This document shows positions 1 to 64,000 of a stretch of 64,000 bases of DNA, one piece after another; position 1 is the stretch's first letter; every line of letters starts with the position of its first letter. Source of the DNA: Eledone cirrhosa (taxonomy: Eukaryota). The notes below the pieces were generated by a model. It was not told the origin of the DNA. It worked only from the letters and a program-made list of their open reading frames with translations, and did not search any database. The stretch is taken from the NCBI GenBank assembly GCA_964016885.1, contig OZ024741.1:281046001-281110000 (forward strand), given 5' to 3'. The position numbers were made by a program, and so were the translations under genes.

Positions 1-956
1 CAGAGGTCTCACTCCCACGCAACATTGCTGTTCTAATGTATGCATCATACAGTCTGCCTTTCATTTTGAGGGAAAAACCTTTTGCAGCTAGCAGTGGTAG
101 TAGCTCCCTGAACTTCTTCCATCCCGTTCTTACTCTGGCTACTGTACTTTCAGAACACCTACCTCTGCTGCTAATTCGGTCACCTAGGTAGCAGAAGCTA
201 TCTACAGTTTCTACCAAGCCCTCTCAGAATTTGGTAGTGTTTATTTCCTGTAGTCATTGGCTGCTGACTGACCCAGTGCAACTGTTATATGTAAAGCCAA
301 CATTCTTAGCTAAACTTCCTGAGATCCCACCACATCTCTTGTGTACCCATAGTTTGCATTTGGGGCAGAGGATGGAATTTCTACCTACACTTTTCCTACA
401 TACTGTTCAAGGCCATTTCCCTGCTGGGATCTGGGTTCTGTTTTCTCTTCTAGTCTTTGTCAGGTTGACTTTGAAAGCCCTTCTTTCCAGGCCCTGCTTC
501 TATGTTTGGAATTTCTTCTCTAGTTCTGCCATAGATTCTGCTATATGTGTAAGATCATCACCGTACAGAAGCTCCCATGTGCATCCTATCTTAAACTCCT
601 CTGTTATAGCCTGCAATATGATAATAAACAGGAGAGGGCTAAGAACAGTGTCCTAGTGGACAACCAACCTGTATGTTAAATGCCTTGTTATAGTCATTGT
701 TAACCTTAACTTTGCTGACTGCTCCCCTATACATGACTTATACAGCCTTCACAAGCCACTCATATACTCCTAGTTTTCTAAGAGCCCACCAGATTATAGC
801 ACAGGGCACTCTATTGAAGGCTTTTTCCAGATCGACAAATGCCAGGTAGAGCGGCTTACTTTTAGCTAGGTACTTTTCCTGTAACAGCCTTACAAGGAAG
901 AAGGCATCAGTGGTGTTTTTGTCTGGCATAAACCCAAACTGCATCTCATCTGTCAC
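1..956 (-). mobile_element. RTE-clade non-LTR retrotransposon, degenerate RT fragment
   Basis: Minus ORF 738-956 reads QFGFMPDKNTTDAFFLVRLLQEKY...LYLAFVDLEKAFNRVP (RT motifs). 1-370 is homologous to the RTE copy at about 52260-52620. Confidence 0.9.
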
Positions 957-1752
957 CTTTAGTAAGTTATTTTTTAGGAACTCCCAGTACTTTTCTATAT
1001 TGAATGTCTCTATCTGTTCTTCTTTACTATCATAGGTGTCAAGTAAGATATCTTTAAAATATGTTACTGGCTGAGAGATCTTTCAGCTTCCAGATCTTTC
1101 TTCTCTATGTTGCCTTTTGTTTCCAAGTTCCTCTAGTTCTGACAATGAGGTCAATATATATATATATATATATATAGCTTTCCCAATCAATCAAACAAAA
1201 TCTAGTTAGCTACTGTAGGTAAACAGCCAGACAGCCACAAAAGAATCATCTCCAACTTCCATGACATTTGCAAGATGTTTACTAACTTCTGATCCTCCCA
1301 TTGGAACAACAAAATATATCTTCTGGCAGCTGTTACAGCTTAGTGTCTATATCTTAGAAGATAGGCTATGGAGAGAGTGCATAGTTTCACTGCTAACGCT
1401 AACGCTTCATAGTCACCTGTGTTAACGTATGTGTGTTTGTATACTTGTCTGTCTGTCTGTATGCAAGGATGGATGCATGCATGTATTTGTATGTATGTCT
1501 ATAATACATGTTCGTGTGTATGCATGCATGCATGTTTACGTATGTATGTATGCATGTGTGTGTATGTATGCATGTAATGTATGTATCATCATCACTGTTT
1601 AAAATCTGTTTTCTATGCTTACATGGGTTAGATAGATTGTTACCCCCTGTGGCTTGACTGGTCAGGTGACCACTCTAACTTTTATGTTCCATTTTTGGTT
1701 TGTTTTCTACAGTGGCTGGTCTTCCTAACATCAACCATGTTACAGTATGTAC

Positions 1753-2748
1753 TGTGTACATTTTATCATGGCACCAGCACTACCATATTATAGGGTGGAT
1801 TGGGTACATTTTATCATGGCACAAACACTATCATCTTATAGGGTCGATTGGGTACATTTTATCATGCCACCAGCACTACCATCTTATAGGGTGGATTGGG
1901 TACATTTTATCATGGCACCAGCACTACCATCTTATAGGGTGGATTGGGTACATTTTATCATGGCACCAGCACTACCATCTTATAGGGTGGATTGGGTACA
2001 TTTTATCATGGCACCAGCACTACCATCTTATAGGGTGGATTGGGTACATTTTATCATGGCACCAGCACTACCATCTTATAGGGTGGATTGGGTACATTTT
2101 ATCATGGCACCAGCACTACCATCTTATAGGGTGGATTGGGTACATTTTATCATGGCACCAGCACTACCATCTTATAGGGTCGATTGGGTACATTTTATCA
2201 TGGCACCAGCACTACCATCTTATAAGGGGGATTGGGTACATTTTATCATGGCACCAGCACTACCATCTTATAGGGTGGATTGGGTACATTTTATCATGGC
2301 ACCAGCACTACCATCTTATAGGGTGGATTGGGTACATTTTATCATGGCACCAGCACTACCATCTTATAGGGTGGATTGGGTACATTTTATCATGGCACCA
2401 GCACTACCATCTTATAGGGTCGATTGGGTACATTTTATCATGGCACCAGCACTACCATCTTATAAGGGGGATTGGGTACATTTTATCATGGCACCAGCAC
2501 TACCATCTTATAGGGTGGATTGGGTACATTTTATCATGGCACCAGCACTACCATCTTATAGAGTGGATTGGGTACATTTTATCATGGCACCAGCACTACC
2601 ATCTTATAGGGTGGATTGGGTACATTTTATCATGGCACCAGCACTACCATCTTATAGGGTGGATTGGGTACATTTTATCATGGCACCAGCACTACCATCT
2701 TATAGGGTGGATTGGGTACATTTTATCATGGCACCAGCAGTACCATTT
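1753..2748. repeat. 48-bp minisatellite, about 21 units, grown from an RTE 3'-UTR subrepeat
   Basis: Unit GGGTACATTTTATCATGGCACCAGCACTACCATCTTATAGGGTGGATT. It explains the 16-aa-periodic ORFs 1700-2767 and 1747-2841 and continues directly from an RTE-tail repeat at about 1585-1750. Confidence 0.95.
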
Positions 2749-2963
2749 GACAGTATTTGGGTGGTAGTTGTATCCTTGGCCAGGTTGGGAAGTTGGTGTT
2801 ATATGAGAGTTGAAGGGAGAGAGCTATATCTTGTTTGCTGAGGAGGAGTGGTCATGTCAGTGTATGACATACATACACACACGTACCAACTCTACATCCC
2901 ACCATGCATCAAGTACTACACTGATTTGTGGTCTTCCTCATCTTTGCACTGCAGACAATATGT

Positions 2964-3007
<44 letters not shown>

Positions 3008-3142
3008 TCATCACGCTAGCATGGAATATATATTAGAACATGCCAATGGTAGTCAGCTGGCGCCCGGCTACCATTGGCATGTTCTACGACATCCAGATAT
3101 ATATATAGCTGACGTACCTAGCTAAACAGATAAGCCGTCTGT

Positions 3143-4635
3143 GTAGTATAGTATTACTGTTGAAAGTATATAGTATAGTATTACTGTTGAAAATATATAG
3201 TATAGTATTACTGTTGAAAATATATAGTATAGTATAGTATTACTGTTGAAAATATATAGTACAGTATTACTGTTGAAAATATACACCACCCCCTTAAATG
3301 TCACGACAAAAAAACACACAGTCCACGCTGTAATGTGGCTGTGTAGGTAACACGGTAAAAACCTCCCAGTCCACACTGTAAACGTGGTTGGTGTTGGAAA
3401 GGGCACCCAGCCATAGAAAACCCGCCAGACGTGTAGGTGTCACGACAATAAAACACACAGTCCACGCTGTAATGTGGCCGTGTAGGTAACACGGTAAAAA
3501 CCTCCCAGTCCACACTGTAAACGTGGTTGGTGTTAGGAAGGGCATCCAGCCGTAGAAAACCCGCCAGACAGTCCTGAGAAAGTCAACCGATCTTGCCTCA
3601 AGTGGGACAATTCCCGTCCAGACCCATGCTAGCGTAGAAAATGGACGTTAAACGTTGATGATGATGATGATGATGATAGTATTACTGTTGAAAATATATA
3701 GTATAGTATGACTGTTGAAAACATATAGTATAATATTACTGTTGAAAATATATAGTACGGTATTACTGTTGAAAATATATACTATAGTATTACTGTTGAA
3801 AATATATAGTACAGTATTACTGTTGAAAATATATAGTACAGTATTACTGTTGAAAATATATAGTACAGTATTACTGTTGAAAATATATAGTACAGTATTA
3901 CTGTTGAAAATATATAGTACAGTACAGTATTACTGTTGAAAATATATAGTATAGTATTACTGTTGAAAATATATAGTACAGTATTACTGTTGAAAATATA
4001 TAGTACAGTATTACTGTTGAAAATATATAGTACAGTACAGTATTACTGTTGAAAATGTATAGTATAGTATTACTGTTGAAAATATATAGTACAGTACAGT
4101 ATTACTGTTGAAAATATATAGTACAGTACAGTATTACTGTTGAAAATATATAGTATAGTATTACTGTTGAAAATATATAGTACAGTACAGTATTACTGTT
4201 GAAAATGTATAGTATAGTATTACTGTTGAAAATATATAGTATAGTATTACTGTTGAAAATATATAGTATAGTATTACTGTTGAAAATATATAGTACAGTA
4301 TTACTGTTGAAAACAGTTTAGTATAGTATTTCTGTTGAAAATATATAGTATAGTACAGTATTACTGTTGAAAATATATAGTATAGTATTACTGTTGAAAA
4401 TATATAGTAGAGTATTACTGTTGAAAATATATAGTATAGTATTTTTGTTGAAAATATATAGTATAGTATAGTATCACAGTTGAAAATATATAGTATTACT
4501 GTTGAAAATATATAGTACAGTATTACTGTTGAAAATATATAGTATAGTATAGTATTACTGTTGAAAACATAGTATAGTATTACTGTTGAAAATATATAGT
4601 ATAGTATAGTATGACTTGAATACGTATAGTATAGT
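3143..4635. repeat. 27/32-bp AT-rich minisatellite (ATATAGTACAGTATTACTGTTGAAAAT) interrupted by an RTE tail
   Basis: Tandem units at about 3143-3283 and 3677-4635. Confidence 0.95.
3284..3676 (+). mobile_element. RTE 3'-UTR-derived insertion with (GAT)n tail and internal 139-bp tandem duplication
   Basis: Ends CATGCTAGCGTAGAAAATGGACGTTAAACGTT(GAT)n, like the RTE tail at 51568. GTCACGAC...CCCGCCAGAC is repeated at 3300 and 3439. Confidence 0.8.
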
Positions 4636-4869
4636 ATGTATCTATCTAAAAAGACAGAGTAAGAAAGAGAGAGGAATGTCGTATTATGCATATTATATAT
4701 AATAAAATACCAGTAATGTACTGAGATAATTGCTGGCCTTGTGCCAAAAGTAGAAACAATTATACTTCTTTTTTATACAACCGCAAATAACTTGTTTATG
4801 TATGTATATATACGTATAAAGGAATGCTGTAATAAAATGTACAAATTAAACTGTCTTATTTATGATACA

Positions 4870-4922
<53 letters not shown>

Positions 4923-5044
4923 CACACACAGACAGCCATAATGCAGACAGCCAGCATACAGAGACATATTGTAAGGGCGCAACATTATAGCTATATATCT
5001 ATCTAAAAAGACAGACTATACCCATACATATATATGTATATATA

Positions 5045-5270
5045 TTAACCTTTTAGCATTCACATTATTTTATATATACTATTATATTTTCATAGTAAAG
5101 GCTTTACCTCACATAGTTATCTCACATATTATCGAATCTATGAGATTTTGAGTATTTACTTTGAGAACAATACCTTAACATCAGTTTGAGCGGCCAGTTA
5201 CAGCCAGTTTCAACAGAAAGAGGTAGAGAATTCTGGCTGGTTTTGGCCAGTTTGAACGCTAAAGGGTTAA
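5045..5270. mobile_element. TTAA-flanked MITE (piggyBac-like ends)
   Basis: TTAA-CCTTTTAGCATT ... AACGCTAAAGGG-TTAA. Homologous copies at 5796, 46248 and 50437. Confidence 0.8.
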
Positions 5271-5795
5271 GGAACTTATCTAAGTTGCTGTTGCTTGATG
5301 GTAACACAAGTTGATTTATCTGTGTTGGCTCCATCAGCACTCAATGATAGGCAAAGTGAAATCATTGTTTCATTGGCAATTCAGTATTGAATTTAGAAAG
5401 GACCATGAACAAACAACATAGATGATGTGTGAAACTCATAAGAAGCCAACAACAACAACAAATAGCCAGGAAAGAAGAAAACACATTTACCTAGACTATA
5501 GTGGTGTCTAATGCACCAACTGTACATGCAGTTATAAGCACATCAACAGCAATTGCATAAACAATAAGGACTTGTGCTTAGTCATCAGCAGTCATTTGTC
5601 CCAAGAACTATGATTGAACTTGCTAGCTTAGACTATGTGCTAGTACTTACTATCTTTATATGTTTAATTACTCAGCATAATGGTGGTAGTGTCTATGACC
5701 TTTGTTCTCTTTGCACATCAATACATATATATCTGATGTATGTATAAAATATGAACCAAAAAGTTGTAGTTCTAGAATGTCATTTGGCAACATGT

Positions 5796-6010
5796 TTAAC
5801 CCTTTAGCATTTACATTAATCTATACTATTATATTTTCATGGCTTTACCTCACATAATTATCTCACATAATACCAAATCTATGAGATTTTGATATTATGT
5901 TGAGAGCAATACCTTAACATCAGTATAAGTGGCTGGTTATAGCTGGTTTGAACAGAAAGAGGTGAGAGAATTCTGGCCGGATATGGCCGGTTGAAATGCT
6001 TAAGGGTTAA
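5796..6010. mobile_element. TTAA-flanked MITE, same family
   Basis: TTAA-CCCTTTAGCATTT ... AAATGCTTAAGGG-TTAA; body alignable to the 5045 copy. Confidence 0.8.
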
Positions 6011-7262
6011 TGTAAAATCTGGGTAATGAGACACAGTAATTATGATGAGAAAATGTGAGTTGAAAGGATTAAAAGTTGTAGTTATATAGTAGATAGAGAA
6101 CTTTTAATTTGTACCTATTGTTGCTAATTAGCTAGATGATCTTGCTAATTAGCCAGATGACCTTGCTAATTAACCAGATGACCTTCTTGTGATGTGGTAT
6201 AGGCTGCAATAACAGCAATAATACCAGCAGCCACAATAGTAGTAGCAACAGTATCAGTAAGAACATTGCCCCAGATATGTAGGTAATCCTCCAGAATGCC
6301 TTATCTGATCATTGTAGAAGATCAAGAACTGATTAAGGTTGAAGTATTAACTAGGTTTTTGCACTGCAGTTTTGGCAATATTTATATGTCAGAGGTCTTG
6401 ATGAGAGATCATTAGTGATTGTAACACTAAGCATTTAGTAACTTGAGTTGTTATTTAGTGCAAAATTAGTCAACCCTGGAAGTAAGAGTGATAGGATAGT
6501 ATATTGAGAGAGGCTTTTTTTTTTAGTGGAAGATTAAGATACAATGTTCTACATTTCTACAGGTTATGGTAGATTCCTTTAGAAAGAAACAAGATTGAAA
6601 AGTTGGGCGAGTATAGTAGATAGGTCTCTTGCGTACGTTACAGTTAATAGAAGGAACCATGTCGACTGATCACCTTGTTGGGTTGAAGTGCCTGGGGGCG
6701 TTTTCCCAAATACCAAATCAAGTGCATGTATATGGTAGTGAGAGATTGATGAAGTGAAGAATGAGAATTAGGGAGGAGTTTTGTTTAGTTGGAACCAAAT
6801 TGGACTGTGAATCATCATCATCATCATCATCGTTTAACGTCCATTTTCTACACTAGCATCAGTTAAAAATGTCCCATTGTGAAATGTCAGATCAGGTGGT
6901 GGTGTCTTGCTCATACAGAACTGTTTCTGGCTTGGTTTCTACAGCTGGTTGTCCTTCCTAACGCCAACGACATTTACAGTGTGGACTGGTTACTTTTAAT
7001 CATGGCATCAAAATGATCCCCTTATAGGGTGGGCTGGGTGCTTTTTGTCGTGTCACCAACATAAACACTTTGCAGAGAAGGTTGGGGGCTTTTTGTCGTG
7101 TCACCAACACAACCACTTTACAGGTTGGGCTGGGGGCATTTTCTATTGGAATGCTGCTTTTAGAGCCATCTTCATTGAAGTATGATGAGTAAAAGGATTT
7201 TTGACTATGAAAATAGTCAAACAAATTGGGCATATAAGCCACTAGAGACAGAAAAGGTGGAA

Positions 7263-7385
7263 AGTATTGGCTGCTGGAATCAAACTCACACTCAAAAGGG
7301 ACAGTATTGGCTGCTGGAATAAAACTCACACTCAAAAGGGGACAGTATTGGCTGCTGGAATCAAACTCACTCAAAAGTGGACAGT
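7263..7385. repeat. About 40-bp tandem repeat, 3 copies
   Basis: AGTATTGGCTGCTGGAATCAAACTCACACTCAAAAGGGAC repeated three times. Confidence 0.85.
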
Positions 7386-8339
7386 GTCTCACAGGTAATA
7401 CTGTCCACTTTTCTGTCTTTAGGAGTTTACATGCTCAACTAGTTGGATTGTTTCCATAGAGAAAAAAAAAAGAATCCAGCTTGTTTTGTGTCTCTGAGTC
7501 TGTCTGAAGTTGCAGATCTTTGGTCTATATATTGAGCGGTTCATTCTTCACCGAGGAAAGAGTATTCCAAAACAGATACTCATCCCACTTCCTGGTGAGA
7601 TTGAAAGTTACCTGGGTTATATGCTCACTTGATTAGTAGGCGATCAGCTGGCTGGCAGATTCTTTTTGATGTTAGTAGTGCAAATGGTAAGGCCATTTAC
7701 ATAATAGAGCTTTGGTTCTTCTTCATTCCTTGTACCAAATCCATAGCCTCCATTCATGTATATCAGGTGCGCGTGCGTGCACCCCCCCCAACTCTCTCTC
7801 TCTCTCTCTCATATCTAATGCATACATTTTTGTAAAAAACAAACAGTGTACATACATGCTATTAACATGGCATTCTGCCAAAGCTTTTACGAACACCCTA
7901 AATGCTTAAGATACCATTAACAAGAGTGGAATGAATGGTAAACTATACTAACATGAGTGGCTTTGGTCTTCTGCCATGTTACACGAAAATTTGGGCTGTG
8001 GAGTGCTACTACAAAACACTAAGATATTTTTAAAGTCAATAGTGGAAAGTTTAAAGTAGCAAAAGGCCAATGTCATATGATGGCTATAGGATTCTGTGAC
8101 TCATCCAACACTATTGACTAGAAGAAAATAGACTGTGGGAAACACTACAGAAGAGTCCAGCCTGGAAATGAAAGAAGTACAAAACAAATGGATATCTCTT
8201 TGAAGGTGGATTGTGCCACAGACTAGACTGGGTTGTGTACAAGACAAATGGCTATCTCATTAAAGCTGGGCTGTATCATGTATTGGACTGGGTTGTGTAC
8301 AAGACAAATGGATATCTCAACAGAATAAATTGGGCAGGT

Positions 8340-8690
8340 GTAATGCCTTGGTGAAAAATCTTAAAATATACATTAAGCAGAGTTATGGGTTGGAAATTTT
8401 ATAGTGTCCCCGTGTTGGCATCTTTTCTTAGCAGCACTACCAAACCCTGGTTCACAGAACTGCAAATTCTGTTTTGGTAGATGTCTGCCAAGGGACCACT
8501 GAACAAGTTTGACATGAACTCATAAAGTTCATAGTGTAAATTATCCAAACCAGGTGACTTCTATCTCTTGCAGCCATTTACCATTTCTTCTATCTCAGCA
8601 GCTGTTATTGACCCTTTGCAGTATGTCTCGTCTTCTGCTACATGTCACAGATGGTCGATGAGGTGTGTATGAGGTTCATCAATGTTTTCG
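8340..8690 (-). mobile_element. Degenerate L1/Tx1-like RT fragment
   Basis: Minus translation GLVVLLEKDANTGTL*NFQPITLLNVYFKIF resembles the RT motif NFRPITLLNxDYKI. Confidence 0.55.
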
Positions 8691-11684
8691 ATGACCTATT
8701 GCTTATACTGAAGAATTGAGCAAAGTGTCACTAAAAGGCCATCTGCATTTAGTCTGGGTTGTTTAGCATCTGTGTATACTGTGCAACTGTGCATATCATG
8801 AATTTGTAGCTGTCCAGTTTGAATTGTGGACATACATACACACACACATACATACATACACATGCACACATGCATGCATACACATACATACACAGACATA
8901 CGCACATACATATATGCAAGCAAGTATGCATGCATGTATGTCAGACTGTTGGAATTAGGAGCAGGTTTATAGTAATAATAATTCTTTCGTTTAATAGCTT
9001 CTCAAATATTGCATTATATATGGGGTCAATAAAATAAAGGACCAGTAATGCATATGCATTTGGATCGATTTAATTGCCCCCCCCCCCCCCAAGTTATCCT
9101 TGTGCCTATATCAATGGCACTGAAAGCTCAAAGATCACTGAATGTATCCTGTTGCAGATGTAATAGAAGAAATCTATTTTGTATGTTATACATTTCAATG
9201 AATATAGTGATTTTGTGTAGTACTTTAGCTATTTTGTTACCATATCTCTAGTGAAATACACTGTTTATCAATTCATTTTCTTCACCCTCTTCCTGGGAGG
9301 GTTGTAAAGGCAGAGTCCTCAAACACACCTTCCAGCGGGTCCTGTCAAAATCTAATGTCTCCAATTGTTCCCACTGGATCCTTGAGTGAGACCAACTGAG
9401 CGTGTGAATGTTATCCAACCAATTTACTCAGTATCTACCCCTGGATCTCCTACTAGTTAGAATGTGTATCAGTTAATTTTTAAAATTTGAAGAATTTAAT
9501 AAAATAACTAACCATTTCATTAGTAAACTGTTGTTTGAAACATTATTTAACAAAAATGTCTTCAATAAAATTATGATGGAAAATGTTAATATAAGTATAA
9601 GTACTTTAACTCTTTTGTTACCATATTTCTAATGAAACACACTGTCGATATGTACAATTAGTTTTGAAAATTTGAAGAATTTACTTAGATAACTAATCTT
9701 TTCATTAGTAAGGAAAGAAGAAGATAATAGACATAACATTTAGTCTTGCTGTGAATATTTTAAATTGTAATCAGGTCACAGCTATCTCAGCATTGGGGGA
9801 GGGTTTAAGAGCAGTAGATGCATGTATTTTACTGTTGTTACAGTTCATCAGCTTACACCCACATACTGAGGTATGAAAGAAAGAAAGATAATTTTGTAAA
9901 CAAACGATTTTGGTGGAAACTTATTGACAGATAAAGGTGGCAAAATGGCTGAGTCATTAGAGGCGTCAGATTAAAAATGCCTCAGTATTTGTACTGGCTC
10001 ACTACACTCTGAGTTCAAATCTTACTGAGATCAAATTTGCTTTCCATCCTTTCGATGTTAATAAAATAACTACGAATCAAGTACTGGGGTTGATTCATTC
10101 TCTCTATCTCTTTCTCACTTCCTTGTCACCGCTTTCTCAGTCTATATCCTTCTCTGGAAGAAATCTGCTGTATTCAGACCTGGAGAGGTGATGGGCTCTG
10201 CAAACATTGGAATGTCCAAGTCAATGTATATCACTACAGTGCCTCTATGACTTCATTTGGAATTACAGGTCCATACATATATCATTTATGTGATGTTAGA
10301 AGTGAATATAAAAGCTGCTGTCTGGGAGAGTCAAAGTTTGTGAGTTGGGACACAACAATCATTTGTTCCTATCGAGGAAAAAGTTTAGTAAAGACCATCT
10401 GAAGGGTATATCATGGGTGATAATAGAAACACCATCAGTTCCAATTATCTTTGCCAACAATTGCTGCAAAGTCTTTTGCTGTTAGTGTCAGTGTGGTCAT
10501 GAGGAAACTATAAATATGGAGGTATTATCCTCGAACAAGGGGGTGTTATTCTCAAATATTAAGTTGGTTGATTTGTTAGAGTTGTTTGAGCATTGATTAT
10601 TTGTTCCATGGGTCTCTCTGTTCTGAGTTCAAACCCTACTGAAATCCACTTTGACTTTCATCCTTAAGGGGTTGATAAAGAAATTACCAGCCCATTGCCG
10701 GTGTAGCTCTCTCTTCTTCTAGCTGTCACATTCTGAATGTTTCACTGGATTAAGGGAGGGTGGGTTGAGAGTGTGTTTCTGTCTGTTTGTGGCTCTATGG
10801 GTACCTAAAACCATGGTACATACTACCAAGTCATACTCGATTGTAAGTGACAGTTGCAATTAGTTTTTATTGCAGTTGTGTGTGCTCCCAGTACATACTG
10901 TAAAGTAGCTGTGATGCCACAATAAAAAAACCCCTGCCCAGTTGACCATGTAAAGTTAGTGTTGATGCTATAATAAAATGCTCTCAATGCTTGATGTAAG
11001 GTGGCAGTGCTGGTGCCACGATAATAAATATCATGCACACACAATCCACCATGTAAAATGGTAGTGCTGGTGTCGCAATAAAATACTCCTAGTACACACT
11101 ATCAAGAGGTTGTGCTGATGCCAAGAAAAAATACTCCCACTACATACTATAAAGTGGTTGTGTTGATGCCAAGAAAAGAATTCTCCCACTACATACTATA
11201 AAAAAAACAACAACAATAAAAATATCCTACCCTGTCGACTATGTAAAGAGATAGTGTTGATGCTATGATAAAATACTCTCAGTGCATGCTGTGAAGTGGC
11301 TGGTATTAGGAAGGGCATCTAGCCATAGAAACCAAACTAAATGTAGAATGTATGAGCAAGATATCGCCATCTGACTAGCCTAGCTTCAGAACATGATAAC
11401 AAAGGAAAATGGATATTAAATAGTGATGATAATGGCGAAAAGTATATTCTGTCATATAAATTGCTTACTGAAACATATTTCTAAAAGATTGCCATTTTCA
11501 ATCAGGAGCTGTTTGGGTGTTCAGGTTACCTAAATTTATCTTAAACATCAGCATAGGAACTAATTTGGTTCAATAACAGTGAGAATTTAATCTGTTTCAG
11601 CCTCTCCCATATTGATAAAGTAGATTATACTACTTCAGTTTTATAATTCCTTCTTATGTTTGTGTGTGTATATATATATATATA

Positions 11685-12515
11685 TCTATCTATTAATTTC
11701 AACAATGTCATTATTCCGTGTGTCATAATTCTCGATTATCATTGGTTCATAGGTTTCAAACGACTCCGCCCACCTCAACAACGCCAAACTTAAATTAATA
11801 TGCATAATGCCAATGAGGGAGTGAGAGGGGAGAGTAAGAAACAGAGAGGCAAAGTGAACGCTGTAACTATTACCATGTGTGCATGTGTATGTACGTGAGC
11901 GTATGTTTATGTGTGTGTGCATGCAGCGTTCCACAGAAAGTGAAAGCAATTCGACTTTATTAAACAGTGAACTACTGCGGCGACGGCGTGCAGCCAGGAA
12001 TGAAGAAAAACGGGCTGAACAGCGCCATCGGAATGCCGAACTTCAGAGGCGAAGACGTGCCGCCATGAATGAAGAGGAGCTGGCTGAACAACGCCAATGA
12101 AACACTGGAGCCAAACAGCGACGGCGTGCTGCGATGGTTGAAGACGAACTGGCTGAGCATCATCTTTTATATTAATTATCTATATATTATATAAAAATTG
12201 GAACTTCCATCATCCTTTTGAGAAACATGGAACAACCACGTCTATGCAATGATACACGTTTTACAGTCAGGCAGAAGATGAACCATCTCCTAGAGGTCAC
12301 TCTTCTAGGTGGGAGCACCTAGAATTGTTCATATACTAGGCACAACGAAGAACCTGCTATATCTGGAAAATTTTTAAAATTGTTTTTTCTATCACACAGA
12401 CACCACAGGCTCGCCTCATACTATAACTAGACAAACATCCAATACAGTCACTTTCTGTTTTACCTGTCTTCTCTTATCATCTGTTTACCTGGGCGAAACT
12501 GGGTCCGCCAGCTAG
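11685..12515 (+). mobile_element. Non-autonomous (internally deleted) Helitron
   Basis: A|TC start at 11685 and CTAG|T end at 12515, with a degenerate subterminal hairpin ACCTGGGCGAAACTGGGT. 12191-12313 translates IKIGTSIILLRNMEQPRLCNDTRFTVRQKMNHLLEVTLLGG (PIF1-type helicase LLRN..P.LCNGTR motif). R/E-rich 60-bp repeats at 11970-12160. Confidence 0.85.
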
Positions 12516-12913
12516 TATATATGTATGCCAGCTTGTATAAATTGGCATTAAATGACACGCTCGCCCACCCACCCACTCACTCACATAGTTAAGGCATATG
12601 CATTACCACTAAATGGATTGAACTGGTGAAGAAAAAGCAAACGGCGGTCACATTGACTTGAAATAAATGCTAAACACTCCACAATAGATTGCCATAAAAT
12701 AACATTTGCAGTGTTTCATTTTTCTTAGTCTAGTGTTAGTGATTTACACAATAAATGCACCTAGTGCATGCTGAAAAGTGGTTGGTGATAGGAAGGGAAT
12801 CCAGCCATAGAAAGCTTGGCAAAGAAGGGGTTGGGAGGATCCTCCAGTTGTGTCAAAGACATGACAACCTCTCTAGTACTGGTACCACAGTAAACTGCAT
12901 TTGGTAGAACAAC

Positions 12914-13407
12914 TCCAACTCACAAGTCTTACTCCTGCAGATGACCAGCTTTGTCCCAATAGCAGTATGGAGGTAGTTTTGAGACCCAGAATGCCAGAGG
13001 TCTCCACTGCTATACGTTTAATGACAAACCTATTGGAAAGTGGCTGATACTTCAACAACTTGTGATCTTCAGTTGTATCTGTATTTGTAATCTTGCTGAT
13101 AAAAATTATAACAAACTCTAAAAGACCATTATTAACCATAATGTGTTAGTGTATTTGTGTGTGTGTATATATATCATCATCATCGTTTAACGTCTATCTT
13201 CCACGCTAGCATGGGTTAGACGGGAATTGTCCCACTTGAGGCAAGATTGGTCGGGTGATTGTGTTTCGCTCATATAGAACTATCTGGCAGGTTTTCTACG
13301 GCTGGATGCCCTTCTTAACATAACCACATTCACAGTGCGTCTAACCCATGCTAGCGTGGAAAATGGACGTTAAACGAAGATGATGATGATGATACTAGGG
13401 TTGCATC

Positions 13408-13453
<46 letters not shown>

Positions 13454-13497
13454 GTAATTCTTCAACGTATCAGTAACCACATAAATTATAGGGTTTC
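12914..13497 (+). repeat. Local segmental duplication, copy 1 (copy 2 at 15330-15913)
   Basis: Near-identical from TCCAACTCACAAG through the CRE fragment, microsatellite, RTE tail and ...ATAAATTATAGGGTTTC. Confidence 0.9.
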
Positions 13498-14275
13498 TCT
13501 TATGGAAGTGTATGTTAGAGAGATGCGAAGACCCAGGCTGTCTGAGAGGTCAGTGACCTCACTTCAGTACAGACTCGGTCTCTGAAGCCCAATGCAGCCC
13601 TTGCTAGCAGGGAAAGTGGACATTAAATGATGATGAGTTATATGTATATAGTGTGTGTGTGTATACACATGCACACACACTCACACATATATGCAGATAT
13701 ATATTTACCACAATAAATTGTGGTATATTGGTAAATAGCTCACACACTGGAAAGTGGCAATACTTGTGTCACAAAAACAAAATCACCTAATCCATACTGT
13801 AATGTGGTAGTGTTGGTGTCTCCCCAAAACCCACCCAGTCAACCATATCAGATGGTAGTGTTGGTGCCATGAGAAAACAAATTGAGTACATACTGTGAAT
13901 TGGTTGGTGTGAAGAAGGGCATCCGGCTGTAGAAACCATGTCAAAATGGAATGTATGAGCAAGACAGTTTAACCTCAGAATGTGACAACCTATGCAATCA
14001 TGGAAAATAGATGTAAAATAGTGATGATAAAGCCATGTCAGTGTTAAGGAGTTTGCTGTGTAACTGCATGGCAACTTGGGCAAGTGTCTTCTCCTTTAAT
14101 CTTGTGTTAACCAATACGAAAAACACATGGAATGCTCAGCCATGTATATGTAAATTTTAGAAGCAGGTTTTATTGTTCCAACAACTGGAACACTTGTCGG
14201 GACTAATGGAGTACCAACAGCAAAATTTTATTCTTTGAAAAAGTCCCAATGATAATGTTTTTGTTTTTTCCCTAG

Positions 14276-14449
14276 GAAACTACTACTCCAATAGAAAAAG
14301 GTGAAGAATATCAGTTTGACAAATGTGGACGTGAAGAACTCAAGCTCAAAGCTATGGAATTTTACCAGGAAAATAAAGTCCCAGAAAAAATTGAAGAGGT
14401 TTTGAATAATTTATTCTATGACCAACCATCAGATATTTATGGATATTTG
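14276..14449 (+). CDS. ENO4: Enolase-4-like, coding exon A (N-terminal extension)
   Basis: Polypyrimidine tract and cctag acceptor, 174 nt, gtaag donor. ETTTPIEKGEEYQFDKCGREELKLKAMEFYQENKVPEKIEEVLNNLFYDQPSDIYGYL matches the recalled vertebrate ENO4 N-terminus (LKQQAMEYYRENDVPRRLEELLNSTFYLQPADVYGHL). Confidence 0.9.
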
Positions 14450-15077
14450 GTAAGAAATATTATTTTGAATCATTAGTGGGTGATTTTGAATCAAAGGGCG
14501 GTGTCAGTAAGCTGTTGGACAACATGCTTTGTGGCATATAATTACAGCCCTTTATGTTCTGAGTTCAAATCCTGCTGATATTAGCTTTGCCTTTCATCCT
14601 TACAGGGTCAATAAAATAAAATATCAGTAACTTACAGGGGTTGATTTAATTGCCCCCCCCCCCCCCCCCCCCCCTCCCATCCAAATTGTTTTTCTGCCTA
14701 CATCAGAAACCATTATTTTGAATCATCGGATATAAAAAAGAAATAAACATTTTGAAGTAAAACTATTTTACAGGTGTAGGAAGGGCATTCAGCTTTAGAA
14801 GCCATACATAAACTAGAACATATATAAGTGAGACATGGCCTCCAGCCTGTTCAACCTATGCCAGCATAGAAGAACAGATGTTAAATGATAATTCTGATGA
14901 TGATGTGTTCACTGATATATCACAAGGCAAAAATTAAGGAAAATTGAAGCATTATATCAAATACAAACAACAATGCCTCAGATTTGTCATAAATTGTACC
15001 AAAAATTTTTTTTAATAATAAATATATTTTAAAGATCCAAAAATAAAAACAAACAAAATTTAGGATAGTGTAGTGTC

Positions 15078-15138
<61 letters not shown>

Positions 15139-15256
15139 ATGCATGTGTAGTGGCCAATAGCAACAGTTTGAACCAGTTGAAAGGTTGTTCCCTTCTCCTC
15201 TTCTCCATTCATCAGCTCTGTTTCTCCAACATACAGAATCCCAGACATATGCCACC

Positions 15257-15490
15257 TCATGGTCCCAGTAGACAGAATAGAGCTTGCACTACTCCAGAAG
15301 AAAGCAAGAGAGACATGTTGAAAGAGCCATTCCAACTCACAAGGCTTACTCCTGCAGATGACCAGCTTTGTCCCAATAGCAGTATGGAGGTAGTTTTGAG
15401 ACCCAGAATGCCAGAGGTCTCCACTGCTATACGTTTAATGACAAACCTATTGGAAAGTGGCTGATACTTCAACAACTTGTGATCTTCAGT
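15257..15490 (-). mobile_element. CRE/RLE-type non-LTR retrotransposon C-terminal fragment
   Basis: KLLKYQPLSNRFVIKRIAVETSGILG... and, in another frame, EWLFQHVSLAFFWSSASSILST resemble the KY..L...F.P.AVET.G and QR.S.A..RGNA.SIL motifs. Confidence 0.55.
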
Positions 15491-15913
15491 TGTATCTGTA
15501 TTTGTAATCTTGCTGATAAAAATTATAACAAACTCTAAAAGACCATTATTAACCATAATGTGTTAGTGTATTTGTGTGTGTGTATATATATCATCATCAT
15601 CGTTTAACGTCTATCTTCCACGCTAGCATGGGTTAGATGGGAATTGTCCCACTTGAGGCAAGATTGGTCAGGTGACCGTGTCTTGCTCATATAGAACTAT
15701 CTGGCAGTTTTCTATGGCTGGATGCCCTTAACACCACCCACATTCACAGTGTGGACTGGGAGCTTTTTACTGTGTTACCTACACGACCACATTATAGCGT
15801 GGACTGTGTATTTTTTTAATTTTTTTTTGGACTATGTAATATATACTAGGGTTGCATCATATATATATATGTAATTCTTCAACGTATCAGTAACCACATA
15901 AATTATAGGGTTT
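15330..15913 (+). repeat. Local segmental duplication, copy 2
   Basis: Direct repeat of 12914-13497 at an offset of about 2.4 kb. Confidence 0.9.
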
Positions 15914-18751
15914 CCCTTCTGCAAACCATTGATTTATCAAAACACAACTTTCTCAGTTTGTCTAATTGCCCAAATATCCAGCAACCCTAGTATATATTAC
16001 ATAGTCCAGAATTTAAACACATTCAACACTATTGCTGTCATTATTGATAGCACTGATCCACTAGTATTAAATGATAATTAACCTTCACATTATCATACGT
16101 TAGACAAAAACACTACATCCATAGGATGTGAACCTACAATAGAGGGACCCTCTATTGTAGGTTCTCAACTTACTAGAAATAGCAGTAAAATTTTCCTCAA
16201 ATCTCAGCTCACCATTAAAATGATTGGATAATGCAGTCTTAGAGTATGTGTTAAATGGGATGCTTTAGATCATACATGTACTTGAACAGGTTACAACAAC
16301 AACATATTAATAATAAAACAAAAGTGAAACTCAACTAGTTCATATGTTTTTATTGGCAGCATGGCCTTACCATTGTAAAAAGTAATTTTTTTTTCTTTTA
16401 TGTTTTTTTTCTTCTAAACTGCCATTTGAAAGATGTCATAAATGATAACCTTTAGCTCATCATAACAAGTCTATAATATAACAAAATGCTACATACCCTC
16501 ATTAATCTACTTAAATCTCAACATCCTATAATGATTACCACAAAATATCTAAAAATCATTATCATCACTATTTTACGTCCATTCTTCCATGCTAGCATTG
16601 GTTAGACAAGTTGTCCTGTTGTGGGCAATGCCAGGTCAGGTGACCATGTCTTGCTCATACAGAACTGATTTTGGCTTGATTTCTACAGCTGAATGCCCTT
16701 CCTAACACCAACCCCATTTACAGTGAGTACAGGGTGCATTTTTATTGTGGCACCTACACGACCACTTTACAGTGTGGACTGAGTGCTCTTTTTTGTGACA
16801 CCTAAACGACCACTTTACAATGGGTTTGTTAATTCAAATATTTATAGAGTCTTTACTGCTGAATTGTGAAAATTTGCAGTAAGCTAGATTATTATTTTTA
16901 ATGTGATGCAATCACAGTAATTTTTTTGAGTTTTCAAAAATGTTTTGCCAATGTCATATCATGAGGTTTGTTAATTCAAATGTTTACGAATGGACAGATC
17001 ATTGGGCAAATTATAATTTCTAATGTGATCCAGTCATAGTGCGGTTTTACACTTTCCAAGAATGTCTTACTAGTGTGGTTTCTAAGGTACAGGACATTAA
17101 CATTTAATTCAGAATAGTGTTGATGTTATATTTGGCAAATGTTCATGCATATGGACTTTTGTTGATAATTATGTTTTAGTGTTCTGTGAGAGTTTTTAGC
17201 TTTATAGAGGTTATTATAGAGGTTATTAAAAGTTCATAAAGACTTAAATGTCAACTTACTGAAAAGCTAAAATTATAACATCTTTGAAGACTTATTTTTC
17301 ATAGTTTTTGCCATTTAATCAAAAATACATAGATGGCTGGCTGTTTTGAGCTTCTTTGATGTTTTACTTAAGATTGTAAACCAAATGCAATTTATATTCA
17401 TGCAGTTTAGCTATGTCAGTATGTAAATATAAAATTTATGTTAAGGGTAGTGGTTTGGCAGAATCAGTAGAACGTTGGACAATATGCTTTGCAACATATA
17501 GTTATGTCCCTTTACTTTCTGAATTTAAATCTCATCTTTGCCTTTCATCCTTACGGGGGTCAATAAAATACCAGTAATGCACTGGGTCAATTTAATCGAT
17601 TTCCCCTCCCCTAAAATTGTTGGCCTTTTCCCCAATATATTTGGAAAACTGCAGCTGTTTTAAATTCATCACCCATATATTCCCATCAAATATTAAACAG
17701 CCTACAAGATTAAAAACTAAATGTGACGGATGCAACAACCTCTCTAGTGCTGGTGACTCAACAAAATGCACCCAATACACTCTGTAAAGTGGTTAGGAAT
17801 TGGAAAAGGATCCAGTCATAGAAAGCCTACCAAACAAAGGGTCGGGAGAACTCTTCAACTGTGTAAAAAACATAACTTACCTAGTGTTGGTGCCGTGATA
17901 AAATGCACCTGATGTATGTATACATGATACCCCTGACACAGTCTCCTCCTCCTTCAATACATTGGTGTGATCAGTAGCTCTGATTAAGTACTGACTTGGT
18001 ATATGATTACCCGGCCAACCCTTGCTAGCAGGGAAATCAGACGTTAAGTGACGATGATGTTGTTTATCAGTTTGTATGTTAACTAAACATACATAAAACT
18101 GAACGTTCCCAGCATACTGAATCCCACCACATAGTTTTGCTTTCTGATTGTAACCAATTTCACTTCACTTATGCTGGAAATACAGTTGGAAAAATGAACA
18201 TCACACCTCTAAATTCTTCTCCTCTTTCTAGTCCAGAGAGTTAATGAAAAATAAAAAAGGTTAAATTCTGTCCTAAACCTGGAGGTTAATAATGCTGGTG
18301 TTTATCCTTAATTCATTGGTTTTAAGTGACTGCGAGTCCCCTTAGACAGGACACGAGTTTGTTGTTGCATGGTTAACTCTCAGTTACTGCTGCTACTGAA
18401 GATGCCTAAAAATTATATCAATTATATCAATCAAAAGATATTGTAAATAAAAACAAAATACTTATGGCTCTTGGTAAACTCAGGATAACACACTAGAAAA
18501 ATTAAATATGCCATTAAAGATATATTCATTGAGATTCATCATCATCATCATCGTTTAACATCTATCTTCTATGCTAGCATGGGTTAGACGGTTTTGTTCC
18601 ATTTGATGCGGGATTGGTCGGGAGACTATGTCTTGCTCATACGGAAGTGTCTCTGGTAGGTTTTCTACGGCTGGATGCCCTTCCTAACACCAACCACTTT
18701 TACAGTGTGGACTGGGAACCTTTTTACCGTGTCTCCTACATGACCACTTTA

Positions 18752-20045
18752 CAGGGTGCGGATGATATTTGTTCGCAAGATTACTGCCTAGGAAAAAATA
18801 ACACAGTAGTTTTATTTTTTAAGATATATTTATCAAACTTGTGTCAGTTTGTCTTCATGACTTGTTCTTTCGATCTCACTCGATAAACCCGCCATTGGCT
18901 TTGATGACGGCCTCAAGGCGGCCTCGGAACCGGCTACAGGGCTTCGTCACTGTCCCCCAACTTAGGCTCCTAAAGGCACTTGTGAACCTGGCCTTCAGAT
19001 CGTATTTCGTATTGCAGCTAGATCTGTTGGTGTCTCGTTCCACTGTGCCCCACACAAAGAAATCGAGGGGGTTGCAGTCAGGCGAGCTGGGAGGCCAGAT
19101 GTCAGGTGAAGTGTAGTCGACGAAGTTCTCTGACAGCCAGGCTTGGGTCTTTCGGCTGGTATGGCAGGGTGCTGAGTCTTGCTGCCACACGTATGGCCTA
19201 CCTGCAGCTACCTGGTCGATCCAGGGCTTTACTACCTCGCTCAGAACCCGGATGTAGCCATCGGTGTTCAGCTTGAGGCTCTCAGGGAAGAAGTGAGGTG
19301 GCATGACGTCACCTTGACTGCTGACGACACCTAAGACCAATGTTGTCACTGGAAACTTTGTCTGCATGACTCTGGGCACGTCTTTGGATGAGACAGCGAG
19401 CCACCTGTTGTTCTGGGAGTTGATCTTCTGGTCTTGGCAGAAGTTTTTCTCGTCGGAGAAAAACCACAGCATGTCTGGCTCCAGTGGGTGTTTCAACTTG
19501 TTGATCAGCTTCTTTGCGTACTTCAGTCGCTTTTCTTGCATCGCCTTTGACAGAAATTGTTCTTTCTTCATCTTGTATGAAACGTAGCGAATGGCTTCAT
19601 GTAACACCAGCCTAATGAGCTTTTCATCCATGCCTTTCTCCCTTGCAATGGCACGCATCGACTTGCTAGGTTCATTGTTGATGACATCCTGAACTTCAGC
19701 GACGAACTCGGGCGTTCTGAAGGCATCAGATTGTCGATCATGTGTTTTCCTCTCTGATGTTGCTTCGTAGTCAAATCCTGAATCTTCCAATTCCTTTCTG
19801 ACCTTTTCCACCATTCTCCTGCTGATGCTGGGAAAGTCTGAAATTTCCTTATTTGTCCTCCCGGCGCGGATTCCAAGAAGAACTCCGTGTCTCTTCCACA
19901 AATTTGGAGGTTCAAAATTATTCATAATCAATTATTCTGAAAATAAATAATGGAAATATTGTCACTGTTTTTATGAAGACAAGAGTGACAACGGAAGTAA
20001 AAAAAATTTGCATAAAATTAGCAGTTGAAAATCGCGAACAAATAT
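18752..20045 (-). mobile_element. Tc1/mariner maT (DD37D) transposon
   Basis: TA|CAGGGTGCGGATGATATTTGTTCGC at 18752. Only the inner 12 bp of the other TIR (GCGAACAAATAT, 20034-20045) remain. Inserted into an RTE-tail repeat. Confidence 0.9.
18876..19931 (-). CDS. DD37D (maT) transposase, 351 aa, uninterrupted
   Basis: WFFSDEKNF, VWQQDSAPCH and WPPSSPDCNPLDF motifs; 37 residues counted between the 2nd and 3rd Asp; N-terminal HTH-like region. Confidence 0.93.
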   Translation of the reverse strand: MIMNNFEPPNLWKRHGVLLGIRAGRTNKEISDFPSISRRMVEKVRKELEDSGFDYEATSERKTHDRQSDAFRTPEFVAEVQDVINNEPSKSMRAIAREKGMDEKLIRLVLHEAIRYVSYKMKKEQFLSKAMQEKRLKYAKKLINKLKHPLEPDMLWFFSDEKNFCQDQKINSQNNRWLAVSSKDVPRVMQTKFPVTTLVLGVVSSQGDVMPPHFFPESLKLNTDGYIRVLSEVVKPWIDQVAAGRPYVWQQDSAPCHTSRKTQAWLSENFVDYTSPDIWPPSSPDCNPLDFFVWGTVERDTNRSSCNTKYDLKARFTSAFRSLSWGTVTKPCSRFRGRLEAVIKANGGFIE

Positions 20046-21794
20046 TGTGTGGACTGAGTGCTTTTTGTTGTGTCACTGACACAGTGGACGGAAATAGAAG
20101 GATGGGGTAGGGTATGTGGGGGTGTATATTGAGTTAAGAGGTGCCTACTGACTAGGTTTGTATGCTATTAGCTATGCTATTCAGATACTAAATATCTATC
20201 AGCTTTTGGAGAGAACCCTGTCTGTCATTAGAAATACGGCAATGAAAGGGTTAATCAAATGCTAGATTAATACAATTTGCTCAAATATTTAATTAATATT
20301 TAAAAAGAAAATTCTATATGTAAATTAAATGGTGAAGCAGTTTTAGAAAGCATTGTTATATTAAAATTAAAAATGATGTAGCAGCTGTGACAGTGATGAA
20401 ATAAAATATAATATTGGGTTAGAAATGATTTAGATGCTGTGACAGTATGTCTGATGAAATAAAATATAGTATTGTGTTAAAAATGTTCAGTTTTAAAAGA
20501 CTTTGATCAGTGAATCGACATAGGATTCCCTATCATGTTAGAAATTGTTGCGTTGGTTAATGATTAAAGAAGCTGCAGGTGAAATCCTGACCCTATGAAC
20601 AAGTTTAAGTTATTGTTGATGTCTCTTGACCAAACAGGAGATAAAATAAAAATGAAAAGACAGCAGCAGAGTCAGTTAGTAGCATCACAGGTTCACCAAT
20701 TTAGCACAAATTCTGCTCCAGTGACACATTCAATGAGAAATAGCAGTAGAGTATAAAACTATAAAGATCATCCTTTTTTTTTTTTTATTACTGTCTAAAA
20801 TTACTGCAGTTGAAGGTAGAAACTATATCTCTCCAAAATGGTTAACTGAATATGCACATGTTTTTTTCTCATTATTTTCTGTTCCTTCCTCTTCTTTATC
20901 TTTGTATTTCATCTTTTATTTCTCATTCTATCTTCTGATGAAAAACTAGTGCCTGAAACATTAAGACTCTTTTCCTATTATTTTAAGCATTAAACTAATA
21001 TATTTCTTCATTGTACTTGGACGTTTGCTTTGTTATTTCTGTTTACTTTTTACACGCACACACAGACACACATGCACACACCACACACACCACATACACA
21101 CACAATTTTTTTATTTTTTTCCATACACATTGTCTGGACTCCTAAGTAATTTTAAACTTGCCTATATATTTAGCATATTCATGAAATTGTGAAAGTGCTC
21201 TGTTCATTGTGGTTTTGATTCTTTGGCTGTTGTTTTCAATGTGACCTTTAACATTAACAGATGTTGTACATATGCAAAAGATAAAGCTGTAAGTTTTCTG
21301 TTGATTCCATGCCAGCTAGCTCATTGTTTTCCACTCATCTACCTCTCTGAAACCAGTACTTATAATATAACTACTAAGCTTTAAGCATAAACATTTACCT
21401 GATATTATAGGTGAGAGATGATAACTAGAAGCTTCTACCAGTTGCTGCTGTACTAGTGACTACCTACCAGCACCATTGTTGTCTACCTGCTTGGTTTATA
21501 GATCATGTTACTGAAAAAAATAGCCAAGATTGAAATTACCTAAATTATCTGTGTATGGGCACATAAATATCTACATTCATGAGTTCTTCAATAGACCATG
21601 AAATAGATTTTGCATAACTCTTTTTTTAATTCTATTTTGTTTTTCAACAGCTGAGGATTTTTACTTGAAATATAAAACCTACATGAATATTTTTTTAAAT
21701 TTGCATATGGTATTAACTAATTTTGTTAAAAGCTTGTAAAATATTACATAAAGGATAATACATGAAATTTTGACTTTTCTTTCTATTCAAATAT

Positions 21795-22145
21795 AATCAT
21801 TATCATCATTACTGCTGTCATCGATGTCATCATCATCATTGCCATCATCACCATCACCATTACCACCTTCATCATCACCATTACCACCACCATCATCATC
21901 ATCACCATCATCATCACCACAATCGTTATCACCACCACCATCATTATCACCACTACCACCATCAACACCACCACCATCATCATCATCACAGCTACCACCA
22001 CCAACATCATCCTTATCACCACCACCACCACCATCACCACCACCACCACCATCACCACCACCACCACCATCACCACCACCACCACCATCACCACCACCAC
22101 CACCATCACCACCACCACCACCATCACTACCACCATCACCACCAT
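21795..22145. repeat. (CAC/CAT)n trinucleotide low-complexity tract
   Basis: Visible directly; produces the poly-V/M and poly-P/S pseudo-ORFs. Confidence 0.95.
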
Positions 22146-23407
22146 GTTTATTTTTCTAAGCTTGCATGGTTTAGACAAGTCCTTCCCAGCACAATGTCAT
22201 TCCATTTGTTTTTTTCCTTTGTCATCTCCTTTGTATGGCTCACTTTCTTGAGGTCAACTTTCACGCCACCTCTGCCCACATCCCTTTTGCTCTTCCTCTT
22301 CTGCAGCTTCCATCCTCCTGGAAGTCCTGGCACTTCTTCATCCAATCATCATGTTGTATGTGTGTGATTCATTTTCACTTCCATTCTTTCATGTTGTTCG
22401 GGATGTTTTGAGGCAATATTTTACACCTGGATGCCCTTCCCGACACCACTAACACTTTTCGGCATCTCTTTGGCATGCAGGGATACGGTGTATATATTTT
22501 TAAAAAATGAGATACACACGGCATAAAGCATTATGTGTAAAAACAAACAAACACTAAACACCAATAAACAAACAAGAAAACTAAATATCCTAATCTCTGA
22601 GAAAACAATTGTGGAATAAGTGACATATTTATCTGGGCCAATTAGTTCCAGGTTTTGGTGGTGTTGTGAGACAAGTGAATGGCTTCCTTGTATAGGCTAC
22701 CACACTGTTGAACTAGAAAATATGACACCTATTCTTAACTGTTAGGGGAGTTGAAGCACATAATTAGCAGAGAATAACTAATTATATATATGTAGTTGAT
22801 AGCTCCTGTTACCTAAGTGACCTAATTAGTTAGTAGGAGAGGAAGTTGCTCTGAAATCATAGTAAATACAAGAACAAAGTAAAAAAGTTCAGAGGGCTAC
22901 TACATCTGTTGGCAACAAAAGCATTCTCTCTATGAATAAAGGGTAAACAGTGTGGTGTTGTATAACAGTGAGACATGGGCAGTGAATGTAGAGGATGTAC
23001 AAAGACTGAAGAGAAATGATTCAAACATGCTCCTCTGAATGTGTAATGTTAGTGTGCATGAAAGTCAAGTATAGGTGAAATGAGAGATAAACTGGACATA
23101 AGAAGAATGAGATGTAGTGTGCAAGGGAGCAGGTTGTGCTGGTAAGGACATATGTGTATAAATGATGATTGTTAGTTGAAGAATCGTGAAAGAGGAAGAT
23201 CAAAAACGTTATGAGCAGAGGTTGTAAAAGTGGACCTTGGGAAGATGCTATTTTGGAGAGGACTCATCTATCTTATGCCTGAATGAAAAACATGGATGAA
23301 AAAATGAAGATGAAAAACCGAAGATGAAGATGATGATAAAGATGGTGAAATGGGATATGAAAGCAACTGTGGTTCTTGGCTGCTGTTTTATTTTTACCTA
23401 TCTTATA

Positions 23408-23600
23408 TTATGTCAGGACTTACCTATCTCATACCTGCATGTTATGTCAGGACTTATTTACCTCTTACCTGTATGTTATGTCAAGACTTGCTCACTCACC
23501 TGATACCTGTATGTTATGTCAGGACTTCCTCACTTACCTCTTACCTATATGTTATGTCAGGACTTGCTCACCTCTTACCTGTATGTTATATCAGGATACT
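23408..23600. repeat. 30-36-bp minisatellite, about 6 copies
   Basis: TGTTATGTCAGGACTT...ACCTCTTACCTGTA repeated. Confidence 0.85.
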
Positions 23601-24240
23601 ATCTACTAGTCACAACTCCTGGCAGAATGTGCAAGATGAAATAAAGTGTCTTGCTCAAGGACATAACACATTGCCTGGTCCAAGAATCAAACTCGCAACC
23701 TTATGATTGTGAACCCAATTCTCTAACCATTAAACCACATGCCTTCACCATAAGCCTGTCATAATAATTTTATAATTTTATATAAGCACCTTTGTTCCAA
23801 ACACCAGCTTAATAGGCAATAAATTGGCCATGTCATTAAAAAGTTGAATAGAATGTTTTGTGGTAATTTATTACAGCTATCTGCTCTCTGAGGTCGATAA
23901 AAAAAGTACTAGTCATGTATGGGAGTTGATTTCTTCTTCTATATGTCATTTTCACTTCCTCTCTCACTCACTCTCTCTCTCAATCACTCTCTCCTTCTTT
24001 CGTAGAAACCAGTAATGTTCAGACCGGGAGAGGGATAGGTTTCACCAGGTTTAAAATACCAAAGACATGTCATATGTCATTTCAACTCCACCAATAATTA
24101 TGGGTCCATGCTAATACAAACACCAACTTAATAACAAGAAAGTTAGTTACTGTTCTAAATCCCACCAAAATCTTGAGTGTTTTCAAAATTATTTGAAAAA
24201 TCATAGTGTTTTTCATTAGAAATATGGTAATAAAAGAGTT

Positions 24241-24403
24241 AAAGTGTTTTTATATATATATAAAAACATTCCATCATACTTTTATGTAAGAACTTTTGTT
24301 TAGTTCTGTTCCACATAATCTTATTATTTGGAACAGAACTAAACAAAAGTTCTTACATAAAAGTATGATGGAATGTTTTTATATATATATATAAAAATAC
24401 TTT
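24241..24403. repeat. Fold-back palindrome, arms of about 70 bp
   Basis: ...CATTCCATCATACTTTTATGTAAGAACTTTTGTTTAGTTCTGTTCCA, a short loop, then its exact reverse complement. Confidence 0.92.
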
Positions 24404-25032
24404 ATATATGAAAACACTTTAAAGTTATAACTAAATCCCTCCAAAATCTTGTATTTTCAAAATTATTTAAAAAACAGGCAATGTTTTGCATTAGAAATAT
24501 GGTCATGTAAAGATTAAAAAAGGAAGAACATTGAATAAAGTAGTCATAGATACACTATGCATGAAAAAAATAGATGGGAGGAGGATGGCTGTAATGACTT
24601 TGATCTGCTTGAACAAATCTGACCTGAGACTAAACAGTAACAATAACTCATTTGATGTAATGTATAGTTAGTTCTCATGCAAAAAAAAAAAAAAAAAAGC
24701 TATGAATGATAGGCATCGTCTGCAGGCATCAATATGTGAGTTAAAGAAACATTTATTATTATATATAGAATTTATATATATTTATTATTATTATATAGAA
24801 AGTATATATATATACATATAAGTTAACTTTGTCTTTCATCCTTCAGTCAAGAATATATAGTTTTCTTGTCTGTAAATGAGGTGATTAATCTCATTTATTT
24901 CTTTTCTATTATAAGTTGACCCAACTTATGCAACTTCATATGCAAATGAGATTAATCACTTCATTTGGACAGATGAGAAAACTATATATTCTCGACTGTT
25001 TTCAAGTCCAGCAGTAGCAAGCGGTGGGAGGG

Positions 25033-25076
25033 ACCGTCCTGACGAAGGCCAGTCAAGCCTGAAATGCATAGACGGT
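25033..25076 (+). ncRNA. Minimal type I hammerhead ribozyme (Penelope pLTR-type)
   Basis: ACCGTC-CTGACGA-AGGC cagtcaa GCCT-GAAA-TGCA-TA-GACGGT. Canonical core, palindromic loop III, stem I extendable to 25006-25100. Confidence 0.85.
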
Positions 25077-25219
25077 TGTCCCCCCCTGCTTCTGCTGGAC
25101 ACCACAAGAGGGCGTTAGCCAGAAATACGAAATTTCTATACATATTGTATAAAGCTATGCTTGAAGCAAAATCTTATTTCTTCCCTTATATATATATATA
25201 TTATATTATATTACCCAAG

Positions 25220-25410
25220 GGCAGTGGATTGGCAGTATCGGTAGAGAGTCGGACGCCATGCTTTGACGCATAGAGTTACGGCCCTTGTCATTCTGAGTTC
25301 AAATCCCGCCGAGGTTAACTTTGCCTTTCATCCTTACGGGGTCGATAAAATAAAGTACCAGTAATGAACTGGATAATTGCTGGCCTTGTGCCAAAAGTAG
25401 AAACTATTAT
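25220..25410 (+). mobile_element. Young tRNA-derived SINE
   Basis: Box A TGGCAGTATCGG, box B GAGTTCAAATCC, central CTTTGCCTTTCATCCTTACGGGGTCGATAAAAT; flanked by TATTATATTACCCA direct repeats. Confidence 0.88.
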
Positions 25411-25779
25411 ATTATATTACCCATCTGCATTGTTGAGGCTTCCAAAACGACCTAAAGAAAATATATCTTATTATTCCACAATGCTTCAAGCAAACTTCAA
25501 TACTTTCTTATATTATATTATATTATCATTATCATTGTTTAATGTCCATTTTTCCATGTTTGCATGGCTTGACACATTGTGAAACAAGTTAGAACAACTG
25601 ACCAAGTGTTGCTTGCATTGATCTATATTTTGTTAAAAGATCTGTATTTTGTTAAAAGAAAGTCTTAAATGGAGATGGCATTTTCTGACTGACTTGTGTG
25701 TACTGGGTGGCCTGGATCTCTTGAAAAGCACCTAAGCAATTAAGAGTGATAATCTCCAATTTTCAAAAATGGAAGCAAG

Positions 25780-27030
25780 AGAGATTGCTCCAGTTATAGA
25801 TGGATCTCCTTGTTAAAACTCTCCAGCAAAGTCTATACTGTTTAGCAAAGAGAGATAGGGAGATTGTCAAGTCCAAGTTAGCTGACAAACAGTGTTGTTT
25901 TTACCCTGGATGTTACACAGCTGACCAAATATTCACACTGGGGCAGGTCTTTGAGAAATTGTGAGAGTATTGCAAAGAGGTGTTTGATTGTTTTGTTTAC
26001 CTTGAAAAGGCATATGACCATGTTCCACAAGACCCTTTGTGGAAGGTTCTGCAGGAGTATTGGATCAATAGACAGCTTTTTGTTGCCCTGATATCTCTAC
26101 ATAAATGTCCTAGTATTTGTGTTCAGTTAAATTATGCTAAGTCAAAACTATTCAAAATGGGAATCAGACTCTGCCAAGGGTGCGTACTGTCACCTCTTCT
26201 GTTCATTATTTTCATGAATAGGATTGACATACACTGCTGGGTCAGATGTGGTATCAAGACTGGCAGGTGTAGGATCAATTGGCTGGAATTTGCAGATGAC
26301 ATGGTATTACTTATCAGAAGGTGATCTCTGACATGCACACAAGAGCTTTGCTGCTGAGTGCTGCATGGCTGGAATGAAAATCAGTGTTGTGAAGACTGAG
26401 ACACTTGTCCTCTCAAGAAAACCTGTGCAGTGCACTCTACATGTGAGTGGAGTCACACAGAAGTAGGTGGAGAATTTCAAATATCTCTGGGCCATGTTCA
26501 CATGTGATGGAATACAGGGGGCTGAATTAAGTGCAAGAATTGCAGGAGCTGGTGCAGTAATGCGCCAGCTTCAACATTTGGTCAGCAGAAGAAGGGAGGT
26601 ATCACTATCTTCAAATCGGTATTCATGTCAATCCTTACCTATGATCATCAATCTTGGGTAATGACCGAAAGAATATGATCTTGAATACAAACAAGCGAAA
26701 TAGGGTTCCTCTGAAGAGTCCTTAGAGTAATGTTACTCGACAGAGTGCATAGCTCATAGAGCAGAGAGTTGCTCCTGGTAGAGCCACTACTTCTCCAAAT
26801 TGAGAGATAACTGCTCCATGGTTAGAATGTTTCTGGAAAAAATCGCTGAACAGATTTTATGTGCCAAACCAACTAGCAGGAAACCCAGGGGTAGACCCCA
26901 AGCAAGATGACTGGGTAACATCCATGAGCTCAGCTGGTTTTGCTTGGGGATCCAGTCAGATCATTTGGAGACAGTTGCATCTAACAACATGCTGGAAGGT
27001 GTGCTTAAGGAATAAGTGGGTAAAGAAGAA
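25780..27030 (+). mobile_element. Rex3/Expander-like RTE-clade LINE, degenerate 3' half
   Basis: CFVYLEKAYDHVP, GIRLCQGCVLSPLLF, LEFADD, ENFKYL, LTYDHQSWVMTERI and VEPLLLQIER motifs with stops and frameshifts. Confidence 0.88.
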
Positions 27031-28479
27031 GAGAAGAATATATATACATATATATACTATAGATTTATACACACACACACTATATATATATATATACACA
27101 CACACACTATATATATTTGGTGCGTTATGGTCCACCTGGTTCCTTACCACTTTTCCTCCGTTATATATATATATATATATATATATGACAGAGAGAGAGA
27201 GAGGGACATAGATGACACCATTGGCAGAGAATGTTTTAGAACCTTTGAACCCCAACTTTTTTGTCTTGCATTTGTGTTCCATAAATTCTAAAAAAAAAAA
27301 AAATAGAACATTTTTATGAGAGCAGCATAGTGTTCATGAAGATGGAAAACAAATAACAGTACAATTATTAAAAGACAGAGATTTATAGCTTCTTAGTGAT
27401 TATAGCTCAGAGTAAATTCTTTTGTAACAAATCTCTCTCAGTAATGGATATAGATAGATTGTTGGAGAAATCAAAGGTTTTATATCACCATAGATTGTTA
27501 AGAGGTTATCAGTTTGGATTTCATTTTCATTTAGATTCCTTATGGAGCAGATTTGTAAGGTATTACTTATGACATGGATAGCGAATGGAAAGAAAATCTC
27601 TAAATCTCTAATTAGAGGTTCATCTTGTAAATAGTTTAATTAGAAAATATAGAAATATGTTTTGATGAAGAGATGATAATGATTAGAAAGATGCTCATTC
27701 ATTAATTTATGAGTGGCAGGAGACTGGGTTACACTGAGATATACTATATTTGACAGCTTATAAGAAGCACCTCAATTTGAGCAGTCATTAAAAAAAATAA
27801 TAAATGGGTTTAAACTATGAATGTCATGTGAAGAGTACAAAATTTGTACATCATATTTTTTTATCATCATTTTACATTGTATGATAATTCTACTTGTAAT
27901 ATTTTAGTACATTTTTAAAACATAAGGAAGTGTGAAAATAAATTTACTTTATTCTCTACACCATATTTTTTTGTTGAAACATTTAGTTCATATTTAAAAG
28001 AAAAGAAAGTGAAAATAAATTTACTTTATTCATCATAAAATTTAGCAAATTTGTAGCTATTGTTGGTGTAGAAGCGATCACTGCCTTGTTTACATTTGCA
28101 GAGATGTTTGTGATTTAATTTAAGGGCAACTGCAGCACTAGAACTCCACTAGCCAGTGACCCAAACTGACCCTTGACCTTATAAGTTGCAGGGTGATTTT
28201 CTAGGACATTTTTTGGTAAAAGATGTGTGTCTTATAAGCCATCAAATACAGTGTATAAATTATTTCATAATGAGTAGGTGGACTTCTTTTTAATGTTAAA
28301 ACGTCTATTACCATGACCACCATTTACATCACCACTAAGAATACTGCTACCACCATCAACATCACCACTGCCACCTCTATCACCATTACCACCAAAACCA
28401 CCACTTCCAACCATAACAATCTCCACCTCACAGATACCCCCAATACCACCACAAGCAATTATTATTATTATTATTATTT

Positions 28480-29135
28480 GCTACTGAGGAGCTATTCCAG
28501 ATCGAGATAAACTTTACAGGCATGCAAATGCCGTCATTCAGGCTTGTCTGAGATGTGCGCAGGGTGATGAAACTATCTTGCACGCACTCTTCGAGTGTCT
28601 TAGTATTGCTGACATGTGGGTTTTTGTTGAACATCTACTGTCACGTGTGGGATGGATCTGACTATCAACTGAGCCCATTGTGAAGGTCACCCTGCCATCT
28701 TCCTTTAGAGGAGAAGGACAGTCAGATTTTATCTGTCGTGTGGCCATGGCGAAAGAGGTCATATGGTGGATGATTAACTTTTTCAGGTTTCACCTGATGA
28801 GATAAATCAGAGTGAAGAGGGAAATGCTGCCTACCAACAAGTTTTTTGAAAGATGGGTGAGAGAGGTGAGTATGGTTTGAGTGAATGGCCTGCACTGAGT
28901 ATGCACCTGCAAATTAGAGGAGGACTAAGAAAGAGCACTTGCCCTTTTTGTGGGCTTTTTCCACAATTGACCCTAGGAGGTACCCCCACTTTTGGGGAAT
29001 ATGTTTGATTTTTTAAAATATTTATTTTTTAGTCTTTGTTATAAACTCGTTTTACACAAAAACCCACACTATACTATCATGTGCCGTTTTTATTATTCTT
29101 TTAATGTGAGCCCTATGTGGTTAATAAAGAAAGCA
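28480..29135 (+). mobile_element. Tx1/L1-like LINE 3' end (CCHC zinc knuckle plus 3' UTR)
   Basis: GAIPDRDKLYRH...CLRCAQGDETILHALFEC (C-X2-C-X8-H-X4-C); AATAAA near 29122. Confidence 0.75.
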
Positions 29136-31051
29136 TCATTATTATTATTATTATTTTGTGTGCTATCTCTGCATTATGGAGCACAGCTCTGTGTGCCTTG
29201 TGTATGTGCAGTATGGTTTTTGGTGGTGTTCTATTCTATTGAGAGTACCCTTCATAATAGGAAATGTTCATAAAGTGAAACTATTTTTCCTACGAAATGT
29301 TGAGAGAAATACAGTGAGAGAGACTGTGTGAAAGACAGATAGATATCACCATAATAACTAACTTCACAGCAAGTGATGCTTTCCTGCCGATACTCCCAGC
29401 TGTGTGTTCGTTACTCGAGACACCGTTCATCAACCGAGGCATTTTATGTTCAGAAAAATTGTTCACAAACAGATTTGTCTGTGAACCGATGCTCAACTGT
29501 ATATATATATATATATATATATTATGGTTAATGTCTTCAACATATAAGAGTTGTTACCTCCGATTTCAAATGCTGCATGTATACTAGATTGTGCAATTGT
29601 GCAGATGCATGCAATGTTATCATTCAGTCAACTAAACAAAGATGGCTGATGCTATTAACGTGAGATCTCATATGTATAAAGTAAATTTAACTGTTTTTAT
29701 GTGTTTTCTGTACTGTAAATGTTTTAGTTTGAACATATGGTCTCAGATCAACTCTGAAATAGGTGGTGATTCTTATCTATAAATTTGTATGTAGGTTTCT
29801 GGAGCATCACTGAGGAAGAACTATGAAGATAACACTAGAATAGTTTCCTATTGCCTTCCTCAAGCACACCCTACTGCAAATTAATAGAACATGAAGCAAT
29901 TGTACAGGGGTGGTATTGCTGCTTAGAGTGGTGTCTATTTATAGCTGAGTGGACTGGGCCTTACCCAGTCTATCCTACTAGCATAAGATAAATATTGTTT
30001 TCTTACTAAGGTTCACAAAAAGAAAACAGCATTTATTTATCTTACAGTAGTTAGCTTTTTGATTATATTCTAATCAAATTACTTTTTTAAAACCCATTTG
30101 ACTTCTAGCTTCCTAAAATTAAGTAACAATAAGATATTTTGGTTAATTCAATTGACTCTATCATGCCTTTTAGTTTGTTTTTCTTTTTATATAAAAAATC
30201 CCAAATAATCAGCCAATGAAAAATCTGTCTAGATTTAGTTTAAAGTTAGTTTAAACACATATCTTGGCTTCTTCAGAAAATATTTCATAAATAAAAAAAC
30301 ATACTGGAACATTCTGAATTTTGATTTTATTATCTCCTAGTAGTTATCATTGCCATCTATCTATTTTCAGTTTGTCTACATCCACTTGCTTTCTATCATA
30401 GGCATTCAGTCATTGACAGTCACTAAAGGGTATTTTGTAATAAACCTTTCACTTGTGTCATCAAAAACAACTGGCATATATAATCTGGTAGAGTTGATTT
30501 CTTATAATGTGGTAGAGTTGAATTATTATAATAAAAAACCAACAAAAAAATCGAGTTCTTGCAACAGGTGCAGCGAGTTGTTGGGGTTGCCATTGTAAGC
30601 ATTTGACTGTGTGTCTATCATGACATTTCAATGGGCCTTAGAAGTGTTTGGTGGTGCTCATCTTCCCATAACTGGTGCAGCCAGTTGTTGGGGTGCCATT
30701 TTAAACGTTTAACTGTGTGTCCATCATAGCATTTCAATGGACCTTAGAAGTGCTTGGAAATGACCATCTCTTCTCCAAGCATCCAGTCCCTCATTAAGTT
30801 TAGCCTAGCTTGCCAAGAGAAACAGTTACTGGGGTGTGACTGAAAAATGTCCCAGACCCAAAAGTGTGAGTCAGGTGAGAACCTGTACACCTGTCCATCC
30901 CTAAAGATGCTGCTGTCATAATGTGCCAGTTTTGTGTTAATATTTCTAAAATCCCGAATAACGCTATGTCTTGTATTGCAATAACATTTCTTCAAATCAC
31001 TTCACTCTATTTTCAAAGGAACATTAGATAATGCTATGTCCATTATTGAAA

Positions 31052-31245
31052 TAATTGTTTCTACTTTTTGGCATAAGGCCAGTAATTACCCAGTACATTA
31101 CTGGTACTTTATTTTATCGACCCCGTAAGGATGAAAGGCAAAGTTAACCTCGGCGGGATTTGAACTCAGAATGGCAAGGGCCGTAACTATATGCGTCAAA
31201 GCATGGCGTCCGATGCCTCTACCGATACTGCCAATCCACCACCCT
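31052..31245 (-). mobile_element. Young tRNA-derived SINE with 17-bp TSD
   Basis: Reverse complement of the 25220 family; TCCATTATTGAAATAAT at 31039-31055 and 31246-31262. Confidence 0.9.
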
Positions 31246-32033
31246 TCCATTATTGAAATAATGTTTCTTTAAATTATTTCAATTTACTTTTAAAGAGTAA
31301 TGGTACTTCTGGTTGATAAAAGCCAGAATCTGAGTAAATTCATGATGGTTTACATTGGCTCAGTACTTTCAGTTCTTCATATACAATTTATATAATTTTT
31401 TTGATACCAATCTACCTGAAACCTCCCCTGATTCTATGATACAAAACTGTTTATTTCTAAAATGTTTAAATTTGTGTAAAATCTTTCCAACATAATTTTA
31501 TGTAAAGAACCTTTAAGTTATGTAACAAACACGAGTTTAATAATGGTTTCTCGTTTAGGCACAAGGCCAACAATTTTGGGAGAGGGAAAGTTGATTAAAC
31601 CGACCCCAGTGCATTACTGGTACTTTATTTTATCAACAATAAATTTGGTGGTATTTGAACAATATGGTCTAAGCCTATTGTCTGATACTCTACTGATACT
31701 GCCAATCCACTGCCTTCAACACCAGTTTAATAATGATGATGTTAATTGTATTAATACATCTCAACAAATTCTTCATTAATTGAATGTTATTGGTAATGTC
31801 TTTTATTAGAAATTTAGTAGTATAATTACCACTACCAATATCATCATCACTACCACCATCATCATCACTACCACCATCACTACCACTACCAACATCACTA
31901 TCACTACCACCATTACCACCATCATTACCACTACCACTACTAACACTACTACCACAACTATTACCACCATTACTACCGCTACCATCACCAAACAGTCAAT
32001 TAGATAATGAATATTATCAGATAGTTACACATT

Positions 32034-32220
32034 GGCGGTGAATTGGCAGTATGGGTAGAGGGTCGGACGCCATGCTTTCTAGCATAGTTACATCCCTTTA
32101 CAGTCTGAGTTCAAATCCCGCCGAGGTTAACTTTGCCTTTCATCCTTACGGGGTCGATAAAATAAAGTACCAGTAATGTACTGGGTAATTGCTGGCCTTG
32201 TGCCTAAAGTCGAAACAATT
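32034..32220 (+). mobile_element. Young tRNA-derived SINE with 21-bp TSD
   Basis: Same family; ATTATCAGATAGTTACACATT at 32013-32033 and 32218-32238. Confidence 0.9.
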
Positions 32221-32599
32221 ATCAGATAGTTACACATTTCTGTCCATAACAATCTTTTGATTTATCACAACACAAATTAAACCTAACAGTGATGGTAATG
32301 GTGGTAGTCATAGTGATGGTGTTAATGGTAGTGATAGTGGTAGTGGTTGTAATGATGGTAGTAGTAGTGGTGTTAGTGGTGGAAATGGGGATAGTGGTAG
32401 TAATGGTACTTTAAACATTATTCTCTCTATATTTCTCCCAATTTTCTCTACAACATTGTTTTGCTGAATTAGTACAGCATCTTCATGCTTGTTGGAAGAG
32501 GGGACTAAAAGGGTTGGCACCAAGAATGACATCTGGCCATAAAAGATTTAAAAAAAAAATGACTCTATGATGTGCATGAGGCTGTTTATGGGACCTACA

Positions 32600-32950
32600 A
32601 GGCTAAGCATTGTTTTAACAGAAAACTGGCCTTAAAACAATTACTGGAGCATTGTTTCATGGGTCCGATAAGGCTAAGCATTGTTTTAGTAGAGAAAACT
32701 GGCCTTAAAACAATTACTGGGGCATTGTTTCATGGGTCCAATAAGGCTAAGCATTGTTTTAGCAGAGAAAACTGGCCTTAAAACAATTACTGGGGCATTG
32801 TTTCATGGGTCTGATAAGGCTAAGCATTGTTTTAGCAGAGAAAACAGGCCTTAAAACAATTGCTGGGACATTGTTTCAGGCGTCCCATAAGGTTAACCAC
32901 TGTTTTAGCAGAGAAAACAGGCCTTAAAACAATTGCTGGGACATTGTTTT
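32600..32950. repeat. 73-bp minisatellite, about 5 copies
   Basis: AGGCTAAGCATTGTTTTAGCAGAGAAAACTGGCCTTAAAACAATTACTGGGGCATTGTTTCATGGGTCCAATA units. Confidence 0.92.
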
Positions 32951-33417
32951 GCTAAAAAGAAAAGGGAAGAAAGAGCATTGTCTCATAGTAAGCAGTAGCT
33001 CATGCGACGTTCTTCAGTTTAATTAGCGTCATGAACACCAGTGACTTCGCAGATGATCAACTTTTAAATCTCCACTTAGCGGAGAAATCTATGAGAATGC
33101 AGGTGTGGCAAGCTGTATATATTCTAGCCATTAGAAAAAGCAAAATGAATGCTTCACCTTTGATGGAGGGATGACCCAAGAAGATGTTAGCAGCAATGAG
33201 GTTCATAAAAGGGTTAATTTATGTTGAATAGATATATTTTTTAAGTATTTACATATGATATTTTGTGATATTAACTGAATTTGCACCTGTAGTAGTTTTT
33301 ACATGCTTCCATCAGAGTAGCAAAAAAAAAATATATATATGCCCCAGTATGGTGGCTGGATCATGTAATGAGTTCTTATATTTCTTTGGGACTTACATCA
33401 TCCAAATCCAGAATTAA

Positions 33418-33475
33418 TGTACTGATGAGGCTTTAGTTTTACCTGGTCATCTTGAAGTTGAAACGAGCGTAGACA
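33418..33475 (+). ncRNA. Degenerate type I hammerhead motif
   Basis: TGTA-CTGATGA-GGCTT...AAGTT-GAAAC gagc GTA-GACA followed by AATAAA. Stems I and II carry mismatches or GU pairs. Confidence 0.5.
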
Positions 33476-33874
33476 ATAAAATGATTTAAATACATATATT
33501 ATCATTATCATCACTGTTTTATGTCCATTTTCCCATGCTAGCATGGGTTAGATGAGTATATATATATATATCAAGAAATCTACTTTCCTCTTTGCCATTA
33601 CTGCTTATTGAGATAAATCTTATTTATTGTGTTATTCATAAGGAATTATTAAATTGCTACCCATGTTTCCTAATTCATCTTTTAACATGAAAAGAGAAAA
33701 TAAATTTTTTCTCGCACAATAACACTTTCGTATTCATGATAACATTAAGTAAATATATGTTTGCGTTATAGTCAAAGTCAACTTGTGAAACTCTTTCTCC
33801 TTCTCCTTCTGTAATAACTTATGTAAATTTATTCTACATGCCACCATCATAAATGAAACCTGTCTTCATTTTAG

Positions 33875-33919
33875 GTGAATTTCTTCCAGTCTCTTTCACA
33901 ACCTGCAACACTAAGGAGG
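33875..33919 (+). CDS. ENO4: Enolase-4-like, coding exon B (45 nt)
   Basis: ttttag acceptor, VNFFQSLSQPATLRR, gtaagt donor; phase 0/0. Continues exon A and matches recalled ENO4 ANCFSKLAKPPTICK. Confidence 0.85.
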
Positions 33920-35139
33920 GTAAGTCAAAATACATATTTATACATAGTATTTCAACTTATGATTGAATGTATGGAATCACCCAAGAACTGTTATAGAACT
34001 ATTCCAGTGCTTAACTTTTTTGCTACCAACCTACCTGATACTGCTCTTGGTTCTGCGATATTAAGCTGTTTATTTTAAAGTATTTATATTCATCTAAAAC
34101 CCTTCTCATTATAATTCTATGTAAGAACCTGTGTTAAATTACGCTCTAAACATCAGCTTAATAATGAGAAAGTTAGTTACAATTAATAAATCTTTCCAAA
34201 TTCTTGATTATTTTCAGAATGATTTGAAAATTATAAGCAATGTCTTTTATTAAAAATCATCATCACCATTGCTTAACGTCCATTTTTCCACACTAGCATG
34301 GGTTAGAAAAATTCTTCCATTGTATAGAAGCCAGATCAGGTGACTGTCTTGCTCATATAGATCTGATTTTGGCTTGTTTCTGTGGCTGAAGGCCCTTCCT
34401 AATGCCAACCACATTTACAGTGTGGACTGGGCGCTTTTTATTGTGACACCTACATGACCACTTTACAGTGTGGACTTAGCAGTTTTTTTCGTTGCATCAA
34501 AATGACCACTTTAGCAATGAAAAGGTTAAATGACTTGGTCATAGACATATTGTAGTGCTGGTGACAGGATCATCATCATCATCGTTTAACATCCATTTTC
34601 CACGCTAGCATAGGTTAGACAGGTCCTGCCATTTGAGGTAAGTTGGGTCAGGTGACTGTGTCTTACTCAGATAGGACTGTTTTTGGCTAGGTTTCTATGG
34701 CTGGATGCCCTTCCTAACACCAACCATATTTACAGAGTGTGCTAGGTTCTTTTTGCAAATCAATAACCTGTAAGCTGCTGGTTGTCTGATAGCTTATCAA
34801 CGCAGCCATCTGTGCCATGAATATATTTTTAACCCTTTTGATACCAAACCATGTGAAACTGTCCTGTATTTATTATACAAAACTACTTATTTTAAAATGT
34901 TTATCCTTATATTAAAACTTCCATTATAATTTTATTTGAGACATTTTTGTTAAGTAATGTTCTAATTATCAGCTTACTAATAAAAAACTTAGAAAATAGC
35001 ATAAAATTCTGAGTAATTTAATAACTTGTTGAAGTCTTCTTTTGTACTTGAAGATGTGTGATTGTGTTAAGTAATTTTTCCTTTTCTTTTTTTTTGTAGT
35101 TACTGGGGCTGTCAGTTATAGCCTAAAAATATTTACATA

Positions 35140-35500
35140 GTAGAATTGGTTATAGCCTAAAAATATTTACATTGTAGAATTGGTATATATAGAAGGCTGT
35201 AGAATTGCATATGAGAGAGGCTGTAGAATTGGTATATGAGAGAGGCTGTAGAATTGGTATATGAGAGAGGCTGTAGAATTGGTATATGAGAGAGGCTGTA
35301 GAATTGGTATATGAGAGAGAGGCTGTAGAATTGGTATATGAGAGAGAGGCTGTAGAATTGGTATATATAAGAGGCTGTGGAATTGGTATATACAGAGTGT
35401 CCCAAAAAATGTATACACACTTTTATTAGAATGTTGTTGAAGTTTGTATTTTTTTGGGACACCCTATATTAAGGGCTGTGGAATTGGTATATCAGAGAGG
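35140..35500. repeat. 23-27-bp minisatellite (GCTGTAGAATTGGTATATGAGAGAG)
   Basis: Tandem units visible; interrupted by a mini-MITE. Confidence 0.9.
35393..35466. mobile_element. 74-bp Tc1/mariner-type mini-MITE
   Basis: TA|CAGAGTGTCCCAAAAAA ... TTTTTTGGGACACCCTA|TA, inserted at a TA of the minisatellite. Confidence 0.7.
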
Positions 35501-36539
35501 CTGTTTGTGGCAGTGGTGTATAGAGAGAAGACAAAAGAGAGATTGTGAATATGTGTGTGTGTGTGTTAATTCCTCTTTAAAAGAGTGTTTGTGCTTGTTA
35601 TTGACTAACAAAAATGTGGGTGATTGCAGTCGGAATTTTATTTGAGCATAAGTAGGTACAGTATGGGCGGTATGTGTAGTTGTGTGTGTGACTGTGTGTG
35701 TGGCTGTGTGTGTGTGTGTGCACCTGTGCACCTATAAATTCATTAACAGGTTTGTTTCTGCCTGACTGAGAATCAATGAACAGTTTGTGTTGGATTACAG
35801 CGTCATGAATATATCCTTGAAAGCTACCTTAGTATTTATTATTTGTGATACCATCTCTCCCGAAACAAAAAAAGCTATTTAACATCTTTGATACCAAAAT
35901 TCTTGAAACCATAAGAACCTTTGTTAAGTTGTTTTCCAAATAACAACTTAACAATGACAAAGTTAGTTATATTACTAAATCTATCCAAAGGTGGTGGATT
36001 GTCAGAGTCATTTGAATGTTGGACAAATGTTTAGCAGTATTTGTTCCAGCTCTCTGCACTGTCAGTTAAAATCCCATCATGGTCAGCTTTGCTTTTCATC
36101 CTTTCGAGGTTAATAAAAAAAAATTACCAGTTCAATACTGGAGTTCTCTCTCTTTCTCTCTCTGTGTGTGGGAAATCGGCTGTGTTCAGACTTGGAGAAG
36201 GAAAGATTCCAGCAGGTTTAAAATCCCCAAGACACACTGTATTTCATGATGGTACCCCTTACAACTTCATCAGGAGTAAGGGCCCTTACATATACACATT
36301 GTAGTTTACTGACAATAGCTATACAATACACAAATAGTCAGGAATTATGGGCCCTTTCATACATACAACATTCTAGTTTATTAGCAATAGATATGAGAGA
36401 CACAAATAGATATAGAAAGTGAAAGAGAGAGAGAGAGATAAAGTAGAATTAATTGATGATGTGAAGTTTATACCGTTATAACAAGATCTGGCTCTTTTAA
36501 AATTTTAATCAGATAACTATTTTAGAACACCTAAAATCA

Positions 36540-36721
36540 TAATTGTTTCTACTTTAGGCACACGGCCAGCAATTACCCAGTGCATTACTGGTACTTTATT
36601 TTATCGACCCCGTAAGGGTGAAAGGCAAAGTCAACCTCGGTGGGATTTGAACTCAGATCGTAAAGGGACGTAACTATGCTGGAAAGCATGGCGTCCGACC
36701 CTCTACCGATACTGCCAATCC
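36540..36721 (-). mobile_element. Young tRNA-derived SINE
   Basis: Same family as 32034, reverse orientation; AAAATCATAAT flanking direct repeat. Confidence 0.88.
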
Positions 36722-37022
36722 AAAAATCATAATCATCACAATACAGGTGATATGAAGGCATATATAATATATTTGTGTATAATAAACACACACAAGTCTT
36801 GTTGGGTTTTCTTAAGCTGGGATCATGTGACAGCTACCTCAGTTGCCATGTGAGAACACCAAGCACTAGTGTTTCAGGGCTTTTATTCATCATCAGTCAC
36901 ATTTACAAACTAAGCAAATAGCTTAAGTAGATTTTTTGCAAATAATACATTTATGGAGATGCTCATTTGCATATAATTCAAGCTTGACAAGTTGGTATTA
37001 ATTAACATAATTCATAATATAA

Positions 37023-37063
<41 letters not shown>

Positions 37064-38742
37064 TGTGGTCATCATCATCATCATCACCATCACCATTTTT
37101 CCACGCTAGCATGGATTAGATGAATTGCCCCATTTGAGACAAGTCAAGTCAGGTGATCGTGTCTAGCTCATACAGATCTGTTCTGGCTTGGTTTCTGTGG
37201 CTGGATGCCCTTCCTAATGCCAACCACATTTACAGTGTGGGCTGGGTGCTTTTTGTTGTGATATCAACACAACTTCTTTACAGTGTAGACTGGACACTTT
37301 TTGACATGGCACCAAAATGACCACTTTACAGTGTGAAGCGGGGGCTGGGGTAGGGTTTATAAGGGCATGGGTGAAAGATGGGGTGTTAGGATGTGGGTGG
37401 AGTGTTATGGTGTGGGAGGTGTATGGAAGGGGGAGATATGGCTAAAATGGTGCATACTACATGTATGCTTCAACCCACGCACATGGGAAGATGGGTCTTC
37501 TGTATTACTGCACAATGCCAGAGATCTCAATCACATGTCATTGCTTTTGAGTGGTGCAATTTTGCAAGGTCAGCTTTTATCACTTTATCCCAAGTCTTCC
37601 TAGGTCTTAGTACTCCATAGCTTCCATCAACTGTGAGCGCTCTGCACCTTTTTATACACGGTTATTTATGATAAAGTTACATAAGTTTTATTACTCTGAG
37701 TAGCAACCTAAACTCACCTTTGAATTAATATTATTCTAATCTACTTAATAGCCCTGAGTATTTTTCAAAGGTTTTACCATTCACAACACTGTGAATTTCT
37801 ATTTACATATCATCATCATTGTTTAATGTCCATTTTTCCATGCTAGCATGGGTTAGCCACATATATACTTAGTGGTTAGTAGATGTGTGTATGTATATAT
37901 GTGTTTGTGTGTATGGATGTATGTGTGTATGTTTGAGTGTGTGTGTGTGTGTATATGTATGTTTACATGCACATGTGTAACTATGTCTTATAAGTATATA
38001 TATGTATGTATATATGTATGTTTATACATAAATATGTATGCATGTATATGTTTTTGTGTGTATATATGTATGTGTTTGAGTGTGTGTATATGTATGTGTA
38101 CATGTATGTATGTATGTCTTATTAATGTATGTCTGTGTATATATATATATACTCTTTTATGTGTTCCAGCCATCTGGCTGAGGCCTTGCTGGGGCACATG
38201 TTTACAGAAATATGTATGCATGTGTATGTTTATCTGTGTGTATGTATATATGTATGTATAAGCTGTCATTGATAGATACATTTAATCTTAAATCACTATA
38301 TCCACTTCATCTATTGTTAGGTTTTCTTGGCCTGCCACCAAGATTCCATTATTTTTGTTCACTTTCTTACTATTATTTCATTGTTGTGTTATGTATAAAC
38401 AACAACAACAACACCACAGTTACTAACATAGTAGTAGTAGTGGCGGTGGTGCAACCTATTTCAAAAGGAATAATAAATCTAACCTGTCAAATACTTGGAA
38501 TGTCTCTACACTATATGGTTCATACCACCACTGTCTCTTTCTACACTAAGCAGTTCATACCTCTTCTAATTCAATATATTTTTATGGCTCCTGTGGTGTA
38601 TTGCTGGGTGTGTGTGTGTGTGTATGTGGGTGCAGCCCCCCCCCCCAATAAATTGTTGTTGGAAAATTTAATCTTTTTGTTGGAAAATTTAGTCATTTTG
38701 TTAGAAAATTATAAAATGATAGGGGTAATATGTTTATGTATG

Positions 38743-39088
38743 GGAGGCACATGGCTTAGTGGTTAGAGCATTGGCCTTGCAATCGAAAGGTTGTGAGTTC
38801 AATTCTCAGACCAGGTGATGTGTTGTTTCCTTGAGCAAGACACTTTATTTCACATTACTCCAGTTTACTCAGCTGTAGAAATGAGATGATAGGGACTGGG
38901 GTCCCTATCATTCCACTGCAAAGTGGTTGTGTAGGTGCCACGACAAAAAAGCACCCAGCACTCACTGTAAATGAGGTTGGTGTTAGGAAGGGCATCCAGC
39001 TGTAGAAATCAAGCCAGAATCAGTTCCCGTCCCACCCTTGCAAGCAGGAAAAAGCGGACGTAAAATGATGATGGTGATGATGATGATG
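38743..39088 (+). mobile_element. Second tRNA-derived SINE type followed by an RTE-type 3' tail
   Basis: Box A TGGCTTAGTGG, box B GAGTTCAATTC, CCTTGAGCAAGACACTTTA core, then ...AGGAAGGGCATCCAGC...GGACGTAAAA(TGA)n. Confidence 0.7.
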
Positions 39089-42000
39089 ACTCCAGACCTT
39101 GTTGTTTCTTTCTGTTTACTATTTTCTATTTTTGTTTTTTCTTTTGTTTTGTTATTCTTTGGTAATTTTGTTTTTGTATAATTTTGGTATTTTTTAGTAT
39201 ATGTTCAGTATTTTTTTTTTATTTTTTTTTTTATTAATTTTTGATATTTTTGCATTTACTTTTGTAGATTTTACTACTTTGTTTTTGTATCCCCCCCCCC
39301 ATTTTTCTATTTTTCTATTTTTTTGCTGTGTTTTTAACATTTTTTTTGCTATATTTTGTTTTTGTTTTTTGTTATTTTTGGTATTTTTGCTATTTTCTGT
39401 ATTTTTGCTATTTTGTATTTTTGCTATTTTATGTTTTTTTTTGCTATGATTTGTATTTTTTGCTGTTTTATTGATATTATTTGTTTTATCTTTTTTCTTG
39501 TATGCAATTACATAACAGCTCTTTAGTAGAATGTAAAGAACTGTTAGGTTACTACTCTCTTCCCATTACATTGATAAGGAACTCAGTTCTGTAGATTTGT
39601 TGGGTTAATGTGGTGCCCCGTAATTTGTATTAATCTAATTATGATAACTATTTGTTTATTTATCCATAATGTTGTTTAGACTTATAAACTTATCTATTCC
39701 AGCATTATTCTCTCAAAAAACCCCCCAATAATTCTTATAGAATTGTATAGTTATACAGTTATAGAAGTGGTCTTTCTTTCTCTTCACTCCCCTCATAATC
39801 CGCAGAAAAATTATATAAACAAAAAATCTGCATAAAACAACATATCTTTCCCCATTTCTAAATATTTGAAACACCCGCTTGTGCCTTCATATATTAACTC
39901 TCTTGATATCAAATCACTCTGAACCACTCCTGGTTCTTTGATATTTATTTATTTAATTCGTTTAAACGTCCATATAGAGCTAAAAGCCATAACACACTAG
40001 GTGAGGTATATATTACCCCTTACAATTAAGAAACAAAAACAAGAGACAGAAAGAGAAGGACAATGGGGGAGGGCGGGGGGCAAAAGAAGCATAAATAAAT
40101 AAAAAAAGGTGAAATACAAGGACAGCTATAAAGCAGTTAAAAGTTTCTGTTGTTGAATCTTTCTATAGCCTCCATGTACTGAAAGATCTTGTTTATAGTT
40201 GGTAGATCTTTGACAATATATTGTACCTCCAATCTTGGTAGTTTTTTTTAAAGACCAGCTTCAAGATATCCTCTTTCTCTGACTGATAGTTTCTACATTG
40301 GAACAAATATAAGCTGTTTATTTTAAAGTGTTTATATCTAAAAACGTTCCATCATAATTTTGTATGAGAACCTTTGTTAAGTTACAAACACCTGCCTAAT
40401 AACGAATTATTTTATATTATTAAGTTCCTCCAAATTCTTGCTTGAAGTTGTTTGAACATCTTAGGCTGTGTATTTTATTAGAAATATGGTAATGAAAGAG
40501 TTAAAGTGTTTATATTTATCTAGAAGAAAAAACAAAACAAAAAACAACAACCTTCCATCAAAATATGGGGTACGAAAGGGTTAATGTTTAGTATTTCTAA
40601 ATAAGTAAAATTACAGCACAATGAAGTGTGACTTTATAATTAGTCATCCTTATTTATCTGCTGGTCAATCTCTGATTGAACAAACCTATAATCAAAAGTG
40701 TTCCAGCTATGACCATCTCATCTTATTGTATGTCTCAAACTAGTTTCAATGTATTTTTCCTTTTTTGTTTTTAAAAAAAAATGGTAAGAAGTAATTTGAG
40801 GTAGATTTGACTGCTGTTTGCAGCAGCTCAAACATAGACTCCATATTTGATGGTCATGAGATTTCAGATAAGATACATTTTGTAAAATATCACTTCAACT
40901 CTTTGCTGCATTTCGTTTCATTTGACTCTTTCCATAATTCATTCATTCTTAATATATATGTGTTTTGTGTGTGTATACGTTTGTGTTTGTTCAGATCTGT
41001 GGGAGTGTATCTACATGTGTCTATATGTGTGTGTATGCGTATGCATGTGTGTCCAGCTAGATGTTTTGTGTGTGTGTATGCATGTCTGTCCGGCCAGATG
41101 TTATGTTTGTGTGTATAATTTGGTCTGTGTGTGAGTTTTTTTTATATATGTAAAAATGACTATTAAATACCTAAACCTGAGCGTAAAATACTTGTAGCCA
41201 ATCTGTAAAGTAACAGATAGCTTTTGCTATCTAGGTGACCTCTAGATGTGGCAGTAGGTGCACTAAAACTATTGTAGCCAGAATGAGAACTTTAGAAGTT
41301 TATGAAGCTGTTTCTTCTAGCATCAAGGGGCTTCCCCCCCTCTCTCTCTGAGTGAAAGCAGATTGTATGATGTTTGTGTTTGAACTGACATGCTGCATGG
41401 TTGTGAGATGTGAGCCATGAATGCAGAAGATTTGTGACAGCTGGAAAGAAATAAGGTATGTATGCTCGACTGGATGTGTAATGATAGTGTGTGTGAATGA
41501 TGCAGAACAAATGAGCTGAGAGAAAAGCTGAATATAAGTGGAATACAAGCACTGCAATGCTAGACATAAGTAAACATGGCAAAAGATCAGCTATTATCTA
41601 GGGTGTAGCAGGCCCTTTTAACTTGTAGCAAATGGGCCAACCATTCTAGTATTGGTATCATGATAGAACACACTCTGTACTTTATGTAAAGTGGGAATAA
41701 ACAGACTAAGGGTTTAGAGGACCCTTTGGCTCTGTGGATGACTTAACAACCTCTCTAGTGTTAGTGCCATGATAAAATGCACTCAGAACTCTTTATAATG
41801 TGGTAGAATTGGTGCTACAATAAAAGGACATCCACCAAAATATGGAACATAGGTGCTAGTTCGGTTCACTGTCATATCAAGTTTCAGACCATGACAACCT
41901 GTCCAACCCATGCCTAGAAAACAGACGTAAAATGATAATGATAATGAACAACGCAAATGTGTTATAGAAACTATGAGATATTTCATGTCAAAGCTGAAAA

Positions 42001-43129
42001 AAATAAAAAAATAAATGAAATAAAAAATGTAGAAAAAAAAAGACAACGAAAAAAATAAAACACAAAACTAAAATAAATCTAACAATAAAAAGCTGAAATT
42101 AATGAGAATAGAGAGTGAGAGAATGGAACTGAGACAGATTTTTGGAAAGAATTAACTCCATTACTAGACTGGTACTTTTTTTTATCAACCTCCGATGGAT
42201 GAAAGGCAAAGCCGACCTTAGTAGGATTTGAACACAGAGAGTAGAGAGCCGGCATGAATGCCACAAAGTATTCTGTCTGACGTTCTAATGACTCTGCCAA
42301 TTTACCGCCTTTAAAATTAATGTATAGTATGTTAAATTATCTCAACATAACTGAATGTTAAATTCTGATCATATTTTCTAAACGATGAAAAATCAAATTA
42401 CAGCGATACGTTTGCAGAATTTATATTAGTCTTTTTTTTCATCTGTCTGTAAAATGTTGTTGATCTTAATGCTAAAGACAAGCTTTGAAGTTGAAATAAG
42501 TAAATAAATAAATGAATAAATAAATAAATAAGTAAATAAATAAATAAATAAATAGAAAGGAAGAATGAATGAAAGTAAAAAAGAAAGAAAGAAAGAAAAT
42601 TGTATTAGATAAAAAACAGGTATGCTTCAGAATGTATATCATATAACATAGAACTGCACAATTGCACTAATTAGCAGCTGCAATTCCTTAGTAGGAGTTC
42701 AGCTGTGAAACTCATCTGTGTAAGTATGACAACCTGATAGCCAAGGCCATTATGAGAAACAACATCTGATGATATTAACCTTCCCTTGCACCGGGTTTAG
42801 TTTTGTATACAGTGAAGCTTCAGTATGCAGAGTGTCTGTAATAATTTACAGTGGAATCCTGAGTGTTAATATATTTCATTGTATGTTCTCAGTTATAAAA
42901 GTGTATGGCTATATCAGCCATTACCTTTCCCTTGGACAACATTGGTGGTGTGGAGAGGGGAGACTGGTATGCATGGGTGACTGCTAGTCTTCCACAAACA
43001 ACATTGCCCAGATTTCTGCCTCGGCGGGGAACTTTTGAGGTGCAAATCCCATGGTCATTTGTGACTGAATGGGTTTTTTTTATGTTCTCAGTTATATTAG
43101 AAATACCTTACAGAACAAATATGATTATA

Positions 43130-43640
43130 CAGGGTGGGTTGAAAGAAACTTCTTATTTAAAATTGTTAATAACTTTATTAATTATTGGTTGTTTTTTCAT
43201 AAAACATGTTATATTTTGAACAGTACTGTCGTGTTAAAATTCTACATAGGCATCAACGTTGTTCACCAGTGTTTGTAATCATTGGGGTATATCCTTGACT
43301 GACTTCATCAAGAACTCAGGCAGTATGCTGGTCAGTACATGATGAATGCAATTGTGTCTGAGGTTTTTGTTTTGAGCTAAAACCTTCCCATTGCTCCACC
43401 CCCACAGGAAAAATATATCATGGCATTAAGTGAAGGCATATTGCTGGCCATTCATGTGGACCTTGACAACCCAGCCAACGTTATGGGAATTGAGCCACTC
43501 ATGGACAGTGCATGCACAATGAGGAGGGGCCCCCATCTTGCATGAATATGTGGTCAGTGATATTGTCCCAAGTAGTCACATCACAGTAAGCCAAAAGTTA
43601 TAAATAATTTTCAATATACAGTTTCTTTCCACCCACTTTG
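43130..43640 (-). mobile_element. Internally deleted Tc1/mariner element (rosa/DD41D-like motifs)
   Basis: TIRs TA|CAGGGTGGGTTGAAAGAAACT and AGTTTCTTTCCACCCACTTTG|TA. Minus remnants IFMQDGAPPHCA and WLGCQGPHEWPA...FLWG. Confidence 0.75.
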
Positions 43641-43644
43641 TATG

Positions 43645-43705
<61 letters not shown>

Positions 43706-43760
43706 GTGAGGTTTTTTTTACAAAATGAAAAATAACCGAGGTGTCCTACACGAGTGAAAG

Positions 43761-44061
43761 TATAAAGAAAAAGAGATGAAATCGAAAATGCAACTGGAGT
43801 CTTATTTTTTTTTTTTTAAGTATATATATTTATTTGGTTCCTTTACCGGTTTCGCAGTTCTTCTGCTTTTCAAAAGGTGAGTTGAGATGGAGGGTCTGTG
43901 GTTTTTCTCAGATGTGAGAAAAACCACAGACCCTCCATCTCAACTCACCTTTTGAAAAGCAGAAGAACTGCGAAACCGGTAAAGGAACCAAATAAATATA
44001 TATATTTAAAAAAAAAATAAGACTCCAGTTGCATTTTCGATTTCATCTCTTTTTCTTTATA
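43761..44061. repeat. 300-bp near-perfect palindrome (arms about 150 bp, 4-nt loop) between TA microsatellites
   Basis: Centre TTTTTCTCA-GATG-TGAGAAAAA at 43911-43914. Arms differ only in poly-T length and about one base. Confidence 0.95.
43948..43985 (+). ncRNA. Minimal type I hammerhead, U3-A8 variant (mirror copy 43840-43877 on minus)
   Basis: CCTT-TTGAAAA-GCAG aagaa CTGC-GAAA-CCGG-TA-AAGG. Confidence 0.75.
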
Positions 44062-44681
44062 TATATATATATATATATTCATTTATTATGGCTAAATAGT
44101 GAGTCTTGTTACTCTGGAGTTTCACCTGTGCACTCACAGGGTCATCAGACAAGTTCTTGTCTGAGGATCCCATGGGCTGGGTGCTTTTTGTCATGACACC
44201 TACATGAACACTTTACAGTGTGGACTTGGTGCTTATTGTTGTGGCTTTAGGATGACCACTTTATTGTGTGGATTGGAGACATGTTCAGGGAGTCACTGAT
44301 TGTGGTTGTGGCAATCACTGATAATCGGTGCTGCCACAGCCAGCCACTCACCATGGTGCTATCTAATTTCAACCAATATCTCCACATTTGCGCATTGCCT
44401 CATAAATTCCAACATTTCACCACAAAATACTTTTATCTGTAAACACTACATTTAGTAGCAACATGTTGATGAAACACTCTATTATATCAAACCTTTTATG
44501 TATTCTGATTGTGTTTTATTTTGCTACATGGTGTCATCATATACCATAGTCGAATAAAAGTATAAAAATTATCAGTTTGATTTTCATGTTGGTCTGTCCT
44601 AATTCACCACCTAATTTCTAGAGTACAATGAATGAAATGATTTGTCACAGACTAATAACAAGTTCTTATATTCTATTGCAG

Positions 44682-44765
44682 CTGTACGCGTTTCCAGTTT
44701 TAGACAGTGAATCACATCTATCTTTGCAAATTGAAGTCTATTGTACCATCAATGCTATGGAGAAG
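44682..44765 (+). CDS. ENO4: Enolase-4-like, coding exon C
   Basis: ttgcag acceptor, LYAFPVLDSESHLSLQIEVYCTINAMEK, gtattt donor; phase 0/0. Matches recalled ENO4 VLDGLGLPTLQVDIFCTIQNFPK and the enolase xLDSRGNPTVEV motif. Confidence 0.88.
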
Positions 44766-46247
44766 GTATTTCTATTGGTTTCTAATAATTGTACTTATTT
44801 GATGTGTATGTGTGTTTCTGTATGTGCCTGTGTTTGTGTGTGTGCATGTGTGTGTATATCTGTGTGTGACTGTGATTGTGTTTGTATGAGTGTGTGTATG
44901 TGGTCAATATTTCACATACAACAGATCTACATTTATTTTTGGTTGTAATGCGTTATGGATGGTCAACATCTTTTCAATTTCTTTGGTCTATCTCATCAAC
45001 CTCCGCCCTAGTTCACTTGATGTAGCGTCACTATAAATTTTTAAATCTAACTTCTACTGTACTTTTTCTTGGAGAGCATCCAGAAAGAAATATTTTGATT
45101 CCTCATTTGTGAAATTTGGATGAATATTTTAGGAAATATAACAATTTGAATGGGAAGTGAATTGGTCAAAATCTTGGATTCATTTAGGCCTAATCTTCAA
45201 TTTACACAAATTAACAGTGTCCATGGGATAGCAGTTGCCTATTTTTTTCAGGTTCTTGAAAATGAAACTTTTTTTTTTTTAGCAATTTTTTCAATATTTA
45301 TGTAAAGCCTATTTTGTTGCATGTATGATTTCATGATGCGAGCATAAGCTTTACATGTGTTTTCAAACATAGCTAAATCCCAAAGTACAAGCTACAGCGA
45401 TTTGAGTTTTGTAACAGTATAGGACTAAATAAATTGTGAGATTTTTGACATGATATTTTTTCAATAAAATTTTAATGGATTATTAAAAATGGCTATAAAC
45501 AATTAAATTACAGCGATTAAAGGCTTTCACAAGCTTTTCATGCTTTTTTAGACATGGATATATTGCGGTCTGTTATCTGTAGGGGGCTCAGTTTTGATAC
45601 ACTGATGTGGGGGTATACAACTGAATCCTCTCTGCAAAAGTTGTAAGTGGGTGGAGATATAAGGGTGATTGAGGATATTTGGCATGATATATGTCAGATT
45701 TTAATCAGAAGTATATGAGAAGAAAGTTCACACCCAGAACTTTCAAATGATATATAATTGTCCACAGAAAAAAATGTATTTTGACATGAAGATGATCAAG
45801 CAAAAAATGGATTTTTGCATGATCAAACTGTATTTGTCACCCCTTCTATGAACTCTACTGTGATACCTCCATGAAAATCCCAGCACTGTACCTTATTACA
45901 GATACAGCCCAGATGTTTATAGCAAGAATCAAGTTTCTTGCATGCAAAAAGTTTTAGCATGTGTAAAAATGTTTTTTTTTTGTTTTGTTTAATATTGTCT
46001 TTTTTTCATTGGACCATGTAATATCTTATCAGACTGTAGGATTCCTAGATATTTCTAATCATCATTTGGGTCACCCAATCGTTCTTCAGATGGTAATATG
46101 ATGCCAGTTAGACAGAACCTTTTTTTCCATTATATATTGACAGCAATATATCTTGAGACATCAGACTCTCTCTCTCTCTACCTTGCAACTTTAGTTTCCT
46201 TTCAGGCTTTACAAAGTGTTTCACATCGTCTATAAACAACAAGTGCT

Positions 46248-46467
46248 TTAACCCTTTAGCATTTACATTATTCTATATATACTATTTGTATTTTCGTGGT
46301 AAATGTTTTATCGAACATAATTATCTCACATAATATCGAATCTTTGAGATTTTTATGTTATTTATTTTGAGAACAATACCTTAACATCAGTATGAGCTGC
46401 CGGTTACAACAGTAAAAGGTGAGAGAATTCTGGCCGGATATGGCCAGCTTAAATGCTAAAGGGTTAA
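46248..46467. mobile_element. TTAA-flanked MITE, same family as 5045
   Basis: TTAA-CCCTTTAGCATTTA ... TAAATGCTAAAGGG-TTAA, perfect 14-bp TIR. Confidence 0.85.
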
Positions 46468-47904
46468 AGATGAGCTAGAATTATCCTTCCCTAACTTATG
46501 CCCCATCTTCACATCATTATTATTATTTTTATTATTATGGAGGGTGGTGGATTGTGAATATTGATAGAGCATTAGATAACATGCTTTGTGGCATAGTTAC
46601 CTCCCTTTATGTTATGAGTTCAAATCCTACTGAGATTAGCTTTGCTTTTCATCCTTATAAAGTCAATAAAATAAAGTACCTGCAATGCAATGGGTCCATT
46701 TAGTTGACTTTACCCTACCCACAAATTCCTGGCCTTGTGCCAAATATAGAAACAATTATTGGGTTGGAACAAAATCTATGGGGTACTGTTTCCAAGACAC
46801 CTATCACTAATGGTATGACTTTAACCTTTTCCAATTTCCACAACCATGTAATTTCATACTGTAATGGATTGTAATTTTTCACCTTTTCCTCTTCTTTTTT
46901 TCACTCTTAAGTGAAATGGGTATGATGTGTCTATTATATAATGTGTATGAAGAGTCTATTACATAATCAACCATATAAGAATGTTTGATTATTTATTATC
47001 TTTATTATTAAGGACAGGGGATAAAATAAAACATCAGTAATGCACTGGGGTTGATTTAATCGACTTTCCTCTCCCCTCAAACAGTTGGCCTTGTGCCTAA
47101 ATCAGAAACCATTGTTTCTTTGACAGTTTCATGTAAATTTCTACTGCATCATCAAATGCATCTCCATGTTCCTAGTGTGTATGCAGCATTGTGTGGTTTT
47201 AAGAGTAGGGGGGTCTTCTGTTAGTGTATAGCATCGGTTTTGTTTTGAGGTTTAGCTTGCTGTTTCTGATGTTGTTTTAATGTTTGTTCTATTGCGTAGA
47301 GTATGTGTAATATGAGTTGTGTTATTTTGTTGGGTAGTGAATATGTTCTGTATCTGTTATATAATCAGTGTTATGAGTTTCAGGGTCAGGTGTATGGTGT
47401 GTGTAGCATTAATGTGTTGTGGTTGTCTAGGATGCTGCAGTGTCAGATATCAGTTATATAGGAATGTGTATTATTTTCTTTGGGGTTAATCCTATAAAGT
47501 GTATGTTATGTGAGTTGTGTTATTTTATTAGGTACTTATTGTATAGGATATACATTTTGTATGGAAGTTGTATTGTTTGAGTTGCGCTATTGAATCAATA
47601 ATATCTTGCAAAGTATGTGAACTGTTTTTGGACAGTATGGATTGTTATGAACCCTGGTATGGCTTCTATGTTTATATATATATATTTTTTATCATACTTA
47701 GAGCTCAAATTTTTGCCTTTATGCTCCACACCCTGTTTAGTTTGATTACAGTCTGGAGACAAACCAATACTAGAGGTAATTTGTCCATTACTTCTATAAC
47801 TGTTTCTGGTTTTGTTCAACAGATTTCTAAATGGAGTCAGAGCTATGGAAAAGAGTAAGGGCTGAGTGGGCTGTAATGAATTTTTCTGGAAGATTCCGCT
47901 TTTT

Positions 47905-48080
47905 ATAGTTATAGAGTTGCTTTTAATTATCTTCTCTTTGCTATGTAATGATAGTGTTGTTTTTATGGTTATCGAGTTGCTTTTAATTATCTTCTCTTTG
48001 CTATATAGTGATAGTGTTGTGATATGGTTATAGAGCAGGTTTTGGTTATCTTCTCTTTGCTATGTTGTGATAGTGTTTTA
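47905..48080. repeat. About 60-bp tandem repeat, 3 copies
   Basis: GTTATAGAGTTGCTTTTAATTATCTTCTCTTTGCTATGTAATGATAGTGTT repeated. Confidence 0.8.
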
Positions 48081-50436
48081 TATTCTGTCAAGGCATGGTT
48101 GATGTATTATGTAAGTATTGCGTCTGAAGTATTTATGTAGTGGGTCCACAATATCCAACAGTGAGCAATACTTTTAGATGCTATTTGGTAATCAAACATT
48201 TTGAGTTGCTTTCTAGTATTTCATTGTTTCTTTTTGGCAATCTTAGCTTTGCTGGATGATTTTGAATAATCAATTACACATACAACAATCATTTTATATT
48301 TGACTAATTTTTCTTTACACTTGATCATAAGGTTGCAAGTTCGATTTCTGGATTGGGGGACATGTTGTATTCTTCAGCAAAAAAACTTTATTTCACACTG
48401 CTCCTCTCTCAGGAGTTGCAACCGGCAGATAGTATCAACAATGAAAAAAAAACAATGGAAACAGTGTTTCCTTGATCCAATCCAATGATCAGCACCTTTT
48501 TTTTTTAGTGTGAAATAAATTAATAAATTTTTATGGATATTTCTTATCTATACTGATAGTGGGAAATATTCACAAATACAGTCACCACCACAGCTTATTA
48601 GCATCAGATGTTCTATGTAGTTTAAAGAGTTATTTCCAAAGCTAGAAATAAATATTGATACTTAAAAACCTCTCAAGGTTTAGGTATCATTTACATTAAC
48701 ATCATAATTGGTATATGATCCAATACACCATGACACATTCTGATGGGGGATAAAAAAAAAATAAACAAAACAAATATTTTTATGTTTGGAGGACTCTTCA
48801 ATCATCTCAAGGACATGATGATCTCCCTAGTGTTAGTGATCTACATGATAAACATGCCCAGTACACTGTAAAGTGGTTGGTTATAAGAAGAGCATCCAGC
48901 TGTAGAAAACTTGCCAAACGAAGGGTTGGGAGGACCAATCAGTTATGTCAAAGACATGACAACTTCTCCTGTGCACTCAGTAGAATGTGCGATGGTACAT
49001 ATACAAGATGCAGATCCCTGGTCTGTCTGGGAGATCAATAGTCCCGCTTCAGTACTGATTTGGTCTATGTAGACCTATCCAACCCTTGCTAGCAAGGAAA
49101 GTGGACGTTAAAACACTTTAAATTCATGATGATTTTGTAAGTGTTATTTCTACATACAGCATGATACCTTGACCACAAATATTGACCTGTTGTCCGTGAA
49201 TTATTAGGGTTAAGTTTTATATGATGTCTATGGAAAATTCTAGATTTTTGGGCCAAAAATAAGGGGTCAACTTTTACATGAGATCAACTATTACTCAATT
49301 ATATACAGTATATAATACTAATCTCCAAATTCTTGACTATTTAAAAAAATAATTCGTAAATCATAGGCAGGGACTTTCATTAGAAATATGGCACCAAAAG
49401 CATTAATGTATTAATATTATAGAATAAAAATCTTCATTAACTCTGTAATGATTTAGCAGAAATTACCTGAAACAAGTTTGTTAATTCAAAAGTTCATAGT
49501 ATCTTTACTAGCTGACAGTTTTGTAAAAACATTTGACTAAAGATTTTAAGTGATATAATCATAGTGTTATTTTATACTTTTCTAATGCAGTTTCAAATGG
49601 TACAGGATGTTAAGAGTTAATTACCATACAACTTGAACACTTTACTTGCATATTTGTTTTAAATCTTCAAATGTGTTAAAATATTTTTTTACTGTATTTT
49701 ACTGTAGTTATTATGGCAATTTCAATAACTTCACAAAGTTTCCTGCTGTTACATCTTATAAAAACAAAATATTCTTAATCTTCTTCTGAATATTACTGAG
49801 TTCAGGCAATGATCTTTTCCAGACTACAATCAACCATGCCCTGCTCTGTATGGTTTCTATTCTCATTGGCCTTCTGACATTTTCCTCAAATACATCACAA
49901 CCAGATGGCTTGTCTCCATAGAAACTTAGATGCAAGCAGAAAAAAGTTAGCTGCAAGCCAAAATCTTCTAGTTACTTCTTTTTTTTTTTATTAATAAAAA
50001 AACAATAAAACAGAAAAAAGCAACGATAAAAAAGAACAATACAAATAGATATATGAAATAATTGTTTAAATATAAATTTTTCACTGACATTCCTCCTTTC
50101 AAATTTCCAATGATTTCTGTATATATCTAATAGCAACTAATTTCTCAGCTTTAACAAACTGGCTCCACAAATAACATTATCAACAGTTTGGTAAGGTCCA
50201 GGAACATCACATTTGTAGCCTGGATGCAGTTACTTCACTTCATTTATGGCCGCAAACGTCACAATCCCATTTCTCACTCTTCATAACCTTTTTCATGGCC
50301 ATATTTTGAATGAGATATACTTCCTATGTGTTTCAAATAATTTTGAAAATAATCAAGAATTTGGAGGAATTAAATGAAATAACTACCTTTGATAGCATGA
50401 AACTGATGTTCCATAAATTGGTGTTTGGAAAATAGC

Positions 50437-50648
50437 TTAACCCTTTTAGCATTTACATTACTCTATATTTACTATTGTATTTTCACAGTAAAAGCTTTAC
50501 CTCACATTATTATCTGACATAATATTGAATCTACGAGATTTTGATATTATTTATTTTGAGAACAACACCTGGTATGAACATTGGTATGAACAGAAAGAGG
50601 TGAGAGAAATTTGGCCAGATACAGCTGGTTTAAATGCTAAAGGGTTAA
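50437..50648. mobile_element. TTAA-flanked MITE, same family as 5045
   Basis: TTAA-CCCTTTTAGCATTTA ... TAAATGCTAAAGGG-TTAA. Confidence 0.82.
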
Positions 50649-51567
50649 TAAAGCTTCTTACACAAAATTATGATGTCAGATTTTTACATAAATATAAATA
50701 CTTTAGCGTTTTAATATCAATCTGCCTGGAACTGGCTCTGGGTCAATGATTCAAAACTATTTGTCTTAAAGTGTTTGTATTTATCTTTATAGAGAACACC
50801 TGTAGTGTAGTACCCAATATAGAGAGCACTCTATAGTGTGGCACCCTAGGTGTCTGCATAGTTTAGTTAGTATGTATTGTTGGCCCTGAGTAGTTTCGTT
50901 AGTATGTATTGTTGGCCCTGAGTAGTATCACAACTTAAAAAGATTCTTTCATAAAATTATGGTGGAAGACATAATTTGAATGTTAACCCTTTAAAACAGG
51001 TGGTTTTGTAACCCCCAGAACAACCACTAAGTTATTGGACATAAACTTAGAACCAGAAACAAATAGAAACACAAACACAGGTATACACACTCACATATAC
51101 ATACACACATATATATATATACACACACACACACATATACACACAGACACACATGTAAGTGTATTTGGCATTAGGAAGGGTATCCAGCCATAGAAACCAG
51201 GCCAAAATCAGTTCTATCTGAGCATGAAACGATCATCTAATTTGGCTTGTCTCCCAATGGGACACCTCATCTAACCCATGCTAATATGGAAAAATGGATG
51301 TTAAATAGTGATGATAATGATATATATAGAGAAAAAGAGAAAGATGTTAATAATAACAACACTATTATTCAACTTGGTACATCATACTATTATTATAAGG
51401 CATATTGTCCCTACTCTTAGGTCTTGAATAATCCGCCACCTTATTAATTTTCAGCCCCCGCCTCCTCCTTTCCACGTGCTTATTAAATTTTGCTAATCTA
51501 TCTCCAACTTTATTGTAAGCAGCTGAAGAATCTAATAATAATTTTATTTTATATTAAAAAACATTGT

Positions 51568-52620
51568 ATCATCATCATCATCATCATCACCGTTTTACGT
51601 CCGTTCTTCCACGCTAGCATGGGTTAGACGGGTTGTCCTGTTGTGGGCAGTGTCTGGTCGGCTGACCATGCCTTGCTCATACAGGAACTGATCTGGCTTG
51701 ATTTCTACAGCTGGATGCCCTTCCTAACACCAACCTCATTTACAGTGAGTGCTGGGTGCTTTTTCGTGGCGCCTACACGTCCACTTTACAGTGTGGGCTG
51801 GGTGCTTTTTTGCCGTGGCACCTCCACGACCACCTTGCGGTGGGGGGGGGGGGGGGGGCATATTGTTTATATGCTTCAGCATGTACCCATGGGAGGTCGG
51901 GTACCCTGTATTACTGCGTGACGCCAGAAGTCACGGTCGTGTGTCATTGACTTTGAGAGGTGTAGTTGGGTAAGGTCGGCTTTTATCACCTCATCCCAAG
52001 TCATCTTGGGTCTCCCCACTCCGCGGTTTCCATCAACTTCTAGTGCTCTGCACCTTTTTATGCAGCTGTCATCCTTCATACGCATCACATGTCCATACCA
52101 GCGTAACCGCCTCTCCTGCACGCAGCATTTGATTCCTCTTATGCTCAGTCTCTCTCTCAATTCATTTATGCTTTGTCGTTCACGTATATTACTGTTACAC
52201 ATCCATCGGAGCATGCAGGCTTCGTTTCTCTCTAATCTACGTAAGTCTTCCACCTTCAGCGCCCAGGTCTCACTACCATGCAACATCGCTGTTCGGATAC
52301 ACGCATCATACAGTCTGCCTTTCATTCTGAGGGAGAAGCCTTTTGCAGCTAGCAGTGGTAGTAGTTCCCTAAACTTCTTCCATCCCGTTCTTACCCTAGT
52401 TATTGTACTTTCTGAGCACCCACCTCCGTTGCTAATTCGGTCACCTAGGTAGCAGAAGCTGTCTACTGTTTCTACAGGGCCCTCCCAGAGATTGGTGGTA
52501 CTTGTTTCCTGTGGCTGTTTGCTTGCTGTTTCAGCACAGCTGCTGCATGTGAATCCTACATTCTTAATTAAGCTTCCTGAGATCCCGCTACATCTCTTGT
52601 GTACCCATTGTTTGCATTTG
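51568..52620 (-). mobile_element. Young 5'-truncated RTE LINE (ORF C-terminus, 3' UTR, (GAT)n tail)
   Basis: KGRLYDACIRTAMLHGSETW...RRLRWYGHVMRM...GRPKMTWDEVI. Its 3' UTR matches the many short dispersed repeats in the window. Confidence 0.93.
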
Positions 52621-52782
52621 TATATGACAAATAAAGGACATTAGAAGAAATCCCATATTTATGAACATACACTATACAATTACCGATTTCCCAACCACTC
52701 CATTTACCCCCCCCCCCCCAATTCCAACCCCCTCCCTTTATTATTTAGGACCTGAGAGTATATGTCTTCTATATTATCATCA

Positions 52783-53269
52783 CTAGCAGAAAAACCACCG
52801 TTCGGGTGGTTTTCTGCTAGCATGTGTAGTGTGTATATTGATATTATACACAGGTATATATATATGTAGATATGATACATCAAATAAAATTGTAATTGAC
52901 AATATACACAGAAATTAAACGAAGACTGCGTTACACTCTCTTATGTAATCAGTAACGTAATCCATGATACATTAAAAAAAGACGATATTATATATAAACT
53001 GCATTAAGAGAAAATTAGTGACGGAAATATATGAATGTTTATTTAAGCGATCGCTAACCGGAAGTGTTGACATTTGAAAATTTTAAAGAAGTGAATCTTA
53101 AAATAAGCAACAATATTATTTATATTTAATCAAGAATCGAAATTTAGTAGATAAATTATGTAATATTCATTCATTATTTATTCAAAGTAATCCAACTTAT
53201 TTTACAAACGGGATAAAAAAAATATATTCTGGATGCAGTCCCGCACTCCTTACTTTATTATAGATTAGA
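52783..53269 (-). mobile_element. Non-autonomous Helitron with a palindromic 3' end
   Basis: Minus A|TCTAATCTATAATAAAG start and CTAG|T end at 52783; terminal hairpin 52783-52820. Confidence 0.6.
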
Positions 53270-56051
53270 TTGGTGCACATGTTTTACCATGCTAGCATAG
53301 GTTATGTTTATTTATATATATATATATGTATATACATGATAGGCTTCTGTAGTAAATTTCATTCATCATCATCATTATCATTTAACGGCTGCTTTCTCTG
53401 TTAGCGAGGGTTGGAGAGGTCTTCATAGACCAAGTCAGTACTGAATCAAGACCACTTACAAGGCATTAATCAAACCAAGGTTATGATAGAAGACACTCGT
53501 CTAAGGTGACACAATGGGAGTCGTGTACCTGAGATTACATGGCTGTGATGTGAACTCCTTAACCACCCCCCATACTCATTTTAGTGTTTTTTTGTTTGCT
53601 TTTTTACAGCTACACATAATTTTCTAGATTTACTTGCTGACTGAAAACTTTTCTAGTTAAATTACTGAAAGAAAACACCAGCGAATTATCTGTTGACAAC
53701 ATTTGGCACTAGGAGGCAGTTCTTGCTTGTAGTTTAATTACATTTACATCTGGAATCTCAGGTTTAACTTACCTAGATAGCAGATAGATAGCAGTCTATC
53801 TAGAGAGTTCTATAGAATCAAACTAATGTGGTCCTCTCCTCACAAATGTTGTTTAGAAGCAACTTGAGCTGAAAAACTGGCCTCATGTGTGATTAATGTC
53901 TTTTAATTTAACTAGCAACAAAGTACAACTATATAGATTATTATTCAGCTACCTACACATGTGTGTGTCTGTATGCATATATATGTGTATGTATGTGTGT
54001 ATGTATGTGTGTGTATGTATATGTGCATGCATATGTGTGTGTAGGTTCATGTGTGTATGTGTATATTCATGCACGTGCATGCATATATGTACATGTGCAT
54101 GTGTGTGCATGTGAATTTGTGTATGTGTACATGCATGCACGTGTGCACACGTGTGTGCATGTGTTTGGGCTTGTGTGTGTGTGTGTTCTTGATAAATTTA
54201 TTTAATTGATAACTGGGTCTATTGATATGTTGGTTAGTTCTTACAACAATAACAGCAGCAACAATTGATAGCAGGGTCTTTTATTCTTTTAGTTATTTGG
54301 TTAAATGTTACAACATCAATAGCAACAATAAATGTTTCGAGACCATTTCCCCTGATTAAACAGAGGTTAGCATTGCAGGCCTCTATGACAGGCTTAATGC
54401 TATAACAACAACAATAACAGAAACAAAAAGAATTTCAATATCATTTAGCCCTGATTTAACAGGGGTTAGCATTACAGCTCCACATTTCAGAGTTAACCAT
54501 ACTCATCATGAGGGGCCTTTTAAAAGCAATGTTTTACAGCCATCTGGTGTCAAATCTTTCTGTCACCTCTTTCTGTCACCTCTTATGACACATAGGAACA
54601 TGGTGTACCTAAATGTTATAAATATATCAAAATTATTATTTTTTTTGTTCTTTGTGTGTAGAAAATGCAAAATTGCTTATTTTAGGTTACCCTTGTTGGT
54701 TTTCTGTTCTTTTGAAACCTGACACCCAAAAATGATATTCCCTCAAACTCTGATCAATAATTGATAATTGGAGTTCCCTCATGAGATCCTAGAAACACAG
54801 CTTCATTATCATCATCATCACTGCTTACTGTCTATTTTCCATGCTTGCATGGGTTAGATGGCTGTCATGTACTAAGTAAGGCCTTATGGGACAGGTGACT
54901 AGGTCTTGCTCATACATTTTGTTTTAGCTTGGTTTCTATGGCTGGATGCCCTTCTTGATGATAACCATTTAACAGCCTGTACCGGGAGCATGTTTTTTGT
55001 AGCTGGATGCCCTTCTTAATGCTAACCACTTTATAGTGTACAAGGGAAATGTTTTCTACAGCTGGATACCCTTTTTAATGCCAACTTTTTACAGTGTTTA
55101 CTGGGAACATGTTTTCTATGGTTGGATGCCCTTCCTAATGCTAGCCACTTCACAGCATATTGAGGGAGCATGGTTTCTCCAACTGGATGCTCTTCATGAC
55201 ACTAACCACTTTACAGTGTGTACTGGGAACATTTTATCATGAGTCTGGCACTACCACCTTAGGGAGTGGACTACACTTAACTACATGTTCTTCATACAGA
55301 AAGTATTCCTAGGAAATTTTTCACAGACTTGCATTGGCTAAATTTATCAGAGAGAAATATTTAACTTCTGGGAAGGAAAAAATCTGAAATTACACATTTT
55401 TTGTTTGTCTTATTTTCATAAATATACAATATTTTTTCTGGAACAGTTATTTTCATTAAAAAATTTTTTTTTGCTTTTTCGAAGGTGTTTGTTTACATAG
55501 AAACAGGAAAACATTTTGAAACAGATTAATAGCTGATAGTTATTCTACAGAATTACCTCTCTGCTAGTTTAGAAAACATTTTATCAGCTTCTGACATCTG
55601 TGTGTGACTTTAAAATGCCAACTCATAAACTGTCTTAATGTTGTAATTTATTTGTGAAAGACAAATATTTCAGCTTCAACAGGTCTCATACACTGTAAAC
55701 TTGTGTATTAGAAAGCTGTTACTTGTAAAAATATTCAGTTTTAATATTTTTGTTTGTTTGTTTGTCTTATAACAACAACTTAACATTTACAATATCAGTG
55801 TGGCTTGTCTTCAGAAATTCATTCTACATATCACCCTCCATCCCCAATTCAGAAAAGATTTGTTTAAACACTTCGCTTACTGTGCTTATAAATCATGCCA
55901 AAAAAAACAAGGAAACAAATAGATAGTATGTTCTTGAAGATAGACAGTGTAAACTATTTAGGGGCTCCCTAAAAAGAAAGTCTTCTATGAATTTTGTGGT
56001 ATCTTTTTTTTTTTTTTAATATCTGGACAATGTTGTCTTCCTACACTAAAA

Positions 56052-56243
56052 TAATTGTTTCTACTGTTGGCACAAGGCCAGCAATTATCCCAGGGTATTA
56101 CTGGTACTTTATTTTATCGACTCCATAAGGATGAAAGGCAAAGTTAACCTCGGCGGGATTTGAACTCAGATCATAAAGGGCCGTAACTCTTTGCTGCAAA
56201 GTATGGCGTCTGACTCTCTACTGATACTGCCAATCCACCGCCC
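56052..56243 (-). mobile_element. Young tRNA-derived SINE
   Basis: Reverse complement of the 25220 family. Confidence 0.88.
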
Positions 56244-56543
56244 AGTCAGTTATTAGTGACATAGTTTTAGTTGTTTATTGCTTTATTTGCAGATTTTAAT
56301 TAATTTAGGCCAAGATATGGTGATGTGGCTAAGAAGTTTGGTTTTCAGTCATGTCGTTTTGAGTTCATTCCCACTGCATAGCATTGGTGTGCTGTGGGCA
56401 AATATTTTCTACTACAGCCTTGGGTTAACTGATACCTTGTGAATGACATTTGGTAAATGGAAGCTGCAGATGCACATTATATATATATATATATATATAT
56501 GAAAAAGAACACAAGAGCGTCTACAACATCAAAAGATTTTTAT

Positions 56544-56592
56544 TGGCTTACAATGTTTCTTCCTTACGTAACCGTAGGATTCGTCAGAGCTA
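56544..56592 (-). ncRNA. Type I hammerhead motif
   Basis: Minus: GCT-CTGACGA-a TCCTACG gtta CGTAaGGA a-GAAA-CATTG-TA-AGC, then AATAAA. Related to the 60144 motif. Confidence 0.7.
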
Positions 56593-57886
56593 TAAAAGGG
56601 GTTTGATTGGTGTTATGGACTCTACCAACCAAACATTCAAGAACAAAGAGTAAAGAGAGTAAAGAGCAAAAGTAGGGGACGATAAGTCTAATTTTGGTGC
56701 GGGAGCGTGGGGTGTGGGTCCTTGTTTACTAGCTGCGGTCATATTCATTCCCGGGAGTCGGGTGGTTAGCTGAACCATAGATGGGGTGGCGTCGATAGTA
56801 TGGTGCAGAGGGTGCGCAGAGGCTACACAAACACAAAGGGCGTACAATATATATATATATATAGTGGAGGAGAAAGTACATGAGGTAATTAGAAATGGAA
56901 AAAGAGTAATAATAATAATCTATAATTAATAGTGTATAATAAGGCATGGGGAAGATTACACTATAATAAGGTATAAAAGTAAGAATAAGGTAAAATATAA
57001 AGGAGGATAAGAGTGGAAATAATAAAGATAAAAAAATATAAAGATAAAAAAATATATAGAGAATATATAAAGAAATATAAGCGAATATTTGGAGGGGAAA
57101 ACACAATGTAAAAAAAACCGATTTTTTCAAATAATAATAAAAATATAATAATTATGGGGGGAGAAAACGGGATAGAGAAATATGATCAAGTGTGATTAGT
57201 TGAGAGAATATAAGATGATAATAGTTATGTCAAGTTTATACATCTTAATAATAAATAATCTGTGTATCAGAGTTGCAGAACCTTCAATTCACTTACGGGT
57301 TCAAGCCACGTGGCATGGTCCATTGTTTATTTGTGCGGTCATGTGCGTTTGTTTTTGATACCACAGCAGATGCACAAGTTCGTAAATTCCAATGCAGATA
57401 GAAATCTATTTTTGCTCACCCGGATATTGACGGAGGATCCAATATTCCTAGTTCAATATGTGTTTGGTGTTATTTTGGTCGCACAAATCAATCACTTGGT
57501 TCAATATATGGAGTATGGTTTTCTGGTCTTCGTAACAGTGTCAGTGGTTGTATATCTGGAAATCACAAGGATCACAGTACTCCGGTTATATATATATATA
57601 TATATATATCTATATATATATCATCATCTTATCTTGGCTTGCTGGTTGTACGGATCACCATGACACCGTTCTCCATCTGACTCTGTCATCCATTGCTATA
57701 TTGCTTGTGGTAGGTCTTCTGGGTTGCATTCAGAATCTGCACATAGCTGTTTGATATTGGGATATCCATACCTTGGTTGGTGTCAACAGCAGCACATTGC
57801 TAATGATTTCATTCTTGGCTCTCCAACTGTGTCCCATGAATAAGGTTAATCTCTCTTGGATGGTATGAGAGAGTGTAGTTAGATGG

Positions 57887-57934
<48 letters not shown>

Positions 57935-58139
57935 TTAAGGGTACTATTTATGGTTATGTATGCAATAAAACCTTTAATGGTAATATATTATATATACACA
58001 AACCCTAAATAGTGAAAGATAGTCATTAATTACTATCCTATTACCAGTAAGATAAATAGCTCAATGTAATAACATCAGTTGTTTTACAGAGCAGTTATAT
58101 AGAGATTACAATAATCAAAGTTCAGTTTAAGTCATTTAT

Positions 58140-58188
58140 TTGCTTACAATTGTTTCCTCCAAACCGAGGTTTGGATTCTTCGGAGCAA
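58140..58188 (-). ncRNA. Type I hammerhead, U4C core variant (left inverted copy)
   Basis: Exact reverse complement of 60144-60192. Confidence 0.7.
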
Positions 58189-60143
58189 CTATTTACTGAT
58201 CTATAACATACTTGACTTCCTTTTCAACCCAAGAGACACATAAAACATATGCGCATATTGATCAACAGTAGCACACCTTACACCTCACATCCACACCCAT
58301 TTCTATACTCTAAAGATAATACTGACAGCATTTTAGTACCACCTACCCTGGGAATACCCCCTTGTACCTCTAATTCTGATATCTCAACCGTGGACTACTT
58401 ATTCTGCATTGCACAAATATATGATTAGTATAAACTGGGGACACGGTACTGGTTGCGATAACATAGTCCTGTGCATGGATTCCCACCAAGAGATAGATTG
58501 ATGATTAGATAGATAATCGTATTGTTATGTGAATATATACTGTAAACGATCAGTTCAATGAACTATGCACAGGTGATGCACGAGTTAGGAGCATCTGTGT
58601 TGCCTGGTGACCTGACCGGCACCTTTTGACGAAAGAACCGGCCACCGGACCACCCTGGTGAACTTACCGGCGATGCAGTCATACTATAACCTGAATCTCG
58701 CCGGGAGTCATGTATGATAATAAGACCATTACTGATAGTGAGACCCATGTAGTTAATTATGTAGTCTGACTCTTCTTATGGATTAGCCGGGTGTGGCACC
58801 CCATGGTGGATTGTGGTCATCATGATACAAACTCCTTTAGTACTTGTTACTGGACTCCACTCTAACTTGTAGATGGGATACCTGATCTATATGTGGGACG
58901 TGGGTTTATGTATTGCTTGGTGGCCAGGCAGGTGCCCTGGTATGAGAGATTTAATCTCCAGATTGTAATCATCTTGATGTGAACTCCTTTAGTACCTATT
59001 AATATACTCCACTCTGGCTTGTAGATGTGATACTTAATTGATTTATATATGAGACGGGGGTTGTCTATTGCTTGATGACCAGACTAGTGCCTTTATATGA
59101 GAGATTGGATCTCCGGACCATACCGAAGATTTACTGGAGATTCAGACATGCAATGACCCGGAGCCTACCGGGTGGCATATATAATAGTGGGACCATACCA
59201 GGTCCTACTGTTATATTACATTTGCATGGAACAGTGACTTGAGAGTCTGACTCCTCTTATAGAACGTTCAGATATGACACCCCTTAATGGATGGTAATCA
59301 TCCTAATATATACACCCTTGTACTTCTTAATGGACAACTCTCTAACCTATAAATGGGTAACATACTCTAGAAATTAGTTATAACTTCACATGATAGGCAC
59401 GTATTTGAATCACCATTAATGTAGTTTAGGATAATAATTTAACTAAGATAACTAGCTAGTTACCTCCCCTTACGCATTAATTCCCCTTAGTCATTCTGAC
59501 ACTTCCGGAATCTGGACAGCATGATCTATTAATTAAGAACCGACTGGATACGGTTTATAGCTTGATTATATGCTGAACCACCGCGAATTATACGATAGAC
59601 AAGTGTTCTCTATATATATTGCGTCTCATGGATTATGTGATTGGTGGTGTGAGCGAAGACAGTGGTACGGCTTTGCCTACGATACAATAAGGTTTATAGT
59701 ATGTGGAAAGTTTTTGATATTTTGGTGTTTCCCTGCATCCAAGACTGTATATCATACAGATGTATGAGAATAAATGACCTAATAATCCAGCCCACATAAT
59801 AAGATCGATTGCCTGCTTCAACTGCCTGACCCTGCAAATATCATTCTGGCGCACTCTAATCATGTATAAATAAGACACGCGTGCATGCTACACGTGAGAC
59901 TGTTTCATACACTGACTACTCTAAACTTTCCTCTTGCTTTATCTTCATAGACTGCCAACGCTTCATGTTTATCTTTATTTTCATTCTTGTTTTTATTTTA
60001 TTTTTATCCTGTAACCTTTATATGTAAATTGTCATGCTATATCATTTGATGAATGTCACCCCACTGTTGATCAATATGCGCATATGTTTTATGTGTCTCT
60101 TGGGTTGAAAAGGAGGTCAAGTATGTTATAGATCAGTAAATAG

Positions 60144-60192
60144 TTGCTCCGAAGAATCCAAACCTCGGTTTGGAGGAAACAATTGTAAGCAA
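60144..60192 (+). ncRNA. Type I hammerhead, U4C core variant
   Basis: TTGCT-CCGAAGA-a TCCAAACC tc GGTTTGGA g-GAAA-CAATTG-TA-AGCAA, then AATAAA. Confidence 0.7.
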
Positions 60193-60562
60193 ATAAATGA
60201 CTTAAACTGAACTTTGATTATTGTAATCTCTCTCTCTCTATATATATATAGTATATATATGCGCACCTAGAAAGTTCCCCTCTGAGGCACAAGTCCAGGC
60301 AAGGTTGTTTGTGGAAGACCAGCAGTCGGCCATACATACCAGCCTCCCCTCTCCAAGGGAAAGGCTATGGCTAATACAGCTTGGCACCAGTGACATCGCA
60401 ACTCATTTCTACACCTCTAACCATTAAGCCATACACCTTCACACACACACACACACATATTTATATCTATCTATCTCTTTCTATATCTATCTATCTCTCT
60501 ATATCTATCTATCTTTTTATCTATATATCTCTCTCTCTCTATGTCTCTCTCTCTCTCCCCCC

Positions 60563-60605
<43 letters not shown>

Positions 60606-60658
60606 CATACAAATAGTAAAACAATGAAATTAAACAAAAAAACGGTTAATTCATAGTA

Positions 60659-60799
60659 AAACTCATTATTCTACGATCGTTTCTGGGGGGTAGTTCCCCG
60701 TATGTCCATTCTATTATTGATCTATGTAAAATATATTACAAAATATCATAGTAAGAAAATATACATACTTCACTACCCTCCGTCTTCAGAAATGAGTTT
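60659..60799 (-). ncRNA. Type I hammerhead with a long stem II insertion
   Basis: Minus: AAACTCATTT-CTGAAGA-c GGAGGGTAGT...ACTACCCCCC a-GAAAC-GATC-GTA-GAATAATGAGTTT. Confidence 0.7.
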
Positions 60800-61843
60800 T
60801 GTTTATTGAAGAATACAAAAAAAAACACATATATGAATAAATAACGTTTTATAAACCAGGTTGAGGTTGACCAATAGTAAGAATAGGAAGGGGCAATATA
60901 GATCCCTAAGTTGGTAGTAGTAGATGAATAAAGGGGATGAGGTATCAAATGACTTTTAAGAAAAGAAATGAAAGTTTCTAGTGTAAAGGAATTTAGACAT
61001 ATTGTATATAAAAGTGTTGATGGTCAAAGAAGATTACAGTTGGAGGAAAAGGGGTGCAGAATTGAGTGTGTTACATCAAGTAGAATAGTATAGAACAATC
61101 CTAAAATATTTGTTATTTCTTCGTTGAGAGGAATAATTGTTCTAAAAATATAATAATAAGTAGAGGAATATAAATGGAACCAAAGGGAAGTAAAATTTAG
61201 ATAAAAAATAGATAAAATTCTATATAGGTAAGTAAATACTAAAGTTTGTGTAAGTATTGTATTGTGTTAGAGTGGTTAGAAAGAAGTTTTACCTGTAGGG
61301 AATTATATTTTCGAATAAGAAATCACATTAATAATCTGTTTTGTTTTTTTTAAAAGGGGGTTTAAATGCATATCAACTAAAAGTTTTGTTAGATTGTTGA
61401 AAATAATGTAATATATGGTGCTCATTTATTGTTAATTCTTAAAACAGTTATAGGAATGAGATACAGGATTTAATCCATGGATTAATCCTAATTGCAGAAA
61501 AAAAAAAAATATATATATATACACATACACACACATATATATATACATATATACACACACACATATATATATATATATATATGAAATACGTCCCTTCACG
61601 CACAAGGCGCCAAGGTACGCATGTATTGTCCAACCAAGTGCCAGTGTGGTTCAATGGCGGGTTTATATATATATATATATATATACGCACACACACATAC
61701 ACATATTATATATACACACATATACATATACGCACACACAAGTATATATAGAGGCACACACCTATGAATGCAAATACATATACATATATATATACATACA
61801 CACACACACACATTTTATCTCCTATATCTTTTTCTATATTTGT

Positions 61844-62128
61844 TTAGTTATATTTATAATATTTGAATGTCCTTCTAATTTTATGGTTACATGCTATAAT
61901 TAATTCTTGTCTTTTATTTAATAGAGTGTCCTTCGATTTAGTAATTTCAAAAATTTCTTGGGAACATAGTCCACACTCCCTTCTATTGCCCTGATAAGAA
62001 ATGGCCCTCTTGAGAATCTTCCAAGTTAGGTTATAGTCAATATTCTTCTTTTTACAATTATTAACTGCTTTTGCTAAAGAAGTGGTATTAGCTAATTTTG
62101 TATTTCGGAAACTGTTGGTGTGTGCATA
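61844..62128 (-). mobile_element. Penelope-like (Naiad-type) GIY-YIG C-terminal fragment, open frame absent from the ORF track
   Basis: YAHTNSFRNTKLANTTSLAKAVNNCKKKNIDYNLTWKILKRAISYQGNRRECGLCSQEIFEITKSKDTLLNKRQELIIACNHKIRRTFKYYKYN* (H..SF, TSL, W.IL, CxLCxxE, LNKR.E, CxH motifs). Confidence 0.85.
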
Positions 62129-62158
62129 AATATATATATATATATAGGAAAAAGTATG

Positions 62159-62254
62159 ACCCCGACGGCAGAGCTCAAGCCGTTTCGACGGCTATTTCTT
62201 GACTAAATTAGAATTTTTAGCCTGGTAAATAAATAGCCGAACTTGTCAAGGGGT
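62159..62254 (-). ncRNA. Type I hammerhead, U3-A8 variant with full stem III
   Basis: Minus: ACCCC-TTGACAA-gtt CGGCTATTT...AAATAGCCG tc-GAAA-CGGC ttgagctct GCCG-TC-GGGGT. Confidence 0.8.
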
Positions 62255-62579
62255 ACTTCCTTATATGGGAAGATTGTAGTTGTCAAGAGGATTGGTCAAA
62301 ATTTGTTGTAAACACAAATAAGTCTGTCATGGCATTTGGTGGGAGGTAGGGGTAGCTGAACTTGCCTGTAGAACAATGAGGGAGTGAGTGGAGCCGGTCA
62401 AGCGTTGAAAGTGAAATCTATACAGCAGATTCTAAGGATAGTGTATGAAAAGTCGAAAAATTGTTCTGGAGAAAATGGAGGAGGGAAGTAATAGAATAGG
62501 TAAGTCAAATGAGAGTAGGAGACAATAAAAAATAATAGAAAGAAATATAAAGAAAATATATAAAATTAGATAGTGAGAA

Positions 62580-63312
62580 ATGAATAAAAAAAACACCAAC
62601 AATATATTATGGTTCGCTCCTCCTTTCTCATTAAGTATTAAAACTCTTATTGCTAAATTATTCTTTAAAGCTCTAGATAAATGCTTCCCTAGAACACATA
62701 GGTATTACTCAATATTTAATAGACATACTATAAAATTAACGTATTCAACCACCAGTAATTTAGCGCAGAATAGTAATAGAATTAATAATAGAAACTTAAA
62801 ACCTAACCAGAATACCATTAATAACCCCAGCAATATCCAACTGAATAATACGGCTCATAGAAACTTAAATTTAGATAAATGTAACTGTAGAAATAAATCT
62901 AACTGTCCGTTAAATAACAATTGTTTAGTTAAAAATATAGTATATAATTGTAATGTAAAAACTAATTTAAATTCATTTAATTAAGTAGGCTCTACCGCCA
63001 CAGATTTTAAGTCCCGTTTTAATAACCATAAATGCTCTTTTACGAATATAAATAAAAAAATCTTCAACTTCTCTATCTAATTTATTATGGGACCTAAAAT
63101 CAAAGAACACTAACTATTCTTTTCTTTGGAATATTATCTCCAAAGCTCCTCCATTCAATGCTTCTTCTGAAAATTGTGCTCTTTGTATAGAGGAAATATT
63201 CTTTATATTAAAAAGTAAGAATTCTGTTAATTTAAGGAATAATCTTTTCAGTTCTTGCAAACATAGATTGAACTCAACGTTTAAATATATATATATAAAA
63301 TGTAATACATAA
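62580..63312 (+). mobile_element. Penelope-like (Naiad-type) 5'-truncated ORF: RT thumb, linker and GIY-YIG, disrupted
   Basis: ILWFAPPFS...IFNRHTIKLTYS, CNCRNKSNCPLNNNCLVKNIVY...*VGSTATDFKSRFNNHKCSF, a frameshift near 63060, then TSLSNLLWDLK...WNII...CALCIEE...CKH. Confidence 0.9.
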
Positions 63313-63653
63313 TTCATCTTTATTAAACCTATCGATAATTCATTAGATTCCTTCATATGACTGCTTATAACTCTCTTAAAAGAAAAAAATTTTCTTGAAA
63401 ACTTTTCTTGATAAATGTACTAAAAGATTTGAAGAAGGATTTTTTTGAAAATTCCTACGATGGGTATAAGGAAATTATAATTCATAATTCATATTTTATT
63501 TTCTATATTCTTATATTTTTTAAAATTATAATTCATATTTTATATTGTATATTTTATATTTATGTATTTTTCAAATGCTTAATATATATATGTATATATA
63601 TAAAATAAAATGAAATAAATAAGTCAAATGTTTAAAATTTGGCTTCGTTTATT

Positions 63654-63708
63654 ACTGCTATATATATTTCGGTGACAGCCATCTTTGGCTGTGACCTCTT
63701 CAGGCAGT
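63654..63708 (-). ncRNA. Minimal type I hammerhead, canonical core
   Basis: Minus: ACTGC-CTGAAGA-GGTcACAGCCA aaga TGGCTGTcACC-GAAA-TATATA-TA-GCAGT, then AATAAA. Confidence 0.85.
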
Positions 63709-63828
63709 CCGAATTAGTGTGGTAGAGACGAGTACACATGTTGTTGAGGTGTATAACTTTGTCAATACTCTGACGGGGGTGTATTTTGTTAGAGATGCCT
63801 ACTGACTGTAGTAGGTTTTACTTTGTAT

Positions 63829-64000
63829 TTAGGTAAGGCGGGTCTTCTCTATTACTGAGTACCGCCAAAGGTCTCGGTCCAGTGACATTGTCTTGGACAG
63901 GTGTAAGTGTGTGAGGTTGGAATTTATCAGCTCGTCCCAGGTTTTTCTAGGTCTGCCTACTCCGTGGCTACTGTCTATCTTTATTGCCCTGCACTTTGTT
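63829..64000 (-). mobile_element. RTE ORF C-terminal end (runs off the window)
   Basis: KCRAIKIDSSHGVGRPRKTWDELINSNLTHLHLSKTMSLDRDLWRYSVIEKTRLT*, homologous to the end of the 51876-52325 ORF. Confidence 0.85.

What the first reader, a model, noticed from the sequence alone, without database searches (positions are those of the whole stretch)
24844..25130. Highly structured 290-nt module: long hairpin plus hammerhead with extended stem I
Seen: imperfect arms of about 54 bp (24844-24896 and 24944-24998) with an inner hairpin ATAAGTTG-acc-CAACTTAT. This is followed by a canonical HHR whose stem I extends through GGGAGGG/CCCCCCC and GTCCAGCAG/CTGCTGGAC (25006-25100). No ORF; flanked by TA-rich tracts. 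Inference: a solo pLTR or retrozyme-like monomer that could form a rod-like or circular RNA.
Basis: partly seen in the sequence, partly recalled or inferred. Interest (0 to 1): 0.7.

Follow-up and report, generated by a model that had tools for sequence, protein, structure and literature searches.

The report
Solo retrozyme copy with fold-back end
This is one lone, partly deleted copy of an abundant ~320-base repeat that carries a hammerhead (self-cutting RNA) motif and is likely a known kind of animal jumping element, a retrozyme; its eye-catching long hairpin is likely an accident of how this copy was inserted, not a working RNA structure.

Summary
The hairpin (24844-24998) and a type I hammerhead (core 25039-25070, predicted cut after A25070) are real. 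Public contigs and reads laid on the locus show a high-copy family: 3065 and 3249 contigs in two runs of one sample. In other copies, the sequence upstream of 24896 resembles 25146-25175, so the unit closes head-to-tail. The period is 279 nt here, about 322 nt with a roughly 43-nt piece this copy lacks. Hammerhead helices and core show no majority change, and compensatory variants occur. This fits a non-LTR retrozyme. The 5' arm is an inverted duplicate of 24944-24998 and is not part of the unit. The arms differ by 4 transitions (3 at CpG sites) and one indel, with no compensatory change, and both strands fold equally well. Inverted 5'-truncated copies are a known Penelope-like (PLE) insertion footprint. 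Helix III is a 1-2 bp palindrome (newt/axolotl type), so a solo copy should cleave poorly and cannot release a circle. Verdict: new member of a known kind, probably inactive. The modest interest is the PLE-style inversion, exactly in register with the unit's own small hairpin. Expression and cleavage are untested; the host (probably an octopus) is recalled, not shown.

The parts
24751..24821 (.). Left TA-rich tract, the likely insertion target; no target-site duplication can be read in it
24822..24843 (+). Isolated 22-nt internal piece of the local SINE abutting the inverted arm (21 of 22 identical to four SINE copies in the window); inferred junction filler
24844..24896 (-). Inverted duplicate of 24944-24998, specific to this copy; shares 2 nt (TT, 24895-24896) with the start of the unit
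24895..25182 (+). One retrozyme unit (period 279 nt here) plus a 9-nt terminal repeat (24895-24903 = 25174-25182); GC 0.416
24910..24930 (+). Small hairpin native to the unit; its centre (24920) is exactly the centre of the outer fold-back
24940..24947 (+). ATGCAAAT, an octamer-like motif (label recalled) in one of the two deepest-covered bins of the family; lead for an snRNA-type internal promoter, at chance frequency in the window
24944..24998 (+). Right arm: native unit sequence that folds into two short hairpins (24943-24967, 24969-24999) when the inverted copy is absent
25006..25100 (+). Type I hammerhead with extended stem I; core 25039-25045 and 25061-25064; helix II 25046-25049/25057-25060; palindromic helix III 25064-25069; predicted cut after A25070
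25120..25125 (+). Site where other copies carry about 47 nt in place of 4 nt (net loss of about 43 nt in this copy)
   Evidence: tables 2, 5, 7
25183..25217 (.). Right TA-rich tract, followed by an independent SINE insertion

Best explanation
This is a solo, internally deleted copy of a high-copy ~320-nt hammerhead-bearing repeat, likely a non-LTR retrozyme, with an inverted duplicate of 53 nt of its own sequence at its 5' end that likely arose during insertion. Family life cycle, inferred from the published model: tandem copies are transcribed, paired hammerheads cut out monomers, these are ligated to circles, and a Penelope-like RT/endonuclease copies them into TA-rich DNA. For this copy (inferred): reverse transcription ran just over one unit, from about 25182 to 24895. 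The cDNA end then folded back, probably on the unit's own hairpin at 24910-24930 with a 2-nt microhomology, and copied 24944-24998. It picked up 22 nt of SINE sequence before joining the target. Since then the arms have decayed neutrally. The copy is probably dead on arrival: it has one hammerhead with a dimer-dependent helix III and lacks about 43 nt.
For: SHOWN. High copy number: 3065 (X1) and 3249 (X3) contigs and 1855 reads (X5) were laid on 511 nt, some of them on the TA flank. Closed unit: of 21 loose-end rows shown (629 in all), those before 24899 (X1, 18 contigs) and 24895 (X5, 94 reads) resemble 25146-25175; 2 of 12 shown joint rows link 25146 to 24896; the window has the matching 9-nt repeat at shift 279. 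Missing piece: loose ends behind 25120 occur in all 4 runs (70, 62 and 1 contigs; 283 reads). Selection on the hammerhead: of 40 variant rows shown (86 in all), 14 are majority differences within the unit in X1, and none lies in the core or helices I-II. G25048A and C25058T, the two sides of one helix II pair, occur in similar numbers of contigs (31/33 in X1, 37/28 in X3). Two loose-end consensuses, read together, give double-sided changes at 4 of 10 helix I/II pairs. Neutral hairpin: there is no compensatory change between the arms. The left arm keeps the family's C at the 24960 and 24974 equivalents, while the right arm keeps the family's C at 24993. 3 of 4 substitutions fall in 2 inferred CpGs (p about 7e-4, post hoc). 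The plus strand folds at -129.0 and the minus at -127.8. An inversion with a 41-nt spacer in another copy (25008/25049) appears in X1 and X3. ESTABLISHED. Retrozyme features and dimer dependence (PMC7229834; PMC4209133). Inverted 5'-truncated copies, and (TA)n targeting by the Naiad clade, in PLEs (PMC8557442). PLE origin of animal retrozymes (bioRxiv 2026.07.22.740005).
Against: No contig shows two complete hammerheads in tandem; a closed junction fits tandem arrays or permuted monomers. 608 loose-end rows and 46 variant rows were not shown, so some copies may run into a PLE ORF. Organism A held only 42-46% of the sampled words, and no listed piece spans the locus, so its majority letters may reflect a sister species or subfamily. 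The low depth on the left arm (3-5% of the right arm) is not a clean test, because records can be placed on either arm. The subfamily covariation joins two consensuses that overlap by only 3 letters. The second has a median loose length of 9 and carries core changes (25061 G>A, 25066 G>A) that would inactivate it. Helix II starts with A-U instead of the usual G10.1-C11.1. My DNA fold of the cDNA end showed the inner hairpin but no pairing of the 3' end at 24944. No partner PLE was found, and there are no RNA or cleavage data.
Confidence: 0.8

Rival explanations
1. Solo terminal repeat (pLTR) of an autonomous Penelope-like element, 5'-truncated, with the usual inverted 5' copy.
For: Inverted 5' copies and TA targets are PLE traits. 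PLE-type minimal hammerheads occur elsewhere in the window. The AUGCAU helix III also occurs in PLE-type motifs in metagenome loci: 4 of 14 relaxed hits (two near-identical pairs) sit in one arm of a long inverted repeat.
Against: The shown junctions upstream of the unit return to its own 3' end. The hammerhead has canonical 6/4-bp helices with no unpaired base at the foot of helix II. No long ORF overlaps the element, and none of 35 window ORFs scanned hit a GIY-YIG family.
Confidence: 0.1
2. The long hairpin is a selected RNA structure: a rod-like circular RNA or a Dicer substrate giving small RNAs against the family.
For: z = -12 for the module and z = -14.6 for the hairpin; 3 of 4 substitutions give G-U pairs on the plus strand; the hairpin does not disturb the hammerhead fold (mean pairing probability 0.963 with and without it).
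Against: No compensatory change; the substitutions follow a CpG-decay pattern; both strands fold equally; the arm is not part of the family unit; there is only one cleavage site. Long fold-backs recur in this window (24247-24395 and 43761-44061).
Confidence: 0.05
3. Same element, but the inversion came from twin priming on a multimeric or circular template, or from later DNA break repair, rather than from cDNA fold-back. This is a sub-rival within the best explanation.
For: On a tandem template an upstream segment looks like a downstream duplicate. The left junction shows imperfect likeness to the SINE's continuation. The 13+13-nt spacer around the inner hairpin is unpaired.
Against: It needs a jump of about 220 nt between the two primed ends. 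The left flank's end is not complementary to 24999-25005. It does not explain the exact symmetry about 24920.
Confidence: 0.3
4. Two unrelated neighbours: a MITE-like palindrome next to an orphan hammerhead.
For: Other stand-alone fold-backs with TA flanks exist in the window.
Against: Single contigs run from the right arm through the hammerhead (e.g. 24928-25120 and 24942-25084, table 8), so both belong to one unit.
Confidence: 0.03

Closest known systems
Metazoan non-LTR retrozymes (Cervera and de la Pena 2020, PMC7229834: coral, mussel, axolotl Rtz_331; newt satellite 2)
   Same: Non-coding unit of 170-400 nt (about 322 here), GC under 45-50% (0.416), one canonical type I hammerhead, thousands of copies, head-to-tail closure; helix III of 1 bp plus a palindromic tetraloop as in HHR_Amex1.
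   Different: This copy is solo, lacks about 43 nt and has a 5' inverted duplicate ('inverted' occurs 0 times in that paper's main text). It has an A-U pair at the foot of helix II. Octopus and cephalopod occur 0 times in the main text; its supplement could not be read.
Penelope-like element pLTRs with minimal hammerheads (PMC4209133; PMC8557442)
   Same: Type I hammerhead with palindromic helix III; inverted 5'-truncated copy; TA-rich target without a readable TSD.
   Different: No ORF; closed unit; canonical rather than minimal hammerhead; no 30-40 bp tail identified.
Solo monomer derivatives of non-LTR retrozymes (bioRxiv 10.64898/2026.07.22.740005)
   Same: Dispersed single units, which the authors regard as possibly non-transposing offspring of tandem elements; PLE-derived.
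   Different: That study covers 35 species with no mollusc (0 occurrences of the stem 'mollus') and describes no inverted ends.

Membership tests
Non-LTR retrozyme | Canonical type I hammerhead (helix I 6 bp, helix II 4 bp, short palindromic helix III, intact core) | tested here: met
   definition. Deviation: A10.1-U11.1.
Non-LTR retrozyme | Non-coding unit of 170-400 nt with low GC | tested here: met
   279 nt plus about 43 nt; GC 0.416; no ATG ORF over 69 aa
Non-LTR retrozyme | High copy number | tested here: met
   More than 3000 contigs in each of two runs of one sample of organism A; depth is not a copy count
Non-LTR retrozyme | Tandem head-to-tail organisation in the family | tested here: inconclusive
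   End-to-start junctions seen in X1, X3 and X5, but no record with two full hammerheads; no tandem copy in the window
Non-LTR retrozyme (active, two or more hammerheads) | [quoted passage not shown] | tested here: not met
   One unit, one hammerhead. This copy is a solo derivative, not an active element.
Non-LTR retrozyme | No LTR, PBS or PPT | tested here: inconclusive
   The only terminal direct repeat found is 9 nt, at shift 279; PBS and PPT were not scanned for
Non-LTR retrozyme | Expression as linear and circular RNA; self-cleavage | not testable with these tools
   Needs RNA data or an assay
PLE pLTR | Flanks an RT/GIY-YIG ORF in full-length copies | tested here: inconclusive
   Shown junctions return to the unit (21 of 629 loose-end rows seen); no genome held
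PLE pLTR | Minimal hammerhead (long helix II, short helix I, unpaired base at the foot of helix II) | tested here: not met
PLE insertion footprint | Inverted 5'-truncated copy adjacent to the 5' end; TA-rich target | tested here: met
   description
miRNA or hairpin-RNA precursor | Family match or compensatory conservation of the stem | tested here: not met
   Best Rfam score 40.9 bits against a cut-off of 171; no compensatory change

The most novel reading that the evidence does not exclude
A previously undescribed, very abundant cephalopod retrozyme family whose insertions carry the Penelope-type inverted 5' end, formed by the cDNA folding back on the element's own hairpins. Its thousands of copies would be direct footprint evidence that PLE machinery mobilises retrozymes, and a natural dataset for the unsolved origin of PLE inverted ends. 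It may also carry an snRNA-type internal promoter, like newt satellite 2.
Probability: 0.3. Interest if true: 0.55.

Novelty: new member of a known kind. Interest (0 to 1): 0.3.

Why it matters
The locus itself is probably a dead repeat copy, and the striking folding energy is an insertion artefact. The family matters modestly. It would extend retrozymes to a lineage (probably cephalopods) in which my searches found no report. The link between retrozymes and PLEs rests so far on co-occurrence and sequence likeness; a PLE-type inverted end on a retrozyme insertion is evidence of a mechanistic kind. Craig et al. list the formation of tandem/inverted PLE structures as unresolved, and breakpoint mapping in this family could test a fold-back model with public data alone.

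Tried and rejected
No own genome is held, so copies could not be listed. No RNA holder was listed; this is no evidence on expression. Organism B gave 2 laid contigs, one at depth 3, and was not used as evidence. Three of the opposite-strand joints (24851/25017, 24871/24979, 24896/24966) involve the left arm and can be placement artefacts, so they were dropped; 24913/25001 has unclear geometry and was also dropped. The depth peak at 24777-24830 is TA microsatellite and was ignored. The family-specific pattern found 0 matches in metagenome contigs. Looser patterns gave 11 viral and 77 metagenome loci: 1 of 88 passed the strict descriptor, 14 of 88 the relaxed one, and none resembled the unit beyond E = 0.04. 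Rfam hammerhead models did not hit. ARAGORN found 0 tRNAs. Three look-ups of earlier findings returned nothing. A homolog search with a neighbouring LINE fragment did not name the host: best identities were 59-67% to unnamed proteins, and the named hits were Hydractinia, Branchiostoma and one Salmonella-labelled record. The octamer-like motif is at chance level in the window (7 against 7.1 expected). The DNA fold of the cDNA end did not reproduce the fold-back pairing. The supplement of PMC7229834 was too large to read and those of the bioRxiv preprint are closed; either could list cephalopod retrozymes.

Full report
Setting. The window is AT-rich animal DNA (GC 0.29-0.43 per 2 kb), full of microsatellites, SINE copies and LINE or Tc1 fragments. 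No assembly is held. I recognise the SINE as the common octopus type from memory only; the homolog search did not name the host.

Observation. The arms, inner hairpin and hammerhead are present at the stated coordinates. The module folds at -129 kcal/mol, z = -12. The hairpin alone gives -74.4 (z = -14.6) and the hammerhead domain -47.7 (z about -5). A strict type I descriptor found 2 sites in the window, this one and 63703 on the minus strand, against 1 site in 30 shuffled windows. Helices I and II form with mean probability 0.963 with or without the upstream arm; helix III does not form in a monomer. Helix III is AUGCAU, one pair plus a palindromic tetraloop, and is predicted to form a 6-bp self-duplex of -4.7 kcal/mol. 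This is the architecture that PMC4209133 calls the canonical metazoan hammerhead and says needs a dimer (text parts 1-2 of 4 read). The axolotl equivalent cleaved 6% in 1 h as a monomer (PMC7229834, parts 2-4 of 6 read plus passages).

The family. Four of 7 listed runs were laid on 24705-25215 at 80% likeness; X1 and X3 are one sample. 3065 and 3249 contigs and 1855 reads were laid, some on the TA flank. Depth is high from about 24896 to 25185. Three results define the unit. First, loose ends before 24899 (18 contigs, X1) and before 24895 (94 reads, X5), and two X3 joints 25146 to 24896, show that the 3' end precedes the 5' start in other copies; the window has the matching 9-nt repeat at shift 279. 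Second, loose ends behind 25120 (all 4 runs) and before 25125 (X1, X3) overlap to give about 47 nt where this copy has 4, so the full unit is about 322 nt. Third, single contigs run from the right arm through the hammerhead. I saw 21 of 629 loose-end rows, 40 of 86 variant rows and 12 of 13 between-letter rows, and no record with two hammerheads.

Selection falls on the ribozyme, not the rod. Of the 40 variant rows, 14 are majority differences within the unit in X1; none touches the core or helices I-II. Core changes at 25039 and 25042 are about 0.1% of X1 depth, although in X5 the 25039 change is in 102 of 382 plus-direction reads from 3 starts. The majority T at 25086 restores an A-U pair in the stem I extension, while the majority C at 25016 removes one. 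Both sides of the pair 25048-25058 vary together in contig counts (31/33 and 37/28). Two loose-end consensuses imply a subfamily with double-sided changes at three helix II pairs and one helix I pair. Reading them together is my inference, and one carries inactivating core changes. By contrast, the two long arms differ by 4 transitions and a 2-nt indel, with no compensation. Each arm keeps the family letter where the other has lost it (24960 and 24974 against 24993). 3 of the 4 changes lie in two inferred CpGs (p about 7e-4, post hoc), and both strands fold alike (-129.0 and -127.8). Without the left arm the unit folds as a branched structure, linear (-86.3) or circular (-80.9), and the right arm becomes two short hairpins.

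How the hairpin arose (inferred). PMC8557442 (12 passages read) states that PLE insertions often carry an inverted 5'-truncated copy next to the 5' end, that Naiads favour (TA)n, and that the mechanism is undefined. Here the innermost pair of the fold-back (24896/24944) is centred exactly on the unit's own hairpin at 24920. The junction shares 2 nt, and the copied segment spans the next two short hairpins. I estimate by reasoning, not by a call, that exact register would arise by chance about once in 30-90; it is one post hoc case. The DNA fold did not show the 3' end pairing there, so twin priming or repair remain open. A second copy shows an inversion with a 41-nt spacer (25008/25049; 2 contigs in X1, 1 in X3). 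A 22-nt SINE piece, 21 of 22 identical to four SINE copies and lacking the SINE's flanks on both sides, sits at the left junction; this suggests a template jump.

Comparison with what is known. It works like a non-LTR retrozyme and meets the structural criteria that I could test. It fails the criterion for an active locus (two hammerheads; bioRxiv 2026.07.22.740005, parts 1-3 of 5 read), so it is a solo derivative. It fails the minimal-hammerhead criterion for a pLTR. Searches for 'retrozyme' with 'octopus' (3 papers hold both, 2 listed), 'hammerhead ribozyme' with 'cephalopod' (4 papers, 2 listed) and one search showed no title or abstract start on a cephalopod retrozyme; I saw PMC10886601 and PMC11662667 only as listings. 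The library omits most subscription journals, and the relevant supplements were unreadable. An snRNA-type promoter in newt satellite 2 is cited in PMC2220036 (2 passages). The octamer label for 24940-24947 is recalled, and the motif is at chance frequency in the window, although its bin is one of the two deepest in the family.

Verdict. A real hammerhead in a real, abundant repeat family; the long hairpin is specific to this copy and neutral. New member of a known kind; interest 0.3. The most novel reading, a PLE-type fold-back footprint on a cephalopod retrozyme family, has probability 0.3 and interest 0.55 if true.

Noticed in passing
window 63659-63703 (-): PLE-type minimal hammerhead with a long helix II and a TA-repeat helix III; passes the strict descriptor.
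   Followed up: partly
window 44109-44148 (-) and 43761-44061: Hammerhead with a mismatch at the foot of helix II, close to a near-perfect fold-back with arms of about 160 bp (I1 and I3); a second possible PLE-type inverted end.
   Followed up: partly
window 24247-24395: 73-bp fold-back, 97% complementary, 3-nt loop, TA-rich ends, 450 nt upstream of the finding; origin unknown.
   Followed up: no
window 25218-25404: SINE copy with a perfect 19-bp target-site duplication (25199-25217 = 25405-25423), inserted just right of the retrozyme.
   Followed up: partly
window 56543-56587 (-), 20935-20966 (+), 36867-36896 (-): Hammerhead-like CUGANGA...GAAA motifs that failed both descriptors; possibly decayed PLE ends.
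   Followed up: partly
window 18876-19931 (-): Open 351-aa Tc1/mariner-like transposase frame (weak HTH_Tnp_Tc3_2 and DDE_3 hits below cut-off).
   Followed up: no
window 25965-26324 (+), 738-1082 (-), 51876-52640 (-): LINE reverse-transcriptase fragments (RVT_1 hits for the first two; the third has RVT_1/PHD-bearing homologs).
   Followed up: partly
L016/L075 228-700 and L026/L027 346-467 / 977-1101 (matched-strand coordinates): Unrelated metagenome loci in which a PLE-type hammerhead with the same AUGCAU helix III lies in one arm of a long inverted repeat.
   Followed up: partly
window 25143 (run X5): In another copy the unit is preceded by a sequence that looks like a Helitron 3' end (label recalled); 100 reads.
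   Followed up: no
window 1638-2897: 48-nt tandem array with open frames in two phases, related to a dispersed repeat elsewhere in the window.
   Followed up: no

Follow-up and report, generated by a model that had tools for sequence, protein, structure and literature searches.

We found a complete type I hammerhead fold on the minus strand of the window (the whole 64,000-nt stretch of DNA that was analysed, searched by a sequence scan), in which a U3-A8 pair replaces C3-G8 and whose stems are unusually long, so that it is predicted to fold as a single molecule. By its structure the motif is a hammerhead, and cleavage is predicted. On balance we hold it probable that this is a type I U3-A8 hammerhead at the 3' end of a repeat, capable of slow cleavage as a monomer after GUC while keeping the dimer option. 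For this, the minus strand would be transcribed, and the long stem III would let one RNA fold and slowly cut itself after GUC without a partner, between 62164 and 62163. The U3-A8 pair would, judging from published work, stand in for C3-G8 in positioning the active site. Without loop I-loop II geometry, the kinetics would be like those of a minimal hammerhead and would resemble those of the fungal motifs with a large helix III from Penelope-like elements (PLEs). The job of the ribozyme would be to free the element RNA from longer or tandem transcripts, and the retained palindrome would still permit the usual PLE dimer form. Genomic copies retain about 16 nt beyond the cut site, so reverse transcription would use uncut or re-ligated RNA as its template; a circular-intermediate model for PLEs is described in PMC4209133. 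The context supports this reading: the repeat ends at (TA)n, it is abundant, opposite-strand joints are present, and remnants of Hydra PLEs lie on both sides.

Table 1. Coordinates of the hammerhead, its parts and its surroundings in the window
Feature	Position	Strand	Basis
Endonuclease C-terminal fragment of another Hydra-clade PLE, beyond (TA)n	61850..62128	-	Profile i-E 6.6e-20; CxxC..E and CxH motifs
(TA)n microsatellite at the 3' junction of the repeat, likely insertion target	62130..62146		Sequence; (TA)n preference in PMC8557442
Host repeat, very abundant, depth falling toward the 5' side	62147..62593	-	Read depth; profile search
Type I hammerhead fold, whole motif	62159..62254	-	Motif scan and 400 shuffles
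Stem I 3' strand and short tail reaching the repeat end	62147..62163	-	Folding; depth starts in bin 62148-62178
GUC triplet, predicted cut between 62164 and 62163	62163..62166	-	Hammerhead consensus (predicted)
Stem III, 5 bp and 9-nt loop, near self-complementary overall	62165..62183	-	Hairpin -6.5 and self-duplex -26.9 kcal/mol
Core strand G12 A13 A14 A15.1 (GAAA)	62183..62186	-	Sequence
Stem II arm, 56 nt: G10.1-C11.1, 2x1 U loop, 9-bp helix, AT-rich imperfect distal hairpin	62187..62242	-	Folding
Core strand U3 U4 G5 A6 C7 A8 A9, U3-A8 replacing C3-G8	62243..62249	-	Sequence
Remnant of a broken Hydra-clade PLE ORF with RT thumb, CxCx5C linker and GIY-YIG endonuclease, facing the repeat head to head	62577..63288	+	Profile i-E 1e-46 and 5e-17

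The TTGACAA core, 5-bp stem I, ACGGC/GCCGT stem III, GAGCTC loop palindrome and GUC triplet listed in an earlier sequence-only reading were all found at 62159-62254 on the minus strand, and a motif scan of the plus strand of this region found no hammerhead core. The motif has the type I core, N3 U G A N N8 A with G A A A, in the U3-A8 variant of a Watson-Crick 3-8 pair, and A9 directly adjoins G10.1, without an extra base between them. The three helices open at stem I, whose strands are 62254-62250 (5') and 62163-62159 (3'); folding predicts that it continues past a 3-nt bulge, pairing the 62147-62163 region with about 62255-62266. Stems I and III had probabilities of about 0.7-0.97 in three of the five folded contexts, and stem I was lost to other pairings in the remaining two. 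Stem III pairs 62183-62179 with 62169-62165 around a 9-nt loop laid out as two bases, the 6-nt palindrome GAGCUC (62176-62171) and one base. The A15.1-U16.1 pair is present (U16.1 at 62165), as is the NUH triplet, GUC at 62166-62164, which ends in C17 (62164). The long stem II of the earlier reading exists as a 9-bp helix (62239-62231 with 62189-62197; most of its pairs exceed a probability of 0.9 in each of the five contexts, the two end pairs being lower). However, it does not start at the core, from which it is separated by the lone closing pair G10.1-C11.1 (62242 with 62187, with a predicted probability no higher than 0.06) and a 2x1 all-U internal loop. Another copy of the UUGACAA core lies about 35 nt upstream of the motif, at 62278-62290 (-), preceded by a C-rich run and without a matching GAAA; it is possibly a short duplication.

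We then consider the 3-8 pair. When positions 3 and 8 were left free, all five matches of the window scan were Watson-Crick (two C-G and three U-A, the U-A ones from two unrelated families), and 100 shuffles gave three matches, all mismatched at 3-8; the window scan itself missed the motif at 44148. This supports the view that selection acts on the 3-8 pair. Two AT-rich matches of a separate scan, at 4480 and 53074, were set aside as chance in low-complexity DNA. The C3-G8 hammerheads of the window have N3 at 25039 (+), 44148 (-) and 63703 (-). A minimal U3-A8 hammerhead is present as an inverted pair, 43840-43877 (-) and 43948-43985 (+), with N3 at 43873 (-) and 43952 (+), which agrees with the earlier statement that there are two sequence-unrelated U3-A8 cases. 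The argument built on it, selection on the fold through the C3U/G8A double change, gains support from these matches but loses its novelty: the covariation is already published (PMC3088659, PMC4209133) and is thus not the surprising part.

The inverted pair belongs to a near-perfect 106-bp inverted repeat (43805-44020) with 4 nt between the arms, a minimal U3-A8 hammerhead in each arm and A/T runs at the ends; it is a truncated PLE end arranged head to head. At 44100-44153 (-), some 100 bp away from the pair, lies a C3-G8 hammerhead of Hydra-like form with a 4-bp near-palindromic stem III. At 63654-63708 (-) and 25032-25077 (+), the window has hammerheads of the ordinary minimal C3-G8 kind, both with a palindromic helix III. 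A weak U3-A8-like motif at 63403-63451 (+) is placed about 100 nt past the stop of the plus-strand Hydra ORF remnant, where its hammerhead is expected; its stems II and III are poor, so it is decayed or a chance match.

Predicted folding was compared with that of eight control hammerheads, namely four motifs of the window and four of the 16 matches in Hydra-clade loci. The stem III hairpin alone had an energy of -6.5 kcal/mol, versus +1.3 to +6.0 in the controls, and pair probabilities of 0.71-0.91, versus 0.00-0.02. From these energies and probabilities, it is the only motif of the nine predicted to build its junction without a partner. The lowest-energy fold, however, pairs U3, U4 and G5 with A13, G12 and C11.1 and lies 1.1 kcal/mol below the active secondary structure; this trap would depend on U3, as C3 could not complete the pairing. 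The strict active secondary structure made up 0.04-2.4% of the predicted ensemble over the five contexts, in nearest-neighbour folding that ignores core tertiary contacts. On each arm, over 20 nt separate loop II from the core, too great a distance for the canonical loop-loop acceleration, which would thus be unavailable. Monomer self-cleavage is plausible from the stable stem III, and probably slow because that geometry is missing, G10.1-C11.1 is isolated and mispairing depends on U3. The idea of the sequence-only reading that the motif may cleave as a monomer is therefore upheld as far as stem III folds alone, while the duplex, the misfold and the distant loop II argue for slow or mixed behaviour.

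Stem III also forms a self-duplex of -26.9 kcal/mol, the strongest among the nine motifs and 13.9 below two hairpins, with 16 of its 19 bases paired and with helix III and loop 3 palindromic. Being near-palindromic with this strong self-duplex, it leaves the dimer route open, and the ribozyme could even act mainly as a dimer: the loop palindrome would seed kissing of two RNAs or tandem copies, a 16-pair duplex would then serve as stem III for two cores, and the monomer hairpin would be a waiting state. Besides the duplex energy, this agrees with the rule for animal PLE hammerheads, a palindromic helix III and dimer action, and with the layout of a 6-nt palindrome in a 9-nt loop, which is that of the HIV-1 dimerization loop (PMC4066764). 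Yet the three flanking loop bases are U, where the HIV-1 dimer is said in the same source to need purines, and a second copy of the motif was not found in the 64-kb window. Moreover, a loop palindrome is also the expected, functionless leftover of a longer perfect palindrome. We consider predominant dimer action unlikely, although it is the most credible of the rivals to a slow monomer.

Four public sequencing runs were mapped on 61900-62800. In run X1, the depth, which is not copy number, was about 2.1 million over 62148-62209, about 176,000 over 62210-62271, 41,000-168,000 on to 62457 and 15,000-32,000 at 62489-62581; on the endonuclease fragment left of (TA)n, it was 700-2,740. The ratio of depth between the 3' half and the 5' half of the motif was 12.0, 16.9, 9.6 and 11.2 in the four runs, a drop of about tenfold inside stem II. 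Low-agreement loose ends clustered at 62194-62209 and opposite-strand joints at 62195-62204, both within the 3' arm of stem II. The depth step and the loose ends fit 5' truncation and fold-back at the long hairpin, though diverged full-length subfamilies would look alike, and one case of a diverged 5'-half subfamily was visible, as a loose end of run X4.

Sequence variation among copies was then inspected. Among the 40 of 245 substitution rows listed, none touched the two core strands or stems I and III (for gaps, 12 of 17 rows were listed). Contig 17 of run X5, from organism B, covers 62159-62296 with two other letters and one gap. By depth and distance to its end, these changes are placed at 62200, at 62227 and as an added base behind 62249, and U3, A8, stem III and GUC would thus be unchanged, judging from the tabulated changes. 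The added base lengthens the C run beside U3 and was found in 9% of the depth in X1 and 24% of the reads in X6. At 62200, the window letter differs from 94-100% of the mapped sequence, so this copy is slightly diverged. The X4 loose end, represented by three contigs with an agreement of 0.99, reads U4 G5 A6 G7 A8 A9 G10.1 A U on the minus strand and then enters the same 9-bp helix; 30 letters were shown, and U3 lies beyond them. In this variant, N7 is changed, A8 is kept, and A10.2 is able to pair with U11.2. An altered free position together with an improved stem II and an unchanged A8 looks like selection on the fold.

This variant bears on whether the motif is a relic, that is, a descendant of a PLE hammerhead with negligible cleavage in vivo, whose 3' half would be retained to serve a short non-autonomous repeat as its terminal structure or for priming, and whose intact core in some copies would be inherited rather than selected. 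The excess of 3' halves over core-containing 5' halves in all four runs, the many mixed loose ends in stem II, the presence of sequence on both sides of the cut site in genomic copies and the sequestration of the core in the lowest-energy fold all point that way. Against it stand the X4 variant, with its appearance of fold selection, and the depth step itself, part of which may be subfamily divergence, since diverged 5' halves were not counted on the window. This explanation is doubtful in our view and comes second among the rivals.

The slow monomer with a dimer option could also be part of a more elaborate device, a two-state hammerhead in a very abundant animal retroelement. Its U3-A8 core would fold alone, and its stem III loop, like a retroviral DIS, would kiss, switch to the dimer and time cleavage, while the long stem II would stall or flip the reverse transcriptase, so that roughly nine of every ten genomic copies would be 3' half-ribozymes without a core. 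We regard this combination as improbable.

Rfam hammerhead models gave no match to the motif, either at the gathering score or at E up to 10, and none to the ordinary C3-G8 hammerheads of the window, so the Rfam models miss this class. A descriptor written after the motif had been seen (any Watson-Crick 3-8 pair, five Watson-Crick pairs each in stems I and III, a run of at least five in stem II) gave one match in the window and none in 400 shuffles, and the folding z-scores of the motif were -2.36 and -2.64. Chance assembly of short stems within AT-rich repetitive DNA, which the Rfam result, the modest z-scores and the post hoc descriptor might suggest, is already largely refuted and very improbable, because no shuffle reproduced the motif, its stems are GC-rich amid a region of 30% GC, it sits at a repeat end, the usual seat of PLE hammerheads, and it is conserved in a second organism.

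The host repeat is likely a Penelope-like retrotransposon. Hydra PLEs insert preferentially at (TA)n and are defined by a CxCx5C linker, by CxxC and CxH around the catalytic E and N, and by the lack of CCHH (PMC8557442). According to these motifs, CNCRNKSNC marks the plus-strand remnant, and CGLCSQE and CNH the minus-strand one. The Hydra-clade profile was built from 10 of the 150 homologues listed; homologues carry RWK and DKT, and one is named from Argonauta hians, which hints weakly at a cephalopod as host. Pfam recognised neither the remnants nor seven homologues, a word-indexed protein search with the thumb fragment gave no match, and the Hydra profile had no match in viral contigs. The repeat end, (TA)n and the depth gradient fit a 3' pLTR placed downstream of a PLE RT-EN ORF, but a sense ORF upstream of the motif is absent from 62255-62593, where there was also no match to the Hydra profile and no ORF homology; nor was sequence homologous to the repeat found after the plus-strand remnant. 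The parent gene was not found; the label Penelope-like rests on architecture.

As to other parents, the 3' ends of the Naiad consensus sequences of Octopus bimaculoides, O. vulgaris, O. minor and Euprymna are unlike the motif by eye, and the whole supplement of PMC8557442, in which line breaks could hide a match, contained none of three 11-letter motifs; Naiad was therefore rejected. Naiad elements are said to bear half-core motifs. In file S5 of PMC8557442, the 3' termini of Naiad_Obim and Naiad_Ovul, elements described as lacking canonical hammerheads, show by eye GAAA ahead of CUGAUGA and possible stems in the stretch that separates them, which is how a type II hammerhead is ordered. When the 3' half was searched as an exact 22-letter pattern, viral contigs gave no match; the 11 matches in metagenomes, all of 52-72% GC and without hammerhead context, were dismissed as chance. 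Hydra-clade PLE genes, some with hammerheads, were also seen in contigs filed as bacterial genomes (L012-L022), which are probably host animal DNA in the bins. Elsewhere in the window, 18876-19931 (-) holds an intact-looking 351-aa frame of a Tc1/mariner-type transposase with weak HTH_Tnp_Tc3_2 and DDE_3 matches, and 1638-2897 a tandem array of more than 20 near-identical 48-bp units, kin to dispersed 48-bp units in other parts of the window.

The role of hammerheads in PLEs is unsettled, in part because those of animals show hardly any cleavage in vitro. If a natural animal motif folds alone and also pairs with itself, monomer and dimer, as well as U3-A8 and C3-G8, could be compared in one RNA. 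In addition, a very abundant family escapes both Rfam and the published descriptors, which expect a C3-G8 core and a short stem II, so that genomic counts of hammerheads in such genomes are likely too low. A literature search found no description of an animal hammerhead that combines U3-A8 with a helix III of 5 bp and a stem II of 56 nt, although Lunse et al. 2017 and Arkhipova et al. 2017, who reportedly catalogue many hammerhead variants of PLEs and Terminons, may already have recorded long-stem or U3-A8 forms.

The core swap itself is not new, and the unusual part is the size of the stems. Natural hammerheads with U3-A8 were described in 2011 as active in vitro (PMC3088659), and about 1,300 matches with this pair come from the Cercyon PLE motifs of Schistosoma mansoni (Cervera and de la Pena 2014, PMC4209133). 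Like the motif described here, these are type I with U3-A8 and a proximal stem I of 4-5 bp, and occur as dispersed single motifs tied to truncated PLEs. They differ in that helix III is all but absent and positions 9 and 10.1 are separated by an additional base, whereas the present motif lacks that base and has a helix III of 5 bp closed by a 9-nt loop as well as a stem II of 56 nt. The 56-row animal alignment of the same paper has two U3-A8 rows, both minimal, and no helix III in it exceeds 3 bp, the longest carrying a palindromic loop of 4 nt. Hydra-clade PLE hammerheads (Craig et al. 2021, PMC8557442) share the sense-strand position near the 3' end, the insertion at (TA)n and a real, near-palindromic helix III; remnants of this clade flank the locus, without a Hydra ORF linked in sense upstream of the motif, and the 3' end of Octopus bimaculoides Hydra-1 is unrelated to it in sequence. 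All 26 Hydra rows of file S2 of that paper are C3-G8, with a helix III of 3-4 bp and loops of 1-3 nt. The 16 matches in Hydra loci, found in four of 11 loci and several of them repeated copies, were likewise all C3-G8 with a short stem III; two loci had even shorter stems. Stem III of the present motif is thus longer than in any of the 56 and 26 animal PLE motifs examined from these two sources. Animal non-LTR retrozymes (PMC7229834, PMC7761336) are also type I, with a bulged extended stem I and in many cases a stable helix III, and monomer cleavage is known from invertebrate ones. They are, however, tandem repeats of 150-400 bp with a 4-bp helix II and contacts between loops 1 and 2, in contrast to the single copy in the window and its 56-nt stem II arm. 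Engineering helix III in animal PLE motifs gave weak cleavage, mostly at non-physiological Mg, which counts against the slow-monomer reading. In its favour, fungal PLE motifs with a large helix III cleaved as monomers at 1.97 and 0.16 per min at 10 and 1 mM Mg (PMC4209133). In minimal metazoan PLE hammerheads, helix III is missing or not long enough for a monomer, and a further base sits between 9 and 10.1; with its -6.5 kcal/mol hairpin and adjoining A9 and G10.1, the present motif falls outside the minimal definition while it would work like a PLE hammerhead. In its large helix III, its variable helices I and II without recognisable tertiary contact and its predicted monomer competence, it resembles the large-helix-III type I motifs that PMC4209133 reports from fungi and protists, and here such a form stands in an animal-type genome.
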